This document shows positions 1 through 64,000 of a stretch of DNA of 64,000 nucleotides, in pieces (within the stretch, counting starts at the first letter, position 1; every line of letters begins with the position of its first letter). The notes below the pieces were generated by a model. It was not told where the DNA came from and did not search any database. It saw nothing but the letters and a program-made list of their open reading frames with translations. Source of the DNA: an uncultured Candidatus Saccharibacteria bacterium (GTDB lineage Bacteria > Patescibacteriota > Minisyncoccia > Phycocordibacterales > UBA9973); contig CAZWJU010000002.1 of the NCBI GenBank assembly GCA_964634365.1, positions 103,150-167,149 on the forward strand, written 5' to 3'. The translations under genes and the position numbers were made by a program.

Positions 1-32
1 AGTGCGATGACGAGAAGTCGGTTTTCGCGCAT
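1..32 (-). CDS. N-terminal fragment of a paralogous secreted protein; the gene continues off the window edge. Start codon about 30-32.
   Basis: Reverse complement of 1-32 reads ATG CGC GAA AAC CGA CTT CTC GTC ATC GCA..., encoding MRENRLLVIAL. Nucleotides 1-29 are essentially identical to 1832-1861, which lie inside the signal peptide of the next gene. Confidence 0.4.
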   Translation of the reverse strand, partial: MRENRLLVIA

Positions 33-146
33 TGAAAAAGTGTAGAACTTATTGATTTTTAGTAAAATCTTTTGTCTAAACATCTACAAGCCTATTATAT
101 CTCAAAAAATATAATATATCCTCCTGTATATGTTTAAAACCGAGGA

Positions 147-1895
147 TTATTCTAGTACTGAATATGATTCTTCGGGAATTGGTTCAACTTCAGGTAGAGT
201 CTCTTCTTCTGGGGTGATTATTAATTCAGATTCTACACTAGGTTCTTCGTTTGGCAATTCAATTTCTCCATCTGGGTCTAAATCACCGTCTGGTAAAATT
301 TCTTCTGGAGTAGCTGGATCATTTTGATTTTCATCGGGAACACTATCTTCAGATGGCTGCTGAACAATCTCAGTATTATTATTTTGATTTACTATGTTTA
401 AAAATTCTTCTTCTGTTACACACACTTCTCCAACACATAACTTTTTTGTATGTATTTCACCTGCAAAAAAAGTCTGTACACCATTGGCAGTATCTGCAAA
501 CCACTTGATCATGATACTTGCGAGTGATTTTTCATTTTCAAGAGAAACAGATGAAATGTCTTGAACTGATATATCAAGTTCTTGTATGACCTTAACCAAT
601 TCCCATGTGCTTGGTATTTCAACAGTATAAAAACCATTTCCTCCCATTTTAACTAAATCTGGATAAATTTCTGCAACCTCCTGAGCAACAACTCCAACCA
701 TATGATCTCCTGAAGCACGCACATCATATTCACGAATATTGAATCCTCTAAAATATGGTAACAATGAATCTGCATCAACTATATTCTCTTTTAATCGCTC
801 ATCAGAAGAACATGTTACTGTTTCAGCTCCCGCTTCTGGGTTGTGAAGACATGCTCCATCTGAGTCAGTAAGTGCAAAAATATTTGTGTCTGCACCTGAA
901 TTCTCTACATCAAGAAGATAATCTGGAGTTGTATCGCCTATACCCACCTCGCCTGCTGCATCTATGCGAACACGCTCAGTACTTGCAGTTACTAAACCTA
1001 TCTCGTCTGTTGTCGCTCGATATAGACCATTATTCGTATCACCAACAAAACCAAAACCTGGGGTTGTAACTGAACCTGAACTTGCTTGAACCAAACCACC
1101 AGCAGTTAAAGCAGTGAGAGTGCTTCCACTGTTGTCGGTAACAGTGATAGCATTTGCAGTCTGGCTCGTTGCAAGATTAATCCATAACGGCATGATTCCT
1201 GCGGCACTAGAATAAATAGCCATTTCAACAGTGTTCGCACCTGGAGAAATACCAAGACCATCACCGTCTGAACTCACCACTAAATCAGTACCAGTAGAAT
1301 TATTAATACTTGTTTGACCCCCTGTGAGCATAAATGATCCAGATTCAATTGAAAAATAATAATCTTCTGTTGCCATATCTCCTAAATATATTGCTTCATC
1401 TGTATCTAGTTCAAAACGAGCGTTTGGCCCATCCCACCCAAGTATCGCCTTGCTTGCACTGGCATCCACAAAGTTTATCTGAGCTGTTTTATTCGTTCCT
1501 CCAGTATTAAATGTGAAAAGAGCACCACCACCAGTACCTGTTATGTCAAAAATAGTATCGGGGGTTGTAGTTCCGATTCCAAGTCTATTGTTTGTATCAT
1601 CCCAAAAGAAATTTGAATTATCCTGTGCAAGAATTCCTGATGTTCCTAAAAACAACACTGAACCGAGAGTCCCCGACCCAACAGTCTCCCCGATCGCCAT
1701 AGGTGTAACATAACAGTTTGCGTCACCAGGAGAACATGATGGATCATTTTCTTGGTCAGATGGAACAAATGGAGTTGTTGGATATGTAGCGAAAGCTTTT
1801 ATTGTTATAGAGAATACAAATAGAAAAAGAAGTGCGATGACGAGAAGTCGGTTTTCGCGAAATATATTTTCTTTGAATTTAATAAATTTTTTCAT
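147..1895 (-). CDS. Secreted fibre/tailspike-like protein with a C-terminal intramolecular chaperone (peptidase S74-like) domain and an acidic tail
   Basis: N-terminal signal/TM (MKKFIKFKENIF...LLFLFVFSITIKAFA). Gly/Thr/Ser-rich beta-rich body. The motif SSDERLKENIVDADSLLPYF...GVVAQEVAEIYPDLV...YTVEI...LVKVIQEL matches the S-D-x-R-L-K-x-N-I chaperone-of-endosialidase signature. Acidic C-terminal extension. Confidence 0.7.
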   Translation of the reverse strand: MKKFIKFKENIFRENRLLVIALLFLFVFSITIKAFATYPTTPFVPSDQENDPSCSPGDANCYVTPMAIGETVGSGTLGSVLFLGTSGILAQDNSNFFWDDTNNRLGIGTTTPDTIFDITGTGGGALFTFNTGGTNKTAQINFVDASASKAILGWDGPNARFELDTDEAIYLGDMATEDYYFSIESGSFMLTGGQTSINNSTGTDLVVSSDGDGLGISPGANTVEMAIYSSAAGIMPLWINLATSQTANAITVTDNSGSTLTALTAGGLVQASSGSVTTPGFGFVGDTNNGLYRATTDEIGLVTASTERVRIDAAGEVGIGDTTPDYLLDVENSGADTNIFALTDSDGACLHNPEAGAETVTCSSDERLKENIVDADSLLPYFRGFNIREYDVRASGDHMVGVVAQEVAEIYPDLVKMGGNGFYTVEIPSTWELVKVIQELDISVQDISSVSLENEKSLASIMIKWFADTANGVQTFFAGEIHTKKLCVGEVCVTEEEFLNIVNQNNNTEIVQQPSEDSVPDENQNDPATPEEILPDGDLDPDGEIELPNEEPSVESELIITPEEETLPEVEPIPEESYSVLE

Positions 1896-1901
1896 TTTAT
1901 T

Positions 1902-3791
1902 TTATACACTGAATACATCTCTAATGTGTCCATCCTTCACTTCAAATGCTAGAGAAACAAAAACTTTTGTATATGTAGAATCTGCATTTTTCTTCTCTAT
2001 TGTCACATAATAATTTCCATTTGAAATCAAACAGTAGTAGTGGCCTCTCGCATCAGAAACCTTGTGAGTAATTTCTTGATTATTGGATACAGAATACACG
2101 CGCAGAATTGCATATGATAGAGGTAGTCCTGTTGCTTTGTCTACAATACCTCCAAGTTTATGATTCTTGTACCCTACCTCTCTCAAAATAAACAAAAGTA
2201 TATATAGAGCAAATATAATTATGTTGTATAAAACAGGCGAAACCAAAAAGGCAATAAATGCTATGAAGAAACCGGCAGCAAAAAGAGTGTCTGATATTTG
2301 TCTAAAAATAGCATCGCGTCTTGAATAAAACTTCATCAATTTCTGTTGTTTTTTAGCAAATTCATTCCAATCGAAGTTGATCGGATCCATAGGGATATTT
2401 TTTGTTATAGGAGAATTCTCTGTAACCTCCAAGTCTTCACCAAAATACAAGTCTTGATATAGTTCGTCTTTTTTCTGTCCTGCTAATTTTTCTGAAGGAA
2501 ACTTATAGTTAGTTTTATTGGCAACTATTTTATAAGTCCCACTAGGTACCAAAAATCCAAAACGCCCATCTAGATCGGTTATAGATGTAGAAACTTCAGT
2601 TCCATATTTGTCGTACAAAACAACATAAGCAGGATCAAGTGGCTGCTTTGTTATAGAGTCATATACAGTTCCCCATGGTGGACGACGTTTCGATAGACCA
2701 AAAGCTGCTAGTAGTAGTGACCACAATCTAAAAGGTATGAAAACAAGTTCAGAGAGCGAAAGTGGATTCATAAATAGCAGTGAGGCAATAGATATAACCG
2801 CACTGGTTGTCAAAGCAAAACCAGTAAAAATCTTTGTAGCAAGACCTCCACTTTCGCTGTTTATATAATCCTCTATTCCTCCTGGTATACCATCTGTAAA
2901 ATCAATTCCTCCGTCTGTAATACAATCAATTCCTACGCAAATCTCTGGATCTGTAGGTGGGGGTACACAATCAGCACCGACACAAGTCTCTGGAGGATTG
3001 CACTCTTCACCTACACAACCAATCGGCGCATAATCACAAGGTGATGGACTGCCATAGTTTGTTGCAAACAAATCTTCACAGATATTTTCTTCTTCCGGTG
3101 GATTACAATCTTCACCTACACAGCCAACTGGTGCATAATCACAAGGCGAAGGCCCACCAAAATTTGTTGCTGCAACATCAGAACAGATAGAGATTGTGTA
3201 AGTACAAGGCAGTGCTCCGCCATAGTTTGCTGCATTCGTATCAGAACATAAACTAGGAGGATTACCGCCTCCACCTCCACCCGTAGTATCTCCATCTCTA
3301 GCATCTTTAGGTCTCCAATCAGTTTTCACACAAGCATCAGCGACTCCACAATCAAACTGAATCCAACCATAGTTTTCGCTCCATGCAAAACCTACAAATT
3401 CCCCGTCCATATCTATATAAACTTCTTGTGTAGAACTATTCGAGAAAGGGCCGAAGTTTATCCAGCCAGCAGCCTCACCCCATGCATATCCAGAAAGCTG
3501 ACCTCGAGAAGAATCTGTGTCTGGATCATTCAATACACCTCCTGAGTTAGGATCTAAGTGAATCCATCCTAGACTAGGACCCCAGATATCTCCAGTTACA
3601 GCGTCATCAGTTATAAGAACATCTTCTGCGCCAGCATTGCCAGGAACAAGCCAGTAAATCAATTGGCCGTGTGTGTATATTTTTGAAGTATAACTATCTA
3701 CATCGATAGTACCCTCTTCTTCAGAAGCAACTGCAGAAAAAACATTTAGAAAAAATATTGATATTATAAATAAAAATAAAATTTTCTTCAT
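1902..3791 (-). CDS. Large secreted, membrane-anchored protein. N-terminal repeats AW(G/S)E..GWI.F, tandem Cys-rich repeats about 35 aa long, TM segments, and a C-terminal CarboxypepD_reg-like beta domain.
   Basis: Signal peptide MKKILFLFIISIFFLNVFSAVASE. Repeats GYAWGEAAGWINF / GFAWSENYGWIQFD. Tandem repeats ATNFGGPSPCDYAPVGCVGEDCNPPEEENICEDLF x2-3. Hydrophobic helices. C-terminal GTYKIVANKTNYKF-like beta-sandwich motif. Confidence 0.6.
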   Translation of the reverse strand: MKKILFLFIISIFFLNVFSAVASEEEGTIDVDSYTSKIYTHGQLIYWLVPGNAGAEDVLITDDAVTGDIWGPSLGWIHLDPNSGGVLNDPDTDSSRGQLSGYAWGEAAGWINFGPFSNSSTQEVYIDMDGEFVGFAWSENYGWIQFDCGVADACVKTDWRPKDARDGDTTGGGGGGNPPSLCSDTNAANYGGALPCTYTISICSDVAATNFGGPSPCDYAPVGCVGEDCNPPEEENICEDLFATNYGSPSPCDYAPIGCVGEECNPPETCVGADCVPPPTDPEICVGIDCITDGGIDFTDGIPGGIEDYINSESGGLATKIFTGFALTTSAVISIASLLFMNPLSLSELVFIPFRLWSLLLAAFGLSKRRPPWGTVYDSITKQPLDPAYVVLYDKYGTEVSTSITDLDGRFGFLVPSGTYKIVANKTNYKFPSEKLAGQKKDELYQDLYFGEDLEVTENSPITKNIPMDPINFDWNEFAKKQQKLMKFYSRRDAIFRQISDTLFAAGFFIAFIAFLVSPVLYNIIIFALYILLFILREVGYKNHKLGGIVDKATGLPLSYAILRVYSVSNNQEITHKVSDARGHYYCLISNGNYYVTIEKKNADSTYTKVFVSLAFEVKDGHIRDVFSV

Positions 3792-3801
3792 GAAGATTGA
3801 T

Positions 3802-4419
3802 TTAAAATCCAGTTAATACTCCAAACAGCCACAGTAAAATAGGCGAAACATACTTCCATATAAAAACAATAAAAAATATTAGTATCACTAACGCGAAACG
3901 CTCCATGAAAATTTCAACGTTTCTATATCTGGCTGGCAAAAATGCGAACAGGATCTTTGAGCCATCGAGCGGAGGGATAGGTATTAGATTGAAAATAAAT
4001 AAAACTAGATTTACTAAAACAATAGCTCCTAATATAGATACAAATGTACTACCAAAAACACCCGCTACCCCAAGTATTCTTATGACAATCGAAAATATAA
4101 CTGCTAGCGACAGGTTCGCCAATACTCCTGCAGAAGCCACAAAAACTGTACCCCATTTTTTATCTCGAAGATTGTTCGGATTGTATGGAACGGGCTTTGC
4201 CCAGCCAAACACAAAACCAGTATTTGATATAACTAACAAAAGAGGTATTAGAACTGAACCGATAGGGTCTAAGTGCTTGATTGGATTCAAGGTCAATCTA
4301 CCTGCTAGTCTTGCTGTTGGATCACCCAATTTTTCAGCTGCAAAACCATGAGCCACTTCGTGGACCACTACAGACATCAAAAGTATTAAAACATAAAAAA
4401 TTGCGTCTAGTTCTTGCAT
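3802..4419 (-). CDS. Site-2 protease family (peptidase M50) zinc metalloprotease
   Basis: HEVAHGF zinc-binding motif in the first TM, and a polytopic profile that includes NLIPIPPLDG. Confidence 0.8.
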   Translation of the reverse strand: MQELDAIFYVLILLMSVVVHEVAHGFAAEKLGDPTARLAGRLTLNPIKHLDPIGSVLIPLLLVISNTGFVFGWAKPVPYNPNNLRDKKWGTVFVASAGVLANLSLAVIFSIVIRILGVAGVFGSTFVSILGAIVLVNLVLFIFNLIPIPPLDGSKILFAFLPARYRNVEIFMERFALVILIFFIVFIWKYVSPILLWLFGVLTGF

Positions 4420-4594
4420 TCTATATGGAACAGTTTGCAGTCAATGCATTTTGACTGTTCAAATTAAGTAAATTAATGATTGAATTGATAAAAAGCCAGA
4501 TCTCCCATACCTTGTGACCGCGAACCTGGTACGGGATTGCATATCAATACTATATATGATAACATGCAAAAGCTTATATCTTAAGTGAATATTT

Positions 4595-4840
4595 ATGTCA
4601 AAACAATGCGCAGTCACAAAAAGAAATAGTATTACAGCAGGTAAATACGCGAATCGCACTCGTGCGACGATCTTTACCCCTACCGGCAAAACTCGCCGTT
4701 ATGTAAACCTACAAAAGAAGCGAATTTATGTACCCGAAATTGGCAAGACTCTAAACCTAACAGTATCAACAAGAGGCCTACGCACAATAAACAAAAACGG
4801 TGCATACGCTACTTTGAAAAAAGCTGGAGTAATAAAATAA
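4595..4840 (+). CDS. rpmB: 50S ribosomal protein L28
   Basis: 81 aa basic protein. MSKQCAVTKRNSITAGKYANRTRA...RRYVNLQKKRIYVPE...TRGLRTINKNG matches the bL28 pattern. Confidence 0.85.
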   Translation: MSKQCAVTKRNSITAGKYANRTRATIFTPTGKTRRYVNLQKKRIYVPEIGKTLNLTVSTRGLRTINKNGAYATLKKAGVIK

Positions 4841-4842
4841 AA

Positions 4843-4876
4843 AAACTCTCACTACAAAGTGAGAGTTTTTTTATTT
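4843..4876. terminator. Rho-independent terminator between rpmB (+) and the MBL gene (-). Bidirectional.
   Basis: aaaaaactctcact-acaa-agtgagagttttttt; a perfect 10-bp stem flanked by an A-run and a T-run. Confidence 0.7.
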
Positions 4877-5731
4877 ACACACAAACTCTACCCCGTCGCT
4901 TTGGCAATTTATTGTCCCATCATACATCGTCACAAAATACGGAATATTAAAACTTGTGAGTCTGTCTGTTACATCTTTTTTAGGATGACCATATCTGTTA
5001 TTTAGACCAGCCGATATGATTGCAAGTTTTGGGCGAGCTTCTTCTAAAAGAGGCGTTCCTGTAGAAGTAGATGATCCGTGGTGTCCCACCTTCAATATAT
5101 CCGTACCAGACAAATCACTCCCAGATACTACAATACCCTCAGTCAGTTTAGTCCCATCTCCAGTAAATAAAACTGAAGTGTCATCATATACCAATCTGCC
5201 AACAAGAGAGCCGTCATTTGAAGACCATTTTGATACATCTCTGTCTGGAAATAAAATTTCAAAATATATATTTCTATTTTCGTCTAAAACAACACGGTCA
5301 CCCTTTTTGGCGATTATGTGTGGGATATTTTCATTTTTTATTTTATCTTCAAGCTCTTTGTACATACTTGTACTAGAGCTAGTACCAGCTTCTAAAACAG
5401 CACCAATTTTGTGACTATCGAGCAGTGCTAGAAAACCACTATAATGATCGAGGTCTGGATTGGTAACAACAATCACATCTATAGTCTTATCGCCATACGA
5501 CATAACTTCTGGTAACGCTCGCAAAATAGACTGATTTGGACCACCGTCGATTATCATCTGCTTGCCGTTTGGAGATTCGATATATATCGAATCTCCTTGC
5601 CCTATGTCTAAAAATGAAACCTTTAAAATATCACTCTCCTTCACAGGACTACTAATATAGGATTGTGACCAAACAACTGCACAAAATAAAAATAGGAGTG
5701 CAAATATGGTTAAAATCTGTCTATTTTTCAC
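4871..5731 (-). CDS. ComEC/Rec2-type metallo-beta-lactamase fold protein, stand-alone and secreted/anchored
   Basis: N-terminal TM. LDIGQGDSIYIE...IIDGG and ILKVGHHGSSTSTG motifs are typical of the ComEC C-terminal MBL domain. Confidence 0.75.
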   Translation of the reverse strand: MKNRQILTIFALLFLFCAVVWSQSYISSPVKESDILKVSFLDIGQGDSIYIESPNGKQMIIDGGPNQSILRALPEVMSYGDKTIDVIVVTNPDLDHYSGFLALLDSHKIGAVLEAGTSSSTSMYKELEDKIKNENIPHIIAKKGDRVVLDENRNIYFEILFPDRDVSKWSSNDGSLVGRLVYDDTSVLFTGDGTKLTEGIVVSGSDLSGTDILKVGHHGSSTSTGTPLLEEARPKLAIISAGLNNRYGHPKKDVTDRLTSFNIPYFVTMYDGTINCQSDGVEFVCK

Positions 5732-5804
5732 AGATTAAATTATAACAAAATCAATAAATCTGGATATGGTAGAATAAAAAGTATTAGCAATAAACCTAAA
5801 AAAT

Positions 5805-6389
5805 ATGTTTACACCAAAAACTTTCAATATTCCCGAGCTAAAAGGAATAAGTAAAAAAACTATCGATGAGCACATAAAACTCTACGAGGGGTATGTGAAG
5901 AATGCCAACGCGATAATAGAAAAAATGTCGACTATCGATAGTGAAAAAGATGCATATATCACAGGCGAACTTTTTCGCAGATTTAGTTTTGAATACAACG
6001 GTATGCGAAACCATGAAGTATATTTCTCATCCCTAGAAGCCGGATCAGTCACTTTTAACCCAGAAGGCAACTTAGGTAAAAGACTTGTCGAACTTTTCGG
6101 ATCATATGAGAACTTCGTAAAAGAATTCTCTGCACTTGCACTCACTCGTGGCATCGGCTGGGCGGTGCTATGGTATGACAGAAAAGAAGATAAGTTTCTT
6201 GCCTCATGGGTAGATGAACAACACCTTGGACAACTAAACGGCTGTGCGATGATACTAGGGCTCGACATGTGGGAGCACTCTTATGTTGCTGACTATCAAC
6301 CAAGTGGCAAAAAACAGTATGTTGCAGATTTCTTCACAAATCTAAATTGGAAAGTAATAGAGGAAAATTATTTGTCTGCAGTAAAATAA
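5805..6389 (+). CDS. Fe/Mn superoxide dismutase family protein. The first His motif is partly degenerate.
   Basis: 194 aa. C-terminal LGLDMWEHSYVADYQ corresponds to SOD DVWEHAYY, and GMRNHEVYF to the NHxxFW region. The HHxKHH block appears as DEHIKLY. Confidence 0.6.
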   Translation: MFTPKTFNIPELKGISKKTIDEHIKLYEGYVKNANAIIEKMSTIDSEKDAYITGELFRRFSFEYNGMRNHEVYFSSLEAGSVTFNPEGNLGKRLVELFGSYENFVKEFSALALTRGIGWAVLWYDRKEDKFLASWVDEQHLGQLNGCAMILGLDMWEHSYVADYQPSGKKQYVADFFTNLNWKVIEENYLSAVK

Positions 6390-6400
6390 AAATCTACAAA

Positions 6401-6428
6401 TCAAAAAACCGCTTGTTCACGCGGTTTT
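6401..6428. terminator. Rho-independent terminator after the SOD-like gene
   Basis: aaaaaaccgc-ttgttcac-gcggtttttt. Confidence 0.65.
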
Positions 6429-6467
6429 TTGTATATAGATATAAAATTTAAATAACTATCGACAAAT

Positions 6468-7115
6468 CTATTCCAACCCATCAAATCGAAGGGTCATGGT
6501 TGTGTGATCTTTGAAGATAACACTCACATCAGTCCCTGTTGGTTCGTGGATCATCGAAACATTGAAAGTATATCTTGAGTTGTCTCCTATGTACTCACTC
6601 CACTCTTCCCAAAGTAACTTGTTGGTATTGAAAATAGTTCTCTTTCCATCTTCGTACCAGTAAAATATATCTTTGTAGACGACAGTTTCTCCTGTGTCGG
6701 GCAAAGTGAGATAGAAATCTATATTGTGTAGATCAATAGTTGTTCCTGTTTCTTCTTCAATATACGGAATAATAGTCCGGCGAAATTTTGGTGCGATCTG
6801 GTGGTCAAATATCACTACACCGTCAGCACATTTGAGCGTACCGTCTGGATTGATAAATCTCTCTGGGTGCAAATAGTCGTCAGGTGTACCGTTACTACAA
6901 TCGCGACTAGTGTCTGCACTAGGCGCAGTATCTATTCCTTTTTCAGAAGTTATAATCTCAGCATTTTCAAAAGTTTGCTGAGACAGACTGTTTTTGTTTT
7001 TCTTAACAGAGATATTTTCATCAGAACCTCTAAACAAAACAAAGATCAAAACTAAGGCAAGAATACCTAGAAAGCCTGACAAAATTATTATTATTTTATT
7101 ATGAGAAATTTTCAT
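6468..7115 (-). CDS. Hypothetical membrane-anchored extracellular protein
   Basis: N-terminal TM helix followed by a hydrophilic Cys-containing domain. No recognisable motif. Confidence 0.5.
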   Translation of the reverse strand: MKISHNKIIIILSGFLGILALVLIFVLFRGSDENISVKKNKNSLSQQTFENAEIITSEKGIDTAPSADTSRDCSNGTPDDYLHPERFINPDGTLKCADGVVIFDHQIAPKFRRTIIPYIEEETGTTIDLHNIDFYLTLPDTGETVVYKDIFYWYEDGKRTIFNTNKLLWEEWSEYIGDNSRYTFNVSMIHEPTGTDVSVIFKDHTTMTLRFDGLE

Positions 7116-7117
7116 GT

Positions 7118-8218
7118 TTAACTATTGGTATTTATAAAGCTAATAACTTCATCGAGATAGCGCGCGAGAAGACCCCCGACATGGGCCAAATCTGACGCAA
7201 CATAAATATCACTAGGTACACCCACCACAGAAAGTTTCTGATCTAATGTTGTTGCTTGTATCGTTGGAACACTTCTATCCTTATCTCCATGAAGTATCAA
7301 AAATGGTGAGTCGCCACTTGTGATGTATGTCTCTGCAGATAATGCTTTATATTCATCTTCACATTCTGTACTTGGTACGGGCGAACAACCCACCTCGTTA
7401 CCAATAGAATTTTTGATTCCACCTGACATTGTATCTACAATAGATGCAACATAGCTTCCAGAAATATTTATAACACCAGCAATATTGCTGTTATATCCAT
7501 TGTTCCCACCGATAGTGCCTTCAAGTGTTGTATTTCCTTCTGTTACACCCATAAGTGAAGCGAGTACTCCACCTGCTGACTCACCTAACGTGAAAAATGC
7601 ATTTGGGTCTACATTGTAATCATTTGCATGCGCCTTCATATAGCGAGCAACTCCCTTGATATCGTTAAGTGGCGCCGGGAAAACAGCTGTACCAGAAAGT
7701 CTGTAATCTATAGCCACAACTGCAGTTCCATGTTTGGCGAGCATGAGGGCATCATCTGCAACGCCGTTTTTACTTCCACCCTTAAAACCTCCTCCGTGAA
7801 TATATAAAACCAAAGGTGTTGGATTAGAAACATTGTTTGGAGTATAGATATCAATTTTTAGATTCATTCCACTACCTGTTCCATACACAATATCTTTTTT
7901 GGTAGTAACAGAATAATCTTCACTATATGAAAGAGCTCCAGTAGCTGTAGAGCCGGAACCAGCAGAAATTCCAGAAGAATCGCTTGTTTGCGTATTGTTT
8001 CCAGTATCTGTATCAGTATCTTCTTCCGTTGTGCTATCTACCTCTTCTGTGTTTTTATAATTATCTATTTTCTTCTCTATTTGTCTTGCAATTTTTGCAT
8101 TTGTTACAAAAAGGGCAATTAGTATTCCAATAATTATTAAAAAAATAAAACCAACAATAGAGAGCTTAAGCTTCTTATTGCCTTCAGGGGTTTCTATATT
8201 AGGTGTTATGTTATCCAT
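7118..8218 (-). CDS. Membrane-anchored alpha/beta-hydrolase (esterase/lipase, Abhydrolase_3-like)
   Basis: LYIHGGGFKGG oxyanion-hole HGGG motif, GESAGG nucleophile elbow, and an N-terminal TM. Confidence 0.75.
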   Translation of the reverse strand: MDNITPNIETPEGNKKLKLSIVGFIFLIIIGILIALFVTNAKIARQIEKKIDNYKNTEEVDSTTEEDTDTDTGNNTQTSDSSGISAGSGSTATGALSYSEDYSVTTKKDIVYGTGSGMNLKIDIYTPNNVSNPTPLVLYIHGGGFKGGSKNGVADDALMLAKHGTAVVAIDYRLSGTAVFPAPLNDIKGVARYMKAHANDYNVDPNAFFTLGESAGGVLASLMGVTEGNTTLEGTIGGNNGYNSNIAGVINISGSYVASIVDTMSGGIKNSIGNEVGCSPVPSTECEDEYKALSAETYITSGDSPFLILHGDKDRSVPTIQATTLDQKLSVVGVPSDIYVASDLAHVGGLLARYLDEVISFINTNS

Positions 8219-8241
8219 ACCTACAAGTATATTATAAAAAA

Positions 8242-9735
8242 TTAAAATATGCTCTTTCTATTTATATGCCAGCGGCGCACAAAAAAGAATATGAATGCGT
8301 ATATAAAAATCACAAACAAAAGAGAAAACCTGTTTATGGATATAGAAGAAAAAGGTATTTTCGCCCCAAAGCTAATAACAGAAAGTATAGTATTTAAAAT
8401 CACAGTACTTACAAGACCAAAAGGATAGGCTATAAATTGCCCGAAAAAACCCAAAACCCCTACCAAGAATCCCAAATACATCGCTAGTGGTATAAAAGGC
8501 AAGATAAGTATGTTTATAGGAAAAGATATTATAGACAGGTTCCCCATCGTATATACAATAAATGGCAAAGTTGCAATCTGCGCAGCTATAGTTGAGGCGA
8601 CGATTTCTCTAAACCAACCAAATCTTCTTTTATTTATAAAAGAGAACAAAATCTCAGTTATGGGAGTTATGTATATGATCCCGATAGTAGCTAGGAAAGA
8701 CAATTGAAAAGAAATATCGAAAATCAAAGTTTTTGGATTTACTATTACCATCAGAACTGCAGCCAAAACTAATCCACGATTTATATCATAATTTTTACCA
8801 CTAAAACGAGCGAGTATAACCAACAAAGCCATAATACCTGCTCTGACGGCAGTAGAAGTGGCACCACTCATCAGTACAAATAATGTTATGGATAAACCAC
8901 CAAAAGACAATGCTCCATAGCGAGACAAAAATAGAGTAAAAAATTTTTGAATTCCATTTGCAACTACAGATATGTTGTACCCAGAAAGTGCAACTATATG
9001 TATAGTGCCAGTTTTTACAAATTCATCACGAATATTACTAGGTAAACCAGAGCGTGCACCGAGTGTAATCCCGGACATAAAGGTGCTTGCGGGTGCAGGT
9101 ATTGCACTCTCAATATTTTTTATAATCCTATTCTTAAAATCAAACAATTTTTCTTGTAAAACGGAAGGCGCATCGTGATCTATCACTTCTACCTGACCTT
9201 TTTGTATTAAATAAAATATATTATCCTTACCTAAATACGATATGTAATCAAAGGTATTTCCTTGCTCAGTTTCAAAATTTGTAGGCGATTTTAAAACTCC
9301 TAAAACAGACACTGCATCTCCATATTCAAAAACAGGATAGAGATCTGTGGTTACTAAAATATTTGATTCCAAATCTTCTCCTGCCACCTCTACTGTCTGA
9401 ACTAAAATTTTCTGATTATTCTCTCTTCTGTCTGGCTCATCTACTATGGTTCCAAAAATTTCAACTCTCTCGTCCAAGTATGAGTCTAGATTTTTAAAAT
9501 AATGATTATTTTCATATATTTGAAATCTTAAAATTCCAAAAAACACAGACACGACTAATATAGAAAACAAAACAAAAATCTCTTTTGTATTTTTAAATAC
9601 AAAAGAGACGATCATTGAAACCACTGAAACGAGAACAAAAATAACCAACATATTTGCTGGTATCGACAAAAAAGATTCTATACCTACGCCTAAAATAAAA
9701 CCTAGTGTGACCGTGTAAAATAATCTATCGGGCAT
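8242..9735 (-). CDS. comEC: ComEC/Rec2 DNA internalisation channel protein (OB-fold DUF4131 + competence domain) without the lactamase domain
   Basis: Polytopic membrane protein. Competence-domain pattern: ...GTIHIVALSGYNISVV...ARFSGKNYDINRGL... Confidence 0.7.
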   Translation of the reverse strand: MPDRLFYTVTLGFILGVGIESFLSIPANMLVIFVLVSVVSMIVSFVFKNTKEIFVLFSILVVSVFFGILRFQIYENNHYFKNLDSYLDERVEIFGTIVDEPDRRENNQKILVQTVEVAGEDLESNILVTTDLYPVFEYGDAVSVLGVLKSPTNFETEQGNTFDYISYLGKDNIFYLIQKGQVEVIDHDAPSVLQEKLFDFKNRIIKNIESAIPAPASTFMSGITLGARSGLPSNIRDEFVKTGTIHIVALSGYNISVVANGIQKFFTLFLSRYGALSFGGLSITLFVLMSGATSTAVRAGIMALLVILARFSGKNYDINRGLVLAAVLMVIVNPKTLIFDISFQLSFLATIGIIYITPITEILFSFINKRRFGWFREIVASTIAAQIATLPFIVYTMGNLSIISFPINILILPFIPLAMYLGFLVGVLGFFGQFIAYPFGLVSTVILNTILSVISFGAKIPFSSISINRFSLLFVIFIYAFIFFFVRRWHINRKSIF

Positions 9736-9746
9736 ACTTTAAAAGA

Positions 9747-10568
9747 CTAAATATTTTTGAACTTATTTACTAGTTCATCTTCCTCGTTTTTTGAAAATAC
9801 TTTTTTATATTTTACTCCACTTTTACCTGTAACTCTCTTTTTACACTCATCCCAAGTTTTATCTTTATATATCTTCCCATCTACCAAGCTAACATATGAA
9901 TACGCCGGTTTAGTACTCTTAGATTTAGTTTTTTTACTTTTCAATACAGGATTCAAATCTTTAGCTGCTCTTAGTTCTGTTGGGTGAATACCTAAGTCAA
10001 AACCAAAAAGATTTTCATAATCTAGAAGTGTACCTGTAAACAAAAGTACATGCTCTCCTAGAGCACTCTTTGTGGCGATCTCGTCTACGCGCTCGTTTGC
10101 AACTAGACCTGCGTGACCTTTTACTTTCTGCCAGATTATCTCACGCTCACGAGATAATTTTGCTTTGTATGTAATAGCAAGCAATCTTTTCCAAATTTCT
10201 TGGTTGGCTACATCATTTCCCTCTTTTGTTTTCCATCCATTTTTTTCCCAAGCATAAATCCAAGATTCTATACCTTGTAGTAGATAACTGGAGTCAGTGT
10301 GTAGCGCAATATTGCCTTTAATAGCGCGATTTTTTACTTCTTCGAGAGCTCTCAGGGCACCGGTAAGTTCCATTGCGTTGTTGGTTGTGTGCTCATCTTT
10401 GCCTCCAAGCTCAATTATCTTTACGTGCTTTTTCCAATCTGCAGATTCTGAATTTTCAGACTTAATAATCAAAATAGCCCCCCATCCACCAGGACCTGGA
10501 TTCCCTCTAGATGATCCATCTGTATATATTTCTATGCCGTATTGCATAAAAGCCATTATAATTGACAA
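9747..10568 (-). CDS. rnhA: Ribonuclease HI with a C-terminal hybrid-binding (HBD / Cauli_VI-like) domain
   Basis: IEIYTDGSSRGNPGPGGWGAIL...NNAMELTGALRALE...HTDSSYL...KVKGHAG..NERVDEIA is the RNase H core. C-terminal AYSYVSLVDGKIYKDKTWDECKKRVTGKSGVKYKKV matches the HBD motif (G.Y..W.EC...V.G..GA.YKKF). Confidence 0.8.
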   Translation of the reverse strand: MSIIMAFMQYGIEIYTDGSSRGNPGPGGWGAILIIKSENSESADWKKHVKIIELGGKDEHTTNNAMELTGALRALEEVKNRAIKGNIALHTDSSYLLQGIESWIYAWEKNGWKTKEGNDVANQEIWKRLLAITYKAKLSREREIIWQKVKGHAGLVANERVDEIATKSALGEHVLLFTGTLLDYENLFGFDLGIHPTELRAAKDLNPVLKSKKTKSKSTKPAYSYVSLVDGKIYKDKTWDECKKRVTGKSGVKYKKVFSKNEEDELVNKFKNI

Positions 10569-10712
10569 ACCTAATTTATGCTATGATTTAATAGGATATG
10601 AGATTTTTGACCTTTGGTCTTTGTCACAGAATGAGCAATCATTCGTAATATAGTATGTAAGGTAAAAAGCCTTATATTTAAAAGCATTAATCTTAACTAA
10701 TATAAAATATAT

Positions 10713-11174
10713 ATGAAAAACAAATTAGCAATCGGAGCATTGGCTCTAGCAGTATTATTTACAAGCTCTAGTGCCCTCGCTGCAAAGCCAGAAGGCCTAT
10801 CATCTTTCAAAGGACGTCTAGATAGTCTAGTTGTCCGCATGGATGGAATCCTAGATAGATTCGAAGCTTTCATGGTAAAAGCAGAAGAAAAGGGTTATGA
10901 CACATCAAAAGCTGAAGTAGCTTACGATGAGGTTATAGCAAAGCAAAACACTGCAAAAGCTGAAGTAGAAGCTCTAAAGACTCTAATCGATGAAGCAATA
11001 GCAGGTGGCGTAACAACTCCAACAGTTGAAATACGAACTCAAACTAAAGAAGCAAAAGATGCACTTATGGCTTACAGAGATTCTGTAAAAGAATTGCGTG
11101 ATGAACTAAGAGAAGCGATTGAAAACAAGAAAGGAGAAGCAGAAGACGCACCAGTAGACGAACCAGCTCTCTAA
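10713..11174 (+). CDS. Secreted coiled-coil protein, hypothetical
   Basis: Signal peptide MKNKLAIGALALAVLFTSSSALA, then an alpha-helical, charged sequence. Confidence 0.5.
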   Translation: MKNKLAIGALALAVLFTSSSALAAKPEGLSSFKGRLDSLVVRMDGILDRFEAFMVKAEEKGYDTSKAEVAYDEVIAKQNTAKAEVEALKTLIDEAIAGGVTTPTVEIRTQTKEAKDALMAYRDSVKELRDELREAIENKKGEAEDAPVDEPAL

Positions 11175-11242
11175 TACAATTATCATTAAAAAGTATTAAA
11201 ATTAACAATAGTTATAGAAAATGCACACCGAAAAAAATCTGT

Positions 11243-11506
11243 GTGCATTTCTATTTTAAAAATATGAAATCACAAAAAGGCAATTCAATTATTTGGGTTC
11301 TTGTAGTAATAGTAATACTAGTGGGTGTGTATTTCGTAATGAAAGCAAACAAAGGTGGTGAGTTCAATTATGAAACACAACCAACAAACACTGGCGTTTC
11401 AGGAGGAGGAATAGTAGAAGAAACATCAGATTTATCAGCTGAACTCAACTCTATTGGCGCAGATTTAGATAGTGTTGATGTGGAGGGTGTAGATTCAGAT
11501 TTATAA
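11243..11506 (+). CDS. Small membrane-anchored protein, hypothetical
   Basis: One N-terminal TM (IIWVLVVIVILVGVYFVM) and an acidic tail. Confidence 0.45.
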   Translation: MHFYFKNMKSQKGNSIIWVLVVIVILVGVYFVMKANKGGEFNYETQPTNTGVSGGGIVEETSDLSAELNSIGADLDSVDVEGVDSDL

Positions 11507-11518
11507 TCAAAATATAAA

Positions 11519-11553
11519 ATAAAAACTCGCACATGTGTGCGAGTTTTTATTTT
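11519..11553. terminator. Rho-independent terminator, bidirectional (recJ end / small + gene end)
   Basis: aaaactcgcacatgtgtgcgagtttttatttt. Confidence 0.65.
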
Positions 11554-13199
11554 ATATCAACTATCCGCAGGCGAAGCTCTTCCCTGCCAGCAAAACGAGA
11601 TAGCTCAAATGTTCCGTACAGGTCTATATTAAAACCATCTGACAAGTTGGCGTACTCGCTTGGTGAATCAAAAAAAGATATGGCCTTAATTTTTTTATTC
11701 CCAGTAGACACGGTCAGTTCTAAATGATTTTTTTCTTTGCCAAATTGTTTTGTAGATTCTACTTTTACATTCTTAAATAAAAAAACTGGTTTTGGATTGC
11801 CTAAACCATACGGAGCTAACTGTTCTATAGCCTTATAGTTTTTTTTGTTTATATCATCAATACTCAGACAAGCATCATACGCTACGTCATCTATTTTTAG
11901 ATCCCTCTTTACTGTAGAAAATTTAGATACTAATTTTTCTTCTAGAAAATGTATATGTTCGCTTTTAACACTAAAACCGCCAGCAAGCTCGTGTCCGCCA
12001 AAACTAGCAAAAGATTCAGTTTCTAGTTCCATAAGCTCAACTATGTTTACACTCCCGTCTGATCTACAAGAACCCTTTATCGGAGCGTCGTCTTCTTGAC
12101 TACCCCCCTCTCTACCCCATACAAAAGCTGGGCGTTTATAGGTCTCACATATTTTTGAAGCAACAAGCCCTAGCACCCCAATTCGCCAAGATGGATTACC
12201 GATAACTATTACTGATGAAAGTTCTCTTTTTTCTAAATTCTTGTGAACCTCTTTCATTATGCTTGCGACTATTGTCTTCCTCTCGTCATTTATATTTGTT
12301 AAATATTCAGCAAAACCTTGTGCCTTTGAAGGATCTTTTTCTGCAAGCATCATAAAAGCACTCTTAGGAGAAGCCATACGTGAAGCAGCGTTTAGTCTAG
12401 GTGTTAGAGAAAAAGTTATATCTTCTTCGGTTAAATAGCGCATATTTATTCCTGCGCTTTTAAATAAATGCACCAATCCTGGTCTAGGAGATTTACGCAT
12501 CACATGAAGACCCCAATAGGCAATTGTCCGGTTTTCATCGACAAGAGGAACCATGTCTGAAAGTGTCGCAAGACCCGCCATATCAAGAAGCCATTTTTCC
12601 CACCCAGCTTTTATATTCCAGTATTCTCCATATTTTTTTATCAACGCACATACAACCTTGAACGCAACACCTGCACCGCAAAGTCCACTAAACGGATAAT
12701 CTGTATCGTATTTAGGATTAATAATCGCAAAAGCTCGCGGGACTTCTGCATGTGGTAGGTGATGGTCAGTTATAATCACATCAACGCCAGAAACTTTTGC
12801 ATCCCTAACTTCGTCGACTGCTGTTATACCTAAGTCTACGGTAATAATCAGTGACACACCTTGTCTGATAAATTCATCGACTGCGTTTTTGTGTAAACCA
12901 TAACCTTCGTCGTGGCGATCTGGAATATATATATCAAAATTTTCATAACCAATTTTCTGAAAAAAATCATTGAATATAACCGCCCCAGGGATACCGTCTG
13001 CGTCATAATCTGCGTACACAACTATTTTCTGTTTTTGTTCTATAGCCTCAAATATGCGCACGCAGGCACGCTCCATATCTTTAAATAAAAATGGGTCATG
13101 CAGAGTTTTTTCATAATCTGGTAATAAAAAAGATTCCGTCTTTTCTTCTGTTATCCCTCTGTTTTCTAATAGTTTTCTTAATAGTTCGTCTGCTTGCAT
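11547..13199 (-). CDS. recJ: Single-stranded-DNA-specific exonuclease RecJ. Likely start is the internal Met, 13 codons into the track ORF.
   Basis: DHH/DHHA1 motifs: VYADYDADGIPG, ITVDLGI, IITDHH and the GGH region. Start moved to MQADELL; cat at about 13197-13199. Confidence 0.85.
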   Translation of the reverse strand: MQADELLRKLLENRGITEEKTESFLLPDYEKTLHDPFLFKDMERACVRIFEAIEQKQKIVVYADYDADGIPGAVIFNDFFQKIGYENFDIYIPDRHDEGYGLHKNAVDEFIRQGVSLIITVDLGITAVDEVRDAKVSGVDVIITDHHLPHAEVPRAFAIINPKYDTDYPFSGLCGAGVAFKVVCALIKKYGEYWNIKAGWEKWLLDMAGLATLSDMVPLVDENRTIAYWGLHVMRKSPRPGLVHLFKSAGINMRYLTEEDITFSLTPRLNAASRMASPKSAFMMLAEKDPSKAQGFAEYLTNINDERKTIVASIMKEVHKNLEKRELSSVIVIGNPSWRIGVLGLVASKICETYKRPAFVWGREGGSQEDDAPIKGSCRSDGSVNIVELMELETESFASFGGHELAGGFSVKSEHIHFLEEKLVSKFSTVKRDLKIDDVAYDACLSIDDINKKNYKAIEQLAPYGLGNPKPVFLFKNVKVESTKQFGKEKNHLELTVSTGNKKIKAISFFDSPSEYANLSDGFNIDLYGTFELSRFAGREELRLRIVDIK

Positions 13200-13280
13200 A
13201 GAGATGATTGTAACACACAAGACACTTCTACCGCTCAAAAAGCACTAGCCCAAAAGAGAGTGTTGTGGTATTGTTTTTTT

Positions 13281-13688
13281 ATGGAAAATTGTATCTTTTG
13301 TAAGATAATTGCCGGAGAAATCCCTTGCAACAAAGTATACGAAGATGAAAATAGCTTCGCATTTTTGGATGTCAACCCTATAAATCCTGGTCATACTCTT
13401 CTTATACCAAAAGAGCACCATGAAAATTTACACGAAATGCCAGATCAGTTACTTGAAAAAATAACCCCTGTGGTTAAAAAAATAGCCACTGCTATAAAAA
13501 CAGGAGTTTCAGCCAGCGGAATAAACATAGGACAAAATAACGGCAAAAGTGCTGGACAAGTTATATTCCACTATCATATACACATAATCCCTCGCTTTGA
13601 CAATGATGGCCTAAAACACTGGCCAGGCAAGCCCTATGTACTGGGTGAAGCAGAAGAGATAGCTGAAAAAATCAAAAGTGTATTATAG
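13281..13688 (+). CDS. HIT-family (histidine triad) hydrolase. Start taken at the internal MENCIFCK.
   Basis: CIFCKII...NPGHTLLIPKEH...HYHIHIIP histidine triad motif. Confidence 0.8.
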   Translation: MENCIFCKIIAGEIPCNKVYEDENSFAFLDVNPINPGHTLLIPKEHHENLHEMPDQLLEKITPVVKKIATAIKTGVSASGINIGQNNGKSAGQVIFHYHIHIIPRFDNDGLKHWPGKPYVLGEAEEIAEKIKSVL

Positions 13689-13714
13689 AAAATCCCCCAT
13701 CAAGGGGGATTTAT
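13684..13714. terminator. Bidirectional terminator hairpin of the AAAATCCCC...GGGGATTT family
   Basis: gaaaatccccc-atcaa-gggggatttatttttt between convergent genes. Confidence 0.6.
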
Positions 13715-13718
13715 TTTT

Positions 13719-13991
13719 TCAGGATGTAGTTTTTTCTTCTGGGATTGGGATTAATGGCAGTGCGATTTCTTTCCCTTTTTCGGTGATATTCCATTGTCCA
13801 AGGCGTTTATCACCCTTGGCAATCAATTCTTCTGACTCAAGACCTCTCATAATCTCAGCTACCAATAGGACCTTGGGAGATCTTGGGTCACTTTTAAACT
13901 TTTCAATAATATCGCCAATCTTTAGCGAACCACCATTTTCCTCCAGAATAACAAGGATCAATTCATGATCTTTAAGTTGTTGTTGCGTCAT
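13719..13991 (-). CDS. Small hypothetical protein, possibly a winged-helix type
   Basis: 90-aa ORF with good coding look. No strong motif. Confidence 0.4.
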   Translation of the reverse strand: MTQQQLKDHELILVILEENGGSLKIGDIIEKFKSDPRSPKVLLVAEIMRGLESEELIAKGDKRLGQWNITEKGKEIALPLIPIPEEKTTS

Positions 13992-14050
13992 ATTCAGTTG
14001 TATTTGCCAAAATTATACTTTTTTTATAGAAATTGTCAAAAAAGTATAAT

Positions 14051-15430
14051 TTATTGTATTCTATAGCTCCAAAGAATCCCGTCTTTTTTATTTGTAAAGA
14101 AAATATATTTTTCGCTTCCGTCCAAGAAAAGATTTGTCATATCAATAGTTGTATTCAAAATACTAGCTGGATCAATCAAAGTATAGTAGACACTAGTATC
14201 CAAATTCATACTCCAAAGAGCATCCTCAAAAGATACTCGCCCTTGATACCAGACATCAGGATATGTTCCAGAAGAAAAACTTTTTGGCACAGCACAGAAA
14301 ACAGTAATACTATCTTTTGACCACACACACTTTTCTGGCAAAGTAGACATCCCTAGATCTGTGGTTAATTTTGTATTCAAATCATAAGAATAAAGTCTTA
14401 CTCCATTTGCAACAGACGCACTATATAAAACTTTTTTACCATCAGGGCTCATTTTTGTAGTTAAACCTACGATTCCACCAAGCACCTTATCAAAGCTTTT
14501 TTTGTTTACATCTACAGAATACATATATCCTGCGGTAATTCCTGAAGGCTTTGTAGTAAGAGTTATGGTTGATTGGTTTGGCCAAAATGATAACCATTCG
14601 GAAAGTGAAGATTCAAAAACTTGAGATTTTTTACCACCAAGAAAATCTTCTGTTATACCCACAACTCCACCAACTACAGGCTCGATAGTAAAAAATCTAG
14701 TTTTATCAGGTGAAACTGAAACATCTGTTATTCCTTCGACTAAAAAATTACCTTTCAAATCTTTAATCTCAGATGGATTCTGACTATCACCACCATCTGC
14801 AAAAACGCTAGGAGATGAAAGTGTAGCGAGATAGGTTTGTATCTTATTTGTACCATCTTCTAAATATCTAAATACAACAGATTCTCCGTTTGTGTTCCAG
14901 TAAGTATCATATATTCTAGGTATAGTTGTGTTAGAAACTCTCGTTTCAGTCAATGAGTCAGTATAAGTTTGATATATATGTGCAGTTGATTGCTCCATAT
15001 ATCTTATGGCTGTTACATCTTCTGTTATTGTCTCTTCTGTAGGCGCAGGCTCTGTTGTAAGAGGATCGCCACCAGCATCCCCTTCAATTGGAGCAGGAGG
15101 TATCGGGATTGTGCGTGTTCTTTGTGTTAAAAATGCTGTTGCACCAGAAACAGGAAAAGTTGAAATCTGTCTAAATCTCGGCACGACGACCTCACCATTT
15201 TCATCCACTTCGACTACTCCAGTATCTACAACATCATCATTTGTATCGTTACCTATTGTATTTCCACCCCGATCAGTTAACGATGGAAAAGGAAACAGAT
15301 CTGACAAATTAAAACCATTGCCATCTCCGCTAGGAGTCGTATTTTTATTCTTAAAAAATACAGCTAAAAAAACAATCAAAATGATTACAAATATAGAAAC
15401 TGTAATTAAAATTAATTTATTTTTAGACAT
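14051..15430 (-). CDS. Secreted/anchored protein, possibly a beta-propeller with TolB/PD40-like repeats. Hypothetical.
   Basis: N-terminal TM. MSPDGKKVLYSAS-like propeller repeat. Last gene of the T4SS-like cluster, in the same orientation. Confidence 0.5.
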   Translation of the reverse strand: MSKNKLILITVSIFVIILIVFLAVFFKNKNTTPSGDGNGFNLSDLFPFPSLTDRGGNTIGNDTNDDVVDTGVVEVDENGEVVVPRFRQISTFPVSGATAFLTQRTRTIPIPPAPIEGDAGGDPLTTEPAPTEETITEDVTAIRYMEQSTAHIYQTYTDSLTETRVSNTTIPRIYDTYWNTNGESVVFRYLEDGTNKIQTYLATLSSPSVFADGGDSQNPSEIKDLKGNFLVEGITDVSVSPDKTRFFTIEPVVGGVVGITEDFLGGKKSQVFESSLSEWLSFWPNQSTITLTTKPSGITAGYMYSVDVNKKSFDKVLGGIVGLTTKMSPDGKKVLYSASVANGVRLYSYDLNTKLTTDLGMSTLPEKCVWSKDSITVFCAVPKSFSSGTYPDVWYQGRVSFEDALWSMNLDTSVYYTLIDPASILNTTIDMTNLFLDGSEKYIFFTNKKDGILWSYRIQ

Positions 15431-15442
15431 TATTTTAATAAA

Positions 15443-16684
15443 CTATTTTCCATCAACTGACCAGTGCCAAGGTTCTTTACTAAAATTTATCAAAGTAGGA
15501 TTGTTGCTTTTGTTTGAAAGCCATACAAAGCATGTATTTGATTGACTTGTTATTCCACCTCCGTCACATCTAAAATCAATCGCGAGACCACTTTCATGAT
15601 TTGAATAACCAGGATAGGCTGTTGGTGGCTTACAAATTGCATTTTCATTGTAAATATTTGCTTCTCCACAATTCTCAGCCCGCAGAGCAACTTGCTCTTC
15701 ATGTGTTCTAAATCCACCACCAGATAGTTTTACTCCTTCGCTCCAAGCTTTGTTAATCATAGTCTGCATCGCGGCTGATATTCTTTGACATACATACATA
15801 TTACCACCACTTGTCTCAATATTAACAATTCCCTCAGGACATTGTGCTACGGCACCGGCTGGTATAGGACCAGTATCGTTGAGCTCAAATGGATTATATG
15901 TTTCTTCTTCGTATGCAAGATCAACACCTTTTATCCCAAGATGTAGATTTATAAGGTTCGGATTTATTGTGTTCAATATCAAGTAACTAGCCAACGCAAG
16001 CAGTAAGCCACCGAGTGCATAAGTAATCCGTTCCCTACCCTCACTTTTACCAGAAAGTGCATCTGTAGACATATACTGAATACCTCCTAGCACCATCATG
16101 ATCACAGCCAGTGCTCCAGCAAATCCAATAGTAAATTTTATAATTATATTCAAATAATCTCCTAAGTCGGTGTTTGCTGGATTAACTTCAGATATTCCAG
16201 GTATAGGTGCGAGCAAGCAATATGAATCGCTACCACTTGCACAATTAGTACTTGAAGTTGTTGTTCCAGAACCACTAAGATCGAGAGCATCTTTCCCATC
16301 AACAACGTCAACAGCTACGAGAGGTGTAGTGAAAGAATCTACAGTAGTGAGTTTTATTGTATTATCAGCCCCATCTACAAACTGATAATAGTATGTAGTG
16401 TTTGGTGTGAGCCCTGTTATAGAACCGGAAAAAGATCCATCAGCAGATGGTGTAATAGTAGGACCTGAGTTTGTTAGTGATGTAGAAGTTGTACCCCATT
16501 TAGGAACCATAGAGAAACCAGGCTCTGCTTCTACAACATCCCCTCCAAAAGAAAGAGAAGTTGGGTTTAGGTCTATTTCTCCAGAATCAATAAAAACATC
16601 GACAGCATGTGCACTCTTTGAATAAAGCAATCCTAGAAATAAAATCGCGGATAAGAATATTTTATATTTTTTAAAAATGATCAT
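15443..16684 (-). CDS. Secreted FN3 domain + VirB2/TrbC-like two-helix hydrophobic hairpin + C-terminal peptidase M15 (VanY/LAS-type) cell-wall hydrolase domain
   Basis: Signal peptide. FN3-like GLTPNTTYYYQF. Hairpin IGFAGALAVIMMVLGGIQYMS...TYALGGLLLALASYLIL. M15 region GGFRTHEEQ...YSNHESGLAIDF (SxHxxGxAxD). Confidence 0.6.
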   Translation of the reverse strand: MIIFKKYKIFLSAILFLGLLYSKSAHAVDVFIDSGEIDLNPTSLSFGGDVVEAEPGFSMVPKWGTTSTSLTNSGPTITPSADGSFSGSITGLTPNTTYYYQFVDGADNTIKLTTVDSFTTPLVAVDVVDGKDALDLSGSGTTTSSTNCASGSDSYCLLAPIPGISEVNPANTDLGDYLNIIIKFTIGFAGALAVIMMVLGGIQYMSTDALSGKSEGRERITYALGGLLLALASYLILNTINPNLINLHLGIKGVDLAYEEETYNPFELNDTGPIPAGAVAQCPEGIVNIETSGGNMYVCQRISAAMQTMINKAWSEGVKLSGGGFRTHEEQVALRAENCGEANIYNENAICKPPTAYPGYSNHESGLAIDFRCDGGGITSQSNTCFVWLSNKSNNPTLINFSKEPWHWSVDGK

Positions 16685-16688
16685 AATT

Positions 16689-17723
16689 TTAAAGATTAAC
16701 GTTTAGAGTTTTTTCTGCTGATTGAAAAAGTCTAGGCTTACTTTCAATTGATAAATTGATAAAAGCATTTCCACTAGCTCCAGCAGGTTTTCTGACAACT
16801 AAAGTATTTTTAGGATCTTGATTGTCGATTCTTGTGCCGTTGATTTTCCATTCATAATCAAGATCAGTAGAAAGTGCGTTTTTTGGAGAAAAGAAGTAAG
16901 GTTCCGCGATAATAGTTGTTTCATCTTTTCCTAAAGAAAAATACTCGCCAAGATTTTTCCTATAATTCACACCAGACAAAGGGTTGTATTCATAAAAACC
17001 AATAAATGGAGAATATGTTCTGATCGTAGATATCTTTTGAGCAGACAGACCTCCGCTGATAGCTGTTGCTTTCAGTGAGATAGTCTCTGTTGTGTTCAAG
17101 TAGCTAGATTTAAAAATAAAAGAATCTTTTGAATACCCAGAGAAGTTTGGCAGTGCGTTGAAGTTTCTTTCCCATGAAAAAGTTAAATCATTTTTAGATA
17201 GCTTAGTACTCCCCAATTTCATATCTGGTATGCCGACGACTTTAATTACAGCCTCAGAAGACGGCAACGCTTTGCCTTTATAAAAAGGTGGAGTGTATGA
17301 ATCTACCGCTTCCCATATCAAATCAATAGTCGAAGGTTCAATTGATATTGTCTTAACTAAAGTTGACCCTCTAAAAACAATTACTGCTTCTACTGCAGTT
17401 TTAGAACCACTAGCTCCAGAATTTAGAGTATATGAAGTAGCACCATTTCTTGATAAAACAGTTTTACCTGAAACTTTCCATGTAATTAGTGAGCTATTTA
17501 AATCTATAGCGTAGCTAGTGAGTTTGATTGTAACTTGTTCGTTTGGACCAGGTATTTCTGGTGTAATTTCTGCTATAACATCACTTCCGACAAGTGCTTC
17601 TGAGTAAAGTGGTGCAGAAAACATAATCACAGAGAAAATTGTGACTGAAAAAATAGAATAGAGTAGGCAATATCGCTTTTTATTCATTAAAACTATTATA
17701 AAATAAGCACCTATTGTATACAA
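16689..17723 (-). CDS. Secreted hypothetical protein. By position a possible VirB8-like or accessory T4SS component.
   Basis: N-terminal TM/signal and a beta-rich body. Sits between the VirB4 and hydrolase genes. Confidence 0.45.
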   Translation of the reverse strand: MYTIGAYFIIVLMNKKRYCLLYSIFSVTIFSVIMFSAPLYSEALVGSDVIAEITPEIPGPNEQVTIKLTSYAIDLNSSLITWKVSGKTVLSRNGATSYTLNSGASGSKTAVEAVIVFRGSTLVKTISIEPSTIDLIWEAVDSYTPPFYKGKALPSSEAVIKVVGIPDMKLGSTKLSKNDLTFSWERNFNALPNFSGYSKDSFIFKSSYLNTTETISLKATAISGGLSAQKISTIRTYSPFIGFYEYNPLSGVNYRKNLGEYFSLGKDETTIIAEPYFFSPKNALSTDLDYEWKINGTRIDNQDPKNTLVVRKPAGASGNAFINLSIESKPRLFQSAEKTLNVNL

Positions 17724-17726
17724 GGA

Positions 17727-19553
17727 CTAACTAGAAGCTTCCTCCAAATCCTTTTTAGCCTTTTGTATAGCCAGAACCTGGGATGGATCAGAAGTTATAA
17801 TCTGGTCTTCGGTATATGAAGCAATAACCTTTATAGCTACGTGCTTCAATCCAGCAAAGAATATACCCTCTCCCACTCCACTCTCTAGGAGCAAATACTT
17901 TTCTTCATCGGTTAAGTTAAAAGTCTTCTGTAATACATCTATTGAACTAGGAGATTGTTTCAAGAGTAGCTGGATGGACGAGTTTGTAACAATCGGTAGT
18001 CCATATGGACTCTTCAAGAAGTCTCCTACGTCTTGAGTAATAGTCATCAATCCTAAATAGTATTTTCTTCCACGTTTTGCGATTGAGTACAGGAAAGATG
18101 CTGTGTCTTCACTTTTCATCATCCACCAAGCCTCGTCCACCACAAGCAATCTCTTGCGAAGATTCTTACGCACAGCGTTCCAGATATAGTGAGTAACTAT
18201 ATACATTGCTACAGGCTTAAGTTCGTCTTCCATATCGCGCACTGAAAACACCACAAACTTTTTGTTGATATCTACGTTTGAAGGTTGGTTCAAAAATCCT
18301 GCCCAGCTACCTCGAGTATATTTTTGCAACTTCTGAACTATAGACTCTGTGTTCTCCATACCAGAGAGAACCATTTCAAAGTCAGACAAAAGTGGTGGCT
18401 CAATATTTGAAAAGTCAGAATTTGCAGTGATATCTTTGATAGCATAAGTTTCAGTTATTGCTCTGTCGATAATCGCATCTTCTTCTGGAGTAAGACCTCC
18501 GAGCATTATACGGAAAAGACCTACTAGATTGATTGTGTTTGATCTTAGGACATCACTAGCGGTTTCATCTTCGCGAGGTATAGGTAAGTCAAAAGGGTTT
18601 ATGTGGTGGTCAGATGATAGAGATATATTGAAATATCTTCCCCCTACTGCTTCTGCCAAATATTCGTATTCACGCTCTGGGTCGATTACAATCACCTCTG
18701 TATCAAACATGAGTGTACGGATAAGCTCTAGTTTTGTTGCATAAGATTTACCAGAACCAGACTTAGCAAAAGTAATAGAGTTGTAGTTTTCTAGAGAAAA
18801 GCGATCAAATATAACTAGACTAGAATTGTGACGGTTCACGCCGTACAAAATCCCCTTGTCACTAGTTAGGTCAAAAGAAACAAACGGAAAAATACTAGAA
18901 AGAGGTTCGGAGTTTAATTTCTGATGAACACCGAGTAGGTCTGTACCTATTGGAATCACACTCTTGAAGCCTTCTTCTTGTTGAAATAGTGCTGGCTTTA
19001 GATACACGAGCTTAGCATCCAGGATTGATTTGATTTCATTTTCTAATTTGAAAAGTTCGTCTTCGTTGTCAGCGTACATGGTTATATACAAACCAACATC
19101 GAACATCTTTTCTTGGGCTTGTTGTAGACTATCGCGCAAAGACTCAAGATCTCTGTAAGCAGTATCAAGCATCGGATCACGCACAAGACCGCGACTCTCT
19201 CGCATATTTATCTGACTCTGCACTTCAGCAACCTTTTTCTGAAATTGACGCAATATAGTAGCTGTATCAATCGGATGCACGAAAAATGAAACGTCGAATA
19301 TTTTGTCTAGATTGATTATAGGAGCAAACCAGTTGTCTGTTAGATATCTTGGATAAGATATAACAAAGAAAGTTCTCGCTATTTTATCTCCCAGGTGCAA
19401 AGCTTTTGGTTCAATTTGAAGTGCTGAAGGTGCAATAACATCCTGAAGTTCGAGTGTTGCAGCTTCATATATCTCGCCTGGCAAAACAGGCAAAACTTGA
19501 TGTTCGTTCGCCTTCTTGCTTGATTTACCTAAAATTTTATCTAAAAGTCCCAT
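17727..19553 (-). CDS. virB4: VirB4/TraC/PrgJ-type conjugative ATPase, C-terminal ATPase portion
   Basis: Walker A FAKSGSGKSYATK, Walker B LLVVDEAWWMM, and TITQDVGDF. 608 aa. Confidence 0.75.
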   Translation of the reverse strand: MGLLDKILGKSSKKANEHQVLPVLPGEIYEAATLELQDVIAPSALQIEPKALHLGDKIARTFFVISYPRYLTDNWFAPIINLDKIFDVSFFVHPIDTATILRQFQKKVAEVQSQINMRESRGLVRDPMLDTAYRDLESLRDSLQQAQEKMFDVGLYITMYADNEDELFKLENEIKSILDAKLVYLKPALFQQEEGFKSVIPIGTDLLGVHQKLNSEPLSSIFPFVSFDLTSDKGILYGVNRHNSSLVIFDRFSLENYNSITFAKSGSGKSYATKLELIRTLMFDTEVIVIDPEREYEYLAEAVGGRYFNISLSSDHHINPFDLPIPREDETASDVLRSNTINLVGLFRIMLGGLTPEEDAIIDRAITETYAIKDITANSDFSNIEPPLLSDFEMVLSGMENTESIVQKLQKYTRGSWAGFLNQPSNVDINKKFVVFSVRDMEDELKPVAMYIVTHYIWNAVRKNLRKRLLVVDEAWWMMKSEDTASFLYSIAKRGRKYYLGLMTITQDVGDFLKSPYGLPIVTNSSIQLLLKQSPSSIDVLQKTFNLTDEEKYLLLESGVGEGIFFAGLKHVAIKVIASYTEDQIITSDPSQVLAIQKAKKDLEEASS

Positions 19554-19555
19554 AA

Positions 19556-20200
19556 TTATATTTTTATATTTTGTTCAGTCTCACCTGGGTTAAATACCTT
19601 ATAAAAAAGCTCTATAACCTCTTCGGTTCCAAGTTTTGTACTACGAACACCGCAACGATTTAAACCCTGCTGCACAACAGATATACGTTGTTCAAGCTGA
19701 GTTCTCTTTTCTTCGAATAGAGAGAGGGCGTCGTTTTTCTGGCTAACTTTGTCGCCGGCGCCAGTAAGGTCAGAAAAAGCTTTTGTTATACTACCCTGTT
19801 TTGATAGGGGCGCTGCAGAATAAGGTACTACTATAAAAAAGTTTTTGGTCATTATGTTAACTTGCTCTGTGAAAGATCTTATGAATTCTATGTATTCTTT
19901 TGTCTGCACCTTGAGCAGAGGCTCAACCTGATCCTTCATGCGATTTTCGAGAGTAAGCAGATACGGCTTTATATCCAGTCTTCGTGACTGGACGATGATC
20001 TGTGTTGAAAATTCTAGGGAGTTTAGAAATGTTTGAAATTGCATTATTATAGCCTGCTGTTCGTCACTTGATTTTAAAGATAGGTTTACAGAAGAAGCCA
20101 TGATCACAGCACGCAAACCTCCGTCTTTAAGCACAACAACACCATCCCGAACTTCTTTGATCGGTACGAATGATTGTGTTGAGCGTGCGTTGATTGCCAT
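19556..20200 (-). CDS. virB4: VirB4 N-terminal domain encoded as a separate ORF. Split or frameshifted VirB4.
   Basis: FVPIKEVRDGVVVLKDGGLRAVIMASSVNL..SDEQQAIIMQFQTFLNSLEFSTQIIVQSRRLD matches the N-terminus of Gram-positive VirB4 proteins. The stop TAA is 2 nt before the ATG of the ATPase ORF, in another frame. Confidence 0.65.
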   Translation of the reverse strand: MAINARSTQSFVPIKEVRDGVVVLKDGGLRAVIMASSVNLSLKSSDEQQAIIMQFQTFLNSLEFSTQIIVQSRRLDIKPYLLTLENRMKDQVEPLLKVQTKEYIEFIRSFTEQVNIMTKNFFIVVPYSAAPLSKQGSITKAFSDLTGAGDKVSQKNDALSLFEEKRTQLEQRISVVQQGLNRCGVRSTKLGTEEVIELFYKVFNPGETEQNIKI

Positions 20201-20222
20201 AGAGTTTAGTATATCAAATAGT

Positions 20223-20627
20223 TTACTTTTTAGAGTTCACATCGAGCACATCTAGACTCCAAGATATGTCTTTGAGCTTACTTTCTGATAATCTGGGTAC
20301 AATCGGTGCAGGGAGTACATCTTCACTCTTTTTAATTTCCTTTTTATTTGGATCTTTTTTCCAAATATACAATTTACCTTGAACGAGAAATCTGATATAG
20401 GATTCTAGTATTGCAATAAAAGGCTTGTTGTTGACTTTATAAAAAGTCAGAGCAAGAGAGAGACCTGCTATAGGAACAATAAGTAAAACCGCAAAGAAAA
20501 ATGGCAGTAATTTGTAAATAATAAAACAAATACCTGCTCCACCAGCTAGGTAGACAAATTGCTTGAAAGTAAAAGGTCCAAATATTTTGTCTTCAATATC
20601 AATAAATTGAGGGACACTAAATCGCAT
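20223..20627 (-). CDS. PrgI/TcpE-like small two-TM protein (VirB3 analogue)
   Basis: MRFSVPQFIDIEDKIFGPFTFKQFVYLAGGAGICFIIY fits the PrgI-family N-terminus. Two TM helices. Immediately upstream of VirB4. Confidence 0.6.
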   Translation of the reverse strand: MRFSVPQFIDIEDKIFGPFTFKQFVYLAGGAGICFIIYKLLPFFFAVLLIVPIAGLSLALTFYKVNNKPFIAILESYIRFLVQGKLYIWKKDPNKKEIKKSEDVLPAPIVPRLSESKLKDISWSLDVLDVNSKK

Positions 20628-20680
20628 ACAAGTATTATATCAGAACTTTTTAGGATTTTAGGCACATTATATACACAGCA

Positions 20681-20731
20681 AAAATCCCCTAGTCTACTTT
20701 ATGAAAAGTGAGCACAACGGGGATTTTTGCT
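20681..20731. terminator. Long-loop inverted repeat using the same arms as the terminator family (gcaaaaatcccc ... ggggatttttgc)
   Basis: 12-bp arms separated by a 29-nt loop, downstream of the 299-aa gene on the minus strand. Confidence 0.45.
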
Positions 20732-20742
20732 GTATTTTATTT

Positions 20743-21642
20743 TTAGATTGGCTCTCTATATGGATCGCCTTGAGTTTTCTTTTCTCCCAAACCAGGGACT
20801 GTGTAATTGCTTACCTCTTTTGGAATTTTAAAAGTTGCCTGTAACTTACTTCCTACTATACCTGCACTAGGAACCTCTGGTGTGGTAGAAACCCCTTTGG
20901 ATTGTGCAAGTTTTTGGATTGGTGAGATTGAGGTGTTGCCTATAACTGGTGTTTCTAATTTTTCTACAACCTTAGGTGCTGGTGGGACAATATTTGTCGG
21001 TACTTTTATTTTTTGTAGACCAGTGTCTTCTATTTTTCCTATAATTAGAGGTTTTACAACTTCTGGATTCTTTATAGAAGTCTCGCTTTTAGGAGGATTC
21101 TCAAGTGTTCTGAGTAGCTTGTCTCTATCTAGCCTCTTTGCATCTACATCTTCTAATGCTTCTCGGACTTGCTCTCCAGGGTCTTCTTCTATTTCTATAT
21201 CAGTACTACGAAGTATTGCGCTATCATTTTGCTCTTGTTTATTTGGAGTACTTGGAAAGTTCAACTTTATTGGGGTATTTTCTTTCACTGCTTCCTCGCT
21301 TTCCAAAACCTCTTCTGACTCAGGTTCGTACGAAAAGGCGATCATGGCTTGTCTATATGGAACAAAAATCTTTTTGTTTATCTCATCGACAATTTTTATA
21401 AGCACATCGTCTGGTAGGCCTGTAATAGATTTAACTGAGTCATAGAATTCACTAGCCTTCTCTAGGCCAATAAGTACAAATGTAACTTGTCCAGATATTT
21501 GAGACATTTTATCAAGTGACACTTGATGTGTTCCTGCAATACCTTGCATGACTTTATCAACAGAGACTATACTCATAGCTTTACGCCCTGCTTCACTCAT
21601 TGATTCAAATGCTTTATTTATTTGTTCAACTGTATATGCCAT
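20743..21642 (-). CDS. Hypothetical soluble protein within the T4SS-like cluster
   Basis: 299 aa with no TM. Acidic middle and Pro/Lys-rich tail. Confidence 0.5.
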   Translation of the reverse strand: MAYTVEQINKAFESMSEAGRKAMSIVSVDKVMQGIAGTHQVSLDKMSQISGQVTFVLIGLEKASEFYDSVKSITGLPDDVLIKIVDEINKKIFVPYRQAMIAFSYEPESEEVLESEEAVKENTPIKLNFPSTPNKQEQNDSAILRSTDIEIEEDPGEQVREALEDVDAKRLDRDKLLRTLENPPKSETSIKNPEVVKPLIIGKIEDTGLQKIKVPTNIVPPAPKVVEKLETPVIGNTSISPIQKLAQSKGVSTTPEVPSAGIVGSKLQATFKIPKEVSNYTVPGLGEKKTQGDPYREPI

Positions 21643-21647
21643 ATATT

Positions 21648-24600
21648 TTAACTAGATAATTTTTCTTGAGCTTCAGACTTATTGTTTTGTTGCTGAGCTT
21701 TATCGTTAAACAATGTCTTATAAGAAGCAATTTCTCCTTTCGTTTTATCATATTGCGACTTAACTTGTGCATATTGTTGAGCTGTTATAGTGCCGTCTGC
21801 AACATCTTTTTCTGCTTTTTTCAATTGTGCTTCGTATATAGCCAAGCTAGACTGACCTTCATTCATAGCGAATTCAACATGATCAAACGATACATCTGCA
21901 GCAGTAATTTGATTTCCTGCATTCGCTGGATCCAAATTCCAAGTATCTGCAATATCTTGTAAATGTTGGTCAATTTTCTTGAGCTCATAATTAGCCCGTG
22001 TAAGCTGATCTTCTGCTTTCTTTTTCTCTTTTCCACTAATAGGTTTATTTTCTTCACCAGCTTTTTTACGTGTATCGGTAGTAAATTGTTTTTCAGATCT
22101 AGACATATCAGTTCTAGCTTCAATATTTTGTGCCTTTCTCCATTCCACTTCATTGAATACTTGACCTTGTGCGAGAGCTTGTTCACGTGCTTCGTTTCGT
22201 TTTTGTGTGTATCCATTGCCATATTCAACTTCATTTGCCTGATCATGCAATCTCTCTGAATTAACCTCTTTTGCAGTTTTTTCTTTTGCTCTACCGTTGA
22301 TAGTTTGTACTTGTCCAGAAGCATCTGTGTATGTAGTAGAAGTTTGACCTCTTTCAAATCTCTTTCTGAAATCAACTTCATCAAGATTAGGATTTTGTTT
22401 TCTTTCTTCTTCAAGAGCCTTTTCAAGATCAGCCTTCCATGCACCTGCCTTTTTATCTTGCTGGTTAGCCTCATATCCTTTGAGCAAGTATGTATCTGCT
22501 TTATCTGATTTTTCTTTTGTTTTACGTTCGTTTGCACCTTTTGCTCCACCTTCAGAACTTAGATCAAAGCGACCTGTTCCTCCAACCATATTGCCAAGAT
22601 TTTGTGCAAATTTTGCACTACCCTTTGTATCCATATCCCAACCTGTATTTTTACCAAATGCAGCACCAGCCTTTGTCTTTCGAAAATCAAATGAACTTGC
22701 TGCACCGTAGTTTGCAAGAGCAAGTTTTCTCTGTGCACTTTTATCTCCTGCCGCAGCTGCTGCCTGAAGTTCTGGATTAGCTGCTTGTCTAGCTGCATAA
22801 GCACCAACAGTTCCTCGCATAGCAAGTGCTGCTCCGCCAGTTGCTGCTCCCACCGCAAAACCTCCGACTTTATTCATAACTGACATAGATTGTTGTCCAA
22901 TTTCCCCAGACAAATCTATCGCTAGTTTTTCTGCCTTCATAAGAAGTGTGTAGACAATTGCAAAAGGAAGTAACACATACAAAAGATTTGCTCCGGCAGA
23001 TGCAGTGTCAGATATAGCAAGAGTTTTTAAATCCAAAAACAAAACTATCAAATACAAAAAGAATAAAAATACCGGTGCCAGAAATGCAGTTTTAATAAGC
23101 TCGCTAGACCAGTTAGACCAACCAACATTTTTCCAACTCTTCATACCCGGGACTATCATAGATATGAAAGCCATAGGAGAAAAGATCATGGCAACCATCA
23201 GAGATATAACTCTACCAACAAACAAAATACCAATCTTCAGAAACATCATTATCAAGAGGACGTTCATTACGACAGCTACTAAAGTAACAATGATATACAT
23301 ACCGATATCATTGTTTGCGTCTATTTCACTCTTTGAAAAAAGTGTTTGTGGGTTAAACTGACTAACCAAAGCTCCTGAAATAGTTTTCTCGTCGCCAACA
23401 CCATCCCCTCCACCGACCGATATAGTACTGTACATCAAGTTGGCTAAGATATTTGAAGTATCGACAACTATTTTAGTAAAAAATAAACTGAAGTTTATAA
23501 GTAGAGCCACAACAACAAGTGTGCCGATCATCTTCTTTGCATCAACAGAAGGTAGTCTGAGAATCGTTCCTATGGCTATGTATAAGAGTATGAAAATAAA
23601 TACTATGTTTGATATATCGCGCACAAGTGACCAACCTTGTGATATAAATTCAGATTCACTATATGTAGAGCTCTGTATTGAAAAGTGCATAAACCAGTCC
23701 AAAAACATAGCTGCGAGCCCAGCCAAGAACGCTGTTGGTTTATAGAAAACATAATAAAGTAAGTTTGCAAAACATCCAGGAAAATTTATACCAGTTGGCA
23801 CACCAAGATCATTAAACCTTATACATTCTGGTCCATTATCTGAATTTTCTGTTGCTGTTGTGCCCGTAGAAACAAGCTCAACAGTATCTCCAGTTGTTGC
23901 AGATTCATCTACACCACTAGCATCAGTTGTAAATTTAATAAATTTACTATATCCAGTTTCAGTACCTCCTGCTGAATGAAAAGATATGCGAGCATAGTAG
24001 GTCTGACCTGGCTCTAATCCATTGTTTATTATCTTAATCTTTGTATCAGCCTGGGTTGTTGCTTCAAAATTTATAAATGGGTCTAATTTTGTCTTTAAAA
24101 ATCTATCTGACAAATCTGGGGCAAGCGGTGGCGTGTCAGTACCCTCAAGCGCACCTCCTCCTTCATTTGTCCCTGTACCAATTTCTAAAAACATACCTCG
24201 ATCAGAACCGTAAACCGCACCACTAAAACTCTCAAGTGGTATTCCATCATCTTTTGTATTATATATAGCAGCCCAAGAACCAATATCTTCTATGTCATCA
24301 CCTATTATTGTATTACCGTCTCTATCTGCAGCTGCATTTGTACCACCAGCCATAGTAAAGCCGAAATTTACATCAACCCAGTTTGAACCGACATCACTTA
24401 AAGAGAGTGTTACATTGTTTGTTATGAATAAATCTCTAGATCCCAAAAATTCAGTACCAAGCAAACCAGCAGTCTGCCCTTCGTAGAGACCAGTAGGCCA
24501 TTCATCATCTAATCCTGTAGAATTAGCATTTGCTGGAAATAGGTCAGTTAAATCATTTGGATCAAAATCTGCCAATACGGTCCCTTTTGGCAAAAACAAA

Positions 24601-24659
24601 AAGGAAAAAGAGCTCATCACTATAGCGAGGAGTAGTGTCGATGCGCAAATATTCTTCAT
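21648..24659 (-). CDS. VirB6/TrbL-like polytopic membrane protein with an N-terminal secreted FN3-like domain and a long C-terminal charged/coiled-coil tail. Start at the internal MKNICAS.
   Basis: Signal peptide. FN3-like GLEPGQTYYARISF. About 8 hydrophobic helices. C-terminal 400 aa Lys/Glu/Gln/Ala-rich. Confidence 0.55.
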   Translation of the reverse strand: MKNICASTLLLAIVMSSFSFLFLPKGTVLADFDPNDLTDLFPANANSTGLDDEWPTGLYEGQTAGLLGTEFLGSRDLFITNNVTLSLSDVGSNWVDVNFGFTMAGGTNAAADRDGNTIIGDDIEDIGSWAAIYNTKDDGIPLESFSGAVYGSDRGMFLEIGTGTNEGGGALEGTDTPPLAPDLSDRFLKTKLDPFINFEATTQADTKIKIINNGLEPGQTYYARISFHSAGGTETGYSKFIKFTTDASGVDESATTGDTVELVSTGTTATENSDNGPECIRFNDLGVPTGINFPGCFANLLYYVFYKPTAFLAGLAAMFLDWFMHFSIQSSTYSESEFISQGWSLVRDISNIVFIFILLYIAIGTILRLPSVDAKKMIGTLVVVALLINFSLFFTKIVVDTSNILANLMYSTISVGGGDGVGDEKTISGALVSQFNPQTLFSKSEIDANNDIGMYIIVTLVAVVMNVLLIMMFLKIGILFVGRVISLMVAMIFSPMAFISMIVPGMKSWKNVGWSNWSSELIKTAFLAPVFLFFLYLIVLFLDLKTLAISDTASAGANLLYVLLPFAIVYTLLMKAEKLAIDLSGEIGQQSMSVMNKVGGFAVGAATGGAALAMRGTVGAYAARQAANPELQAAAAAGDKSAQRKLALANYGAASSFDFRKTKAGAAFGKNTGWDMDTKGSAKFAQNLGNMVGGTGRFDLSSEGGAKGANERKTKEKSDKADTYLLKGYEANQQDKKAGAWKADLEKALEEERKQNPNLDEVDFRKRFERGQTSTTYTDASGQVQTINGRAKEKTAKEVNSERLHDQANEVEYGNGYTQKRNEAREQALAQGQVFNEVEWRKAQNIEARTDMSRSEKQFTTDTRKKAGEENKPISGKEKKKAEDQLTRANYELKKIDQHLQDIADTWNLDPANAGNQITAADVSFDHVEFAMNEGQSSLAIYEAQLKKAEKDVADGTITAQQYAQVKSQYDKTKGEIASYKTLFNDKAQQQNNKSEAQEKLSS

Positions 24660-24750
24660 TCTTTTTGATATTTTTTGCACAATAATATTGTACGTATATT
24701 GTACCACGCAAATACACAGTAAATACAACAAAAAAAGTGAATTTCTATAG

Positions 24751-24778
24751 AAAATCCCCCACTCGGGGGATTTTCTAA
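24751..24778. terminator. Terminator hairpin of the AAAATCCCC...GGGGATTTT family
   Basis: gaaaatccccc-actc-gggggattttc. Confidence 0.55.
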
Positions 24779-24786
24779 ACTATTTA

Positions 24787-26901
24787 CTAAAAAGAATCAC
24801 CTGTATAATCACTTATTGTACCTCTATACCAACTACTACAATCGAATTCAAATTTTTGATCTGTGTTATAACCTCTTGTCTGTGTATATAGAGTACCCCA
24901 TGATGTTTCCCAACCACAAAATAAAGTTTGTCTTATATCGTCAGTTGCAATATGCCAAGCATCTGAATACATAGGCGCTGCTGCAAAGTCTAATACTTCT
25001 GATTTACACTGGGAAAATAGAGATTCTGGATTAACTGGATCAAATATATCGTAATCTTCGTTTTGATATTGCTTGAGCTCCGCATCTGCGTCTGCGATCG
25101 TGTCCGGGCGACCAATTTGTGATTTTATCGAAGTATATTGTGATGCCAATTTATTTTTAAGCTCTATGTTTTCTGGAGAATCTTCTACTGATGGATCTAT
25201 AGGTTTTGGGTGAGCTATGATACTAGCTTTTATGCTTTGAAGTAGGCCTAGAGTTCTAATCTTAGAAGATATCTTTGCATCAAGCGCTCCAATATCATCG
25301 TTGTATTTTGAAATTCTATTTACTTGATCATATATAAGTGGAGCAGATGGAATATTTTTGATTGGAAAATTAACATCTTCAAAAGGAAGCCCCCCTGTGC
25401 AACTTGATATATCTGACTGCGCTATCGCAGGAGCATCGCGTTCAGTTCCTGCTGTAAGCGCCAATTTTATATTTGATATGAGCTGAGACATGAAACCATC
25501 GAAACATTTTATTTGATCTTGAGCTTCGTCTCCATTTTCAGAATTGTTGTCTGATTTATTTTGGATCTTTTTTGATTCAAGTAAATATTGTTCACGCATT
25601 CTGGTAGTAAATTTATAATCTGGACCTGGTAGGCACTGATCTAGCTCCATAGTTTTTTGAGGAAAATCTCTAAGAATTTCTTTTGTATCCATCAATAAAT
25701 CAAACTCTGCTTGAGTATCTTCTATAGAAGTTTCAAGTAATTCACTTGGCACGCCAGTTAGCACTCCGCCTATATATACAGGAGAGGCTTCTAGGTCTAC
25801 AGTATCAACTGTATTCCACACAAAAGTATCGCCACTTGATTGGAAAGCTGAGTTATTACCTGGACCACCAGCAGTAGGATCTTCTGGATCGGCAGTAGCT
25901 ATGTTGCCTATAAGTTCTGTAATACCATTTGTAATAAGACCTGCAGCCAAATTTGAAACAGCATCGAGAATCGGACTTCCAGAACTAGCATCAGTAATCG
26001 CCTTTTGTAAAGGAGCTTCGACTGTTTGTTGTAGTTGTGCTGCGATCAGTTTACCAGGGGTAACAGTTTCGTATCTTGCACAATCGTCACTAGCATCAAA
26101 CTCTATATCACTACCGAGACTTATACTTAGACTATTCAAATACTCTTCCATGTCCTCTCCTATTGGTGCAAGACCAGATGCATCTACACCGTCTTTGTAT
26201 TGAACACATTTTTTCATAGAAAGAAAACCTCCACTTTGAGTAAGTTCTGTTTTAGTAGTACCCTGGACAGAATCTATTCTGCTTTCCAATTCCTCCGCAG
26301 ACCTCAAATACGCACCAACTGGATTGTTGGCATCATTTTGTGTGTAATCCATCCAAGCATCCCAGCCACCAACATTAAAATCATCTTCAGTAAAATCTTG
26401 CCAATTAGGTCCAATAGTTTCATCGAGAGAAAAATTCAACTTACTTTTAAAAGTATCACTATTTCCAGAAACCTGATCGGTGATCAAGTTCATTGATATG
26501 TTTCTAGCATAAGGAAAAGCACTCTCATCTGCACTAATTTCATTTACAAAAGCTTCAACTTGTTCATCTGCTACACTTTTGAAAAAACTTTTCTCGTCTC
26601 TTACAAAAAATGGGTCGCCCTTGAATCCAGTTGAACCCCAGTTTATAACCTGCTGAGTCATATTGAGTGCTACTTGTGAACCAATCTTCTTTAGCATTTT
26701 ACCCAAGACTGACTCATTGAACTCTTTGACTGTTGTTGCAGCAGTTTGAGCTGATTTTATAGCATTACCAATATTTACGGGTAGATTTGCAAGGTCTATT
26801 GTAGGCAATCCTGTAGCTTTGGCCTGATTGACATTAAAAACAAAAATAAAAGCCAGAACAAGAATTATTTTGCCGATTGATTTTAGATTCTTAGATTTCA
26901 T
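24787..26901 (-). CDS. Large secreted hypothetical protein in the T4SS-like cluster
   Basis: Signal peptide MKSKNLKSIGKIILVLAFIFVFNVNQAKA. 704 aa. No recognisable catalytic motif. Confidence 0.55.
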   Translation of the reverse strand: MKSKNLKSIGKIILVLAFIFVFNVNQAKATGLPTIDLANLPVNIGNAIKSAQTAATTVKEFNESVLGKMLKKIGSQVALNMTQQVINWGSTGFKGDPFFVRDEKSFFKSVADEQVEAFVNEISADESAFPYARNISMNLITDQVSGNSDTFKSKLNFSLDETIGPNWQDFTEDDFNVGGWDAWMDYTQNDANNPVGAYLRSAEELESRIDSVQGTTKTELTQSGGFLSMKKCVQYKDGVDASGLAPIGEDMEEYLNSLSISLGSDIEFDASDDCARYETVTPGKLIAAQLQQTVEAPLQKAITDASSGSPILDAVSNLAAGLITNGITELIGNIATADPEDPTAGGPGNNSAFQSSGDTFVWNTVDTVDLEASPVYIGGVLTGVPSELLETSIEDTQAEFDLLMDTKEILRDFPQKTMELDQCLPGPDYKFTTRMREQYLLESKKIQNKSDNNSENGDEAQDQIKCFDGFMSQLISNIKLALTAGTERDAPAIAQSDISSCTGGLPFEDVNFPIKNIPSAPLIYDQVNRISKYNDDIGALDAKISSKIRTLGLLQSIKASIIAHPKPIDPSVEDSPENIELKNKLASQYTSIKSQIGRPDTIADADAELKQYQNEDYDIFDPVNPESLFSQCKSEVLDFAAAPMYSDAWHIATDDIRQTLFCGWETSWGTLYTQTRGYNTDQKFEFDCSSWYRGTISDYTGDSF

Positions 26902-26925
26902 AAATATATTCCAATTGTAACATGA

Positions 26926-27855
26926 TTATTGTGTCACACTAGCACTTCCGCTAGTAGCGTCTATAATATCCTGATTTAAAGTTTCAAGATTTTTAAGCAT
27001 TTCATTGACTATAGAGTCTGCTTGGTAAGCACTCGCAAGAGCAGGTATGGGGTCTATTGCATACCTCGATATATCTCCAAACATTTCTGAAGTTGAAATT
27101 ATGCTATTTATGAGAGCTAGGTGCACCTCACTTTCTCCGATAACAACTGGAGTTAGAAGTAGGGCATTTGCTAGTGATTTATACTTATCAGAAACTGCTT
27201 TTAAGTCTGCATTTACTGTATTTGTATTTGGTGTAGTTACAACTGTATCAAAAAGTATAAAATCATCTACTTTTATAGGATATTTTGTAAAAGCACTATC
27301 TACTGATTGTATATACGCAATTGCATTTGCACTAGTATCAGCAACGGTTTTTATATCTTTCATATAATACACAGTCCCAGCAGGTTTATTTTGTATAAAA
27401 GCTGATATCTCGGCTATGATACTTGACTCAGACTGGTCTGTTAACTCCCCGTTTTCTTGTAGTGCAGATATGAGCGAAAACAATTGCTGACTAAATGCTT
27501 CAGTTTGAGTAAGTGTCTCTAACTCACCAGAAGAAGATGCATTTGTGTTATCTATTGAGTTCTTTATATTCGAAACCTCCACTCCATCGCTTACACCATC
27601 TCCATTAGTATCACTATTCTCTGGATCCATACCCCACAAACCTTCCTCCCAATCTTTTAGACCGTCAGCGTCGGCATCTTGCTCAACAAGCTCCCCCACC
27701 TCAAGAACAGCAAAAGGTTCTTTTTCTGCTTCCTGTTTTTTAATTATGTCTGGAATTTTAGATACCAAAAACAATATTACTAGAGCCAAGATAACAGCAA
27801 AGATAGCTTTCTGAAAATTCTTGCTAGGAAGATACTTGGAAAACTGAGTATTCAT
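26926..27855 (-). CDS. Membrane-anchored protein with Ca-binding-like DxDxDG repeats, hypothetical
   Basis: N-terminal TM. DADADGLKDWEE and DTNGDGVSDGVE resemble thrombospondin-type-3 / dockerin-like Ca loops. Confidence 0.5.
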   Translation of the reverse strand: MNTQFSKYLPSKNFQKAIFAVILALVILFLVSKIPDIIKKQEAEKEPFAVLEVGELVEQDADADGLKDWEEGLWGMDPENSDTNGDGVSDGVEVSNIKNSIDNTNASSSGELETLTQTEAFSQQLFSLISALQENGELTDQSESSIIAEISAFIQNKPAGTVYYMKDIKTVADTSANAIAYIQSVDSAFTKYPIKVDDFILFDTVVTTPNTNTVNADLKAVSDKYKSLANALLLTPVVIGESEVHLALINSIISTSEMFGDISRYAIDPIPALASAYQADSIVNEMLKNLETLNQDIIDATSGSASVTQ

Positions 27856-27892
27856 ATGAAGACATTATACACTCTGTATGATTTTATGTAGA

Positions 27893-28705
27893 TTAACTCC
27901 TGTTAATATCTAAAACAGCCTTGCTGAGCAAAATCCAGTCTTTTAAGTTTAAGTCTTCGGCTCGAATCTCTGGATCAATCGAAATTGAGCTTAAAATAGA
28001 ACGCCATTGTATATCTTTTGAATAATCCTTTAGATTACCGGCTAGTTTCTTCCTTTTATGAGAGAAGCCTATTTTTAACAATCTAAAGAAAATAGACTCA
28101 TGGTCAAAGTTTTCAAAATTCTTGCGGGAAATATTTTTGACCGCCAAAATAGCTGAATCAACTTTTGGAATTGGGAAAAAAGAACCTTTGACAACCTTCT
28201 GTGCATATACAGGATCTCCGTAGGCTTTTATAGAAATCGATAAAATACTCTCTTTACCATCTTTGGCAACCACTCTCTTTGCGACTTCATCTTGGATAAG
28301 TAACACAAGTACAGAAGGCTGATATTTGGCAGACAAAAACTTTTCAAAAATTGCACCTGTAATATTGTACGGAATATTTGCGATTAGCTTATATTCTAAA
28401 TCTTTATAAAAAGATAAATTTTCTGGATCAAAATCTAAAGCATCGCCCTCTATAACATCTAGCTTCCCCTCTCCAATCTCGGTCTTGAACTCATCTTGTA
28501 AAAACGATGCTAGCTCATGATCTTTTTCTATTGCGACTACTTTACCTGCAAGTTTTAAAAGCGAACGTGTGAGCACGCCCTTGCCTGGACCAATCTCTAG
28601 TACAACATCCCCTGCATTTACATCACTCACATCTATCATCTTTGAAATTGCCCCGGGTGAGTTCAAGAAATTTTGTCCTAAAGATTTTTTAGCAATGTGT
28701 TTCAT
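27893..28705 (-). CDS. rsmA: 16S rRNA (adenine1518/1519-N6)-dimethyltransferase
   Basis: SLGQNFLNSPGAISKMIDV...VLEIGPGKGVLTRSL SAM motif. Confidence 0.85.
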   Translation of the reverse strand: MKHIAKKSLGQNFLNSPGAISKMIDVSDVNAGDVVLEIGPGKGVLTRSLLKLAGKVVAIEKDHELASFLQDEFKTEIGEGKLDVIEGDALDFDPENLSFYKDLEYKLIANIPYNITGAIFEKFLSAKYQPSVLVLLIQDEVAKRVVAKDGKESILSISIKAYGDPVYAQKVVKGSFFPIPKVDSAILAVKNISRKNFENFDHESIFFRLLKIGFSHKRKKLAGNLKDYSKDIQWRSILSSISIDPEIRAEDLNLKDWILLSKAVLDINRS

Positions 28706-28708
28706 ATA

Positions 28709-30625
28709 CTAATCTAGAAAAATAGTTTTTAATATTCCGCTTTGGCCATCCTGCTCAAATTCAACTAGATGCTCGGGTATATCTTCTATAAAACTAGATC
28801 TGCTGTTTACTTGGCGCATACCATATATTGTACGAGTTGTCGCATAAGTTAGATAGAGCTTCTCTTTTGCGCGAGTTATCGCCACATAGAAAAGTCTGCG
28901 CTCTTCTTCGGCTTCTTCTGTTTTTTTATATTGCCCGGAACGCTCATGCGGGAAAAGACCTTCTTCTAGTCCAACAATAAACACAACCTTAAATTCAAGA
29001 CCTTTGGCTGCATGCACTGTCATAAGTTTTACACCAGCACCGGCTCCCTCAAGTGTGTCTTGATCGCTTGCAAGTGCCGCACTTGTAAGAAGAGCGTCTA
29101 GTCCCTCCTCTGGACCAAGTGGATCATAGCGAGTAGCGAGAGTAACAAGCTCTTTTATGTTTTCTAGTCTTTCTTGCTCTTCTTCTGTACCTGTTTTATA
29201 AGCATCTTCTATACCAGATTCTGAGAGAGTAAACTTTACAACCTCGCTCGGTATATTAGATTTTGCAAAATTATTTATTTTCTCGAGTTTTTCATAAAAT
29301 ACTTTTATCTTGGCTTTCATCGCAACTGGGAGATTTTCTGTATCACCTGCCATAATCTTCAGCACAGTTGTCTTACCTATGCCACGAGCAGGAGTATTGA
29401 TTATGCGTTTTATATCTGAAAGTGAATCGTTGTTTAACGCAGCTCTAATATATGAAAGAATGTCTTTGATTTCTTTTCGGTCAAAGAATTTCGTACCGAG
29501 CACCTGATAAGGCAGGCTAAGATCGAGCATGGCTTCTTCTATAACACGAGACTGAAAGTTTGCCCGATATAGCACAGCGATATCACTAGCGTCTACACCA
29601 TCGCGAATATAAGATGAAGCTGTTTCAGCAACAAAATTTGCTTCGTCTATTTCTCCAAAACATTCTTTTAGAGTTATTTTTTCTCCTCCATCTTTCAGAG
29701 TGAAAAGATTTTTAGGAACGCGAACAGTATTTTTCTCTATAACACTATTTGCGGCTTCGAGGATTATGCTAGTCGAACGGTAATTTTGTTCAAGAAAAAC
29801 TATTTTTGCATTTGGATAATCTTTTTCAAATCTAAGCATGTTTTTTAAATTTGCTCCACGCCAAGAATATATATTTTGATCTGTATCCCCCACAACACAT
29901 ATGTGCCTATCTGTACCAACTAGAAGCTTAGAAAGTTCGTATTGAACCTGGTTTGTATCTTGGTATTCATCTATATGAATATATTTCCATCTAGATTGGT
30001 AAAATTCCTTTATCTCAGGATTTTTTTTCAACAACAAAACACTTTTCAAAAGTAAGTCGTCGAAATCTAGAGCGTTTTCTTTTTTCTTTTTTATTTCATA
30101 TCTAGCCCATATACGCGCATACAACTCTTCGGCGGCACTGCCGACCTTTGCTGCATATTCTTCTTGGGTAAAAAATTCTCCTTTTTCTTTTGAGATTACA
30201 TATTTATATTTTCTAGGCTCGTGCTCTTTTGGATCTAGGCCTTCTTCGCGAATAGACTCTTTTATCATAGAGATAGCATCGGATTCATCGAGTATCGTGA
30301 AATGTCTAGTTATACCAACCTCACGAGCATTTTCTTTTAAAATATGAACACCTAGCGCATGAAAAGTAGATATAAAGGGCTTAGAAGAGAGTCTCATATC
30401 AGAAATCGCATGCATTACTCGCTCTCGCATCTCACTTGCAGCTTTGTTTGTAAAAGTAATAGCTAAAATTTTATCTGGATCTATGCCTTTGTGTATGAGC
30501 TCGAGAATTCTGTGAGTTATAGTTTTTGTCTTACCGGCGCCAGCACCAGCGACAATCATCAAAGGTCCTTCAGTTGCTAAAACTGCTTCCGTTTGCGCTT
30601 GGTTTAGACCTTCAAGATGTTTCAT
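28709..30625 (-). CDS. UvrD/PcrA-family ATP-dependent DNA helicase
   Basis: LNQAQTEAVLATEGPLMIVAGAGAGKTKTITHRI Walker A, DEYQDTN motif II, and a C-terminal helicase domain. Confidence 0.85.
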   Translation of the reverse strand: MKHLEGLNQAQTEAVLATEGPLMIVAGAGAGKTKTITHRILELIHKGIDPDKILAITFTNKAASEMRERVMHAISDMRLSSKPFISTFHALGVHILKENAREVGITRHFTILDESDAISMIKESIREEGLDPKEHEPRKYKYVISKEKGEFFTQEEYAAKVGSAAEELYARIWARYEIKKKKENALDFDDLLLKSVLLLKKNPEIKEFYQSRWKYIHIDEYQDTNQVQYELSKLLVGTDRHICVVGDTDQNIYSWRGANLKNMLRFEKDYPNAKIVFLEQNYRSTSIILEAANSVIEKNTVRVPKNLFTLKDGGEKITLKECFGEIDEANFVAETASSYIRDGVDASDIAVLYRANFQSRVIEEAMLDLSLPYQVLGTKFFDRKEIKDILSYIRAALNNDSLSDIKRIINTPARGIGKTTVLKIMAGDTENLPVAMKAKIKVFYEKLEKINNFAKSNIPSEVVKFTLSESGIEDAYKTGTEEEQERLENIKELVTLATRYDPLGPEEGLDALLTSAALASDQDTLEGAGAGVKLMTVHAAKGLEFKVVFIVGLEEGLFPHERSGQYKKTEEAEEERRLFYVAITRAKEKLYLTYATTRTIYGMRQVNSRSSFIEDIPEHLVEFEQDGQSGILKTIFLD

Positions 30626-30663
30626 AAGTCCTTAGACTATAACATGTAAACAACATAACAGTA

Positions 30664-31052
30664 AAAATCTACAACCCGCCTCTGGCGGGTTTTTTTCTAA
30701 TCATTACTTTTTCAAAAAAGTAATGCAAAAATTTCTTTGCGTATAACTCTGTGTATATTCACGAAACTCGGACTCACTAAAAGTATTAACTCGGCTACCA
30801 CCTCAAACAGAATACTTTTTCCTAACGGAACGTTCGTCCTCGTTTGTTCATATATACACAGAGTTATAAGGCAAAGCTAGGGCCCAAATACACCAATCCA
30901 TACTTTTAAAAAGTCTTGCGCAGCCGGGCAGGCGAGCAGAGCAAAAATCTAGCAAGATTTTATGCGTGCTTTTTAAAAGTTATGGATAAAAGAAAGTTTT
31001 CCGGAAACTAGGCTCTGAGTTACTGTAGACGTGATGTGGGTTACAAAAACAA
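30664..31052 (+). repeat. Copy A of a multi-copy structured non-coding element of about 390 nt. It starts with an A-run + cccgcc-tctg-gcggg hairpin. Strand uncertain.
   Basis: About 80-90% identical to 38181-38580 and 56392-56760. No ORF. Compensatory base changes between copies; see findings. Confidence 0.75.
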
Positions 31053-31083
31053 TAAAAAATCCCCAGAGGGGATTTTTTATTGT

Positions 31084-31389
31084 TTATCCTATTTGATTCA
31101 TTACTGACATACTTTCTCTTTGAAATTTTTCTGCTTCTTCTTTTGCAATATTTTCGAAATCAGAAACATTTTCTCGCAAGAATCCAATTATCATCTCAGG
31201 AGATGCGTCTTTGTCTAGCATCTCTTCAAATTCTGACTGGAGATTCTCTGGCATACCATCCATAACTCTCATCAATATCCCTTGAAATATTAGTGAGCCA
31301 ATCCGCTCAATAATATCATTTTGCTCGTCTTCTGAAAGGGAGCTGAGATTATATGCATTTATAATTGTTTGACGTAATTTTTGATCCAT
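31084..31389 (-). CDS. Small acidic hypothetical protein
   Basis: 101-aa ORF followed by a terminator hairpin at 31058-31083. Confidence 0.5.
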   Translation of the reverse strand: MDQKLRQTIINAYNLSSLSEDEQNDIIERIGSLIFQGILMRVMDGMPENLQSEFEEMLDKDASPEMIIGFLRENVSDFENIAKEEAEKFQRESMSVMNQIG

Positions 31390-31411
31390 ATTTTTTAGTT
31401 TAAATTAATAA

Positions 31412-34400
31412 TTATTTTGCATTTTGTATCTCAGCTTTTTCCAACAATTCTATGTATTGTTGCAATCCCATACCAGACTGTGGAGGAATATCATATTTAT
31501 TTGCGATCTTTTCTATAGCATCCAACATTTTATTGATTGAATTTGTATCAGCTTTTGAAGCAGTTTCAATTATCTTTCCAGAAGCATCTTGGTAATTTCC
31601 ATCAAAATTTATTGAGTGATTAATATTACCCAATTCATCTGTTTCATATATTGAATCTGCTGGATAATTCTTCCAAATTTCCCATGTTCTTGTGTTAACA
31701 CCTTCAACAGAACTGTTATCTAGGTATTTATTTATGAAATCAGTAGTATTTTGTTGCACTTCTATAGATAGTTGGTCTGGAGTTACTTCTGGTGCATTTG
31801 GCGCACTTGCATCTACTGATACATCTGGTGTTTCAGGTGTATTTGCATCTGGGGCAGAAGCATCTATTGTTCCGCTACTGCCACCCATCTGACCTCCAGT
31901 ATTAGTATTTAAATCTATAAGCTTTCCTCCAGATAAAGGTGTGTTGTCTAGACCAGAAGCTCCCATTTGATTTTGGCCTATACCTGTAGCCGCATCAATA
32001 CTTCCACCCATCTGTCCAGAACCAGAATCTACTGTATCTGCAACACTTGGCTCTGCTTCTAGTGTTCCACCACTTTTTGTTCCGCGATAAATATACTCTG
32101 TATCATCTGGAGTTGCTTCAAACGGAGAACCTGCACTATGAGTTTCAATCAATTTTCCATCAATAAATTCTCTTACACCAAAACTTCCGTCTGGCATCTT
32201 TGTTATAACGTATGAAGAGTGTCCGATTGTGTCATATCCAAGTCGAAGTTCTGTACCATGGTTGAAATATCCTGTGCTGATAGCTAGTCTATGAGCTTCA
32301 CCTTGTGCAAAAGTATGCAAACTAGAACTTCCATCCCATCCCATAGAACGAGCCAAGTCTGGATCTGCTTCAATCTGACGTATAAACAAGTGCTCCACAC
32401 CATCTCCAGGTCGTACAGTAGCAAGAGGGTTTATAGTCTCAATCTCTGGCTCTGGTGGTGGAGTGTGATCAACAACTGGACCTGTGCTCTCGTTTGCATT
32501 TTCAGCAGCAAAGTGTCCCGCCATAAGACCCGCTCCAATGCTTGAACCCATTCTTATGCCGGCATTTATATAGCGATTTACTTTTTCCAATTTTTTCTTT
32601 TTCTTCAATTCTGCTCCAAATCTATCTTCTTGAGCCTTCAGCCATTCTTCGGAGAATTCTCCCTCTCCTGTGCCTTGGCCTAGTGCCTTTTTATTTTTCT
32701 CGAATCTCTTATCGATCTTTTTCTGACTAAAGAATAGACTTTTTAGTCCTATACCTGCCTCTCCTGCTAGTGCACCACCTACTACACGTGCACCAACACC
32801 AACCGCCACTCCTCCAAGTGCTGCCAAGCTTCCAGCAGAAAATGCTGCAACACCTGTTCCTATGGCAATAGATAGAGCTACGCGCTTGTATCTAGGTTTT
32901 ACCTTGCCGTACCATTGTAGTGCTTTTAGGAGCACACCCTGTTCTCTCTTTGGAAGTGCTTCTATTTTTTCCTGGGCTAGTATATCTCCTTCGTCTAAGA
33001 TAATTTTTCTAAACAAAGTACCGGATTTATATTCAGCGAGCGCTTGTGCCTTTTGTTCATCTGTTTGATTTGTCTTTTCAAGCCGAGCTTTTTCTCTTGC
33101 ATACAATTCATTACCAAAAATAACTTTAGCGCCTTCGTAATTCTTTTTAGCTTCGTTGTATGCTATTAGCTTTGCATTGTCTTCTGGTAAATCTTCGGTA
33201 GAAATCTTTTCACCGCCAATTTTTGCCCACATTTTTTGGAAGATATTACGCTTGCTCTTCATCACACTTTGTCGTTCAGAGAGCATCTCCTCATATGCTT
33301 TCATGTATGCATCACGTGAAGCATCAAGATTTTGTGAAGGTGACATTTCTTTCTCTTTATTCTTTTTCTCTGTATCTTCTAGAGGAGTTTCATCTTTTTC
33401 TTCTGACAAAATATCTTCTGGTTTTTGATCTTTAGATTCTTCTGTACCAGATGTTGATACAATCTCAAATGCATCACTTCTGAGCGCGCCCACCATCTCT
33501 CTTTCACTCTCTGATCTCTTTTCTCCAGTTTTGTTATTTTCAAATTCAAAAATCTTGTTACCATTTTTATCAGTAACAACTCTGATTAGAGTATATTCAT
33601 CTCCACTATCTCTACCTTTTACAACTGCTCCTATATCGAGGTCGTTTATAGTGTTTTTTATTGCTCCAATATCAATCTCTGGTCTTTCTATCTTTCCAAT
33701 ATTTTCACTTGGAGAATCTATAGCAACCTTGCCGAGACTAAACATACTAGCTAACTCTTTAGCAGAATATGTCATAACCTCACCATTTGCACGTTTTTCA
33801 AGTGTATATATTTTTTGTTTTTTCTTGCCTTTACCTTTGGTTTCAATATTTACAATATTTGCATATTCATCCTTTTCAACTCCGTATAAAACATCTCCTA
33901 TCGCAAGACCCTCTACACGAGCATCTGCACCCTCCTTTGTCATAGAAATGGAACTTTCTACTGGAGTTTTTTCTGTTTCTTCTTCTAAGTCAGGATTTTC
34001 AGTTTTATTAATTTCCCAAGTTTGACCAACAAGCTCTACGTTTGGATTCGATTCAAAAAACTTGCGAGTATCTTCTTCGTTCATAACTACAGGCGTCTTA
34101 CTCTTACCAGCTCTATATGAAACTTTTCCATTTTCTACTTTAACAATCTCGTATTTAAAAGAAGGTTTATCAGTATCTGCATACTCTTGGCCAGCCATAA
34201 TCTTTATTCCATTTCCAAGATCTAAAACATTTTCTGCTTTTATATCTTTATCTTCGTTTTTAGGTGCAGTTTTTTTGTTTATAGATTTTTTATCTATACC
34301 TAAACCAACTTTTCCAATCGCTCTTGCATAAAAAAGCTCTTTATCATTGTGAGAAGACCCATCGTCCAGATTGAAAGTTCTTACACCTCTTTTGCTTGTT

Positions 34401-34756
34401 GTGATACTTTGCACGATTCTTGTCTCTTTTGTCTGATTGAAATATAGAGGAGTGCCTTCTGTGATCTTGTCCAAAAATTTATTGGCTTCTTCGCGCACAG
34501 ACTCAGGTATAGCTTCTCTATCCTGTGTAGGCTTATCATCTTTTGCTTTTGTCTTTGCAGTAGACCTTGCTGAAGGTTTTTTACCAGACCCCGCTTTTGG
34601 TTCTGATTTTTTATCCTTTTCTAAAGCTCCAAGTATTTTATTTTTTAGATCACCCAACCCAGCTGAACTTTTTTCTATATCAACCTCAAGTTTTTTTGCT
34701 TGTTCCAAAAGCTCTTCATCAGTTAGTTTTTTTATTTCTGGCTCTTTTTCACTCAT
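31412..34756 (-). CDS. Very large hypothetical protein (1114 aa). Charged N-terminal half, a Gly/Ala-rich TM segment, and a GGQMGGS-repeat C-terminal region.
   Basis: Long uninterrupted ORF. Hydrophobic block ALSIAIGTGVAAFSAGSLAALGGVAVGVGARVVGGALAG. No catalytic motif recognised. Confidence 0.6.
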   Translation of the reverse strand: MSEKEPEIKKLTDEELLEQAKKLEVDIEKSSAGLGDLKNKILGALEKDKKSEPKAGSGKKPSARSTAKTKAKDDKPTQDREAIPESVREEANKFLDKITEGTPLYFNQTKETRIVQSITTSKRGVRTFNLDDGSSHNDKELFYARAIGKVGLGIDKKSINKKTAPKNEDKDIKAENVLDLGNGIKIMAGQEYADTDKPSFKYEIVKVENGKVSYRAGKSKTPVVMNEEDTRKFFESNPNVELVGQTWEINKTENPDLEEETEKTPVESSISMTKEGADARVEGLAIGDVLYGVEKDEYANIVNIETKGKGKKKQKIYTLEKRANGEVMTYSAKELASMFSLGKVAIDSPSENIGKIERPEIDIGAIKNTINDLDIGAVVKGRDSGDEYTLIRVVTDKNGNKIFEFENNKTGEKRSESEREMVGALRSDAFEIVSTSGTEESKDQKPEDILSEEKDETPLEDTEKKNKEKEMSPSQNLDASRDAYMKAYEEMLSERQSVMKSKRNIFQKMWAKIGGEKISTEDLPEDNAKLIAYNEAKKNYEGAKVIFGNELYAREKARLEKTNQTDEQKAQALAEYKSGTLFRKIILDEGDILAQEKIEALPKREQGVLLKALQWYGKVKPRYKRVALSIAIGTGVAAFSAGSLAALGGVAVGVGARVVGGALAGEAGIGLKSLFFSQKKIDKRFEKNKKALGQGTGEGEFSEEWLKAQEDRFGAELKKKKKLEKVNRYINAGIRMGSSIGAGLMAGHFAAENANESTGPVVDHTPPPEPEIETINPLATVRPGDGVEHLFIRQIEADPDLARSMGWDGSSSLHTFAQGEAHRLAISTGYFNHGTELRLGYDTIGHSSYVITKMPDGSFGVREFIDGKLIETHSAGSPFEATPDDTEYIYRGTKSGGTLEAEPSVADTVDSGSGQMGGSIDAATGIGQNQMGASGLDNTPLSGGKLIDLNTNTGGQMGGSSGTIDASAPDANTPETPDVSVDASAPNAPEVTPDQLSIEVQQNTTDFINKYLDNSSVEGVNTRTWEIWKNYPADSIYETDELGNINHSINFDGNYQDASGKIIETASKADTNSINKMLDAIEKIANKYDIPPQSGMGLQQYIELLEKAEIQNAK

Positions 34757-34783
34757 ATATTTTAGATAAAATTGATAATTGTT

Positions 34784-36700
34784 TTATAGACCTCTTTTTT
34801 TAATCTCTTCTTTTAATTTTTCCAACAAATCTTTCTTCTCTTTGAGATTCTCTTCCTCTATCTCAACTGTTTTTAAAAGTATACCAAGATATTCCCTTTT
34901 TGTGACTCTGTCTTCTGTGATATCTTCGGATTTGTATTCTCTACGTTCGGAATATTGAAAATCTTTTAATTTGTCTTTTGGGATATCTCTAGGGGGATTG
35001 TCTTTGTTGTATCGTGTCTTTTTATAGTGCGTATAGGTATACAAAGTTCGTCCTTCAAATACAGTAAAAGGGTGTTTGATTATAAATTCATTTTCTCCTC
35101 TTACAGGCAAGATAAAATCACCCTGCTCAAAAGAAATTTGGGCTTCTTCTATAAAACGCTTTATTTGAGCTTCAATTATACTTTCTTTGTTTTCATATTT
35201 TAAAAGATCCTTGAGTTTATTTCTTTTATCAAAAATTTCTTTTTGTAAATTATCCTTCAGGGCATGCTCATCTCTTGTTTTCGGTGATTTCAAACCTCTA
35301 AGTTGCTTTTCCAGTTCGTCTATATCATCTGCCAATGAATCTATGAATCCCTGAGACTCTCTTTTTATTTCAGGATTTTCATCTGTAGTAGGGATAAATT
35401 CTCCAGAAGAAATCATTTCCCCAAACTCTTTATTGCTTATTTTTTTAACCACATTTTTACCTGTAGCGTAATTAAAAGGCCCTTCTAGTAAGACAAAGTC
35501 TTTGTTTTCATAAAAATCAAACCCCTCTTCTTTATTTAAATCTACAGGTTCTTCTTCAGAACGGATCGAATCAACAACTCTAAATATTGTTCCAGTTTTT
35601 TTATCTAAAAATTTTTCTCCTCTATATACTTTAATATCAGAATCTTTATATGGACTATTTTTTTCAAGAATAGATGTCAACTTATCAAAAATAATATCTG
35701 CATTTAATCCAATACCTTTGTCATCAGAGACAATATCTTTGAATTTTGAACTGTTTTGATTCTTTTCTCCTTTTCTAATTATTTCTTGCTTTCTATCTTT
35801 TGATAGACTCTTGATTTGCTTCTTTGTCCAACCAAGTTCCATAAGCGCATTGACCTCTTTCATTGCTTCAATCTGTTCGGTATTTCCTACACCTTGATCC
35901 TCTTGGTTATCGTCATCCTCTCCTATAGAATCCAAATTTAAGTCTTCTAAATTTTTAATCACCTTTGTAGGTTTTTTATTTTTTACAGATGCACGAATAC
36001 TTTTAACTGATGGTTTTTCTTCAACAGACTCTTCTGTTGATACTTCTTCTCCAGAATTATCTTTGTCTATTGTATTTCCATCCGCAACTTCATCTGCAAT
36101 ATCTTCCGACGCACTTTCTTTTGTTTCAATACTGTGTGTTTTCATGTATTTATCTACAATAGAAACAATAGAAGATATCATGGATTCGTCTTTTGTATGT
36201 ATTTCATTTTGAATTTCTTTTTGAATTGAAGATATTTGACCTGCCTCAAAAGACTCAATTATCTTCTTTATCTTTTTACGATCAGCTACTTTTATTTTTT
36301 TTGAAGAAGCTTCAATCTCTTCAATCAATTCACTAGCATCAAAAATCCCAACTGGGATTTCTGTGTCTTCTTCTTGTTCTGGGCCAGAGATATTTTCTGC
36401 TCGTTCTATTGAACCATTCATATCAATAGAGCCTACTATATTATGACTTCTCATATATTCATTGAACGCATCTGCAATCAGCGAAGCTTCATCTTTTGTA
36501 AGCTTTCCGGAATTTCGAAGTATCACAAGAATTCTTTTTATAGATTCTGGGTCTTTGTTTTTAGAAAATAAGGCTATAGGCTTCTCTAGTCTTGATTTGA
36601 TAAAAAGATAGTTTGAAATATCCTTTAAAATTTGCTCGTCCAAATAGGCTATGATTTGAATAGGGTTAATATCTGAAACCTTTGGGGGTTGTTCTGACAT
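34784..36700 (-). CDS. Large acidic hypothetical protein (638 aa)
   Basis: Long ORF of Glu/Lys-rich, low-complexity segments. No motif recognised. Confidence 0.55.
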   Translation of the reverse strand: MSEQPPKVSDINPIQIIAYLDEQILKDISNYLFIKSRLEKPIALFSKNKDPESIKRILVILRNSGKLTKDEASLIADAFNEYMRSHNIVGSIDMNGSIERAENISGPEQEEDTEIPVGIFDASELIEEIEASSKKIKVADRKKIKKIIESFEAGQISSIQKEIQNEIHTKDESMISSIVSIVDKYMKTHSIETKESASEDIADEVADGNTIDKDNSGEEVSTEESVEEKPSVKSIRASVKNKKPTKVIKNLEDLNLDSIGEDDDNQEDQGVGNTEQIEAMKEVNALMELGWTKKQIKSLSKDRKQEIIRKGEKNQNSSKFKDIVSDDKGIGLNADIIFDKLTSILEKNSPYKDSDIKVYRGEKFLDKKTGTIFRVVDSIRSEEEPVDLNKEEGFDFYENKDFVLLEGPFNYATGKNVVKKISNKEFGEMISSGEFIPTTDENPEIKRESQGFIDSLADDIDELEKQLRGLKSPKTRDEHALKDNLQKEIFDKRNKLKDLLKYENKESIIEAQIKRFIEEAQISFEQGDFILPVRGENEFIIKHPFTVFEGRTLYTYTHYKKTRYNKDNPPRDIPKDKLKDFQYSERREYKSEDITEDRVTKREYLGILLKTVEIEEENLKEKKDLLEKLKEEIKKRGL

Positions 36701-37055
36701 ATTGTACTTTAATTATACTAAAATTTTTAATTTTGTCAAATTTTAAGAATTTTCTGTAATCCACAGGGTGTGGATATAGTTCGTTGACTGGACTGCCAGT
36801 ATCGGATACCCTCTAATATGTAGGGTTCATATAGATAAGTATACCTTATTTTATATAATCCCTAATACAGATATCCCCATAAAGCTATATTTTGATAGAT
36901 TTTCCGGACGATTGTAACCCCAAAACAGTCAAAAAAGCTTGTAGTTACTACATTTTTGGTCACCTACATGCGACTAGTGGAGGGAAATAAAACAGCCTAT
37001 AAAACCTCAAATAAAAGATTCCGGCCTGAAAAACACAGATAATTCAAGGGGTCAG

Positions 37056-38120
37056 ATGAAAATAGCCTTATATAATAAGCTTCCTACCAAAGAAGTTTGT
37101 TTTTCTATATCTATAATAGGAGCTTTTGTAATGTTCCCGCTTAGAACAGAGGCCAACATATTGTCGATTTTTGGTCTTGGTTCTACCACAGAAGTATATG
37201 CCGAAACTAGTAACGCAGAGCAAAACTCACAAACAATGCCTATTTTGATGGCTTATCATAGCCCAGATCCTACTCAAGTTCTTATAGAAAAGACTGTAAC
37301 TATAGACGACGGGGCTCTTCAGTCTGAAATTGGACCACTTGGTACACTTGCAGACGTTGTAGAATACGACTTCCCAGAAAGCGACGAGATCAGTCTATAT
37401 GTTGTAAGATCTGGAGATTCTATAGGGGCAATTGCTGAAATGTATGGTGTTTCTGTAAACACAATAATGTGGGCAAATGATCTCAAAAAAGGAGACAGTC
37501 TAAAGGAAGGTCAAATGTTGACAATACTACCAATAACAGGAGTTAGACACGTTGTTAAAAAAGGAGAAACAATTTTTAGTATTGCAAAAAAGTTTAATGC
37601 TGATGCAAAAGAAATAGCCCAATTCAATGGAATCATAGAAACAGCCTCTTTAAGAGCAGGCGAAATACTTCTTATACCAGATGGAGAAATTGCAGCTCCA
37701 AAAGTAACCAAGACCACTAAAACATCATCGTCTGGTAAAAAAGAAAGAACCTGGGGAACAAATGCACCTGAACAAAAAGGTTATTATATAAGACCACTAT
37801 CTGGAGGAAGAAAATCTCAAGGGCTTCATGGTTTCAACGGCATAGATATCGCTGCACCAATTGGAACACCAATATATGCATCAGCAAGTGGAACAGTGAT
37901 CGTCTCTAGATCAGGCGGATGGGGTGGAGGCTATGGAAGTTATGTAGTTATAAGACATGCAAACGGTACACAAACTCTATATGCACACATGTCTAAAGTA
38001 TCCGTACCTCTAGGAGCAACAGTTACACAAGGACAAGTTATCGGTGCTGTAGGAAATACAGGAAGATCAACTGGCCCACACTTGCACTTCGAGGTTCGTG
38101 GAGCAAAAAATCCATTTTAA
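37056..38120 (+). CDS. LysM-domain M23-family peptidoglycan DD-metalloendopeptidase
   Basis: N-terminal TM, two LysM-like repeats (YVVRSGDSIGAIAEMYGVS; HVVKKGETIFSIAKKFNAD), and M23 motifs GIDIAAPIGTPIYA ... HLHFEVR. Confidence 0.85.
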   Translation: MKIALYNKLPTKEVCFSISIIGAFVMFPLRTEANILSIFGLGSTTEVYAETSNAEQNSQTMPILMAYHSPDPTQVLIEKTVTIDDGALQSEIGPLGTLADVVEYDFPESDEISLYVVRSGDSIGAIAEMYGVSVNTIMWANDLKKGDSLKEGQMLTILPITGVRHVVKKGETIFSIAKKFNADAKEIAQFNGIIETASLRAGEILLIPDGEIAAPKVTKTTKTSSSGKKERTWGTNAPEQKGYYIRPLSGGRKSQGLHGFNGIDIAAPIGTPIYASASGTVIVSRSGGWGGGYGSYVVIRHANGTQTLYAHMSKVSVPLGATVTQGQVIGAVGNTGRSTGPHLHFEVRGAKNPF

Positions 38121-38129
38121 ATAAAAAGA

Positions 38130-38580
38130 TTCGAAAGAAAAAATCCCCTCCGGGGATTTTTTCTTTTATTTAAAATAAAAATCTACAACCCGCCTCTGGC
38201 GGGGTTCATTTTTTAATCATTACTTTTTTAAAAAAGTAATGCAAAAACTTCTTTGCATGTATGAAAAATCTAGCTCACAACACGATAGCTCGTTAAAAAT
38301 ATTAACTCGCCCCGCAGGCTCAAAGCGGGGCTCAAACAGAATATTTTTTACTCCGTAACACTCGCTCTCGTGTGTTCACTTACGATTTTTCATGCAAGGC
38401 AAAGCTAGGGTTCAAATACACCAATCCATACTTTTAAAAAGACTAGCGAGTGTGGCGACACGAGCTCGAGGAATTTTCTAGCAAGAAAATATCCGTGCTT
38501 TTTAAAAGTGATGGATAAAATAAAGTTTTCCGGAAACTAGACTCTGAGTTACTGTGGACGTGATATGGGTTACAAAAAAC
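38130..38580 (+). repeat. Copy B of the structured non-coding element. Includes a shared upstream terminator hairpin.
   Basis: ttcgaaagaaaaaatcccctccggggattttttc + atctacaacccgcctctggcgggg... Collinear with copies A and C. Confidence 0.75.
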
Positions 38581-38598
38581 AAAAACCCTTACGGGTTT

Positions 38599-39708
38599 CT
38601 ATTTCAAAGCTTTTATTCCAGGAAGCGTCCCTTTAGCCAAAAATTCTAAAGTAGCACCACCACCAGTAGAAACAAAAGTAAATTTATCTTCCATTTTCAT
38701 CTTGGACACAAGCGCAACCGTATCACCACCACCAATTATTGTCTTCGCTTTTGATTTAGCCAAGATTTTCAGTAGAGCAACAGTACCGTGATCGAAACCT
38801 GCTTCGTACTCTCCTGTCGGACCGTTCCATAGGACAAATTTTGATTTTTTTATTAGTATTTCAAACTCTCTTATTGTTCTATCTCCTATATCTACAATCT
38901 TATCCATCTTGCCCACCTCATCTATGCCTTTGGTTAGTCTTCCCCCGTCTTTACCAGTAACCACAACATCGACAGGTAACAGTAGTTTTGGATTGTTTAT
39001 TATTTTACTTATTCCATATTCTCCTTTTTCTACGAGAGATCTACCGACTTCAAAAGAAGCTTCTTTGAAAAAGTTGTTCATCAGCGCACCTGTAACCACT
39101 ACTCTATCTGCATCCTTTAGAAACTTTTTTATGAGAGGCATCTTTGTATCAAACTTTGCTCCACCTAAAATAAATAAAAATGGTCTTTTAGGTTTGTCTA
39201 GAACAATTGATAAGTTTTTAATTTCTTTTTCAAATTGAAATCCAACATATGATGGTAAGTATTTTGGAATCCCGACAATAGATGCGTGTTCTCTATGTGA
39301 AACCGGGAAGGCTTCATTTACATAAATATCAGCAAAACTAGCTAGATGTTTTGCAAATTTAGAATAATTTTCTTTTTCACCGATTTGTCGACGAATATTT
39401 TCTAGCAAAACAATTTCCCCTTTTTTTAGATCAATAGATTTTGGAACAGGTCCATCTATAAACCTAACTTTTATATGTTTATTTAAAAATTTTGCGACAG
39501 GTAAAAGTGTCTGTGCATCTTTTTGTAAATCAGAATGAGATACGAGTATTATCGAAGCTCCTTTTTTTTGTAGATACTGTATTGTAGGAAGTGCTTTTAA
39601 TATTCTAGTAGAATCTATTATTTTATCTCCTTCGATCGGAACATTAAAATCTGTTCTCAATAGAACTTTTTTACCTTTTAAATTTTTAATACTTTTTACT
39701 GATTTCAT
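38599..39708 (-). CDS. pgk: Phosphoglycerate kinase
   Basis: KGKKVLLRTDFNVP N-terminal motif, and the GGGA/GGGD C-terminal domain motifs. Confidence 0.85.
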   Translation of the reverse strand: MKSVKSIKNLKGKKVLLRTDFNVPIEGDKIIDSTRILKALPTIQYLQKKGASIILVSHSDLQKDAQTLLPVAKFLNKHIKVRFIDGPVPKSIDLKKGEIVLLENIRRQIGEKENYSKFAKHLASFADIYVNEAFPVSHREHASIVGIPKYLPSYVGFQFEKEIKNLSIVLDKPKRPFLFILGGAKFDTKMPLIKKFLKDADRVVVTGALMNNFFKEASFEVGRSLVEKGEYGISKIINNPKLLLPVDVVVTGKDGGRLTKGIDEVGKMDKIVDIGDRTIREFEILIKKSKFVLWNGPTGEYEAGFDHGTVALLKILAKSKAKTIIGGGDTVALVSKMKMEDKFTFVSTGGGATLEFLAKGTLPGIKALK

Positions 39709-39724
39709 CCCAAAATTGTAGCAT

Positions 39725-39752
39725 AAAACCCGCCAATTTTGGCGGGTTTTAT
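39725..39752. terminator. Rho-independent terminator after tpiA (minus strand)
   Basis: aaaacccgcc-aatttt-ggcgggtttt. Confidence 0.6.
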
Positions 39753-39755
39753 GCT

Positions 39756-40520
39756 CTATATAGAATCTATTGCCTCTATTATTTTTTCAAACTCTTTTGG
39801 ATTCAAACTCGCCCTACCAACCAGAAAACCATCTACACCCCCGTTCATCACAAAATCCCGAGCGCCTTTTGAGTCTACTGAACCACCATAGATTATCTTA
39901 GGTGCTTGAGTATTCTTTGCACCGAACTTATCGGACAAAACTTTGCGTATATATATAACCATTTCTTCGCATTCGCTTGGTGTTGCCACACGCACCGCAT
40001 CTTTCCCAATTGCCCACACAGGCTCATAGGCTATGATTATTTTTGATAGATCACTTGGTCGCAAGCCTTCGAGAGATGCATCTACTTGAGTTTTTACCGT
40101 ATGCAAATACCATGCATCTCCTGTTCGCTCTTTCTCTCCCACACATAGTATTGGTGTTATACCAGATTTTATAGCCATCTTAATCTTCTGATTTATAAAA
40201 GCATCATCTTCACCCATCGCTCTACGTTCAGAGTGACCCACAATAGTATATGAAACTTTAAAATCCTTGAGCATTTTTACTGATATCTCCCCTGTAAAAG
40301 ACCCTACCTGGTCAGAGTGAATATTTTGAACACCGAGTGAGCATTTTGTAGAAGAAGATTTGTATAGCGCCGACAAAAAAACAAACGGCGCACATACAAC
40401 TACAGAGGTTTTTTTATTTTTTTGAGATACAGATTTAGTAAGAGAAAATAGTTTTACTGCGTCTTTTAAGTTAGACGGGTTCATCTTCCAATTCGCAATT
40501 ACAATTTTCTTGATTATCAT
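39756..40520 (-). CDS. tpiA: Triosephosphate isomerase
   Basis: IANWKMN, VVGHSERR and AYEPVWAIG motifs. Confidence 0.9.
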   Translation of the reverse strand: MIIKKIVIANWKMNPSNLKDAVKLFSLTKSVSQKNKKTSVVVCAPFVFLSALYKSSSTKCSLGVQNIHSDQVGSFTGEISVKMLKDFKVSYTIVGHSERRAMGEDDAFINQKIKMAIKSGITPILCVGEKERTGDAWYLHTVKTQVDASLEGLRPSDLSKIIIAYEPVWAIGKDAVRVATPSECEEMVIYIRKVLSDKFGAKNTQAPKIIYGGSVDSKGARDFVMNGGVDGFLVGRASLNPKEFEKIIEAIDSI

Positions 40521-40557
40521 AAATTATATTATAACAGAATATGTTTTATGATAAAAA

Positions 40558-42036
40558 TTATTTCTGTTCTTCCCAAAAAACAGTGGAATATTTATCTGAA
40601 GTAAGCGGAAATGATGGTGGTGGTCCATAAAGTAAGTTCGCATCGTAATTTAAATAACGTAGATCGTATCCTGTTCCATCAGTGAAAGCAAAACCATAAC
40701 GAAGATTTGTTGCTATCATACCAAACAAGGTCAGTATGTCTCTTTGGGCTGTAGAACCACAGTTTCCTGCAGACCCTCCGTTTCCATAATAATATCTACC
40801 TGCACGTCCATTTTGCGCAACTAAGGCCGCATCTATACGCAAATCATCTTCAGAAATAAGTCCGACATTGATATTTTTCTGAGCTATAAGACCAATAACG
40901 TCTTGTCCATCATAATTTGTATAAATAAGATCGTTGTTTATAGTTATGCTTCTTCTACTTGCAATTATATCTGGAAAGTGACCAGCGGTAATGGTTAATC
41001 TAGCTGTGTTTATTTGACCATCAACCCAAACGTTATCGTCTAAAAATATAATCCCATTATTAGGAAAAGTATAATTTCCAAGCAATGTCTGCCCTCCAGA
41101 AGATTTTATACTCCAAGTACCCCATCCGTCTTCATTTAATTTATTCTTACATCCATTAGGAACAGCTGTAAGACTTGTAACTTTGTACAAATCATATGTA
41201 TCATTAGTTTTTAATACTATATGATATCCAAGTGAGCCTGAAGGATTGTAGTAATGCCCATCTGACTGAGCATCTGTTTTCATCTGCGATATATTCGCAG
41301 TGATACCAACGAAATCTGCAGTTGGGTATGGAAAAGACCTGCCTGCCATAAAAACATCAGATCTTTCATTTATGGTATTTGGTGGGGTTTCAGCAGAAAC
41401 ATAATTAGTATATGTACCAGAAGATGGAGGGGGTTTCACGTGAGTATGTACTCCAAATTCTAGCTTCTCTGAACCAGAATCTTCGTGATCCGGATCATCG
41501 TAAGAAGAAACAGCTGATGTTACTAAATTATGAGCAAGACCATCAAAACGAACACCTCCATTTGCGTGAATAGGGCCAAATGTTTCAGTTCCCTCACCAA
41601 AACGCATAACATCATTTGCCACAACGGCATATTTTGCCAAAGAAGGTATCGCTAAGTGAGTCATTATTGTACGATATACGCCTGGATTTGATACAACAGT
41701 ACCTGTGGATTTAATTTTTATTAGAGTAGAACCTGTAATAGGGGGGGTTATAGTTAGGCTGTATTGACCTATTATATTACCGTCTTTATCTTTAAAATCA
41801 TGTATATATGGACCTGGAGATCCTGTGCCGTCTTGATAATCTGTGGGGGAATGTGCCAAATGCCATCTATAGTAATCTATCCCCGCTTCTGCAATCTGAA
41901 AAGCCTGCTCTCTTGCAACAAGATGTCTAGTGGCCTTAAGACTTGTGTTAGCCCAACCAATAAATGCATACACAACAGTAATTGCAATTGATGAAAAAAT
42001 AATTGTATTTAAAAGTATAAAACCTCTTTTTTTCAT
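40558..42036 (-). CDS. Large pilin-like / minor pilin-type secreted protein with an N-terminal hydrophobic anchor
   Basis: MKKRGFILLNTIIFSSIAITVVYAF is a prepilin-like leader lacking Glu5. Sits in the T4P cluster. Confidence 0.5.
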   Translation of the reverse strand: MKKRGFILLNTIIFSSIAITVVYAFIGWANTSLKATRHLVAREQAFQIAEAGIDYYRWHLAHSPTDYQDGTGSPGPYIHDFKDKDGNIIGQYSLTITPPITGSTLIKIKSTGTVVSNPGVYRTIMTHLAIPSLAKYAVVANDVMRFGEGTETFGPIHANGGVRFDGLAHNLVTSAVSSYDDPDHEDSGSEKLEFGVHTHVKPPPSSGTYTNYVSAETPPNTINERSDVFMAGRSFPYPTADFVGITANISQMKTDAQSDGHYYNPSGSLGYHIVLKTNDTYDLYKVTSLTAVPNGCKNKLNEDGWGTWSIKSSGGQTLLGNYTFPNNGIIFLDDNVWVDGQINTARLTITAGHFPDIIASRRSITINNDLIYTNYDGQDVIGLIAQKNINVGLISEDDLRIDAALVAQNGRAGRYYYGNGGSAGNCGSTAQRDILTLFGMIATNLRYGFAFTDGTGYDLRYLNYDANLLYGPPPSFPLTSDKYSTVFWEEQK

Positions 42037-42038
42037 AT

Positions 42039-42641
42039 TTATAAGTTATCTTTTAAATTACGAAAAGATACTTGTGTACTAATTGTAGTTGCAGGTGGTA
42101 ATTTATTCAAATCAGAGTCAATTATAAAATTGATTCTGATTAATCTTATGGACGATATAGATACTGGCTCTGGTAATGGATCTGTAGATCCATCATAATA
42201 TGCGTCGTAATAAGAAAATATGGGCACGCCACCGTTTTGTATATTATGAACAATATTCGTATTAACCTCAGACGCAGTAGGATAAACAGCTGGATTACCT
42301 GATGGATTTATAACCCCCTTCTTTAATGTTGTGCCTGATAAATAGTACCTAACACGATCCTTATCTCCATCACTATCTATATCAGAGAAAAAAACAAAAG
42401 ATGTTGCCGTAGCACTTTCTATTGGATAGGCACCTGCAGAAGACGGGGAAGCTGAACGGATTTCATTTGCTATTGGTCTTAATATCTTTCTGGCCTCATC
42501 TGCTGTATTTAAACCGGATTGAAATATTCTACTAAATACAATTGTGTCTTTATCTACCGAACTTGATATAACAACAACCAAGCCTATAACGGCAACAGTC
42601 ACTAAAATTTCTGTAAAAGTAAAACCTTTTTGTTTATTCAT
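42039..42641 (-). CDS. Type IV prepilin-like protein with an N-terminal cleavage/methylation domain
   Basis: MNKQKGFTFTEILVTVAVIGLVVV is the classic G/FTxTE prepilin motif. Confidence 0.75.
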   Translation of the reverse strand: MNKQKGFTFTEILVTVAVIGLVVVISSSVDKDTIVFSRIFQSGLNTADEARKILRPIANEIRSASPSSAGAYPIESATATSFVFFSDIDSDGDKDRVRYYLSGTTLKKGVINPSGNPAVYPTASEVNTNIVHNIQNGGVPIFSYYDAYYDGSTDPLPEPVSISSIRLIRINFIIDSDLNKLPPATTISTQVSFRNLKDNL

Positions 42642-42645
42642 GCAG

Positions 42646-44442
42646 TTATTGAGATATTGCTATCTCTTCTTTTTGCCAATCTTCTGATAAATTGATTGAT
42701 TGTATATAATCCTGATATCCGGACTTGGTTACCGTTATTGTATATTCACCATAAGTAAGACCAGAAAAAGAAACTTGCCCGGGTGGAGTGCATTCAGTTG
42801 TGAAAGTAAATGATATATCAGAAACATTTGGTGTATACAATGAATCTTCAGTATTTAAATATATTTTGTATCTAAAATACCTGTTACCACTTATAGAAGA
42901 ATTTATATTTGTATTTGATACAGTATAGTATGTCCCATCTGTGCCATCAGGTCCAGAAAAATTCCAAGTTATACCATCATTATTGGCGGCAACTTGTATT
43001 TTAACACTATCAACACCTGTCAATAAAGGCTGACTATTTGGACTCCATAATATCTGATGGAAGTTACTAATACTATTAGTATCAAAAGTAGAGGATTCTA
43101 GCCAACCTCCTTCTATATATGAACCAAATACATCTTCAATCTTTATAGATCCAGGAACAGAGTTTGTATCTATACGTCCACCAATATTCATATATTTAGA
43201 ATAAGAACCTACAAGTTCCTGACCAGCACCATCAGACCAATCTGTTTGTGTTAGAGATCCCCGGCCAGTAATTAAAGTGTTATCATAACCCGAAGGACCT
43301 TCTAGACGCACAGAGACATCAGTTAGAGGTAAGCCCGTAGATTGATCTCTAATTACAACAAGTATTCTTGCTGGATCTTTGGGAGCAACTATTAAATCTA
43401 AATCTTGAGAAGAATCAGGGACTAGACCTAAAGTTAAAAGTGGGTTTGTCCCTATTAAATCATATGAGCTATCAGTTAAATTTATATTATAAGTGTCCCA
43501 TTCAAGATTTGATATATTTTTATCTCCAAAAGAATCCGTTGTAAAATATGAATCGTATTTGAGAACATCTGGTAATGTACCTATTATTTTTGACCCATTT
43601 ATTTGAAAATCAATATTTTGTGCAGTTGTACAATCTTCAAAAATTGTATTGGCTTTTATTGTACTTACCTTATCTATAAAAAAGCTTACTTGGGTTATTT
43701 GCTGTACTATAACAGTTTGGTTGGGTTTAGTTGGGTTAGGATTTTGAAGATCACCAATAGGATAAGTCTCTTCACTTGAGTATCCATCCTTAGAAACTTT
43801 TATTTTATAAGAATCTATAGAAGGCGGTGCATCTACTATATTTAAAGTACCGTCTACGCCAGAAAAATCATCTATATGAATCTCTGGTGATAGTTCAGTA
43901 TTGTCAATCTCAATTAAGGCATCTGGGACAGGTAATCCGTTTGCATCGTACACTCTTATTACAAGAACACCGTTAGTAGAAGCTGTCTCTAGGTTTTTAG
44001 GTGCTATGTGTGTTGTATATTCGACAGGTATAAAGTTTTTACAAGTAGAACAATTAATTTCAATTGCTACTAATTTATTATCCGCTGGAGATAAATCATT
44101 CGGCATTCCTCCTAGTGTACCGTCAAAAGGATCATCTATGTTTCTTATTGTAATAAATACATCAAAATTTATATTATCCCTTGTTAATGTTTGTGATTGG
44201 AGAAGTGTACCGGAGGGAATACCTCCGACTGTGCCTATATTCTCGTAGGGCATATTGCGTATTATTTCAAATTGTTCGTTTGCTAATGCTGCTGCTATTT
44301 GTCTTTTAGATAAAACAGATGTGGTTTCAAGTATTTTTGAATACACATTAAATATAGCGATAGAAAAAGCCACTATAAAAGCTACAGCCACCAAAGTTTC
44401 AATTAATGTAACCCCATTATTATTTTTTTTAATTGAAATCAT
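42646..44442 (-). CDS. Very large type IV pilin-like protein (598 aa) with a prepilin N-terminus
   Basis: MISIKKNNNGVTLIETLVAVAFIVAF prepilin motif, followed by a large beta-rich domain. Confidence 0.7.
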   Translation of the reverse strand: MISIKKNNNGVTLIETLVAVAFIVAFSIAIFNVYSKILETTSVLSKRQIAAALANEQFEIIRNMPYENIGTVGGIPSGTLLQSQTLTRDNINFDVFITIRNIDDPFDGTLGGMPNDLSPADNKLVAIEINCSTCKNFIPVEYTTHIAPKNLETASTNGVLVIRVYDANGLPVPDALIEIDNTELSPEIHIDDFSGVDGTLNIVDAPPSIDSYKIKVSKDGYSSEETYPIGDLQNPNPTKPNQTVIVQQITQVSFFIDKVSTIKANTIFEDCTTAQNIDFQINGSKIIGTLPDVLKYDSYFTTDSFGDKNISNLEWDTYNINLTDSSYDLIGTNPLLTLGLVPDSSQDLDLIVAPKDPARILVVIRDQSTGLPLTDVSVRLEGPSGYDNTLITGRGSLTQTDWSDGAGQELVGSYSKYMNIGGRIDTNSVPGSIKIEDVFGSYIEGGWLESSTFDTNSISNFHQILWSPNSQPLLTGVDSVKIQVAANNDGITWNFSGPDGTDGTYYTVSNTNINSSISGNRYFRYKIYLNTEDSLYTPNVSDISFTFTTECTPPGQVSFSGLTYGEYTITVTKSGYQDYIQSINLSEDWQKEEIAISQ

Positions 44443-44444
44443 TT

Positions 44445-45662
44445 TTATATAGAATCCATCAATGAATACATAGGAGATATCATCGATATGGCAAAAAAAC
44501 CTACAGCTGCTCCTATAAGAATCATAAGTACAGGCTCAATTATTGTAGATAGATCTTTTGTTTTACTATCGACCTCAGCTTCATAAAAAACTGCTACATC
44601 TACCAGCATACTAGATAGCTTACCTGTCTCTTCTCCAACCTCTATCATTTCCCCTACCATTATTGGATATAAATCTACTCTCTCTTTAAAAACTGATGAT
44701 AGTGCGACACCTTTTTGAATATCGACAACAGCTTTTTGTATTATATCTTTATAAAATTTATTTTGTAAAACTTCTCCTGTAATAGTAAGGGCTTTTGTCA
44801 TGTCGACACCGGAAATCAGTAGAGATGAGAGGGTTCTTGTTGTGCGAGCAGAATTAACTTCTTTAACTATTTGACCAACAACTGGAATACGAAAAACTAA
44901 AAAATCAAAATATTTCTTCAAAAATTTGGCTCTGAATAGAAAAAATAAACCTATAAAAAATATAAATATAAACAGTAAAGACAACAAGGGATTTTTTGAT
45001 AATGAATCACTAATAAAAATAATAAATTTTGTACTAGCTGGTAAATCTATGTTCAATTCCTTAAAAGTAGACGTTAGTACAGGAACAACAAAAATCATCA
45101 TAAAAATACCTATTAGAAATATAGCCCCTACTATTATAGAAGGGTACATAATTGCACCTTTAATTTTCTTATTTAGATCATAAGTTTTTTGAAGATTTTG
45201 GCCAATCTCTTTAAGAGAATCCGACATGTTTCCAGACTCTTCTCCAGCTCTAACCATCGATACAAAAAGAGTTGAGAATACTTTTGGATATTTTGACATA
45301 CCATCAGACAATGTTCCGCCCTGATCTATCTCTTTTAGTAAAGAATTTAAAATATTTCTAAATTTTTCATTTTTTGTTTGTTTTTCTAAAACTGTGAGTG
45401 CTCTGTAGAGTGAGAGCCCAGCATTCAACATACCACTCAAGTTTTTTGTAAAAATTATTTTTTCGTGAAGTTTTATTTTTCCAAAAATAGAATCTAGATA
45501 TGGTATGGTCAATCCAGATTTTTTGTTTTTTACTTCAGATATAGATACTGGCACTCCGCCATCAGCACGCAAAGACTTTGCTGCAGCAAATTTATCTGGG
45601 GACTCTATTTCTCCAGTTTTTTCCAATCCATCTTTTGTTTTTATTTTATATGCATATTTCAT
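44445..45662 (-). CDS. pilC: Type IV pilus assembly platform protein PilC (GspF family)
   Basis: 405 aa with three TM. Duplicated GspF cytoplasmic-domain pattern. Confidence 0.85.
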   Translation of the reverse strand: MKYAYKIKTKDGLEKTGEIESPDKFAAAKSLRADGGVPVSISEVKNKKSGLTIPYLDSIFGKIKLHEKIIFTKNLSGMLNAGLSLYRALTVLEKQTKNEKFRNILNSLLKEIDQGGTLSDGMSKYPKVFSTLFVSMVRAGEESGNMSDSLKEIGQNLQKTYDLNKKIKGAIMYPSIIVGAIFLIGIFMMIFVVPVLTSTFKELNIDLPASTKFIIFISDSLSKNPLLSLLFIFIFFIGLFFLFRAKFLKKYFDFLVFRIPVVGQIVKEVNSARTTRTLSSLLISGVDMTKALTITGEVLQNKFYKDIIQKAVVDIQKGVALSSVFKERVDLYPIMVGEMIEVGEETGKLSSMLVDVAVFYEAEVDSKTKDLSTIIEPVLMILIGAAVGFFAISMISPMYSLMDSI

Positions 45663-45674
45663 TGTGAAATATTT

Positions 45675-47432
45675 TTATTCTGAAACCACACGCAAAACCT
45701 CTTCGGTTGTAGTTAAACCCTGAACCGCCATATAAAGACCATCTTCAATCATAGTCATCATACCTTCCTTTTTTGCCTGAGCTTCTATTACATCCTCTGA
45801 TGCACCTTTTAAAATAAGCTCTTTGATCGTCGGTGTAACTGTCATAACTTCATGTATTCCAAGTCTTCCACTGTAGCCACTCTCAGACTCTTCTGAAGCT
45901 TTTGTTTTATAAAAAGGTATTGTCTCCCAAGTTGCATCTTTTGGTACAACCCCCTCGCCCTTCAATAGATCGAGCATCCTATCTAGATCAACTATTTTTG
46001 AAAGTGCAGATATCTCTTCTTCTTCTAAAAAATATTTTTCTTTTGTATTTGTAAGTCTACGCACAAGTCGCTGGGCTATTATAGTTTTGACTGTAGACAC
46101 AATCAGAAAAGGCTCAGCTCCCATATCTATCATACGAGGTATCGCTCCTGCAGAAGAGTTGGTATGGATTGTAGACAATACCAGATGTCCAGTTAGGGCT
46201 GCGTTTATAGCAAGAGAAACTGTTTCCGTATCTCGAATCTCCCCAACCATTATTATATCTGGGTCTTGGCGAAGCAGTGTTCTTAGTCCATTTGCAAAAG
46301 TTAGACCTATTTCAGATTTTACTTGAGTCTGATTTATTCTCTGCATTTGATATTCAATAGGATCTTCTACTGTAGAAATATTTACATCTGGTGTGTTTAA
46401 GATATCGAGCATTGTATAGAGAGTTGTTGTCTTACCGGATCCAGTTGGTCCTGTTGCTAGCATCATTCCTGTTTTCTGTTTCATTCCATTGTGTATTCTC
46501 TCCAGAGCTTCTCCGTGAAAACCTAATCCTTCGAGTGTATAACCTTTGGAATTTTCTTTCAAAATACGGATAACTGTTTTTTCTCCATAATAAGTCGGTA
46601 ATGTAGACACACGAAAAGATACTCTGTCCCCAGATTCTGTTGTGATTTTAAATCTACCGTCCTGAGGAAGTCTTTTCTCGTCCAGCTTTAGATTAGACAA
46701 AACTTTTATACGCGCAGTTATACCTGCTGCTGCATCACGCGGCAAAACCATCGCATCACGGAGTATTCCGTCTATTCTATAACGAACTAGGAGCTGTTCT
46801 TCTTCTGGCTCAATGTGAATATCAGAAGTATTTTGCAAAATAGCGTGAGATATCAGCGTGTCTACGATTTTTACTACAGGCAGATCCTCGGCCATTTCTT
46901 TTAGTTCTTTTTCAGACAAAGCTCCTTCTCCACTATCCTCTGAAACTGCTTTCAAAGACGCAGATTCTTTTTTTATAATATCGTCAAAATCTGCTTTCAA
47001 ACTTTTTTTGTATTGAGATAGTGCGTGCTTTATTGAATCAGAATCAGTAAGTCTAGGAGATATTTTAAGCTCAACTTTTTTCTTTATAAAATCTATAACT
47101 GAGAGATCGTCTATATCGAGCATTGCTACCTCTAGTTCATGAGGTCTTTTCTTGTATGCGATTATATTATGTTTACGAGCAATGGTCTCAGGAATCATTG
47201 ATAGAGTTTCAAAATCAATTTTTTCTGTTGCAAGAGATATAAACGGTATACCAAGTACATACGCTTGCATACGCTTGAGATCAATATCAGTAATTTTCCC
47301 AAAAGAAACTAGCACATCACCAATTGACTGATCACTTTCCTTTGCTGTTTTTTCAGCAAGTGCAATATCTGCTTTGGCTACAAGCCCAGATTCAATAATA
47401 AACTTTTTTAATTGATCTTCTTTGATCTGCAT
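45675..47432 (-). CDS. pilB: Type IV pilus assembly ATPase PilB (GspE family)
   Basis: Walker A LATGPTGSGKTTTLYTML, Asp box / His box, and an N-terminal GspE N domain. Confidence 0.85.
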   Translation of the reverse strand: MQIKEDQLKKFIIESGLVAKADIALAEKTAKESDQSIGDVLVSFGKITDIDLKRMQAYVLGIPFISLATEKIDFETLSMIPETIARKHNIIAYKKRPHELEVAMLDIDDLSVIDFIKKKVELKISPRLTDSDSIKHALSQYKKSLKADFDDIIKKESASLKAVSEDSGEGALSEKELKEMAEDLPVVKIVDTLISHAILQNTSDIHIEPEEEQLLVRYRIDGILRDAMVLPRDAAAGITARIKVLSNLKLDEKRLPQDGRFKITTESGDRVSFRVSTLPTYYGEKTVIRILKENSKGYTLEGLGFHGEALERIHNGMKQKTGMMLATGPTGSGKTTTLYTMLDILNTPDVNISTVEDPIEYQMQRINQTQVKSEIGLTFANGLRTLLRQDPDIIMVGEIRDTETVSLAINAALTGHLVLSTIHTNSSAGAIPRMIDMGAEPFLIVSTVKTIIAQRLVRRLTNTKEKYFLEEEEISALSKIVDLDRMLDLLKGEGVVPKDATWETIPFYKTKASEESESGYSGRLGIHEVMTVTPTIKELILKGASEDVIEAQAKKEGMMTMIEDGLYMAVQGLTTTEEVLRVVSE

Positions 47433-47470
47433 GTTGATTTTATTATAGCAAATTAAATAAAATTACTTTG

Positions 47471-47500
47471 TGCAAAACAAAAAACCGCTCGCGCGGTTTT
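47471..47500. terminator. Rho-independent terminator after the Gly-rich secreted protein gene
   Basis: aaaaaaccgc-tcg-cgcggttttttgtttttt. Confidence 0.6.
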
Positions 47501-47515
47501 TTGTTTTTTAAATTT

Positions 47516-48919
47516 TTACCAAGTTACAACAACCATTCCTTTTGCTCCATCTGCACCCGCAGAAGTAGATCCCCCTCCATCACAATCCGGGCTTCGGTCA
47601 TATGTACCTCCACCTCCGCCTCCGCCAGGAATATTACCAACCTTAGCAGTTGCACCTAATATTTGTGGCAAACCTCCAGCGCCACCACTTGGCGCATCAC
47701 CACCTTTACCACCGAAACCTTGTTTTTCATAATTTCCTCCTCCGCTTTTATTTAAACATGCATATGCTTCAGATTGTTCGGACTGACCACCTATTATTGA
47801 ATATCCTGTAACTGTTTTACCATTTATAGTACCAGATACTGCATTCACTCCTCTTGATGCATTTGTTAGATATGCACTACTATGTAAGCCATTTTCTGCT
47901 CCATATCCTCCCGCAGCTTTAATAGTAACCCCTCCACCAATCACACTACTCTGTTCTCCCGGGGCACCATCATAAGTTGTTATACCCCCCACTGTCTTAC
48001 CACCAAGACCACCTGTTCCTACTACTACAGTGTACTCATTTGCAGTATTATTCTCTGGTAATATCGCAACAGTGTAACTTCCAGCTGCTCCTCCGCCTCC
48101 GCCAGCGCCAGCGCCAGAATCTGTAAAGGCTCCACCTCCACCTCCACCCCAAACTTCTATCATTACAGGCACTCCATAAGGAATATCGTTACCGTAGAGA
48201 GTTCCATCAGAAGTGAAAACTTTCATACCATGCTCATCTGCAGGACCAGAAACAGTTATACCGACACTTCTAGTAACACCTCCACACTCTAAGTTTAATA
48301 ACTTATAACCATTTGTCGCAAAGTTAATTATTTCAACACCTGAACCTGCTTTTGTACCTGACCATAAAATCGGCAAACCACTTGCAGTACAAGAAGCACT
48401 ATCTGAAGACCATGTTACCGTAACACCAGTAACTCCGGGATATAGATCATTTGGATAATATGTATTTGTTGCTCCGTCAGCTAAAAATACAAAATCGTCT
48501 CCGGCGCCATCACAAATTATTAAATTACCATCTGTGCCTGTACAAATTGGCGCAGGATAGGACACGTTTGTTAAGTTATCTTCAAACAACTGGCGAAAAG
48601 CATCCAATCCAACATCTCCATATACAAACAAATTCTTTGGTCCAACAAGACCAAATCCAGAAGGAGTTCCAACTTCTAAATTTCCCCAAAATGAACTAGT
48701 TGATCCGTCTCCTCCACCCAAAAATGCATTTACTGACAATCCTCCGTCTTTTACTTGATCATACGCACCAATATTTACCGGTGCTGCAACGTTACTACCA
48801 GGAGCAGGTGCTGTTGGCCCAACGAAAGCCATAGCATAGTTCATACCCATTGCAACAAACAAACCGAGTACGATTATCTTTGCGGTGCTTATTATTTTTT
48901 TTATAGAATTCTCTTTCAT
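47516..48919 (-). CDS. Secreted Gly-rich protein, hypothetical; possibly pilus- or surface-associated
   Basis: Signal peptide followed by poly-Gly tracts (GGGGGAFTDSGAGAGGGGGAAGS). Confidence 0.5.
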   Translation of the reverse strand: MKENSIKKIISTAKIIVLGLFVAMGMNYAMAFVGPTAPAPGSNVAAPVNIGAYDQVKDGGLSVNAFLGGGDGSTSSFWGNLEVGTPSGFGLVGPKNLFVYGDVGLDAFRQLFEDNLTNVSYPAPICTGTDGNLIICDGAGDDFVFLADGATNTYYPNDLYPGVTGVTVTWSSDSASCTASGLPILWSGTKAGSGVEIINFATNGYKLLNLECGGVTRSVGITVSGPADEHGMKVFTSDGTLYGNDIPYGVPVMIEVWGGGGGGAFTDSGAGAGGGGGAAGSYTVAILPENNTANEYTVVVGTGGLGGKTVGGITTYDGAPGEQSSVIGGGVTIKAAGGYGAENGLHSSAYLTNASRGVNAVSGTINGKTVTGYSIIGGQSEQSEAYACLNKSGGGNYEKQGFGGKGGDAPSGGAGGLPQILGATAKVGNIPGGGGGGGTYDRSPDCDGGGSTSAGADGAKGMVVVTW

Positions 48920-48982
48920 AATTTATTTAAATCTACTAATAATAAAAGTTTTTATATATCTAATATCATATCACAATATATT

Positions 48983-50818
48983 TTATGGATTGATATCTTC
49001 CTGTCTTTGCTCATTAAATATTGGTCTTACTCCACCTGAAGCTGTACACCAAGGATCTACTGCCGGATCACAAGGAGTACAGGTAGGATCAAGGTCTGGA
49101 TCACATCCTGTAGGTGTGCAAGTTTCTCCAATTGGCAAATACCAAACACTTGCAACCTCTGTATCAGAACCGGTATCGTTTTCACACTCTATCTCATATT
49201 CATATGGAGATGTTGATGGGCTGAGTGTTGCCACAGAATCATATCCAGATGCATCACCTCCTGTATCAAAGTTTGCTCCAGATAGAGACTCACAAGATAC
49301 TGCATCACTTGAACTCCAGCTTACATATGGATCAAGACCTGTGACTGATTCAGTACAGCTTCCTGTAAATGTTACTGATGGCTCACCTACTTCTGTTTTG
49401 TTTATGATTACAAGATTAGAACTTACCAATGTTCCGTTTGTAGCAGTACAAGTTATTTTAAAATATGTAGGATCGTTTGGAACATTCATGCCGTATTCAG
49501 TATAGTAAGTTCCCGCAACTGTAGGTACTGCTTCTGCGTCTGCGTCCCATCCTGCAATCACAACTCCAGTTTCATCTGTCTGTGATCCAGTACAAGATAT
49601 AGCTGGATTAAAGTTTGGACTATCTGATTTCCAAGATAGATCTATTTCATAAGGACTAAATACGGACCCTATAGTGTTTGTGGTTCCAGCTATGTATAGA
49701 TCAAGTGGAGGTAACATATTTTCATCAACATTTACAATTGCAGTTGAACTTACAGGAGCGCCTCCATCAGCTGGAAAACATTGTATTGTAAACATATTTA
49801 CACCTGTTCCTGTAACTAAAGGTATACTTTCTTTGTATTCAAACGCTGGAGCCATAGGTGGAAGATTTGATGCTGTGGCATTTATGATCGTACTATTCCA
49901 TGTAGGATTTACCGGAGAAGATGTGGGTATACAATTGTTATATACAGTTCCATCTGGAGAGTTCCAGTTTAGTACCACAGGTCCACTAGGAACTGTAATC
50001 GTATTTGGTAATCCTGTTATAGAAGTAGGCACTGTTGTAGTTGGTACAAACTTGAGACTACCAGTATCGGCGATTGCATTTACATGTACATCTGTAAATT
50101 GAATCCATCCTGTTGCAACAGATCCCCAAGCATAACCACTCAAGACACCTGTTCCTGGGGTATAAGAAACTCCGTAAGCAAAAGGTGATGTGTTTATGCC
50201 TGTAGCAATAAAGTTATGATCATTTGAATCATTCAAACTTATCCATCCATCAAATCCATCAGTAGCGATATCATCTCCAGATAAAACTTTTGCAAAACCT
50301 GCAAGTTCATTTGTCACCAAATCTAATTTAGCGCTACATTGACCTGTTGTACCCGCTGGACATCCAGCGTCAAATTTTACCCAACCATAGTTTTCACTCC
50401 ATGCATTACCAGTCATTAAACCAGTTGCCATGTCTATATTTACACCATAGTCTACAGCGCAACCATAAGGAGCAGTGCTACAGTTAAAAGACAACCATCC
50501 CATACCCCCAGCTTTATCATCTCCGTCTTCTGCTCCTGGAACATCGTCATAAAAAGCTAAGACTTGTTTAGCTAAAATATCTGTAATATTTTTTAAATAA
50601 AAATTATCTATTAGACCTATTTCATCTCCAACCCCACCATCATCTGGATCTCCTGCGTATATTGACCAATCTATATAAGCCTCTCCCCATGCCCAACCAG
50701 AAACATTTTGTCCGGCAGAAGCTGTAACCTGATCTGGCTTGCTTAATCCACCAATACATAGAGCAATCAGCACTAGGCTAAAAATTAGAACGATTTGTTT
50801 TTTAAGTTTATTAAACAT
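48983..50818 (-). CDS. Secreted protein whose N-terminal AW(S/G)E..GW(I/V).F repeat domain is shared with the 1902-3791 product
   Basis: Signal peptide. GWAWGEAYIDW, GNAWSENYGWVKFD and GYAWGSVATGWIQF repeats. Cys-rich C-terminus. Confidence 0.55.
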   Translation of the reverse strand: MFNKLKKQIVLIFSLVLIALCIGGLSKPDQVTASAGQNVSGWAWGEAYIDWSIYAGDPDDGGVGDEIGLIDNFYLKNITDILAKQVLAFYDDVPGAEDGDDKAGGMGWLSFNCSTAPYGCAVDYGVNIDMATGLMTGNAWSENYGWVKFDAGCPAGTTGQCSAKLDLVTNELAGFAKVLSGDDIATDGFDGWISLNDSNDHNFIATGINTSPFAYGVSYTPGTGVLSGYAWGSVATGWIQFTDVHVNAIADTGSLKFVPTTTVPTSITGLPNTITVPSGPVVLNWNSPDGTVYNNCIPTSSPVNPTWNSTIINATASNLPPMAPAFEYKESIPLVTGTGVNMFTIQCFPADGGAPVSSTAIVNVDENMLPPLDLYIAGTTNTIGSVFSPYEIDLSWKSDSPNFNPAISCTGSQTDETGVVIAGWDADAEAVPTVAGTYYTEYGMNVPNDPTYFKITCTATNGTLVSSNLVIINKTEVGEPSVTFTGSCTESVTGLDPYVSWSSSDAVSCESLSGANFDTGGDASGYDSVATLSPSTSPYEYEIECENDTGSDTEVASVWYLPIGETCTPTGCDPDLDPTCTPCDPAVDPWCTASGGVRPIFNEQRQEDINP

Positions 50819-50821
50819 ATT

Positions 50822-51154
50822 TTATTTTTGATTCAAAGCTTCCATAGCTTTTAACTTTTCAAATGTAGAGATTTGAACTGTGCCACTGCCTTCTGCGTTT
50901 GATATTGCATTGTATCTGTCTTCAACTGTTGAAGCTGGTTCACCAGTATTACTAAGTCGCAATAACTCTGCATATCTTGCATCTATAGAATAGGGTTCGA
51001 TTCTGTCTTTTCTGATCAATACTATGTAAACAATAGACAAAAACACAATTACGGAAAGTAGTATATATAGTATGTGTTTATTTCTGTTATGGCTTAAACC
51101 AGGGTAGTTTATTGTAGATTCAATATCCATATTATGTAAATAATAATACCACAA
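50822..51154 (-). CDS. Small membrane protein, hypothetical
   Basis: One TM (ILYILLSVIVFLSIVYIVLI). Confidence 0.45.
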   Translation of the reverse strand: MWYYYLHNMDIESTINYPGLSHNRNKHILYILLSVIVFLSIVYIVLIRKDRIEPYSIDARYAELLRLSNTGEPASTVEDRYNAISNAEGSGTVQISTFEKLKAMEALNQK

Positions 51155-51273
51155 CCTAGTTTTTGAGCTTATTTTAAATAGATTTATGGTGTGGATAACT
51201 AGCTAGACATTTGACATAATCTCTGCTCTAATGTGTTATATAGTGTTTTTTTGAAAAACGAAAATCGTTAAAT

Positions 51274-52566
51274 ATGAGAAAGTTATATACTTTTCTTCTT
51301 ATTTTGGTAGGTTTGGGATTAAATGCCCAAACAGAGGAACTTATCCCATTGGAATATGTTCCCGGAACCATCTATGCACTGTCAGCAGATGAAACTACTG
51401 GCAAGATCATGGTAGGTGGCTCATTTAACGAAAGCGCCGGCTTCCCTTTTGCAAAGTTTGCAATTATGGAAGATGATGTTTTTGTAAATCCAGGAACTGG
51501 ATTGCCTGAAGATGGAAGTGAAGGCATTATGACTTTCGCCAAATCAAAAGGTATCTTGTATTCTGGCTCTGCATCGGATGACCCGACGTGGAGGCTTGCA
51601 AAAAAAGAACCAGCCAACGGAAATTGGGAAGGTACAATTAGTATAGACGGGCCGGTTTACGCGCTCGATACACTTAGCAATGGAAACTTGCTTGTGTTAG
51701 GAGATTTTACAACTCCTTATGCTGGTGCATTTATCTATGACGGAGAAAACGCCCTACCGTTAAACGGTTTTGAGGTAATAGGAACTCCAACCGGAGTAAC
51801 TAAATTTGGCAGTAAATACTTTATCAACTACATCTCGGCGCCTCAGGATTATAAAAACATCTTCATATGGGATGAGACTTGTGAATGCGAGAGTGCAGAC
51901 GAAACAAATCTGCCAACCAACTTTATAGTTTATGCAGTTGAAAAATCAGAAGAAGAAAAACTTTATCTTTCCTTGTGGAATTTTGAAGGAGGCGATAAAG
52001 AATTTTATCAATCTTCTGATGGTATAAACTTTGAAGTAATAGGTGAATTAGATGGCACAGTCATAGGGATAAAATCTCACGGTGAACTCATTTACTTCTA
52101 TGGAGATTTGTTCGAAGTAAACGGAGAGGAGGTCAACCCTATTGTTACCTACGACCCAAATACTAGTGCCTGGGAATCTGTAGGCGGAACAACTTGGGCA
52201 GGAACAGGAGTCGCACGAGCAGTCGATTTCATGGACGATAAATTATATGCGGCCATAGGATCTTGGGTGTTCGTGTATGAATATGAAACTCCAGTAGATA
52301 CTACCGAGGATACTGTAAACATCTCAGTGTTCGATATTGAAAAAAATATCAATATCTACCCGAATCCAACAGCGAACTATGTAACACTCGAATTCGATAA
52401 CGTATTTTCTCAAAATGTGACAATCTACAACTCACTCGGAGAAATTATGTCCTTAATCGAAATTTCACGGTCAGAGGAAAAAATCGTGTTCGATGTTTCT
52501 AGCTTACCAGCTGGAATATATTCGGTAAAATCCGAAGAATTCACTGGAAGATTTCTGAAACTTTAA
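51274..52566 (+). CDS. Secreted beta-propeller-like protein with a Bacteroidetes-type signal peptide and a C-terminal T9SS (Por) sorting domain
   Basis: MRKLYTFLLILVGLGLNAQ. C-terminal IYPNPTANYVTLEF...VTIYNSLGEIMS...FDVSSLPAGIYSVKSEEFTGRFLKL matches the Por_Secre_tail/TIGR04183 pattern. Confidence 0.7.
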   Translation: MRKLYTFLLILVGLGLNAQTEELIPLEYVPGTIYALSADETTGKIMVGGSFNESAGFPFAKFAIMEDDVFVNPGTGLPEDGSEGIMTFAKSKGILYSGSASDDPTWRLAKKEPANGNWEGTISIDGPVYALDTLSNGNLLVLGDFTTPYAGAFIYDGENALPLNGFEVIGTPTGVTKFGSKYFINYISAPQDYKNIFIWDETCECESADETNLPTNFIVYAVEKSEEEKLYLSLWNFEGGDKEFYQSSDGINFEVIGELDGTVIGIKSHGELIYFYGDLFEVNGEEVNPIVTYDPNTSAWESVGGTTWAGTGVARAVDFMDDKLYAAIGSWVFVYEYETPVDTTEDTVNISVFDIEKNINIYPNPTANYVTLEFDNVFSQNVTIYNSLGEIMSLIEISRSEEKIVFDVSSLPAGIYSVKSEEFTGRFLKL

Positions 52567-52814
52567 TTACAACCCCCTTTATAGGGGGTTTTGCTTTGGG
52601 CGAAACCCCGTGAGATATATAAAATAAACTTTTTAAACAAATTTGCAGTAATTATCTCACGGGGTATACTATATATATGTCTACAGAAGAACTCGAAAAA
52701 TTAGCTAGAAAAATAATCTTTGGAACTACAACCGACGAGGAATACGCCCGCTTTATCAAAGAAAGCAAGCGCCTCATAGCCGACGCAGAGGTTGTGTTCG
52801 CTTCTTAAATATAT

Positions 52815-53228
52815 ATGTTTGAAAAACCAGAAATAAATTTAAATAAAGTAGAAAAAATAAACCCAAACGAGGAAGGCTTGTCTTTACTTAGACGAATTCA
52901 CAATCTAAAAAATCGCATCGGAGAACTTCCTCCGGAACTCGCAAATTCAATTAAAGTGATAATCCCTGCGATTGTGTTTATGACTCTTTCTAAAACTGGT
53001 ATGGCTCAAACAACACCAGAGGCAGATACTACTGGAACAAACACAGAACAACCGGGTATTTTCCCATCTTTTGAAGAAGACAAGCCACTTCTAACAGAAG
53101 AGGAAAAAGAAGAAGCCAAAGAAAAAGCCGACGATGTGATAGGTGTCGTCCTAGATGACACAAAGTACGAAGATATGTACGAAGTTGCAAAAGACGTTGT
53201 AAAAATCTTCAAAAAAGATGACGAATAG
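52815..53228 (+). CDS. Hypothetical acidic protein with one TM
   Basis: 137-aa ORF with good coding appearance. Confidence 0.45.
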   Translation: MFEKPEINLNKVEKINPNEEGLSLLRRIHNLKNRIGELPPELANSIKVIIPAIVFMTLSKTGMAQTTPEADTTGTNTEQPGIFPSFEEDKPLLTEEEKEEAKEKADDVIGVVLDDTKYEDMYEVAKDVVKIFKKDDE

Positions 53229-53235
53229 TCTATTT

Positions 53236-53264
53236 GCGCAATACGAAGCTTTGTGGTAATATGT
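53236..53264 (+). promoter_or_regulatory. Candidate sigma70-like promoter upstream of nusA
   Basis: ttgcgc - 17 nt - taatat. Confidence 0.3.
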
Positions 53265-53389
53265 GTGTATTAAGTTCGCTGTCAGCGGGCTTTTTTTAAT
53301 AAAAATTTAATAACAATTTAATATATTGGTTATCTTGTATTTGATTTGGCCCTGCCTATCACCTACAACCTAAAACCTAAAACCTATTT

Positions 53390-54622
53390 ATGTTAGATCT
53401 AAAAGTATTACGTTCAGCTCTTGAACAATTAGAAGAGGAGCGCAAAATTCCAAAAGAAAAAATAATCGAAGCCATAGAACAAGCCCTCGCTGCAGCGTAC
53501 AAAAAAGAGTACGGTAAGCGCGGACAAATTATCCGTTCAAAATTCGACCTAGAAGATGGTACTACTCAATTTTTCCAAGTAAAAAAAGTTGTTGATGAAA
53601 CAACTGTTCGCATAGTACCTGAGGGTACTCCAGAAGATGAAGATGTTGTAGAAGAAGGCGACGAGAGAGTTCGCTACAACGAAGAGCATCATATTTTCTT
53701 AGAAGATGCTCAGAAAATTAAAAAAGGTATAGAGCTCGATGAAGAAATCATATTCCCTCTTGAAACAAAAGATGATTTCGGACGCATTGCAGCACAAACT
53801 GCAAAGCAAGTTATAATCCAGCGCATCCGTGAAGCTGAGAGAGGCTCTATCATGGATGAATATGGAACAAAAGAAGGTGATATCGTATCTGGAATCGTTC
53901 AAAAAATCGAACGAGGTATCGTGTATGTAGACTTCAACCGTGCAACTGGAATACTTCCTTTCGAAGAACAAATCCCAGGCGAACAATACCGTCGCAACGA
54001 ACGTATCAGAGCATACCTATACATGGTAGAAGAGTCTCCACGTGGAATCTCTCTGAAGCTATCACGCACTCATCCAAAATTCTTGTCAAAACTATTTGAA
54101 CTAGAAGCACCAGAAATTGCAAACGGAATAGTAGAGATAAAATCTATAGCTCGTGAAGCTGGAAGTCGCTCAAAAATCGCAGTATTTTCAAACGACGATC
54201 ACGTAGACCCAGTTGGTTCATGTGTTGGTCAGCGCGGTGTTCGTGTAACAACTGTTATGAACGAACTAAATGGCGAAAAAATCGACATCATACCTTGGTC
54301 AAAAGATGCAAAGACTTTAGTTTCAAACTCTCTATCACCTGCAAAAGTACTTGATATTGAAATAGATGAAGACGAACACAAAGCAGTAATAGAAGTTGCC
54401 GATGATCAGCTATCTCTTGCAATCGGTAAAGGTGGACAAAACGTACGCTTGGCTGCAAAACTTACTGGATGGAAAATTGATATCAAAGGTGTAAAAGGTG
54501 AAACTATCGGAAGCTCAGAGGATGAGTCTGACGAAGGCTACATATCTCTAACAGATCTTGGCGCAAAAGAAACTCCTGAAGTTGCAACAGAAGATACGAT
54601 AGAAACAGAAGATTTGGCTTAA
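53390..54622 (+). CDS. nusA: Transcription termination/antitermination factor NusA
   Basis: N-terminal domain, S1 (GDIVSGIVQKIERGIVYVDF) and KH motifs (GSCVGQRGVRV; LAIGKGGQNVRLAAKLTGWKIDI). Confidence 0.9.
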   Translation: MLDLKVLRSALEQLEEERKIPKEKIIEAIEQALAAAYKKEYGKRGQIIRSKFDLEDGTTQFFQVKKVVDETTVRIVPEGTPEDEDVVEEGDERVRYNEEHHIFLEDAQKIKKGIELDEEIIFPLETKDDFGRIAAQTAKQVIIQRIREAERGSIMDEYGTKEGDIVSGIVQKIERGIVYVDFNRATGILPFEEQIPGEQYRRNERIRAYLYMVEESPRGISLKLSRTHPKFLSKLFELEAPEIANGIVEIKSIAREAGSRSKIAVFSNDDHVDPVGSCVGQRGVRVTTVMNELNGEKIDIIPWSKDAKTLVSNSLSPAKVLDIEIDEDEHKAVIEVADDQLSLAIGKGGQNVRLAAKLTGWKIDIKGVKGETIGSSEDESDEGYISLTDLGAKETPEVATEDTIETEDLA

Positions 54623-54665
54623 AGACTATTCCCTATTATCGTTTATTACTAATCAATAAAATATT

Positions 54666-55250
54666 ATGGCAAATATAAACCTACCCCCATCAAAGTTTAT
54701 GTACAATCTGCAACACACTATCCCTTCATTTGCAGATGAAGACAAAGGTATTGTAAACGGACTTGTAGAAATAAACGCAAATTCAATAAACAAATATGAA
54801 TTCATAACTGAAAGCGGACAGCTAAAACTCGACAGAGTCGGATACTCATCGCTCGCATACCCGGTAGCTTATGGACTTATCCCACAAACATGGGATCAAG
54901 ACAACGATTTGATAGATTTCGTAATCGCAAATGTTACAGAGCCACTTGTGCCTGGAACACTCGTAGAATTGCGTGTAATCGGAGTTATGAAATTTGAAGA
55001 CGGAGGAGAGCGTGACGACAAGATCATAACAGTTATCGCCGATGACAAGAGAATGGATCATATAAAGTCTTTTACTGATCTTGGTGAGCACTGGCAAAAA
55101 GAAGTCGAACACTATTTCGAATTCTATAAACACCTAAAGAAGCCTGGTACATGTAAGCCTCTTGGATTCTTCGATAAAGACGAAGCAATCAAAATAATCA
55201 AAGAGTGCCAAGATAGATACAAAACTGATTACGCACCTAAATTAGACTAA
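54666..55250 (+). CDS. ppa: Inorganic pyrophosphatase (family I)
   Basis: YPVAYGLIPQTWDQDNDLIDFVI and VIGVMKFEDGGERDDKII motifs. Confidence 0.85.
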   Translation: MANINLPPSKFMYNLQHTIPSFADEDKGIVNGLVEINANSINKYEFITESGQLKLDRVGYSSLAYPVAYGLIPQTWDQDNDLIDFVIANVTEPLVPGTLVELRVIGVMKFEDGGERDDKIITVIADDKRMDHIKSFTDLGEHWQKEVEHYFEFYKHLKKPGTCKPLGFFDKDEAIKIIKECQDRYKTDYAPKLD

Positions 55251-55264
55251 TAAAAAATAAAAAT

Positions 55265-56329
55265 ATGATTATAAAAGTTACAAAGCTAGAAAAAAGCCAA
55301 GTTGAAATAGAGGGCACTATACCAGAAGAAAAATTGTTGAGCTATGAAAAGAGTATTGTGGATGCAATGCTGAAAGATTTTGAAATACCAGGTTTTCGAA
55401 AAGGTAAAGTCCCTGAAGCAATGTTCCGAAAAGAGATTTCTGATATGACAATCCTAGAAGAAATGGCAGAGCGCGCTATCGGCGATGAGTACCCGAAAAT
55501 ACTAGAGAGTGAAAAGATTGATGCTATTGGCCGCCCTGAAGTCATAATCACAAAACTTGCTCGTGGAAATGCACTCGAATTCAAGATCAAGACTGCAGTA
55601 CTCCCAGAAATAAAACTTCCAGACTACAAAAAGATTGCTCGTGAAGAGATGTCAAAAAGTGAGAGCGTCGATGTAACTACAGAAGAAGTAGACAACGCTC
55701 TACTAGAACTTCGTAAAATGAAAGCTCACCAGGCTTTACATGAAAATATGAAAGAGGGAGAGGAGGCTAGCCACGATCACAATCATGAAGAGCTAAATGA
55801 TGAAAAAAATCTTCCAGAACTAAACGATGAATTTGCAGCTTCACTAGGAGATTTTAAAACAGTCGCAGAGCTTCGTGCAAAAATAGAAGAAAACATGGCT
55901 TTAGAAAAAGCAAACAAAGCTCATGAAAAGAAACGTATCGCTGTTATGGAGAGAATAATCGATGAGGCTAAAATAGATGTTCCAGAAGTATTTATTGAAG
56001 CAGAGCTTCGAAAAATGATGTCTCGTATGGAAATAGATATCGCAAACATGGGTCTAAAAATAGACGACTATCTAGCTCATGTAAAAAAGACTCGCGAAGA
56101 TCTTATGAGTGAATGGAGAAAAGACGCAGAGCGTAGAGCAATCTTAGAATTATCAATAAGTGAGATTGCTAAAATTGAAAATATAAAATCTGAAAAAGAG
56201 GAACTTGATAGAGAAGTGAAAAAACTTCTTGAAAACTATCCAGACGCTGACCCACTTCAAGCAGAATTGTATGTAGACAATGTGCTTAGAAATGAAAAAG
56301 TATTTGTGTTTTTTGAGAATCAAAAGTAG
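55265..56329 (+). CDS. tig: Trigger factor (short form, 354 aa)
   Basis: N-terminal ribosome-binding domain with GFRKGKVP, then a PPIase-like region. Confidence 0.8.
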   Translation: MIIKVTKLEKSQVEIEGTIPEEKLLSYEKSIVDAMLKDFEIPGFRKGKVPEAMFRKEISDMTILEEMAERAIGDEYPKILESEKIDAIGRPEVIITKLARGNALEFKIKTAVLPEIKLPDYKKIAREEMSKSESVDVTTEEVDNALLELRKMKAHQALHENMKEGEEASHDHNHEELNDEKNLPELNDEFAASLGDFKTVAELRAKIEENMALEKANKAHEKKRIAVMERIIDEAKIDVPEVFIEAELRKMMSRMEIDIANMGLKIDDYLAHVKKTREDLMSEWRKDAERRAILELSISEIAKIENIKSEKEELDREVKKLLENYPDADPLQAELYVDNVLRNEKVFVFFENQK

Positions 56330-56335
56330 AATCAG

Positions 56336-56820
56336 TTCGAAAGAAAAAATCCCCTGGAGGGGATTTTTTCTTTTATTTTAAATAAAAATATACAACCCGC
56401 CTCTGGCGGGTTGTATTGTATTTTAAATATTACTTTTTCAAAAAAGTAATGCAAAAACTTCTTTGCATGTATCAAGAAAGACACTCACAAAACTCGGACT
56501 CACTAAAAGTATTAACTCGGCCACTACCTCAAACAGAATACTTTTTCCTGTCGGAACGTTCGTCCTTGTTTGTTCGTGTATATTTCTTGAAACAAGGCAA
56601 AGCTAGGGCCCAAATATAACCAATCCATACTTTTAAAAAGTCTTGCGCAAGGTCGACGGGCCGAGCAGAGCAATTCGCTAGCAAGCGAATATGCGTGCTT
56701 TTTAAAAGTTATGGATAAAATAAAGTTTTCCGGAAATTGGACTTTGGGTAGCCAATAAAAAAGATGAAGTTGTTTTGAAAAAGTAATGATTAAAAAAATG
56801 AACCCCGCCAGAGGCGAGTT
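56336..56820 (+). repeat. Copy C of the structured element. It carries terminal inverted repeats; the 3' end mirrors the 5' hairpin region.
   Basis: The 5' end cccgcctctggcggg...attactttttcaaaaaagtaat and the 3' end gaaaaagtaatgattaaaaaaatgaaccccgccagaggcg are mutually reverse-complementary. Confidence 0.75.
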
Positions 56821-56864
56821 ATTATTAACTATTCCCTTATCCCTTATCACTATTCCCTAAAATA

Positions 56865-56905
56865 AAAACCCCGTAGATTACTCTACGGGGCCGGGCTGGC
56901 AAAAG
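56865..56905 (-). terminator. Rho-independent terminator for the lipoprotein gene
   Basis: On the minus strand: ccccgtagagtaatctacgggg followed by tttttatttt. Confidence 0.6.
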
Positions 56906-56918
56906 CCCTAACCAAATA

Positions 56919-57584
56919 TTATTCTCCGGCGTCCACTGACGGCTCCGGACTCGATGCATCTACCACATCTCCGAGATTGGTTGTGGTCTCTGAAACCACT
57001 TTTCCTTTCTCTTTGATGATGGTGATTACCTCGTAATCCTTTGCCGTGAAGCAAGGGTGGAGATCTTTGGCTGCAATCTCCTTCTTTGCCGGCTTCGGCT
57101 CATCCTTTACTACAGGAGCCGGTTCAACTTTTTTTACCGGTGCCGGGTTTTCAACCACAGGAGCGGGAGGAGTTGATTCCTCCTTTTCGCAATCACACGG
57201 AGCGGGCTCCGTTTTTGTGATCACTCCGAACTCTACGATTTCAAACTCTGTGTGCTGGCCGTTGTACCATATTGGATGGATTAGACGCACCTTAACCCAA
57301 ACCCTGTTGTGGTTAGCAACAAGATTATTAAGTTTGGTGGCACGATCTTTGTCTTCATCCTCCATACGGGCATAACTTACTTTATTGTCCCCGCACAACT
57401 TAAATGGCATACTCAGCTCATCAAATGCAATTCCGTACATTTCACCGGAAAAATTAGCAATATTAGCATTTGATGTTGAGGGCTGATTATTCATTTCTGC
57501 AGAATCCCTTTTACCGGAATCCCCACAAGAGGTCAGCACAGCCATAAATAAAACAGTAAATAAAGAAATGAAACCTATCTTCAT
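56919..57584 (-). CDS. Lipoprotein with a Pro-rich linker. Hypothetical. Markedly higher GC than its surroundings.
   Basis: Lipobox LTSCG. Local GC about 48% against about 35% for the neighbourhood. Inserted between tig and clpP. Confidence 0.6.
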   Translation of the reverse strand: MKIGFISLFTVLFMAVLTSCGDSGKRDSAEMNNQPSTSNANIANFSGEMYGIAFDELSMPFKLCGDNKVSYARMEDEDKDRATKLNNLVANHNRVWVKVRLIHPIWYNGQHTEFEIVEFGVITKTEPAPCDCEKEESTPPAPVVENPAPVKKVEPAPVVKDEPKPAKKEIAAKDLHPCFTAKDYEVITIIKEKGKVVSETTTNLGDVVDASSPEPSVDAGE

Positions 57585-57763
57585 ATTTATTGGTTTTATT
57601 GTGAATTCAATATAGAACTTTTACTCACGTAGTATAGCACATATACCCCCCATTTGTCAAGCCCTCCCGTACCCCCTATTTTTCTGTTATAATCTCAATA
57701 GTTTATAGGATTTCTTTGTATTTTTACTAAAACCTAACACCTATAACCTTAAACCTATCCAAT

Positions 57764-58348
57764 ATGTTAATCCCAACAGTCCTCGAAAAATCCCAATTTG
57801 GCGAACGCGCATACGATATTTACTCTCGCCTGCTAAAAGAGCGTATTATTTTCCTAAACGATGAGGTGAACGACTACACTGCAAACTTAGTTATTGCTCA
57901 GCTTATCTTCCTTGCTCACGAAGATCCAAAAAAAGATATTCAGCTATACATAAACTCTCCAGGAGGATCAGTTACAGCTGGTATGGCGATATATGACACA
58001 ATGCAATTCATAAAACCAGACGTTACTACTATATGTGTTGGTATGGCAGCATCTATGGGAGCAGTGCTTCTCGCTGGTGGTGCAAAAGGCAAACGTTTTG
58101 CTCTTCCAAACTCTCGCATGATGATCCACCAAGTACTCGGTGGCGCTGAAGGTCAGGCAAGTGACGTTGAGATTCGTACACGCGAACTATTACGTATGAA
58201 AAAAATGTTGAACGAACTTCTTGCAAAACACACAGGACAAAAACTAGCAAAAGTTGAAGCCGACGCTGACCGAGACTATTTTATGACAGCCGACGAAGCA
58301 AAAAAATACGGTCTTATAGATGAAGTAATCACAAAAGCTAAGATATAA
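57764..58348 (+). CDS. clpP: ATP-dependent Clp protease proteolytic subunit
   Basis: [27 protein letters not shown] Ser site, and MIHQ His. Confidence 0.9.
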
Positions 58349-58365
58349 ATACAATATCAAAATAA

Positions 58366-58392
58366 AAAACCCGCCTAGCGGGTTTTTTATTT
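58366..58392 (+). terminator. Rho-independent terminator after clpP
   Basis: aaaaaacccgcc-tagc-gggttttttat. Confidence 0.65.
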
Positions 58393-58410
58393 AATTGGTG
58401 TATTTAGAAT

Positions 58411-58620
58411 CCTTGGAGCCTAACTTTGCCTTGTAGATTTACATATCTAGACGAACGCAAATAGTGTTTCAAAAGACTCTGTGTAGTGCGACGGCGCGAA
58501 ACAAAGAAAATTTATAGCAGTAAATTTTCGTGTCTTTTGAAACACTATTAAGTGAGTTGTTTTTTGAAAAAGTAATAGTTAAACAAGTAAAGAAAAATTC
58601 CGCTTTGCGGAATTTTTCTT
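58411..58620 (+). repeat. Partial, diverged copy D of the structured element. It holds the conserved three-way-junction core plus a 3' hairpin.
   Basis: tagtgtttcaaaagact...aaaatttaTAGCAGtaaatttt...gtcttttgaaacacta aligns with the core of copies A-C, with compensatory changes. Confidence 0.6.
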
Positions 58621-58763
58621 TGAATTTTTAATACATAAACTACCGAGCGTATTCTATTACTCTCGCCTCTCGAATCAAGGTTACCCCGGTACGAAAATTG
58701 CACAGCGAATGCCTGTGCAATTTCATACGGGGCGAGACGTGGTAAATTTATTTTTTGTGATTT

Positions 58764-60290
58764 CTATCTTGCATACTCAATTACCCGAGTTTCTCTAATC
58801 AGGGTGACTTTTATTTCACCTGGATATTTCAATTCAGACTCTATTTTCTTTGCTATCTCACGAGCCATCTCTTTTGCTTCTACATCACCGACTTTTTCAG
58901 GAGTTACAAAAAGTCGTATCTCGCGACCAGCTTGGAGTGCATAAGATTTTTCTACACCTTCAAACTGATTTACAAGAGCTTCAAGTTCTGCAAGTCTGCG
59001 CAAGTAGTTTTCGACACTATCACGTCTTGCACCAGGTCTTCCGCCAGATATATAGTCTGCTGTTTGTACTATCACAGCTTCTAGTGTTTCGTGTGGGCAG
59101 TCATCGTGGTGAGATTTCATAGCTTGTATAACGCGTGGATCAGCACCAAATTTCTGCAAGATTCTGATACCGATATCTATGTGTGTACCTTGAACCTCAT
59201 GGTCTAGGGCCTTACCTATATCATGTACAAGCGCACCAGCTTTTGCTATCTGCACATCTGCACCGAGCTCTTCGGCTATCATGCCCGCGATGTGAGTCAT
59301 CTCAATTGAGTGTTGAAGTACGTTTTGTCCATAACTTGTTCGGAAATATAGACGTCCGATTATGGCTACTATACGAGGATCGAAGTTGAATATTCCACAT
59401 TCGTACACTGCTTGCTCACCCTTCTCTTTGATAATTTTATTTATATCTTCTTTTGCCTTATCTACCATTTCTTCGATCTTTGCAGGTTGGATACGTCCAT
59501 CGAGGATTAGGTTCTCAAGTGCAAGTCTTGCTATCTGTCTCCTAACTGGATCAAAACTAGATATTACAATAGTTCCAGGTGTGTCATCTACGATTAGCTC
59601 TACTCCGGCTGCACGCTCAAACGCTCTGATGTTTCGTCCTTCCTTTCCAATTATCTTTCCTTTGATTTCATCGTTTGGAATAGAAACGTTTGTCGCCATC
59701 AGTTCAGCTGCAGTAGAAGATGCTAGTCTTTGGATTGATGTTGCGAGTATTTCTTTTGCGCGTCCATCGAGTTTCTCCTGACCTGATTGTTCGAGCTTCT
59801 GGATTCTAACAAGTAAATCTTCTTCATAATCTTTTTCGATAGTAGTCATGAGCTCTGCTTTTGCATCTTCGCGAGTTAGTCCGGCTACACGCTCAAGCTC
59901 TTTGTGTTTTGTTTCTTCTAGCTCAACTGTTTTTTCTTTGATTTTTTTGATCTCTTCAACTTTGAGTTTTATATTCTCAACCTCTTTGTCTATTTCGGTT
60001 TGGCGAGCATCTAAAAGCTCCTCTTTTTTGATAAGGCGCTTTTCAGTTTCTTTGAACTCTATTTCGCGATTTTTCTCTTCCCTTTTTAGTTCTTCGTCAC
60101 GCTCCTCAGCTTTCTTTTTTGCTTCGTCTATTATTCTTTGCGCTTCCTCTTTTGCAGAGATCAATATCTTTTTGATCTCAAGCTCCATTGAACCCTTTTG
60201 TCCGAGGGCTATGATTAGTCGGAGATAATATCCGACTGCAACACCTACGACTAGTGCTAGTCCTAGGAATGCCAATAAATGTAAATTCAT
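58764..60290 (-). CDS. rny: Ribonuclease Y
   Basis: N-terminal TM, coiled coil, KH domain (GKIIGKEGRNIRAFE) and HD domain (HSIEMTHIAG...LVHDIGK). Confidence 0.9.
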   Translation of the reverse strand: MNLHLLAFLGLALVVGVAVGYYLRLIIALGQKGSMELEIKKILISAKEEAQRIIDEAKKKAEERDEELKREEKNREIEFKETEKRLIKKEELLDARQTEIDKEVENIKLKVEEIKKIKEKTVELEETKHKELERVAGLTREDAKAELMTTIEKDYEEDLLVRIQKLEQSGQEKLDGRAKEILATSIQRLASSTAAELMATNVSIPNDEIKGKIIGKEGRNIRAFERAAGVELIVDDTPGTIVISSFDPVRRQIARLALENLILDGRIQPAKIEEMVDKAKEDINKIIKEKGEQAVYECGIFNFDPRIVAIIGRLYFRTSYGQNVLQHSIEMTHIAGMIAEELGADVQIAKAGALVHDIGKALDHEVQGTHIDIGIRILQKFGADPRVIQAMKSHHDDCPHETLEAVIVQTADYISGGRPGARRDSVENYLRRLAELEALVNQFEGVEKSYALQAGREIRLFVTPEKVGDVEAKEMAREIAKKIESELKYPGEIKVTLIRETRVIEYAR

Positions 60291-60562
60291 GTAATCTTCG
60301 TCTGCTTACGATAGTAGTTTCGCTTTTTGAGTGATTTCTATTTGAATTTTAGTATTTTGATGATTCATATCAGAGCTTTGCAGAAATATTTTCTCACACA
60401 CTTCGCGTCTAAAATCTGGTAAGTAGGTAAATTGTTTATAAGTTCGATGTCTCCATATTAGCACACCTTTTTCATTGTGTCATTGATATTCTTGACATAG
60501 TACATATTCAGTTATACTTTATAGACATTAAAAATCCGCCTCGTTAGCAAGAGGCGGATTTT

Positions 60563-60943
60563 TTAATTTGTCTGAGATTCGTCTTCTTCCTGCAAGACTT
60601 TTTCTATCTTTGCACTATGAGTTCCCTTGTCTATACCAAGTATTATCATACTAGCACCCATACCAATCATAGATACTGCTAGTATTCTATATGCTATTAA
60701 AATTTCTTTTATTGTCTCTGGCGGAAGACTGTCTATATTTTGCGCTAGAGTAGAATGTTCACCAAAAACTCTTTTTGCTACAAATGAACCAGCAATTACA
60801 GCAAAAACACCCGCCCATGTTGCTGGTTTTTTTAAGATTTCTTTTATTTTTAAAATAGTTTCTGGTTTTGCATTTTCAACCTTTTCCATGAAAATATCTT
60901 TCTCGCTTTTTTCTATTGGTGTATTTATATTTTCTTTTTCCAT
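60563..60943 (-). CDS. Small membrane protein, hypothetical
   Basis: Two TM helices. 126 aa. Confidence 0.5.
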   Translation of the reverse strand: MEKENINTPIEKSEKDIFMEKVENAKPETILKIKEILKKPATWAGVFAVIAGSFVAKRVFGEHSTLAQNIDSLPPETIKEILIAYRILAVSMIGMGASMIILGIDKGTHSAKIEKVLQEEDESQTN

Positions 60944-60945
60944 AT

Positions 60946-61105
60946 TTTACTTGTTGTCTTCATCTAATATATTTTCAATCTCTTTCATTGCATTTAGAGC
61001 AAGTTCCTCTATCGCAGCCTTTTCTGATTCGGTCGCAGTACCCTGCTTTATCTTTTCGACCATAGCTTCGTATTCTTCTTTTGTGTATTTTATTTCGTCT
61101 TGCAT
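60946..61105 (-). CDS. Small acidic protein, about 52 aa. Hypothetical. Approximate coordinates.
   Basis: ATG...MQDEIKYTKEEYEAMVEKIKQG... read from the minus strand; too short to appear in the provided ORF track. Confidence 0.3.
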
Positions 61106-61140
61106 ATTTTTTATTTTACCATATTTAAAAAAATGAAATA

Positions 61141-61440
61141 AAAAAAACCCGCAGAACTATTGTCTGCGGGGCGGGTCCACGGCGTGGGACCCTGTTTTTT
61201 GCCGGGGGGGGTCATGACTTCCTCCTGGCTCTCTTTTTTGGCCCAGTCGCTTCCGGTTATGGAAGTCTTCCTTTCGAAAGACTTCGGCGTAGTGCGACGG
61301 ATCGGGCCTCTGTTGTGCCCCGGCTCTTGGCCTAGCCCCTATCCTTTCGGTAGGGGGGCGGGCTCTGGCACGGGGGCTTCCGGCGTTTTAGACGTCCTTT
61401 ATCGACGCATAGGTAGTATAGCACAGTGACTAATCTTTGT
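61141..61440. ncRNA. GC-rich structured non-coding segment. It appears to be a divergent fifth member of the repeat-element family; strand uncertain. A minus-strand terminator sits at 61141-61175.
   Basis: GC far above the local background. GNRA-capped hairpin gaagtcttt-c-GAAA-g-gaagacttc. Shares tttcgaaagact + tagtgcgacgg with copy D and ccgg...tagacgt with copies A/B. No credible ORF. Confidence 0.45.
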
Positions 61441-61600
61441 CAAGCCCCTTATGCTTATCCTTCCGAGTATACCTGGCTTTATCTTTATGTGTCTTCCCTT
61501 TCATGTTTACTCCTGCAAATACATTTCGAGACATCTCTCTGCTTTCCTTTGCGAGATCATGTTTCACAACAATACGGATATTTTTCTTTTTCTTGCTCAT
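61430..61600 (-). CDS. Small Lys-rich basic protein (56 aa), hypothetical
   Basis: MSKKKKNIRIVVKHDLAKESREMSRNVFAGVNMKGKTHKDKARYTRKDKHKGLDKD. Not in the ORF track because it is under 60 aa. Confidence 0.35.
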   Translation of the reverse strand: MSKKKKNIRIVVKHDLAKESREMSRNVFAGVNMKGKTHKDKARYTRKDKHKGLDKD

Positions 61601-61659
61601 AATTTTTTATTTTAAAAAATTAAACGAAAAAAGAAGGGATTACTCCCCTCTTTAAAAAA

Positions 61660-61974
61660 TTAATTCACCCAGTCATTCACGAGGGGTATTCGTGCTTGTT
61701 TGAAATATTTTTTCAAACCTACACAAATACTCTTTTGAATGTGAAGTGACACATTAAAACCAGTTACAGAAGCGAAGACCTTGTGGTCATACGCCCACGA
61801 AGTTTGATCAAGAATTTCAAGAATCTGATGGTTCATCGATATTGTCCGAAATATTCGAAGTACAATATCATCCAAAGATTCCCTGCCTCCCCAGAGAAAT
61901 AATTCGGTATGAGGCTCTTGATATCCTTCGTGGGGCACTTCTACTGCCAATGTAACTACAACAATTTTTTCCAT
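61660..61974 (-). CDS. Small hypothetical protein
   Basis: 104-aa ORF. Confidence 0.45.
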   Translation of the reverse strand: MEKIVVVTLAVEVPHEGYQEPHTELFLWGGRESLDDIVLRIFRTISMNHQILEILDQTSWAYDHKVFASVTGFNVSLHIQKSICVGLKKYFKQARIPLVNDWVN

Positions 61975-62080
61975 ACGTTTACGTTTTTTGGTTTATTTTT
62001 TGTTTCGTGTAACGTTTAAAATTTATTCTTATTTTTACTTGTGAAACTGACTAAACGTATGGATATACTTAGGCAATATA

Positions 62081-62386
62081 TTACTTTTTCTTCAGATTTT
62101 CCGGAGTCGAACAGCCGACAAAATTAAAATCAATCCCATCACTTGTGTTCGACTGGTACGGAAGCACTGCACCAAGCAGCTTTTTCATGCCATCAACAAA
62201 ATTATCAACCTCATTTGGAGCGGCTTTCTCAATTTCATCCCACGCCACATGTAAGGTCACGGTTTTACCACGCTTGTCATCTTTTTGTGAAACAAAGGTA
62301 TATTGCATATATTTATTTTTTAAAGGTTTAAAGAACAAACGCGCGGCACTGCTGTGCCTGTGCAATGTCGCATGTTCGTCCTTCAA
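62081..62386 (-). CDS. Small hypothetical protein (possibly starts at the internal MQYTFVSQ)
   Basis: 101-aa ORF. Confidence 0.4.
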   Translation of the reverse strand: MKDEHATLHRHSSAARLFFKPLKNKYMQYTFVSQKDDKRGKTVTLHVAWDEIEKAAPNEVDNFVDGMKKLLGAVLPYQSNTSDGIDFNFVGCSTPENLKKK

Positions 62387-62831
62387 TCTCTCTACAGAAC
62401 TCCGAATATTTCAGAATCCTGATAAAGGGAGCGAGTTATACTCGCCCTTTTTACCTTTTGATACCCATTGGTGTCATCAAAATCCTTTTCTCAAAAAAAT
62501 TCTGGGCTTTGCAAAGTTTTTGTTTTTTCTCCCCTGTAGGAAGAAATCCATTTTTCTTTAAAAGCTTGCTAGCTTCTTGTTCAAGTCTTTTTTGTTCCAA
62601 TGTTGTTTTTTCCATAAGATTATTTTTTCGACACAGAGTTTTTCTGAACAGACTTGTTGCATTGATCACAACACAGCAAGTCTTTTTATTTCCAAGGAAA
62701 ACTTGATGGGAGAGACGCGCCTCTCTTGCATCGCTAAACCTACCAGTCCGGCTGGCTTCGCATCTTTAGCAGACGCGATCACGTGGTCTTCGACTGTTCA
62801 TCGAGTTTTTGTTTTTGGGTGAAAAAATATT

Positions 62832-63245
62832 TTAAAACCAGATTACATGAGGCTCATACCCGAGTGGGAGTGTGAATTCTTTTTTGTAATCATCGAGGGC
62901 TTTCGAAAAATCCTCGCGACCATACCACCAGCCGGAGATACACTCACCTTGTGGATGTTTCTCAAACTGCAGAAATGCGCGATTGGCCTCATCTTGTGTT
63001 TCAAACACAAAGGTGTTTTCGCACATCATAGTAGTTACGGCGATAGGTTTATAACCAGCCGATTTCAAAATTTCAAGATCAAAATAAAACTTCTGTAAAT
63101 CTTTAGAGATATTATTTTCTTCCATCCATCTTTGACGTCTTTCAATTTCTTCAAACCATTCGTCCATTTCTTTTGCAATTTTTGGGTCGATTGGCCCTAA
63201 AAGATCATCGAGTTCTTTCAGATAATTTCTTCTTATAGATTTCAT
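62832..63245 (-). CDS. Hypothetical protein (137 aa)
   Basis: ORF with a coiled N-terminus and Trp-rich C-terminal region. Confidence 0.45.
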   Translation of the reverse strand: MKSIRRNYLKELDDLLGPIDPKIAKEMDEWFEEIERRQRWMEENNISKDLQKFYFDLEILKSAGYKPIAVTTMMCENTFVFETQDEANRAFLQFEKHPQGECISGWWYGREDFSKALDDYKKEFTLPLGYEPHVIWF

Positions 63246-63556
63246 TTATTATTTTTTAGAATTTAAAGAACTATATTCATTTTGAAAACTCAACCTAAGT
63301 TCAGTTCTCAAAAATCAGGACGAAAAAAATAATACTGTCGTCCGGCAGTCGTTCGATATGAACTCCCACTTGCAATACGCAATTTACTTTACGCTCGTGG
63401 TATAACGCAGCTAGAGGCAACAACCTACTTCCTTCAGTTTTGCTTTATTTAGACTTTTCCTAGGTTGATCCAAGCTCAATCAATTTTCATCCCTGTAAAG
63501 GGATATATGATGAGAGCGTGAACCAGAGCCTTCATGAATCTGGACACCATTTTGTT

Positions 63557-63877
63557 TTACAAAATACAATAAATAGGAAGGAGAAGTTTTAATTTCATCT
63601 CCTCAACTATCTCTTCATTTGTTGCTTCGGGTTTTACAATTACTCCGATCCACAACGTATTTGCATCACTTGGGTATCTGTTAAAAATATAAGCTTTTTT
63701 TATATCAACATTATTTGTTTTTACGGCTTCCATAATATTTACAATTCTTCTAGCACATACAGAGCAATGCCCTTCTTCGGCAACTTCAAAATATGCCCTA
63801 CCATCATCACAAATACGAATTTCACGCTTAGTTGACCAGCCATTTAAGACTACAAAAAAAGATTTTATAACGTTCAT
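63557..63877 (-). CDS. Small Cys-containing hypothetical protein (106 aa)
   Basis: C..HC..C cluster (CDDGRAYFEVAEEGHCSVCARR). The start is overlapped by a 19-bp inverted repeat. Confidence 0.45.
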   Translation of the reverse strand: MNVIKSFFVVLNGWSTKREIRICDDGRAYFEVAEEGHCSVCARRIVNIMEAVKTNNVDIKKAYIFNRYPSDANTLWIGVIVKPEATNEEIVEEMKLKLLLPIYCIL

Positions 63878-64000
63878 GGTGATTCATTTGGTGAAATGGG
63901 GTTTCTAGAATTACCCCGTTCCACCAAATGAATTATTTTTATAAAGAACTTACTTTCTACCAAGCCGCAATCGAAATTGTAGTCTGGATAAAAAGGGCAA

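What the first reader, a model, noticed from the sequence alone, without database searches (positions are those of the whole stretch)
56336..56820. Copy C carries terminal inverted repeats, which suggests a MITE-like origin
The 3' end of copy C (gttttgaaaaagtaatgattaaaaaaatgaaccccgccagaggcgag, about 56775-56820) is the reverse complement of the element 5' end as seen in copy B (cgcctctggcggggttcattttttaatcattacttttt...). Note the loop orientation: tctg at the 5' end against caga at the 3' end.

Copies A and B lack this 3' TIR and end in a different shared block (ccggaaactaggctctgagttactgtagacgtgat...). The family therefore has variable ends, consistent with a decaying non-autonomous transposable element that carries a structured core.
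Basis: seen in the sequence. Interest (0 to 1): 0.65.

Follow-up and report, generated by a model that had tools for sequence, protein, structure and literature searches.

The report
Mosaic folded intergenic repeat, not a MITE
The inverted repeat at the end of copy C is real, but it is one movable module of a previously undescribed family of strongly folded intergenic repeats in a small group of ultra-small (Nomurabacteria-like) bacteria. The parts of this family are reshuffled and flipped between close relatives, and it lacks the hallmarks of a classical miniature transposon.

Summary
Observation confirmed. Window 56773-56822 is the reverse complement of the family's 5' leader: a GC hairpin with an asymmetric loop, a non-palindromic spacer and the first half of the ATTAC...GTAAT palindrome. 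It matches copy B's leader at 45/48 positions, and 0 of 2000 shuffles reach that score.

- Copies A and B lack the repeat.
- There is no target-site duplication.
- No transposase, recombinase or reverse transcriptase was found in the 64 kb.
- The same inverted leader also follows a fourth, divergent copy D (58395-58632).

The element is a mosaic of a leader, a rod-like domain 1 and a three-way-junction domain 2 (types alpha and beta). Both domains show strong compensatory base-pair change: for domain 2, 94.8% of cells are paired against about 50% for slid controls. No Rfam family matches.

Relatives carry different arrangements at the same gene junctions.
- Some have divergent alpha/beta twins without domain 1.
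- A genome with a 93% identical UvrD protein has both full elements flipped, with the domain 2 type swapped.
- Relatives whose PGK is 65-67% identical have an empty site.

Best reading: a BOX/BIME/REPIN-like, structure-selected mosaic repeat that rearranges at internal palindromes. Copy C's inverted repeat is one product of that. The mechanism of spread and whether the element is transcribed remain unknown.

The parts
56339..56374 (+). Terminator hairpin of the trigger-factor gene (AAAAAATCCCC-TGGA-GGGGATTTTTT). Near-identical hairpins lie at 38134-38166 and 31055-31081.
   Evidence: Terminator scan; inverted-repeat pairs I2-I4.
56383..56450 (+). Leader module of copy C: conserved TAAAAATATACAA, hairpin CCCGCCTCTGGCGGG (56396-56410), spacer, and the 22-nt palindrome ATTACTTTTTCAAAAAAGTAAT (56429-56450).
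   Evidence: Repeat family D3; motif searches; leader alignment A7.
56458..56606 (+). Domain 1 of copy C: a rod-like fold closed by CTTCTTTGC / GCAAAGCTAG, with a long stem whose sequence differs completely between copies.
   Evidence: RNAalifold on A, B and C: 61 pairs, 21 with changes on both sides.
56620..56769 (+). Domain 2 of copy C (alpha type): a long AU-rich stem enclosing two hairpins, followed by the tail GGATAAAATAAAGTTTTCCGGAAAT.
   Evidence: Covariance model R1, 157.3 bits; covariation counts.
56773..56822 (-). Inverted copy of the leader module, which is the 'TIR' of the finding. It is B-like and ends inside the palindrome. On the + strand it reads as a weak hairpin followed by TTATTATT.
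   Evidence: (I1).
30662..31085 (+). Copy A: leader 30662-30724, domain 1 about 30734-30882, domain 2 (alpha) 30893-31040, tail and terminator 31055-31081. No inverted leader.
38176..38600 (+). Copy B: leader 38176-38240, domain 1 about 38248-38410 (with an extra hairpin), domain 2 (beta) 38421-38569, tail and terminator. No inverted leader.
58395..58632 (+). Copy D, divergent and short. It has an inverted copy of the linker (AAGGCAAAGTTAGGC...AAATACACCAAT on the - strand, 58395-58432), domain 2 on the + strand (58458-58602), and an inverted leader with hairpin TTCCGCTTTGCGGAA (58562-58622).

Best explanation
Copy C belongs to a lineage-specific family of mosaic, palindrome-rich, structure-selected intergenic repeats. 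These repeats sit beside terminators, mostly between convergent genes.

The family is built from four kinds of module:
- a leader (GC hairpin, spacer and the ATTAC...GTAAT palindrome);
- domain 1, a rod;
- domain 2, a three-way junction in alpha and beta versions;
- short tails and terminator hairpins.

The modules are joined in different orders and orientations in different copies and in different close relatives. The 'TIR' of copy C is a second, B-like leader module joined in inverted orientation behind domain 2. The join lies within the leader palindrome, and copy D has the same arrangement.

Shown here: the anatomy, the conserved folds and the rearrangements.

Inferred:
- Rearrangement happens by recombination or template switching at the internal palindromes and between inverted copies. 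Palindromes act as both direct and inverted repeats.
- The fold is selected at the level of a single strand, most likely a transcript of the strand drawn here.
- In copy C the two inverted leaders would pair into a closing duplex of about 45 bp, and the 3' one doubles as a weak terminator.

Whether a trans-acting enzyme spreads the family is unknown.
For: The inverted module:
- It is real and specific.
- It is closer to B's leader than to C's own, which indicates exchange between copies.
- The same junction (G(A)AGTTG + TTTTGAAAAAGTAAT..TTAAA + hairpin) occurs in copy D with a different hairpin.

The folds:
- Domain 2, 10 sequences: 94.8% of cells paired against 37-52% for slid controls. 15 of 33 pairs change on both sides. 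At most 1 of 500 shuffles reaches any measure.
- Domain 1: 61 pairs, 21 of them compensatory, in three copies.
- Minimum-free-energy z-scores are -7.6 to -9.7.
- G-U outnumbers A-C 12 to 4 in domain 2 on the drawn strand.

Mosaic arrangements in relatives:
- L120 and L153, downstream of trigger factor, and L154 downstream of PGK, carry divergent alpha/beta domain 2 twins without domain 1.
- L166 has such a twin upstream of PrgI, where the window and L165 have none.
- L165 (UvrD 93% identical, same gene order) has both full elements flipped and the alpha/beta types swapped, while the domain 1 type stays site-specific.
- L156 and L157 are also flipped, whereas L158 is oriented like the window.
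- L160, L163 and L164 have an empty site.

Negative results:
- No Rfam family matches.
- No transposase was found in the window.
- No target-site duplication was found.
Against: - Transcription has not been shown, and promoter-like sites are not enriched.
- The strand call rests on a modest G-U/A-C imbalance. A G-T mismatch is also the most tolerated one in DNA hairpins.
- Only about 64 kb of this genome and about 150 kb of relatives were seen, so a matching transposase or recombinase could lie elsewhere.
- The recombination-at-palindromes mechanism is inferred from end states only.
- The parallel flip of two sites in L165 suits an active, directed process better than random recombination.
Confidence: 0.5

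Rival explanations
1. The copies are a family of real non-coding RNA genes. They are paralogous structured RNAs of about 150-370 nt, transcribed on the drawn strand. Copy C's 3' inverted leader serves as the terminator and as a 5'-3' closing stem, for example for RNase III processing as in rRNA precursors. The variable arrangements reflect gene duplication and loss.
For: - Covariation is strong in both domains.
- G-U exceeds A-C on one strand.
- Loop and junction nucleotides are conserved, including the (U)AGCA loop, CGAGC and GGAUAAAA.
- Each copy ends at a terminator-like hairpin.
- The AT-rich centres of the twins contain sigma-70-like hexamers just upstream of alpha, for example TTAAAA-18-TAGAAT in L120.
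- The minimum-free-energy fold of copy C pairs the two leaders.
Against: - Promoter-like sites are not above shuffle expectation.
- The full elements in the window have a GC-rich linker before domain 2 and no clear promoter.
- Orientation relative to neighbours flips between near-identical gene contexts, and the partner domain is swapped.
- Sites are empty in somewhat more distant relatives.
- The density of about one copy per 10-16 kb is unlike ordinary RNA genes.
- There is no Rfam match.
Confidence: 0.2
2. The element is a classical MITE: a non-autonomous cut-and-paste element defined by terminal inverted repeats, which makes target-site duplications and is mobilised by a DDE transposase encoded elsewhere. 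On this view copies A and B are decayed.
For: - Copy C has an inverted repeat of about 48 nt at its ends.
- The family is multi-copy, AT-rich, highly base-paired and intergenic.
- Presence or absence varies between relatives.
Against: - Only 1 of 3 full copies has the repeat, and that repeat is nearer to another copy's leader than to its own.
- The repeat ends inside a palindrome, and the conserved 13 nt upstream of the hairpin are outside it.
- There is no target-site duplication of 4 nt or more.
- No transposase was found in the window.
- Relatives carry domain 2 twins with neither leader nor domain 1.
- Stems covary instead of keeping a fixed binding sequence.
Confidence: 0.08
3. The element is an invertible DNA segment. 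The inverted leaders, or the inverted alpha/beta domain 2 arms, are sites between which a recombinase or homologous recombination flips the interior. This toggles which strand or which domain 2 is joined to the leader and domain 1.
For: - Copy C has exactly the inverted-repeat-flanked layout, with about 350 bp between 48-nt repeats.
- At two orthologous sites, the element's orientation relative to unchanged flanking genes is opposite in the window and in L165. The domain 1 type is retained and the domain 2 type is swapped.
- Orientation states are mixed across relatives with 81-93% protein identity.
- The leader core is a 10-2-10 palindrome.
Against: - No recombinase was found in the window.
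- A and B have no second leader.
- No locus was seen with both domain 2 arms flanking the leader-domain 1 unit.
- A symmetric pair of leaders would make inversion functionally silent.
- Only assemblies were available, not reads, so heterogeneity within a population could not be tested.
Confidence: 0.12
4. The repeat is an assembly artefact. On this view the inverted leader at copy C's 3' end is a chimeric join made by the assembler at a repeated palindrome.
For: Short-read assemblies of relatives break at these elements.
Against: - The same junction type occurs independently in copy D with a different hairpin.
- The flanks continue into the conserved 221-aa gene, as in L120 and L153.
- The inverted module differs from every other copy by substitutions and an indel, so it is not a copy-paste of B.
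Confidence: 0.03

Closest known systems
BOX elements of streptococci: composite boxA-boxB(n)-boxC repeats, including the larger boxE/boxF types of S. suis. SPRITE, the terminator-like repeat, is related.
   Same: - They are modular intergenic repeats in which modules occur in varying permutations.
- They are predicted to fold extensively if transcribed.
- They have no transposase of their own.
- Module sizes in S. suis reach 115-133 nt.
- SPRITE parallels the repeated terminator hairpins seen here.
(PMC3049150, read.)
   Different: - There is no sequence relation to BOX.
- The modules here are larger (about 150 nt each).
- Domain 2 is a branched fold with many compensatory changes.
- Modules are found inverted relative to one another.
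- The host is a Patescibacterium.
REPINs and BIMEs: REP doublets in inverted orientation, and mosaic REP clusters, mobilised by RAYT (Y1/HUH) transposases.
   Same: - The alpha/beta twin is two related palindromic units in inverted orientation with a short spacer, like a REPIN (PMC3116915 and PMC3337134, abstracts).
- Location is extragenic, next to gene ends.
- The mosaics consist of two unit types in alternating orientation, as in BIMEs (my own knowledge).
- Structure is kept more than sequence.
   Different: - Units are about 150 nt with a three-way junction, against about 20-40 nt simple hairpins.
- No RAYT was seen, though only 64 kb was searched.
- Full elements carry an extra domain 1 and a leader.
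Prokaryotic MITEs (Correia, RUP, Nezha, ERIC-like)
   Same: They are short, AT-rich, highly base-paired, non-coding, multi-copy and intergenic. Copy C has terminal inverted repeats. The definition used is the one in PMC3049150 and PMC10969869.
   Different: - The inverted repeats are not a family feature.
- There is no target-site duplication.
- No partner IS was found.
- The internal stems covary.
Invertible promoter or gene segments ('invertons'; fimS, hin)
   Same: Inverted repeats flank a segment of a few hundred bp, and opposite orientations occur at the same locus in close relatives.
   Different: No invertase gene is nearby. Most copies lack the second repeat. No promoter has been identified, and no within-population heterogeneity has been shown. 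This comparison rests on my own knowledge.

Membership tests
MITE | Terminal inverted repeats at both ends of family members | tested here: not met
   Only copy C has them, plus the variant in D. A and B end in a different shared tail. Relatives' twins have no leader at all.
MITE | Target-site duplication flanking the element | tested here: not met
   No direct repeat of 4-10 nt at any plausible boundary of copy C's inverted repeat. Filled and empty sites are too diverged to define other boundaries.
MITE | A partner IS or transposase whose ends match the repeat | tested here: inconclusive
   No transposase Pfam hit in about 50 window ORFs. The rest of the genome could not be searched.
MITE | Short, AT-rich, highly base-paired, multi-copy, intergenic | tested here: met
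   Four copies in 64 kb, all intergenic. Fold z-scores are -7.6 to -9.7.
REPIN / BIME | Two related palindromic units in inverted orientation with a short spacer | tested here: met
   Alpha/beta domain 2 twins occur in L120, L153, L154 and L166, with centres of 23-37 nt. The units are about five times larger than REPs.
REPIN / BIME | A RAYT (Y1 HUH transposase) gene in the genome | not testable with these tools
   None in the window. Whole-genome access was exhausted.
BOX-type composite repeats | Defined modules that occur in varying permutations and copy numbers | tested here: met
   Combinations seen: leader-dom1-dom2alpha, leader-dom1-dom2beta, dom2 twins, dom2 plus inverted leader, and a remnant.
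BOX-type composite repeats | Sequence homology to boxA/B/C | not tested
   No BOX model was available. The host and the sequence are unrelated by eye.
Any described RNA family (Rfam 15, which I expected to include HEARO and other transposon-associated RNA motifs) | Covariance-model match at or near the gathering score | tested here: not met
   There were 0 hits at gathering score in the window. In the E-value searches, only terminator or long-hairpin look-alikes far below threshold appeared, and there were 0 hits at E<=1 on copy B.
Inverton (invertible DNA switch) | Inverted repeats flanking the segment | tested here: inconclusive
   Met for copy C. Not met for A and B.
Inverton (invertible DNA switch) | Both orientations present in one population, and an invertase | not testable with these tools
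   Opposite orientations were seen only between genomes.

The most novel reading that the evidence does not exclude
The elements are programmed invertible cassettes of structured-RNA genes. A leader-domain 1 unit sits between two inverted domain 2 arms (alpha and beta), or between two inverted leaders as in copy C. It is flipped by a dedicated or hairpin-templated mechanism, so that domain 1 is fused alternately to alpha or to beta. This would be DNA-level switching between two composite RNAs, in a genome-reduced Patescibacterium.
Probability: 0.12. Interest if true: 0.8.

Novelty: new variant of a known kind. Interest (0 to 1): 0.5.

Why it matters
Patescibacteria have very small, tightly packed genomes. 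A folded repeat present about once per 10-16 kb is therefore a notable investment. Extrapolated to a 705 kb genome, which is an inference, that is a few per cent of the DNA.

The family gives a clean natural experiment. The same gene junctions in genomes whose proteins are 81-93% identical carry the modules in different orders and orientations, while base-pairing is preserved. That makes two questions testable: how structure-selected repeats spread and rearrange without an obvious transposase, and whether they are functional RNAs.

Practically, these repeats break short-read assemblies of this clade, and spurious ORFs can be called across them. One example is the 108-aa ORF at 56524..56850 on the - strand.

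Tried and rejected
- **Genome scan with too short a pattern.** AAGGCAAAGCTAGGG gave 118 loci in the genome collection, all chance matches with no BLAST similarity to the element.
- **First metagenome pattern.** The linker motif found nothing. The second pattern, from the tail, found one true relative (L153) among 31 loci.
- **Viral and phage searches.** Viral contigs and GenBank phages gave no match, so there is no sign of a phage origin.
- **Rfam.** Nothing at gathering score. The E-value searches gave only terminator or hairpin look-alikes or nothing at E<=1.
- **tRNA/tmRNA scan.** None found.
- **A small protein encoded in the element.** The 47-aa ORFs in A and C are alike only because the DNA there is 92% identical. 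B has a 13-nt insertion that shifts the frame. Rejected.
- **Copy D as a minus-strand copy.** This was suggested by the minus-strand hits of the leader and linker motifs. The covariance model instead places its domain 2 on the + strand at 60.9 bits, with no minus-strand hit. D is a mosaic with its frame inverted relative to domain 2.
- **Promoter assignment.** Scans are not above shuffle expectation. The twin centres hold plausible hexamers, but I do not rely on them.
- **The leader hairpin as merely the upstream gene's terminator.** Rejected for B and C, which have a separate terminator just upstream. Its sequence and loop are also identical in A, B and C.

Full report
**1. The observation**

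The window holds three + strand copies of an intergenic element of about 400 nt:
- copy A at 30662-31085;
- copy B at 38176-38600;
- copy C at 56383-56835.

Each copy begins with a 'leader'. This consists of the conserved TAAAAATCTACAA, the hairpin CCCGCCTCTGGCGGG, a spacer, and the 22-nt palindrome ATTACTTTTT(C/T)AAAAAAGTAAT.

The 3' end of copy C (56773-56822) is the reverse complement of this leader.
- It matches B's leader at 45/48 positions with one T indel, A's at 43/48, and C's own at 47/57.
- 0 of 2000 shuffles approach the score.
- The hairpin motif occurs 4 times in the window against 0 expected.

The match covers the asymmetric loop (TCT against AGA) and the non-palindromic spacer. 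A and B lack the repeat and share another tail.

Two refinements apply. Similarity ends inside the palindrome, and the 13 nt upstream of the hairpin are not included.

**2. A fourth copy**

A covariance model of the 3' domain (R1) finds A, B and C at 151-164 bits. It also finds a divergent fourth copy, D, at 58458-58602 on the + strand (60.9 bits, E about 2e-9). It finds nothing else in the window.

D is followed by the same kind of inverted leader as C (GAGTTG TTTTTTGAAAAAGTAAT AG TTAAAC), but with a different hairpin, TTCCGCTTTGCGGAA. It is preceded by an inverted copy of the linker that normally lies between the two domains.

So 'domain 2 followed by an inverted leader' recurs. Copy C's repeat is a junction type, not a one-off.

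**3. Anatomy and fold**

*Domain 1.* In C this spans 56458-56606. It is a rod closed by CTTCTTTGC/GCAAAGCTAG. It has a perfectly paired stem of up to 17 bp whose sequence differs entirely between copies. RNAalifold on A, B and C gives 61 pairs, 21 of them with changes on both sides.

*Domain 2.* In C this spans 56620-56769. It is a long AU-rich stem enclosing two hairpins, followed by a conserved single-stranded tail (GGATAAAAGAAAGTTTTCCGGAAAC). I counted base pairs on ten sequences from four genomes:
- 94.8% of cells pair, against 37-52% when the partners are slid by 1-3 columns;
- 15 of 33 pairs change on both sides;
- at most 1 of 500 shuffles reaches any of the five measures.

Domain 2 comes in two versions:
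- alpha (GAGCAGAGCAA...TATGCGTGC) in A and C;
- beta (GAGCTCGAGGAA...TATCCGTGC) in B.

G-U pairs outnumber A-C mismatches 12 to 4 on the drawn strand. This is a modest argument that the drawn strand is the one under selection.

Whole copies fold far better than shuffles, with z from -7.6 to -9.7. In the minimum-free-energy fold of copy C, the two inverted leaders pair into a long closing helix.

No Rfam family matches at the gathering score. The permissive searches gave only distant look-alikes far below threshold or nothing at E<=1. There are no tRNAs. A conserved small ORF is excluded by a frame-shifting insertion in B.

**4. Context**

The organism is a Patescibacterium of the Paceibacteria/Nomurabacteria kind. 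The evidence is the trigger-factor, PGK and UvrD relatives, DUF5663 and a PPIase-less trigger factor.

B, C and D lie between convergent housekeeping genes:
- M23 peptidase and PGK;
- trigger factor and a 221-aa protein;
- ClpP and RNase Y.

A lies between DUF5663 and UvrD. None of the roughly 50 ORFs scanned has a transposase, recombinase, reverse-transcriptase or TnpB/IscB domain.

**5. Relatives, the most informative part**

I fetched the same gene junctions from relatives through their proteins.

*Downstream of trigger factor.* L120 (protein 93% identical) and L153 do not carry the full element. They carry two domain 2 units only, alpha and beta, back to back in divergent orientation.

*Downstream of PGK.*

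| Locus | PGK identity | What lies after PGK |
|---|---|---|
| L158 | 92% | Oriented like the window |
| L156 / L157 | 85% | Leader and a B-type domain 1 in the opposite orientation |
| L154 / L155 | 81% | A beta/alpha twin |
| L160, L163, L164 | 65-67% | No element; PGK abuts the next gene |

*L165.* This is CP064973.1, a 705 kb Candidatus Nomurabacteria genome whose UvrD is 93% identical. It has the window's gene order (PGK, M23, two large proteins, DUF5663, UvrD). Both elements, however, are flipped relative to the genes and carry the other domain 2 type.
- At the PGK-M23 site, the window has beta joined to B-type domain 1 pointing toward PGK. L165 has B-type domain 1 joined to alpha pointing away from PGK.
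- At the DUF5663-UvrD site, the window has alpha with A-type domain 1. L165 has A-type domain 1 with beta, in the opposite orientation.

*L166.* This comes from the same genome as L154.
- At the DUF5663-UvrD site it has only a 156-nt remnant centred on the palindrome CCTTATTTTCTAGAAAATAAGG.
- It has a twin upstream of PrgI, where the window and L165 have none.

*Assembly breaks.* Short-read contigs of relatives end inside or beside these elements.

*Distribution.* Two metagenome pattern scans found just one further carrier. Viral and phage collections had none. The family therefore looks narrow in distribution.

**6. Interpretation**

The data show a mosaic repeat family. Its modules (leader, domain 1, domain 2 alpha/beta, tails, terminator-like hairpins) are re-joined in different orders and orientations on a short evolutionary timescale, while their base-pairing is maintained.

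Copy C's 'TIR' is a second leader module. It is more like B's than C's own, and it is joined in inverted orientation behind domain 2. The junction lies within the leader palindrome.

The observed junctions lie at or next to palindromes:
- ATTACTTTTT-CA-AAAAAGTAAT in copies C and D;
- TTTCTAGAAA in the L166 remnant.

Palindromes read the same on both strands, so they can serve as both direct and inverted repeats. I therefore infer recombination or template switching at these motifs, and between inverted copies, as the rearrangement mechanism.

An attractive scheme for the L165/window contrast has a leader-domain 1 unit lying between inverted beta and alpha arms. The unit flips, and one arm is then lost. 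This fits the L154 twin order, but no locus with all three parts was seen (note).

Which molecule is under selection (transcript or single-stranded DNA), and whether an enzyme drives spread, are not shown.

**7. Comparison with known systems**

*Classical MITE.* The definition I used is: terminal inverted repeats, target-site duplications, AT-rich, highly base-paired, mobilised by a matching IS (PMC3049150; PMC10969869).
- The TIR criterion fails for the family.
- The target-site duplication criterion fails for copy C.
- The transposase criterion is unresolved.
- Only the generic properties are met.

*Closest analogues.*
- The composite BOX-type repeats and the terminator-like SPRITE of streptococci share modules in varying permutations and extensive predicted RNA structure.
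- REPIN/BIME-type repeats share two related palindromic units in inverted orientation (PMC3116915 and PMC3337134).

The differences are the size of the units (about 150 nt), a branched fold with abundant compensatory change, inversion of modules relative to each other, and the host phylum.

I file this as a new variant of a known kind (small interspersed mosaic repeats), not as a member of any named family.

**8. Rivals**

- *A true RNA gene family (0.2).* It is favoured by the covariation and the conserved loops. It is disfavoured by the lack of clear promoters, the flipping and partner swapping, the empty sites and the copy density.
- *An inversion switch (0.12).* It is favoured by copy C's layout and by the two parallel flips in L165. 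It is untested at read level, and no invertase was seen.
- *A classical MITE (0.08).*
- *An assembly artefact (0.03).*

**9. Verdict**

The MITE interpretation is only partly right. The locus is more interesting as a dynamic, structure-conserved mosaic repeat family of a genome-reduced lineage than as a decaying transposon. Interest is 0.5.

Noticed in passing
window 58640-58764: Between copy D's terminator and the RNase Y stop there is a GC-richer stretch with nested stems (CTCGCC...CCCCGGTACGAAAATTGCACAGCGAATGCCTGTGCAATTTCATACGGGGCGAG). It is unrelated to the repeat family and has no Rfam hit at gathering score.
   Followed up: no
window 31055-31081, 38139-38165, 56345-56371; L120 5327-5352: Near-identical terminator hairpins AAAAAATCCCC-nnn-GGGGATTTTTT recur behind unrelated genes, so the terminators themselves look like repeated modules. 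In L165 the same hairpin TCCGCTTTGCGGA flanks the element on both sides. In L156 its loop is AAA instead of TTT.
   Followed up: partly
window 20630-20665 (- strand); L165 20043-20076; L166 20080-20115: A conserved PrgI upstream region contains TTCTGATATAAT, an extended -10 box. This shows that sigma-70-type promoters are used in this lineage.
   Followed up: no
window about 14050-38120, compared with L154 and L166: In the window and L165, a block of about 25 kb lies between HIT/RecJ and PGK. It holds T4SS-like VirB4/TraG and PrgI genes, large proteins without Pfam hits, KsgA, UvrD, DUF5663 and M23 peptidase. In GCA_031972635.1, PGK is followed directly by the HIT/RecJ neighbourhood, and the block lies elsewhere on the same contig. 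Copy B sits at the PGK-side junction.
   Followed up: partly
L119, L121, L156, L157, L158, L159 (contig ends): Short-read Logan contigs of this clade stop inside or within about 170 nt of an element, so the repeat fragments assemblies.
   Followed up: partly
window 56524-56850 (- strand): A 108-aa GTG ORF runs antisense through copy C. It has no counterpart in A or B and is most likely spurious, but a gene caller could report it.
   Followed up: partly
window 2989-3189: Two adjacent copies of a 96-nt unit, 76% identical and spaced 105 nt apart, lie inside the 629-aa ORF 1902..3791 (CarboxypepD_reg-domain protein). This is probably a repeated protein domain.
   Followed up: no
L165 9836-9862 vs window 38478-38504: The beta-type inner hairpin GGAATTTTCTAGCAAGAAAATATCC is identical in L165's site A copy and the window's site B copy. 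The alpha-type hairpin of window copy A is identical to that of the L166 twin. This hints at exchange of domain 2 units between sites or genomes.
   Followed up: no

What the first reader, a model, noticed from the sequence alone, without database searches (positions are those of the whole stretch)
58411..58620. Partial element copy D between clpP and rny keeps only the three-way-junction core
Region 58445-58555 aligns with the about 90-nt core of copies A-C: an outer helix, a first inner segment, a TAGCA(A/G)-loop hairpin, and the closing helix. It is then followed by gttttttgaaaaagtaat + a hairpin, as at the 3' end of copy C.

The upstream 200 nt of the full element is missing. An inverted fragment resembling the ggcaaagctaggg block is present at about 58415-58440.

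Core retention in a degraded copy suggests the core is the functional, selected part. A long perfect hairpin sits nearby at 58691-58738 (ccccggtacgaaaattgcacag...ctgtgcaatttcatacgggg).
Basis: seen in the sequence. Interest (0 to 1): 0.55.

Follow-up and report, generated by a model that had tools for sequence, protein, structure and literature searches.

The report
Stand-alone three-way-junction RNA repeat unit
The stretch between clpP and rny holds an intact extra member of an undescribed family of small folded RNA repeats in Patescibacteria, but it is a separate lineage set in a different frame, not a worn-down copy of the three large repeats.

Summary
A covariance model of the ~90-nt core, built without D, hits window 58460-58549 (+) over its full length at 52 bits (E 3.5e-11). 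The next non-self hit scores 18 bits. Further cores occur in other Patescibacteria and in metagenome contigs. Across seven cores, 97.9% of cells pair and 30 of 34 pairs show compensatory changes.

The "decayed copy" reading is only partly right:
- D's core interior is closer to cores from other genomes (65-69%) than to A-C (54-57%).
- The 64 nt to its left are the reverse complement of the A-C junction block plus the tail of the other domain.
- Its right flank and terminator match the end of that other domain.

A-C are composites of two modules that appear to be read from opposite strands. One is the core. The other is a long hairpin ("X") capped by AUUCUGUUUGAG-hairpin-CGAGUUAAU. X also occurs in Bacteroidota and Ignavibacteria, sometimes in ~370-nt tandem arrays. 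In D the core sits where X's cap should be, on the same strand.

Copy C is absent from a sister strain. Nothing matches Rfam 15. The function is unknown. My best guess is an RNA fold carried by a dispersed, probably mobile, non-coding repeat.

The parts
58360..58392 (+). clpP terminator hairpin (AAAAAACCCGCCTAGCGGGTTTTTT); the D unit starts right after it
   Evidence: Read directly from the sequence; clpP identified by Pfam CLP_protease.
58396..58459 (+). Reverse complement of the A-C junction block (J) plus the tail of domain 1. Read on the + strand it is the 5' leader of an X-type unit: AUUGGUGUAUUU...CUUUGCC...GACGAACGC.
   Evidence: nhmmer profile of A, B, C, L005 and L025 (no D) hits 58459-58404 (-) at E 3.8e-5, the only non-self hit. 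Alignment A5 shows a J variant shared with L005/L025 (CAAGGATTCT).
58460..58549 (+). Core three-way junction. Outer helix 58460-58477 / 58532-58549 (18 bp). Hairpin 1 at 58479-58503, with tip UGCG-ACGG-CGCG. Hairpin 2 at 58506-58529, with loop U-AGCA-G. Junction CGUG at 58529-58532.
   Evidence: CM R1 without D: 52.1 bits, E 3.5e-11. CM R2: 75.4 bits. The + strand folds 6.5 kcal/mol better than the - strand. Covariation statistics.
58550..58575 (+). AAGTGAGTTG + TTTTTTGAAAAAGTAAT: the basal 3' flank (AGUGAGU) and half of the ATTACTTTTT/AAAAAGTAAT palindrome that ends X units. It matches the right end of copy C (56762-56790).
   Evidence: blastn and the repeat finder families D8 and D17; alignment A5.
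58588..58622 (.). Bidirectional intrinsic-terminator-like hairpin (AAAGAAAAATTCCGCTTTGCGGAATTTTTCTTT). The same hairpin follows rny in relative L005.
   Evidence: Terminator scan, both strands; L005 sequence.
58640..58684 (-). In-frame relic of the last 15 codons of rny (VTLIREARVIEYAR*)
   Evidence: blastn to the rny 3' ends of seven relatives; translation; alignment A10.
58691..58738 (.). Imperfect long hairpin between the real rny stop codon and the rny relic; no other copy in the window
   Evidence: Folding of both strands and blastn.
30896..30987 (+). Core of copy A (whole composite about 30662-31085)
   Evidence: CM R1, 103 bits.
38424..38516 (+). Core of copy B (whole composite about 38176-38600)
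   Evidence: CM R1, 108 bits.
56623..56716 (+). Core of copy C (whole composite 56389-56859, absent from sister strain L002)
   Evidence: CM R1, 105 bits; empty site in L002.

Best explanation
**What is shown.** Window 58396-58622 (+) is a self-contained ~225-nt unit of a dispersed, non-coding, structured-RNA repeat family of Patescibacteria.

Its centre (58460-58549) is an intact ~90-nt three-way-junction 'core'. This motif also occurs once in each of the composite repeats A-C and in other Patescibacteria.

Around the core lies the frame of a second module, the X hairpin:
- a leader with the J block;
- basal flanks GACGAACG / AGUGAGU;
- half of the terminal palindrome;
- an intrinsic terminator.

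D's core is of a different lineage from the A-C cores, so D is not a decayed A-C copy.

**What is inferred from strand asymmetry.** In A-C, X and core appear to be read from opposite strands, head to head. In D both lie on the + strand, and the core occupies the place of X's conserved apical motif.

**What is inferred about function.** The unit is transcribed on the + strand, either by read-through past the clpP terminator or from an unrecognised promoter. It ends at the 58588-58622 terminator.

The conserved junction nucleotides and the UAGCA(A/G) loop are probably a binding surface for a trans-acting partner. This fold would be what selection maintains while the units spread or are reshuffled as repeats.

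The biological role (selfish propagation, small-RNA regulation or protein binding) is not determined.
For: **Homology of the core**
- CM built without D scores 52 bits, E 3.5e-11, over the full model length. Noise is 18 bits or less.

**Real structure**
- Seven cores: 97.9% of cells paired and 30 of 34 pairs with changes on both sides. None of 500 shuffles reached this. Slid controls give 41-57% paired.

**Independent occurrences of the core**
- L013 (Nomurabacteria), L025/L075 (Paceibacterota), L079, and weaker or partial CM hits in L078 (three places), L080 and L081.

**Separate lineage**
- D's interior is 65-69% identical to L013 and L079, against 54-57% to A-C.

**X-frame around D**
- nhmmer gives E 3.8e-5 for the inverted J block plus tail.
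- D lines up with L005, where a full X unit sits after the same terminator hairpin downstream of rny.

**Strand**
- X folds better on the strand opposite to the search-pattern orientation in 44 of 53 loci (p 8e-9, apical motif masked out).
- The core folds better on + in 5 of 5 cases. In my count on the alignment, the + orientation has 8 G-U pairs against 2 A-C.
- D (+) folds at -69.4 kcal/mol against -60.6 for (-).

**Repeat behaviour**
- Copy C is absent from sister strain L002, with AAATAAAAA at both junctions.
- Relatives carry elements downstream of rny in either orientation.
- Four cores lie in 64 kb.

**Not a known family, no partner gene**
- No Rfam 15 match.
- No recurring neighbouring ORF.
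- Pfam finds nothing informative in nearby unknown proteins.
Against: - There are no expression data, so the strand assignment rests on G-U asymmetry and folding energies alone. For the core that means only 5-7 related sequences.
- No promoter was recognised. The sigma-70-like sites near D are no more frequent than in shuffled sequence, and none lies in the J region of A or B.
- D departs from the family at some conserved unpaired positions (GAG to AAG; AUAUCC to UUC). It is also the lowest-scoring full-length core, so it could be a non-functional relic.
- D lies at a rearrangement junction. Relatives have clpP and rny on the same strand, so its mosaic make-up could be a recombination scar.
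- The similarity between X's apical motif and hairpin 1 of the core is by eye only. The core CM does not hit X units.
- 'Insertion' of copy C cannot be told apart from deletion between two short A-rich repeats.
Confidence: 0.55

Rival explanations
1. Rearrangement scar. D is a non-functional mosaic made when repeat copies recombined during the event that turned rny round relative to clpP. The core is homologous but is simply what was left.
For: - Relatives L004, L074, L075 and L077 have clpP then rny on the same strand. The window has them convergent, with D exactly between them.
- A relic of the rny 3' end lies next to D.
- J is inverted relative to the core.
- D is the lowest-scoring full-length core.
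Against: - All four helices are intact, including a perfect 18-bp outer helix. Relative to A-C they carry compensatory rather than disruptive changes.
- D's core is not of the A-C or L005 type, so it cannot come from the neighbouring copy that the positional orthologue in L005 carries.
- No single inversion or homologous crossover between A-C-type copies gives the observed order (my reasoning from the block order).
Confidence: 0.22
2. D is a decayed partial copy of an A-C-type element, in which only the core was kept by selection.
For: The core is intact and significant. The right flank resembles the 3' end of copy C. The X apical motif and the variable stem are absent.
Against: - Interior identity to A-C is 54-57%, lower than to cores from other genomes, and the outer helix has a different sequence.
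- The left flank is an inverted J block plus dom1 tail, not a truncation.
- A-C differ from one another by compensatory changes, not by decay.
Confidence: 0.1
3. DNA-level element. The hairpins act in DNA or single-stranded DNA, for example as recombination or transposition ends or as single-strand initiation signals, rather than as RNA.
For: - Copy C shows presence/absence polymorphism with a 9-bp direct repeat.
- Copy C has ~50-nt inverted terminal modules.
- The outer helix is 97-100% identical among A, B, C and L025 while the interior is only 56-75% identical, as if a sequence-specific site were being kept.
- The two modules prefer opposite strands.
- The loop TAGCA(A/G) recalls the CS-6 loop (TAGCGT) of ssoA origins. 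This is from memory and was not tested.
Against: - The G-U asymmetry is strand-specific for each module, and junction nucleotides are conserved across distant lineages with GC from 34 to 58%.
- No transposase, Rep or integrase recurs nearby.
- No similarity to plasmids or phages was found.
Confidence: 0.1
4. Chance resemblance: an unrelated AT-rich hairpin that merely looks like the core.
For: Sequence-only nhmmer gives just E 0.07-0.08 for the core region.
Against: The CM E-value is 3.5e-11, with every helix and the CGUG, AGCA and CGA positions aligned. Flanks on both sides are also related to the element.
Confidence: 0.01

Closest known systems
Structured non-coding dispersed repeats / MITE-like elements of bacteria (Neisseria Correia elements, enterobacterial ERIC, pneumococcal BOX/RUP, REP/BIME); compared from general knowledge
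   Same: Multi-copy and intergenic, often next to terminators between convergent genes. No ORF. They fold into long hairpins. Presence or absence varies between strains (copy C versus L002).
   Different: Here the fold is conserved with compensatory changes and fixed junction nucleotides across distant lineages, and for X across phyla. No clean terminal inverted repeats or target duplication were seen except possibly in C. The element is a composite of two modules that prefer opposite strands.
HEARO / IscB omega-RNA and its ORF-less copies (Rfam RF02033)
   Same: A large, multi-copy, highly structured RNA tied to a mobile element and often found without its ORF.
   Different: No Rfam HEARO hit at the gathering threshold or in the E-value scans of copies A, C and D. 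No IscB/TnpB-like ORF nearby. No variable guide-like segment: the unit ends are conserved between copies.
Group IIC introns (they insert after intrinsic terminators)
   Same: A, B and C, and the copies in L002 and L025, each lie directly after the terminator of an upstream gene. The composite's size (~400 nt) is close to that of an ORF-less IIC intron.
   Different: No domain V/VI or group II match in Rfam, no GUGYG...AY ends, and both orientations occur relative to the upstream gene (L005 versus L025).
Ribosomal protein S15 (rpsO) leader three-way junctions
   Same: The core is a three-way junction, and in L013 it lies ~100 nt upstream of rpsO.
   Different: This is a single case. None of the four window cores, nor L078-L081, is next to rpsO. 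No Rfam S15-leader match.
ssoA-type single-strand origins of rolling-circle plasmids (conserved loop CS-6, TAGCGT); recalled from memory
   Same: A strongly folded, orientation-dependent non-coding unit with a conserved TAGC-containing hairpin loop.
   Different: Chromosomal and multi-copy, with no Rep gene and no similarity to the plasmid or phage collections. The loop sequence differs (TAGCAA/G).

Membership tests
   R1 gives 52.1 bits, E 3.5e-11, model 1-92, at 58460-58549 (+). The next non-self hit scores 18 bits.
   Alignment A8: 97.9% of cells paired, 30 of 34 pairs with double changes, 0 of 500 shuffles as high. In my read-out of the aligned rows, every D pair is canonical except one gapped cell.
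   D keeps CGA, UAGCAG and CGUG. It has AAG in place of GAG and UUC in place of AUAUCC (alignment rows).
Full composite repeat of the A-C type | X apical motif ATTAACTCG-N-CTCAAACAGAAT with its flanking helix | tested here: not met
   In the window the motif was found only in A, B and C (regex). In D its place is taken by the core.
Full composite repeat of the A-C type | J block immediately 5' of the core, in the same orientation | tested here: not met
   The J block is present at 58396-58437 but as the reverse complement.
Full composite repeat of the A-C type | GTTTTCCGGAAAC hairpin and closing helix CTAGGGCC/GGCTCTGAG 3' of the core | tested here: not met
   Absent from 58550-58625.
Any Rfam 15 family | Score at or above the family's gathering threshold | tested here: not met
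   No hits in the window at gathering. In E-value mode, only terminator-like sub-threshold matches over C, D and A. Nothing on related loci beyond tRNA and Flavo-1 nearby.
MITE (non-autonomous DNA transposon) | Terminal inverted repeats plus a target-site duplication | tested here: inconclusive
   Copy C has AAATAAAAA at both junctions relative to the empty site in L002, and ~50-nt inverted modules, but the right-hand module is 40 nt from the end. A, B and D show neither feature clearly.
HEARO / IscB-TnpB omega-RNA | Rfam HEARO match, or an adjacent IscB/TnpB gene | tested here: not met
   No Rfam hit. Pfam on the neighbours shows UvrD, DUF5663, M23/LysM, PGK, trigger factor, ClpP and RNase Y. 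No recurring ORF near 68 related loci.
Group II intron (class C) | Domain V/VI signature (Rfam Intron_gpII, group-II-D1D4) | tested here: not met
   No such hit overlaps any copy.
S15 (rpsO) leader | Location in the 5' UTR of rpsO | tested here: not met
   True only for L013. The window cores lie between uvrD-like and DUF5663, M23 and pgk, tig and a hypothetical gene, and clpP and rny.
ssoA single-strand origin | Plasmid or phage context with a Rep gene, plus RSB and the CS-6 loop | tested here: not met
   Chromosomal housekeeping context. No blastn match in the plasmid or phage collections for related units. RSB was not examined.

The most novel reading that the evidence does not exclude
The four cores and the X hairpins belong to two undescribed, related families of dispersed structured RNAs. 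X is shared by Patescibacteria, Bacteroidota, Ignavibacteria and some other phyla, at times in ~370-nt tandem arrays. The core is specific to Patescibacteria. On this reading they would be the RNA parts of a new kind of ORF-less mobile or self-propagating element, or of a widespread ribonucleoprotein. D would then be a natural hybrid showing that the core can replace X's apical domain, which makes the two modules functional equivalents.
Probability: 0.3. Interest if true: 0.8.

Novelty: new variant of a known kind. Interest (0 to 1): 0.6.

Why it matters
Patescibacteria have tiny genomes, yet this 64-kb window spends about 1.6 kb on four copies of a fold that selection clearly maintains. The fold has no Rfam family.

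The companion X motif links these bacteria to Bacteroidota and Ignavibacteria, where it forms tandem arrays.

If these are RNAs with a common partner, they define a new widespread ribonucleoprotein or mobile-RNA system. D would be the natural domain-swap that shows which parts are interchangeable.

If they are only repeats, they still explain contig breaks and local rearrangements in assemblies of this lineage.

Tried and rejected
- **First database patterns.** Patterns built on the J block plus the TAGCAAG loop or the CCGGAAA hairpin found nothing in GTDB genomes, IMG/VR or JGI metagenomes. These blocks are specific to this lineage.
- **'D is only a minus-strand 5' half.'** I held this view after nhmmer favoured the minus strand (E 2e-5 against 0.07 for the core). 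I dropped it as the whole story when the structure-aware model gave E 3.5e-11 on the plus strand. Both signals are real and refer to different parts of D.
- **Partner proteins.** All-against-all comparison of ORFs within 1.5 kb of 68 related loci found no recurring family. Pfam on the large unknown ORFs of the window gave nothing.
- **Known RNA families.** Rfam at gathering and E-value thresholds on the window and related loci gave only tRNA, Flavo-1 nearby, and terminator-like noise.
- **Cas9 resemblance.** X's GUUUGAG...CGAGUUAA...AGUCCG looks like the Cas9 repeat:anti-repeat/nexus region. I kept this only as a by-eye lead, because there is no variable guide segment and no cas gene.
- **K-turn or sarcin-ricin reading of the X loop.** It did not fit by hand.
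- **Simple inversion or crossover models** for how D arose from an A-C/L005-type copy. None reproduces the block order.
- **Literature searches** found no description of these motifs.
- **Plasmid and phage collections** gave no match.
- **Global MAFFT/RNAalifold on 66 X units** failed outside the apical helix. Only the apical helix is claimed as covarying.

Full report
**Setting.** The finding lies in the 415-nt spacer between clpP (57764-58348, +) and rny (58764-60290, -). Names attached to rny homologues place the organism in Patescibacteria/Paceibacterota. The window has no tRNA and no Rfam hit at gathering thresholds.

**The full copies.** Three ~400-470-nt non-coding repeats exist:
- A, ~30662-31085, between a UvrD-like gene and a DUF5663 gene;
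- B, ~38176-38600, between an M23/LysM peptidase gene and pgk;
- C, 56389-56859, between tig and a hypothetical gene.

They are ~80% identical. The differences cluster in helices as compensatory changes: 30 of 108 predicted pairs change on both sides among only three sequences.

In + strand order each copy has:
- a GC hairpin (CCCGCCTCTGGCGGG);
- the palindrome ATTACTTTTTCAAAAAAGTAAT;
- domain 1, a long irregular hairpin;
- the junction block AAGGCAAAGCTAGGG..CAAATACACCAAT (J);

**Is D's core real?** Yes. Model R1 was built from the cores of A, B, C and a Paceibacterota MAG (L025), without D. Run over the whole window with filters off, it gave 103-108 bits for A-C and then D at 58460-58549 (+), with 52.1 bits, E 3.5e-11 and full model coverage. 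D's reverse strand scored 16.8 bits and the best unrelated site 18 bits. Sequence-only methods had given just E 0.07-0.08 for this stretch, so the signal is mainly structural.

D keeps these features:
- an 18-bp outer helix (58460-77 / 58532-49);
- hairpin 1 with a GC tip;
- an AU-rich hairpin 2 with loop U-AGCA-G;
- the CGUG junction.

**Is the core a family?** R1 also found cores in L013 (Nomurabacteria MAG, 63 bits) and in L025/L075. A metagenome scan with a D/L013-type pattern returned four contigs. L079 carries a full-length core (72 bits). L078 (three places), L080 and L081 carry weaker or partial CM hits (15.7-33 bits).

On the seven full-length cores, 97.9% of cells pair and 30 of 34 pairs change on both sides. 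None of 500 shuffles reached this, and slid controls give 41-57% paired. Model R2, built from these seven sequences, finds exactly four cores in the window. It finds none in the Bacteroidota or Ignavibacteria loci.

**Is D a decayed A-C copy?** No, for three reasons.

(i) D's core interior is 54-57% identical to A-C but 69% to L079 and 65% to L013. Its outer helix has a different sequence.

(ii) The 64 nt to the left of the core (58396-58459) are the reverse complement of the dom1 tail plus J. A profile without D gives E 3.8e-5, the only non-self hit. This J variant carries CAAGGATTCT, as in relatives L005 and L025.

(iii) To the right come AAGTGAGT, half of the palindrome (TTTTTTGAAAAAGTAAT) and a terminator hairpin at 58588-58622. 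In L005 (rny 96% identical) the same hairpin follows rny and is followed by a complete domain 1 and J.

So D has the two ends and basal flanks of the domain-1 module, with a core where that module's apex should be.

**The second module (X).** The most conserved part of domain 1 is its apex, ATTAACTCG-(hairpin)-CTCAAACAGAAT. Scanning GTDB genomes with this pattern gave 68 loci:
- Ignavibacteria;
- Bacteroidota, including several Flavobacterium species (five F. caeni contigs) and Myroides;
- several Patescibacteria;
- some Deltaproteobacteria.

In 70 of 86 matches, counting the window's own copies, a helix flanks the motif. Two contigs, L038 and L058, carry tandem arrays with a ~370-nt period. 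The apical helix covaries: six pairs show 4-11 double changes among 26 sequences, and none is broken.

No neighbouring ORF recurs, and there is no Rfam match.

**Strands.** With the motif masked, X folds better on the strand opposite to the pattern orientation in 44 of 53 loci (p 8e-9). The RNA would then read AUUCUGUUUGAG...CGAGUUAAU.

The core folds better on the window's + strand in all five cases tested. In my count on the alignment, the + orientation has 8 G-U pairs against 2 A-C.

If these asymmetries reflect RNA, then in A-C:
- X is a - strand unit ending at the left hairpin, which is terminator-like on the - strand;
- domain 2 with the core is a + strand unit ending at the right terminator.

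The two units would lie head to head. In D, both the X-frame and the core are + sense. D (+) folds at -69.4 kcal/mol against -60.6 for (-). This part is inference, as no expression data exist.

**Repeat and mobile behaviour.** Sister strain L002 has a ClpP protein identical to the window's, yet lacks copy C. The sequence AAATAAAAA occurs once at its empty site and at both junctions of C in the window.

Downstream of rny, relatives carry elements in either orientation (L005 versus L002, L025 and L075). An 86%-identical relative (L004) has none.

Relatives have clpP and rny on the same strand. In the window rny is inverted, so D sits at a rearrangement junction.

Logan contigs from two samples end at 58441 and 58546, on either side of the core. 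This remains unexplained. It could reflect further copies, variation, or a loss of coverage at the hairpin.

**What it most likely is.** D is a self-contained unit (~58396-58622, +) of a family of dispersed, non-coding, folded repeats. Homology, structure and separate lineage are shown. Transcription, strand and function are inferred.

I consider an RNA fold kept for binding a trans-acting partner, carried on repeat units that move or recombine, the best-supported reading (confidence about 0.55 for the whole statement). A pure recombination scar is the main rival (0.22).

**Comparison with known systems.** The closest in behaviour are structured dispersed repeats such as Correia, ERIC, BOX and REP. 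This family differs in its deep structural conservation and its two-module build.

Four known systems were considered and failed their defining tests: HEARO/omega-RNA, group IIC introns, S15 leaders and ssoA origins (see the membership table). The resemblance of the TAGCA(A/G) loop to the CS-6 loop of ssoA origins is from memory only.

**Verdict.** The family appears to be undescribed, at least in Rfam 15 and in the literature I could search. D is most interesting as a natural hybrid of the two modules.

Noticed in passing
window 58640-58684 (-), with 58691-58738: An in-frame relic of the last 15 codons of rny (VTLIREARVIEYAR*) lies ~80 nt downstream of the real rny stop codon (real end VTLIRETRVIEYAR*). 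Its nucleotides are closer to relatives' rny ends (78-80%) than to the window's own (69%). The imperfect long hairpin sits between the two ends. This looks like a small insertion or replacement at the 3' end of rny.
   Followed up: partly
L006-L073; window 30785-30813, 38301-38342, 56511-56539: The X apical motif (RNA sense AUUCUGUUUGAG-hairpin-CGAGUUAAU, on a covarying helix) occurs in 68 GTDB loci from Ignavibacteria, Bacteroidota, Patescibacteria and other phyla. It is often multi-copy per genome, has no Rfam family and has no recurring neighbouring gene. Repeated GUUAA(G)/UAGC bulges flank its helices.
   Followed up: partly
L038 1650-3400 and 6650-8000; L058 1-2400: Tandem arrays of X-containing units with a period of about 350-450 nt (not multiples of 3), in a Bacteroidetes MAG and an Ignavibacteria MAG. 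About 230-270 nt of each unit is conserved and the rest is variable.
   Followed up: partly
window 56380-56388 and 56860-56868; L002 690-800: Copy C (about 471 nt) is absent from a sister strain whose ClpP is identical. AAATAAAAA occurs at both junctions in the window and once at the empty site. The right end of C carries an inverted copy of the left-end hairpin and palindrome.
   Followed up: yes
L013 1120-1211 (-): In a Nomurabacteria MAG a core lies about 100 nt upstream of the ribosomal protein S15 gene (rpsO). An X unit lies ~300 nt away on the same strand, next to a tyrosine recombinase gene. This is a single case.
   Followed up: no
window 58441/58442 and 58545/58546 (ends of Logan contigs L003 and L001): Independent assemblies of the same strain, from two samples, stop on either side of the D core. 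L003 also starts inside copy C. This suggests further copies or population variation at D.
   Followed up: no
window 30896-30987, 38424-38516, 56623-56716; L025 2718-2811: The 18-bp outer helix of the core is 97-100% identical among A, B, C and L025, while the interior is only 56-75% identical with compensatory changes. This is an odd split between a frozen stem and a fast-changing interior.
   Followed up: no
L017 653-731 and 2358-2435: In Flavobacterium caeni two Flavo-1 RNAs (Rfam RF01705) lie in the same neighbourhood as an X unit, ~550-1100 nt to either side.
   Followed up: no
window 57585-58763 compared with L002, L004, L074, L075, L077: Gene order around clpP and rny differs between close relatives. 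clpP and rny are co-directional in four relatives. L002 has an extra 147-aa gene between them. In the window rny is inverted and preceded by small unknown ORFs.
   Followed up: partly

Follow-up and report, generated by a model that had tools for sequence, protein, structure and literature searches.

A GC-rich intergenic island in a Patescibacteria genome is predicted to encode a stand-alone structured RNA

The GC-rich segment at positions 61141–61440 of a 64-kb stretch of DNA (the window, by which the whole stretch analysed is meant) raises the question of whether it is a fifth, divergent member of a repeat family with four copies (A–D) elsewhere in the window, as the sequence-only reading had supposed, an unrelated non-coding RNA, which was the fallback of that reading, or something else. 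The window has a GC content of 37% and carries the genes of trigger factor, ClpP, RNase Y, NusA, PGK, TIM, UvrD and the type IV pilus. The relatives of its RNase Y are Paceibacteria/Nomurabacteria-like Patescibacteria (CPR), with 94% amino acid identity to the closest species representative, and two Logan contigs (L001 and L002) belong to the same species as the window. The GC content of 61141–61440 is 57.3%, compared with 37.0% window-wide, which bears out the initial description of a segment of about 300 nt with GC far above the background. The most GC-rich stretch of 300 nt in the 64 kb begins at 61148 (59%), and the runner-up that does not overlap it reaches 52%. Only one island longer than 150 nt with a GC content of at least 58% is present in the window, and it is the 61141–61440 locus. 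The RNA described below is flanked by direct repeats of 17 nt, each within the coding sequence of a different gene, and these are probably due to chance.

The consensus scans delimited a putative transcription unit on the minus strand. A putative sigma-70 promoter, TTGACA-17-TATACT with an upstream TG, was found at 61415..61443 (minus strand), matching the consensus at 11 of 12 positions. Its -35 hexamer TTGACA (61443..61438) overlaps the last codons and the stop of p56, a 56-aa Lys-rich gene located directly upstream of the RNA (61430..61600, minus strand), and the -10 hexamer TATACT (61420..61415) follows after the 17-nt spacer with the TG. The sequence-only reading had rightly placed a tiny Lys-rich ORF beside the segment; the promoter at 61443..61415 was missing from it. 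At the other end, the minus-strand rho-independent terminator which had been described earlier was recovered as an intrinsic terminator at 61140..61170 (minus strand), with a stem at 61170..61148 and a run of 7–8 U (U8 in the window). The predicted promoter and terminator would give a whole transcript of about 265–270 nt with 60% GC (61141..61410, minus strand), for which the transcription start is expected at about 61408–61410, judging from the position of the -10 hexamer, and the 3′ end within the U-run 61147..61140. The minimum free energy of the predicted transcript is -104 kcal/mol, with z = -3.9 for the minus strand versus -2.2 for the plus strand.

Orthologues of the locus were reached through the gene p126, which lies downstream and encodes a 126-aa membrane protein. 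Its four closest homologues (82–93% identity) are located on short Logan and ENA contigs. The RNA occurs between the homologues of p56 and p52 in all four contigs that reach far enough upstream (L100, L102, L105 and L106), and these contigs provide three new alleles, L105 and L106 being the same across the RNA. Both promoter hexamers are invariant across all orthologues, and the terminator is nearly invariant. The blocks that are invariant across the alleles are P1, GCGUCGAUAAAGGACG; ACCGAAAGGA; GCCGGGGCA.A..AGAGGCCCG; and UCAUGA, while the stems are variable.

The predicted fold consists of six tandem hairpins in the orthologues, namely P1, P2/P3, P4, P5, P6 and the terminator. P1, the 5′ hairpin GCGUC-GAUAAAG-GACGU (61392..61408, minus strand), is 100% paired and invariant except for one change of G.U to G-C. 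The P2/P3 domain (61317..61377, minus strand; helices 2–5 of the model) is closed by the helix GCCCC/GGGGC and contains an irregular hairpin with an invariant GAAA loop at its tip (61348..61345), and it shows compensatory changes at the pairs 61-77 and 64-74. It is linked to the P4 domain by a conserved A-rich junction, CA.A..AGA (61309..61316, minus strand), which belongs to the block GCCGGGGCA.A..AGAGGCCCG, where every specified position is invariant. The P4 domain (61240..61308, minus strand; helices 6 and 7) comprises the closing helix GGCCCG/UGGGCC, the inner helix P4a and the distal hairpin P4b, with compensatory changes at 120-173, 139-156 and 141-154. P4b is the 10-bp hairpin GAAGUCUUUC-GAAA-GGAAGACUUC (61285..61262, minus strand), in which we recognise the GNRA-capped hairpin of 10 bp reported by the sequence-only reading; a second GAAA-capped hairpin is found at 61363..61330. 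In L100, P4b has been rebuilt as an AU-rich stem of 12–14 bp, CAAUAAUUUUUC-AAAA-GAAAAAUUAUUG, instead of the GC-rich 10-bp hairpin.

The last 100 nt fold independently into P5, P6 and the terminator in every allele. P5 (61201..61229, minus strand), whose 5′ strand is rich in purines and whose 3′ strand is rich in C, is the same hairpin in all four alleles, and its apex UCAUGA (61217..61212) is both invariant and palindromic. P6 (61173..61192, minus strand), GGGUCC...GGACCC, was obtained by folding all alleles; in L100 it reads UUGAUCC/GGAUCAA, which gives two compensatory pairs, read directly off the alignment. The strand of the fold can be followed from several features. Both tetraloops read GAAA on the minus strand only, and G.U pairs account for 17 of the 168 pair cells, all of which become A.C mismatches if the plus strand is read. 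Against the minus strand stand three A.C mismatches in P5 of two alleles, which a plus-strand reading would turn into G.U.

The covariation was analysed with a covariance model (R2) of the 5′ 171 positions of the RNA, based on a hand-checked structure and with the alignment fitted to the model. On this alignment 96.4% of the pair cells hold standard pairs, compared with at most 51% when the partners are slid, and pairs changed on both sides number five versus 1.2 in shuffles, none of the 500 shuffles reaching five. Coming from four alleles of one narrow clade and a model-fitted alignment, the covariation is supportive of the predicted fold, short of proof.

Open reading frames do occur in the island, 89 aa long on the plus strand and 34 aa on the minus strand, because GC-rich DNA is poor in stop codons, and AGGAGG-N5-AUG is present in two alleles. 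Nevertheless, the possibility that the locus encodes a small protein in either of these frames is given next to no weight here. For the 89-aa ORF, a search of 5.8 billion proteins, which was also aimed at miscalled ORFs on homologous RNA genes, gave no homologue; the indels between the orthologues are not multiples of three, and the substitutions keep base pairs, not codons. The AUG in P5 opens unrelated peptides, its frame relative to p52 being 0 in two alleles and 2 in the other two, with the result that neither peptides nor frames are conserved among the alleles. These data agree with the original impression that the segment holds no credible ORF. A leader peptide stalling at a PPG motif was also considered and rejected, as its frame is unconserved.

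The relationship with the A–D family was analysed from both sides. The modules of this family, as matched by the covariance model R1, which was built from copy D and five relatives of D, all lie on the minus strand, at 30882–31005, 38408–38536, 56607–56736 and 58443–58570. The elements A, B and C each measure about 370 nt, D being a shorter relative. In the module, two small hairpins are enclosed by a long AU-rich stem, and its covariation is strong, with 17 pairs changed on both sides versus 8.9 in shuffles. R1 gives 108.6 bits for D and 50–62 bits for the modules inside A, B and C. In 21 of 80 relatives the loci contain matches to R1, 28 in all, which amount to 27 further distinct modules since one is a reverse-strand duplicate. 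With filters switched off and E up to 10, the same model finds nothing in 61141–61440 or at the RNA of L100, L102 and L105. Likewise, nhmmer searches with A, B, C and D each find the other copies and many Paceibacteria loci, but never 61141–61440, and the search of 1.34 Mb with R2 matches the island and its orthologues only, and none of the A–D copies. Of the two proposals of the sequence-only reading, the fallback of an unrelated non-coding RNA is the one supported.

Of the three blocks by which the island had been joined to the family, the first, CCGUCGCACUAC...GUCUUUCGAAA, which lies in the P4 domain and is common to copy D, is a real similarity: the local alignment of the island with D scores 36 versus a shuffle maximum of 26, and an 11-mer is confined to D and the island. 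However, this 29-nt block is unconserved in the orthologues: L100 lacks it, and in L102 and L105 its sequence differs. Within copy D the block contributes to a covarying mini-hairpin of 4 bp, GYGC-CGUC-GCRC, whereas its equivalent in the island, GAUC-CGUC-GCAC, cannot pair, and the orthologues have CCGUUGCAC or lack it. We regard the shared block as a probable coincidence or small conversion tract rather than homology. The second block, an A-run with a CCCGC hairpin thought to mark the start of an element, is simply a terminator, and the third (CCGG...TAGACGT, as in copies A and B) does not exceed chance, since the local alignments of the island with A, B and C are equalled by 35–64 of 200 shuffles in the same orientation.

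The island as a fifth copy of the A–D family, divergent or founding, is therefore scarcely credible, even with the block common to D and with the P4b of L100 (UUUUUC-AAAA-GAAAAA), which by eye recalls the AU-rich stems of the family. The two have in common that they are intergenic and structured and have terminator-like hairpins at their flanks, but the family is AU-rich, multi-copy (four in the window) and clade-wide, whereas the RNA is GC-rich, single in the window, absent from the sampled loci of 80 genomes and of another architecture. The comparison of the covarying helices that had been suggested for the island thus yields neither an R1 match nor a mini-hairpin able to form, and the island should stay out of the family alignment. 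The A–D family, a covarying Paceibacteria element in multiple copies that is itself undescribed, merits an analysis of its own.

The RNA and p52 are on the same strand, with the RNA upstream and its terminator 35 nt before the p52 ATG. The RNA could accordingly be read as a cis-regulatory leader (a riboswitch or attenuator) of the p52–p126 operon, in which a ligand, or translation from the AUG of P5, would decide on terminator formation; the SD-like tract and AUG in P5, the latter in frame with p52 in two of the four alleles, would fit such a role. We consider it very unlikely because relatives that lack the RNA still have a promoter proper to p52. In the window, the extended -10 element TGGTAAAAT of p52 (61113..61121, minus strand; ATG at 61105) is located past the terminator of the RNA, is conserved in the orthologues and marks the end of the RNA unit. 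The relatives L075, L107 and L110 have p52–p126 without the RNA, and their extended -10 element reads TGCTAAAAT. In both groups the element is situated 6–7 nt before the p52 ATG, the layout expected for a leaderless mRNA. Moreover, neither inspection by eye nor the folds revealed a sequence competing with the terminator, neither the SD-like tract nor the reading frame is conserved, and no riboswitch or leader family of Rfam was matched.

On the other side of the RNA, p56 lacks a terminator of its own, and its mRNA should therefore end at the terminator of the RNA. In L004 a homologue of p56 (46% identity) is present without the RNA and is followed by a plain terminator. The p56 protein shows a weak match to DUF7230 (E = 5e-4, below the cutoff); an ArfA-like identity was rejected, as Pfam and NCBIfam give nothing beyond this sub-threshold match.

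From the terminator of the RNA onwards, across p52 and p126 and into the beginning of RNase Y, the L100 contig is 98–100% identical to the window; over the RNA body and p56 the identity is just 48–86%. This pattern points to a recombination breakpoint at the terminator in L100, p56 and the RNA having been inherited together. The high divergence of the L100 allele would then come from a more distant donor, not from hypermutation; elsewhere the RNA diverges at about the rate of the neighbouring genes.

The co-inheritance across this breakpoint, the absence of a terminator proper to p56 and the start of the RNA at the p56 stop codon would also be expected of an element acting mainly in cis, that is, a structured 3′ UTR and terminator of p56 which stabilises the mRNA against exonucleases acting from the 3′ end and serves to insulate the leaderless promoter of p52 from read-through, with no role in trans. 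This reading seems to us rather unlikely, given that a single terminator hairpin does the job in L004 and that 200 nt of extra conserved structure, the invariant loops and a near-consensus promoter exceed the needs of insulation.

The RNA appears to have a narrow distribution. Searches with nhmmer, blastn and R2 in the RNase Y neighbourhoods of 80 related genomes found it in no locus beyond the same-species contigs. As L004 has p56 without the RNA, and L075, L107 and L110 have p52–p126 without it, the RNA is probably either confined to a narrow species group or relocates, and the gene may be young or fast-moving. The exact-protein look-ups with p56 and p52 gave no further allele. A metagenome scan with the pattern CCGTCGCACTACN{20,50}GGAAGCGAC, which leaned on the block shared with copy D that the orthologues do not conserve, returned 13 chance matches in GC-rich coding DNA. 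The matches of the RNA to phage genomes by BLAST were all short and due to chance, and four scans of viral collections with blocks of the RNA likewise gave chance matches only. One match in L025 (CCGTCGCACTCCGCC beside a tRNA-Arg) overlaps the tRNA on the opposite strand and was treated as chance. In the target search, which covered the 64-kb window, no complementarity to the RNA exceeded 12 nt and nothing was striking. A role as a CsrA sponge was considered and dropped, as the count of GGA motifs is, by our estimate, about what the composition predicts.

The comparison with known RNA families was based on Rfam 15 (4227 families). No match was obtained anywhere in the 64-kb window at gathering thresholds. 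At E up to 10, the locus, the copies C and D and the orthologues gave terminator-like noise, with no family common to all alleles and no housekeeping RNA at the locus, and ARAGORN detected no tRNA or tmRNA in the window. The sequence-only reading, which had called for the Rfam scan, had itself recognised no motifs of tmRNA, SRP, RNase P or tRNA.

A strongly diverged housekeeping RNA (RNase P, 6S, SRP or tmRNA) missed by the Rfam models would nonetheless be in keeping with a GC-rich RNA which is single in the window and has a strong predicted promoter. The smallest bacterial RNase P RNAs are near this RNA in size. CPR RNase P RNAs, moreover, often fall below the Rfam thresholds (Lui et al. 2021, PMC8172020), which the present RNA also escapes. 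The identity is all the same highly improbable. None of the four alleles matches RNase P (RF00010/RF00011), 6S, SRP or tmRNA at E up to 10. In contrast to RNase P RNA, the RNA has no helix joining its 5′ and 3′ ends (the P1 of RNase P), no P4 pseudoknot and no conserved long-range pairing of the P4 type, and the sole long-range pairing of the single-sequence fold, GCCGG/CCGGC, is lost in L105. The strings that weakly resemble CR-I and CR-V (GGAAGUC and ACAGAGGCCCG) stand in the reverse order to CR-I (GGAAAGUCC) and CR-V (ACAGAA..GGCUUA). Furthermore, the RNA does not lie at a conserved locus, being missing at the equivalent site in relatives, and its rate of divergence is close to that of the neighbouring genes. 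Domain IV of SRP RNA is a GNRA hairpin flanked by conserved symmetric and asymmetric loops with a GGAAGCA-type consensus; both GAAA hairpins of the present RNA are without loop sequences of this type. The marks of tmRNA, a tRNA-like domain and a tag reading frame, are absent as well.

The analyses establish the locus as a predicted structured RNA gene with conserved signals and compensatory changes in its fold, non-coding, and independent of both p52 and the A–D family. That it would be a stand-alone gene follows from its own promoter and terminator, the kept fold and the absence of a conserved ORF. The reading that we favour as probable is that of an independent, trans-acting, structured and lineage-restricted sRNA. 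According to this model, the strong sigma-70 promoter over the p56 stop codon would drive a minus-strand transcript of about 265 nt with 60% GC, which would stop at the strong intrinsic terminator and fold into a row of six stem-loops with A-rich linkers between them. The folded, stable RNA would work in trans, with the P1 loop GAUAAAG, the GAAA loop of P3, the junction CA.A..AGA and the P5 loop UCAUGA as likely contacts for a protein or RNA partner, and with the variable distal P4 stem serving only as a structural spacer arm. Protection of the two ends of the transcript would fall to the hairpin P1 on the 5′ side and to the terminator on the 3′ side. Because p56 is without a terminator, the same sequence would double as the 3′ UTR of the p56 mRNA, in the manner of type-I 3′-UTR-derived sRNAs. 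It is a speculation that the palindromic UCAUGA loop could mediate loop-loop dimerisation.

A bolder reading would make the RNA the representative of an undescribed CPR class of tertiary-structured RNAs (an RNP scaffold, a self-associating RNA or a ribozyme) that works with the co-inherited basic p56 and is more widespread in Paceibacteria than the sampled loci; self-association would in that case proceed via the UCAUGA loop and the GAAA tetraloops. Taken as a whole, we give this reading a slim chance. RNAs with regulatory or structural roles in CPR/Patescibacteria have hardly been explored. In the tiny genomes of CPR bacteria a strongly promoted non-coding gene of 265 nt and 60% GC is unlikely to be idle, and the locus offers a well-delimited candidate, in which a predicted promoter and terminator, invariant loops and six helices backed by the alleles come together.

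Three further kinds of known RNA come close to the predicted sRNA. The 6S RNA, of which the sequence-only reading had thought, is likewise stand-alone, probably abundant, structured, 200–300 nt long and provided with a strong promoter. However, 6S RNA forms one long irregular helix with a central bubble, whereas the present RNA is a tandem chain of hairpins with no such rod and no Rfam 6S match, and the suggestion of a 6S-like RNA was given up. Type-I 3′-UTR-derived sRNAs of enterobacteria, such as DapZ and MicL, have their promoter inside the 3′ end of the upstream CDS. They share with the RNA this CDS-embedded promoter, a terminator common with the mRNA and transcription independent of the downstream gene. 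The RNA differs from them in being much longer and more structured, with six hairpins and two GNRA loops, and it has no sequence relationship to them; to our knowledge, no Hfq context has been described in CPR bacteria. Another likeness is with the orphan structured non-coding RNAs that emerged from GC-IGR and DIMPL searches, e.g., the raiA motif RNA (PMC6429828, PMC8723152, PMC11109978). Such RNAs, like the present one, form GC-rich islands in AT-rich genomes and have multiple hairpins, GNRA loops and their own promoter and terminator. The motifs of these searches were defined from many genomes, whereas the RNA is so far placed in a single narrow lineage of Paceibacteria. It matches no described family, but its kind is a familiar one, that of the orphan non-coding RNA in a GC-rich intergenic region.

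The elements A, B, C and D of the window share a module of approximately 130 nt, a long AU-rich stem that encloses a pair of small hairpins; GYGC-CGUC-GCRC is one of the two. All four copies are on the minus strand (30882-31005, 38408-38536, 56607-56736 and 58443-58570), and another 27 distinct modules were found in the loci of 21 of the 80 relatives whose RNase Y neighbourhoods were sampled. These include the copies at L033 15400-15530, at L064 12086-12215 and 20047-20177, three copies in L053, and those in L076, L074, L044, L039, L016, L042, L024 and other loci. Covariation within the module is strong, with 17 both-sided pair changes compared with 8.9 in shuffles, and no match to the module was found in Rfam. 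It looks like an undescribed, clade-wide family of structured repeats or sRNAs of Paceibacteria. It may act as RNA or as single-stranded DNA, and the functional strand may be either one.

In A, B and C (30690-31060, 38205-38590 and 56415-56800, approximately 370 nt each), the module is combined with other conserved blocks, and C closes with its own start in inverted form (hairpin and ttactttttcaaaaa). A full-length relative follows closely behind RNase Y in L003 (2700-3020), a relative with 94% identity. In D, the order and orientation of the blocks relative to the module differ.

Element D lies between the ClpP and RNase Y genes, which are convergent in the window (57764-60290), whereas in L003, the closest species representative, they have the same orientation (236-2592). 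Therefore, this comparison of gene order suggests that the stretch running from RNase Y as far as the p56 region has undergone an inversion or rearrangement, and repeat elements lie at its junction. In the comparison of the window with L100, a contig carrying an orthologue of the GC-rich structured RNA, a sharp recombination breakpoint falls at the terminator of this RNA (61157/61156): p52, the membrane protein gene p126 and RNase Y, downstream of it, are 98-100% identical, and the RNA and p56, upstream of it, are 48-86% identical. L105, carrying another orthologue, is a mosaic too: there, the gene that precedes p56 has been replaced. Two independent short-read contigs, L101 and L103, have their position 1 only 10-14 nt before the p52 ATG, which is the exact 3' edge of the RNA. 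Assemblies seem to break at the GC-rich, homopolymer-flanked locus, and this may explain the scarcity of recorded homologues.

The RNA contains the direct repeat CCGGAAGC..C..G.GCCA, once before domain P2/P3 (61366-61383) and once on the 3' side of P4 (61239-61256), and both of its GAAA hairpins carry YCGAAAGGA. Together, these repeats hint that the P2/P3 and P4 domains may have a common origin. The 17-nt direct repeats on either side of the locus (15/17 identical; 61039-61055 in p52 and 61470-61486 in p56) are probably due to chance in A-rich coding sequence. The only GC-rich near-match among the relatives lies in L025 (12077-12251), where an 11-bp hairpin and then GGCGGAGTGCGACGGCACGAGCC come after tRNA-Arg(UCG). 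When reverse-complemented, the CCGTCGCACT block of D and the RNA is similar to GGCGGAGTGCGACGGCACGAGCC; this was treated as a chance match.

The small genes at the p52 and p56 loci have a TAAAAT -10 box, often preceded by TG, only 6-8 nt upstream of the ATG, and no Shine-Dalgarno sequence at these sites (61105-61121 for p52 and ~61600-61625 for p56 in the window, ~3705-3730 in L075 and ~915-936 in L107). This spacing and the missing Shine-Dalgarno sequence suggest that this lineage commonly has leaderless mRNAs.

The p56 gene (61430-61600, minus strand) encodes a conserved small basic protein, 46% identical to its homologue in L004, which lacks the RNA. The protein gave a sub-threshold match to DUF7230 (E = 5e-4) and no match to ArfA in Pfam and NCBIfam; by eye, its KGK..Y.RK.KHKG motif recalls the ribosome-binding tails of the ArfA type.
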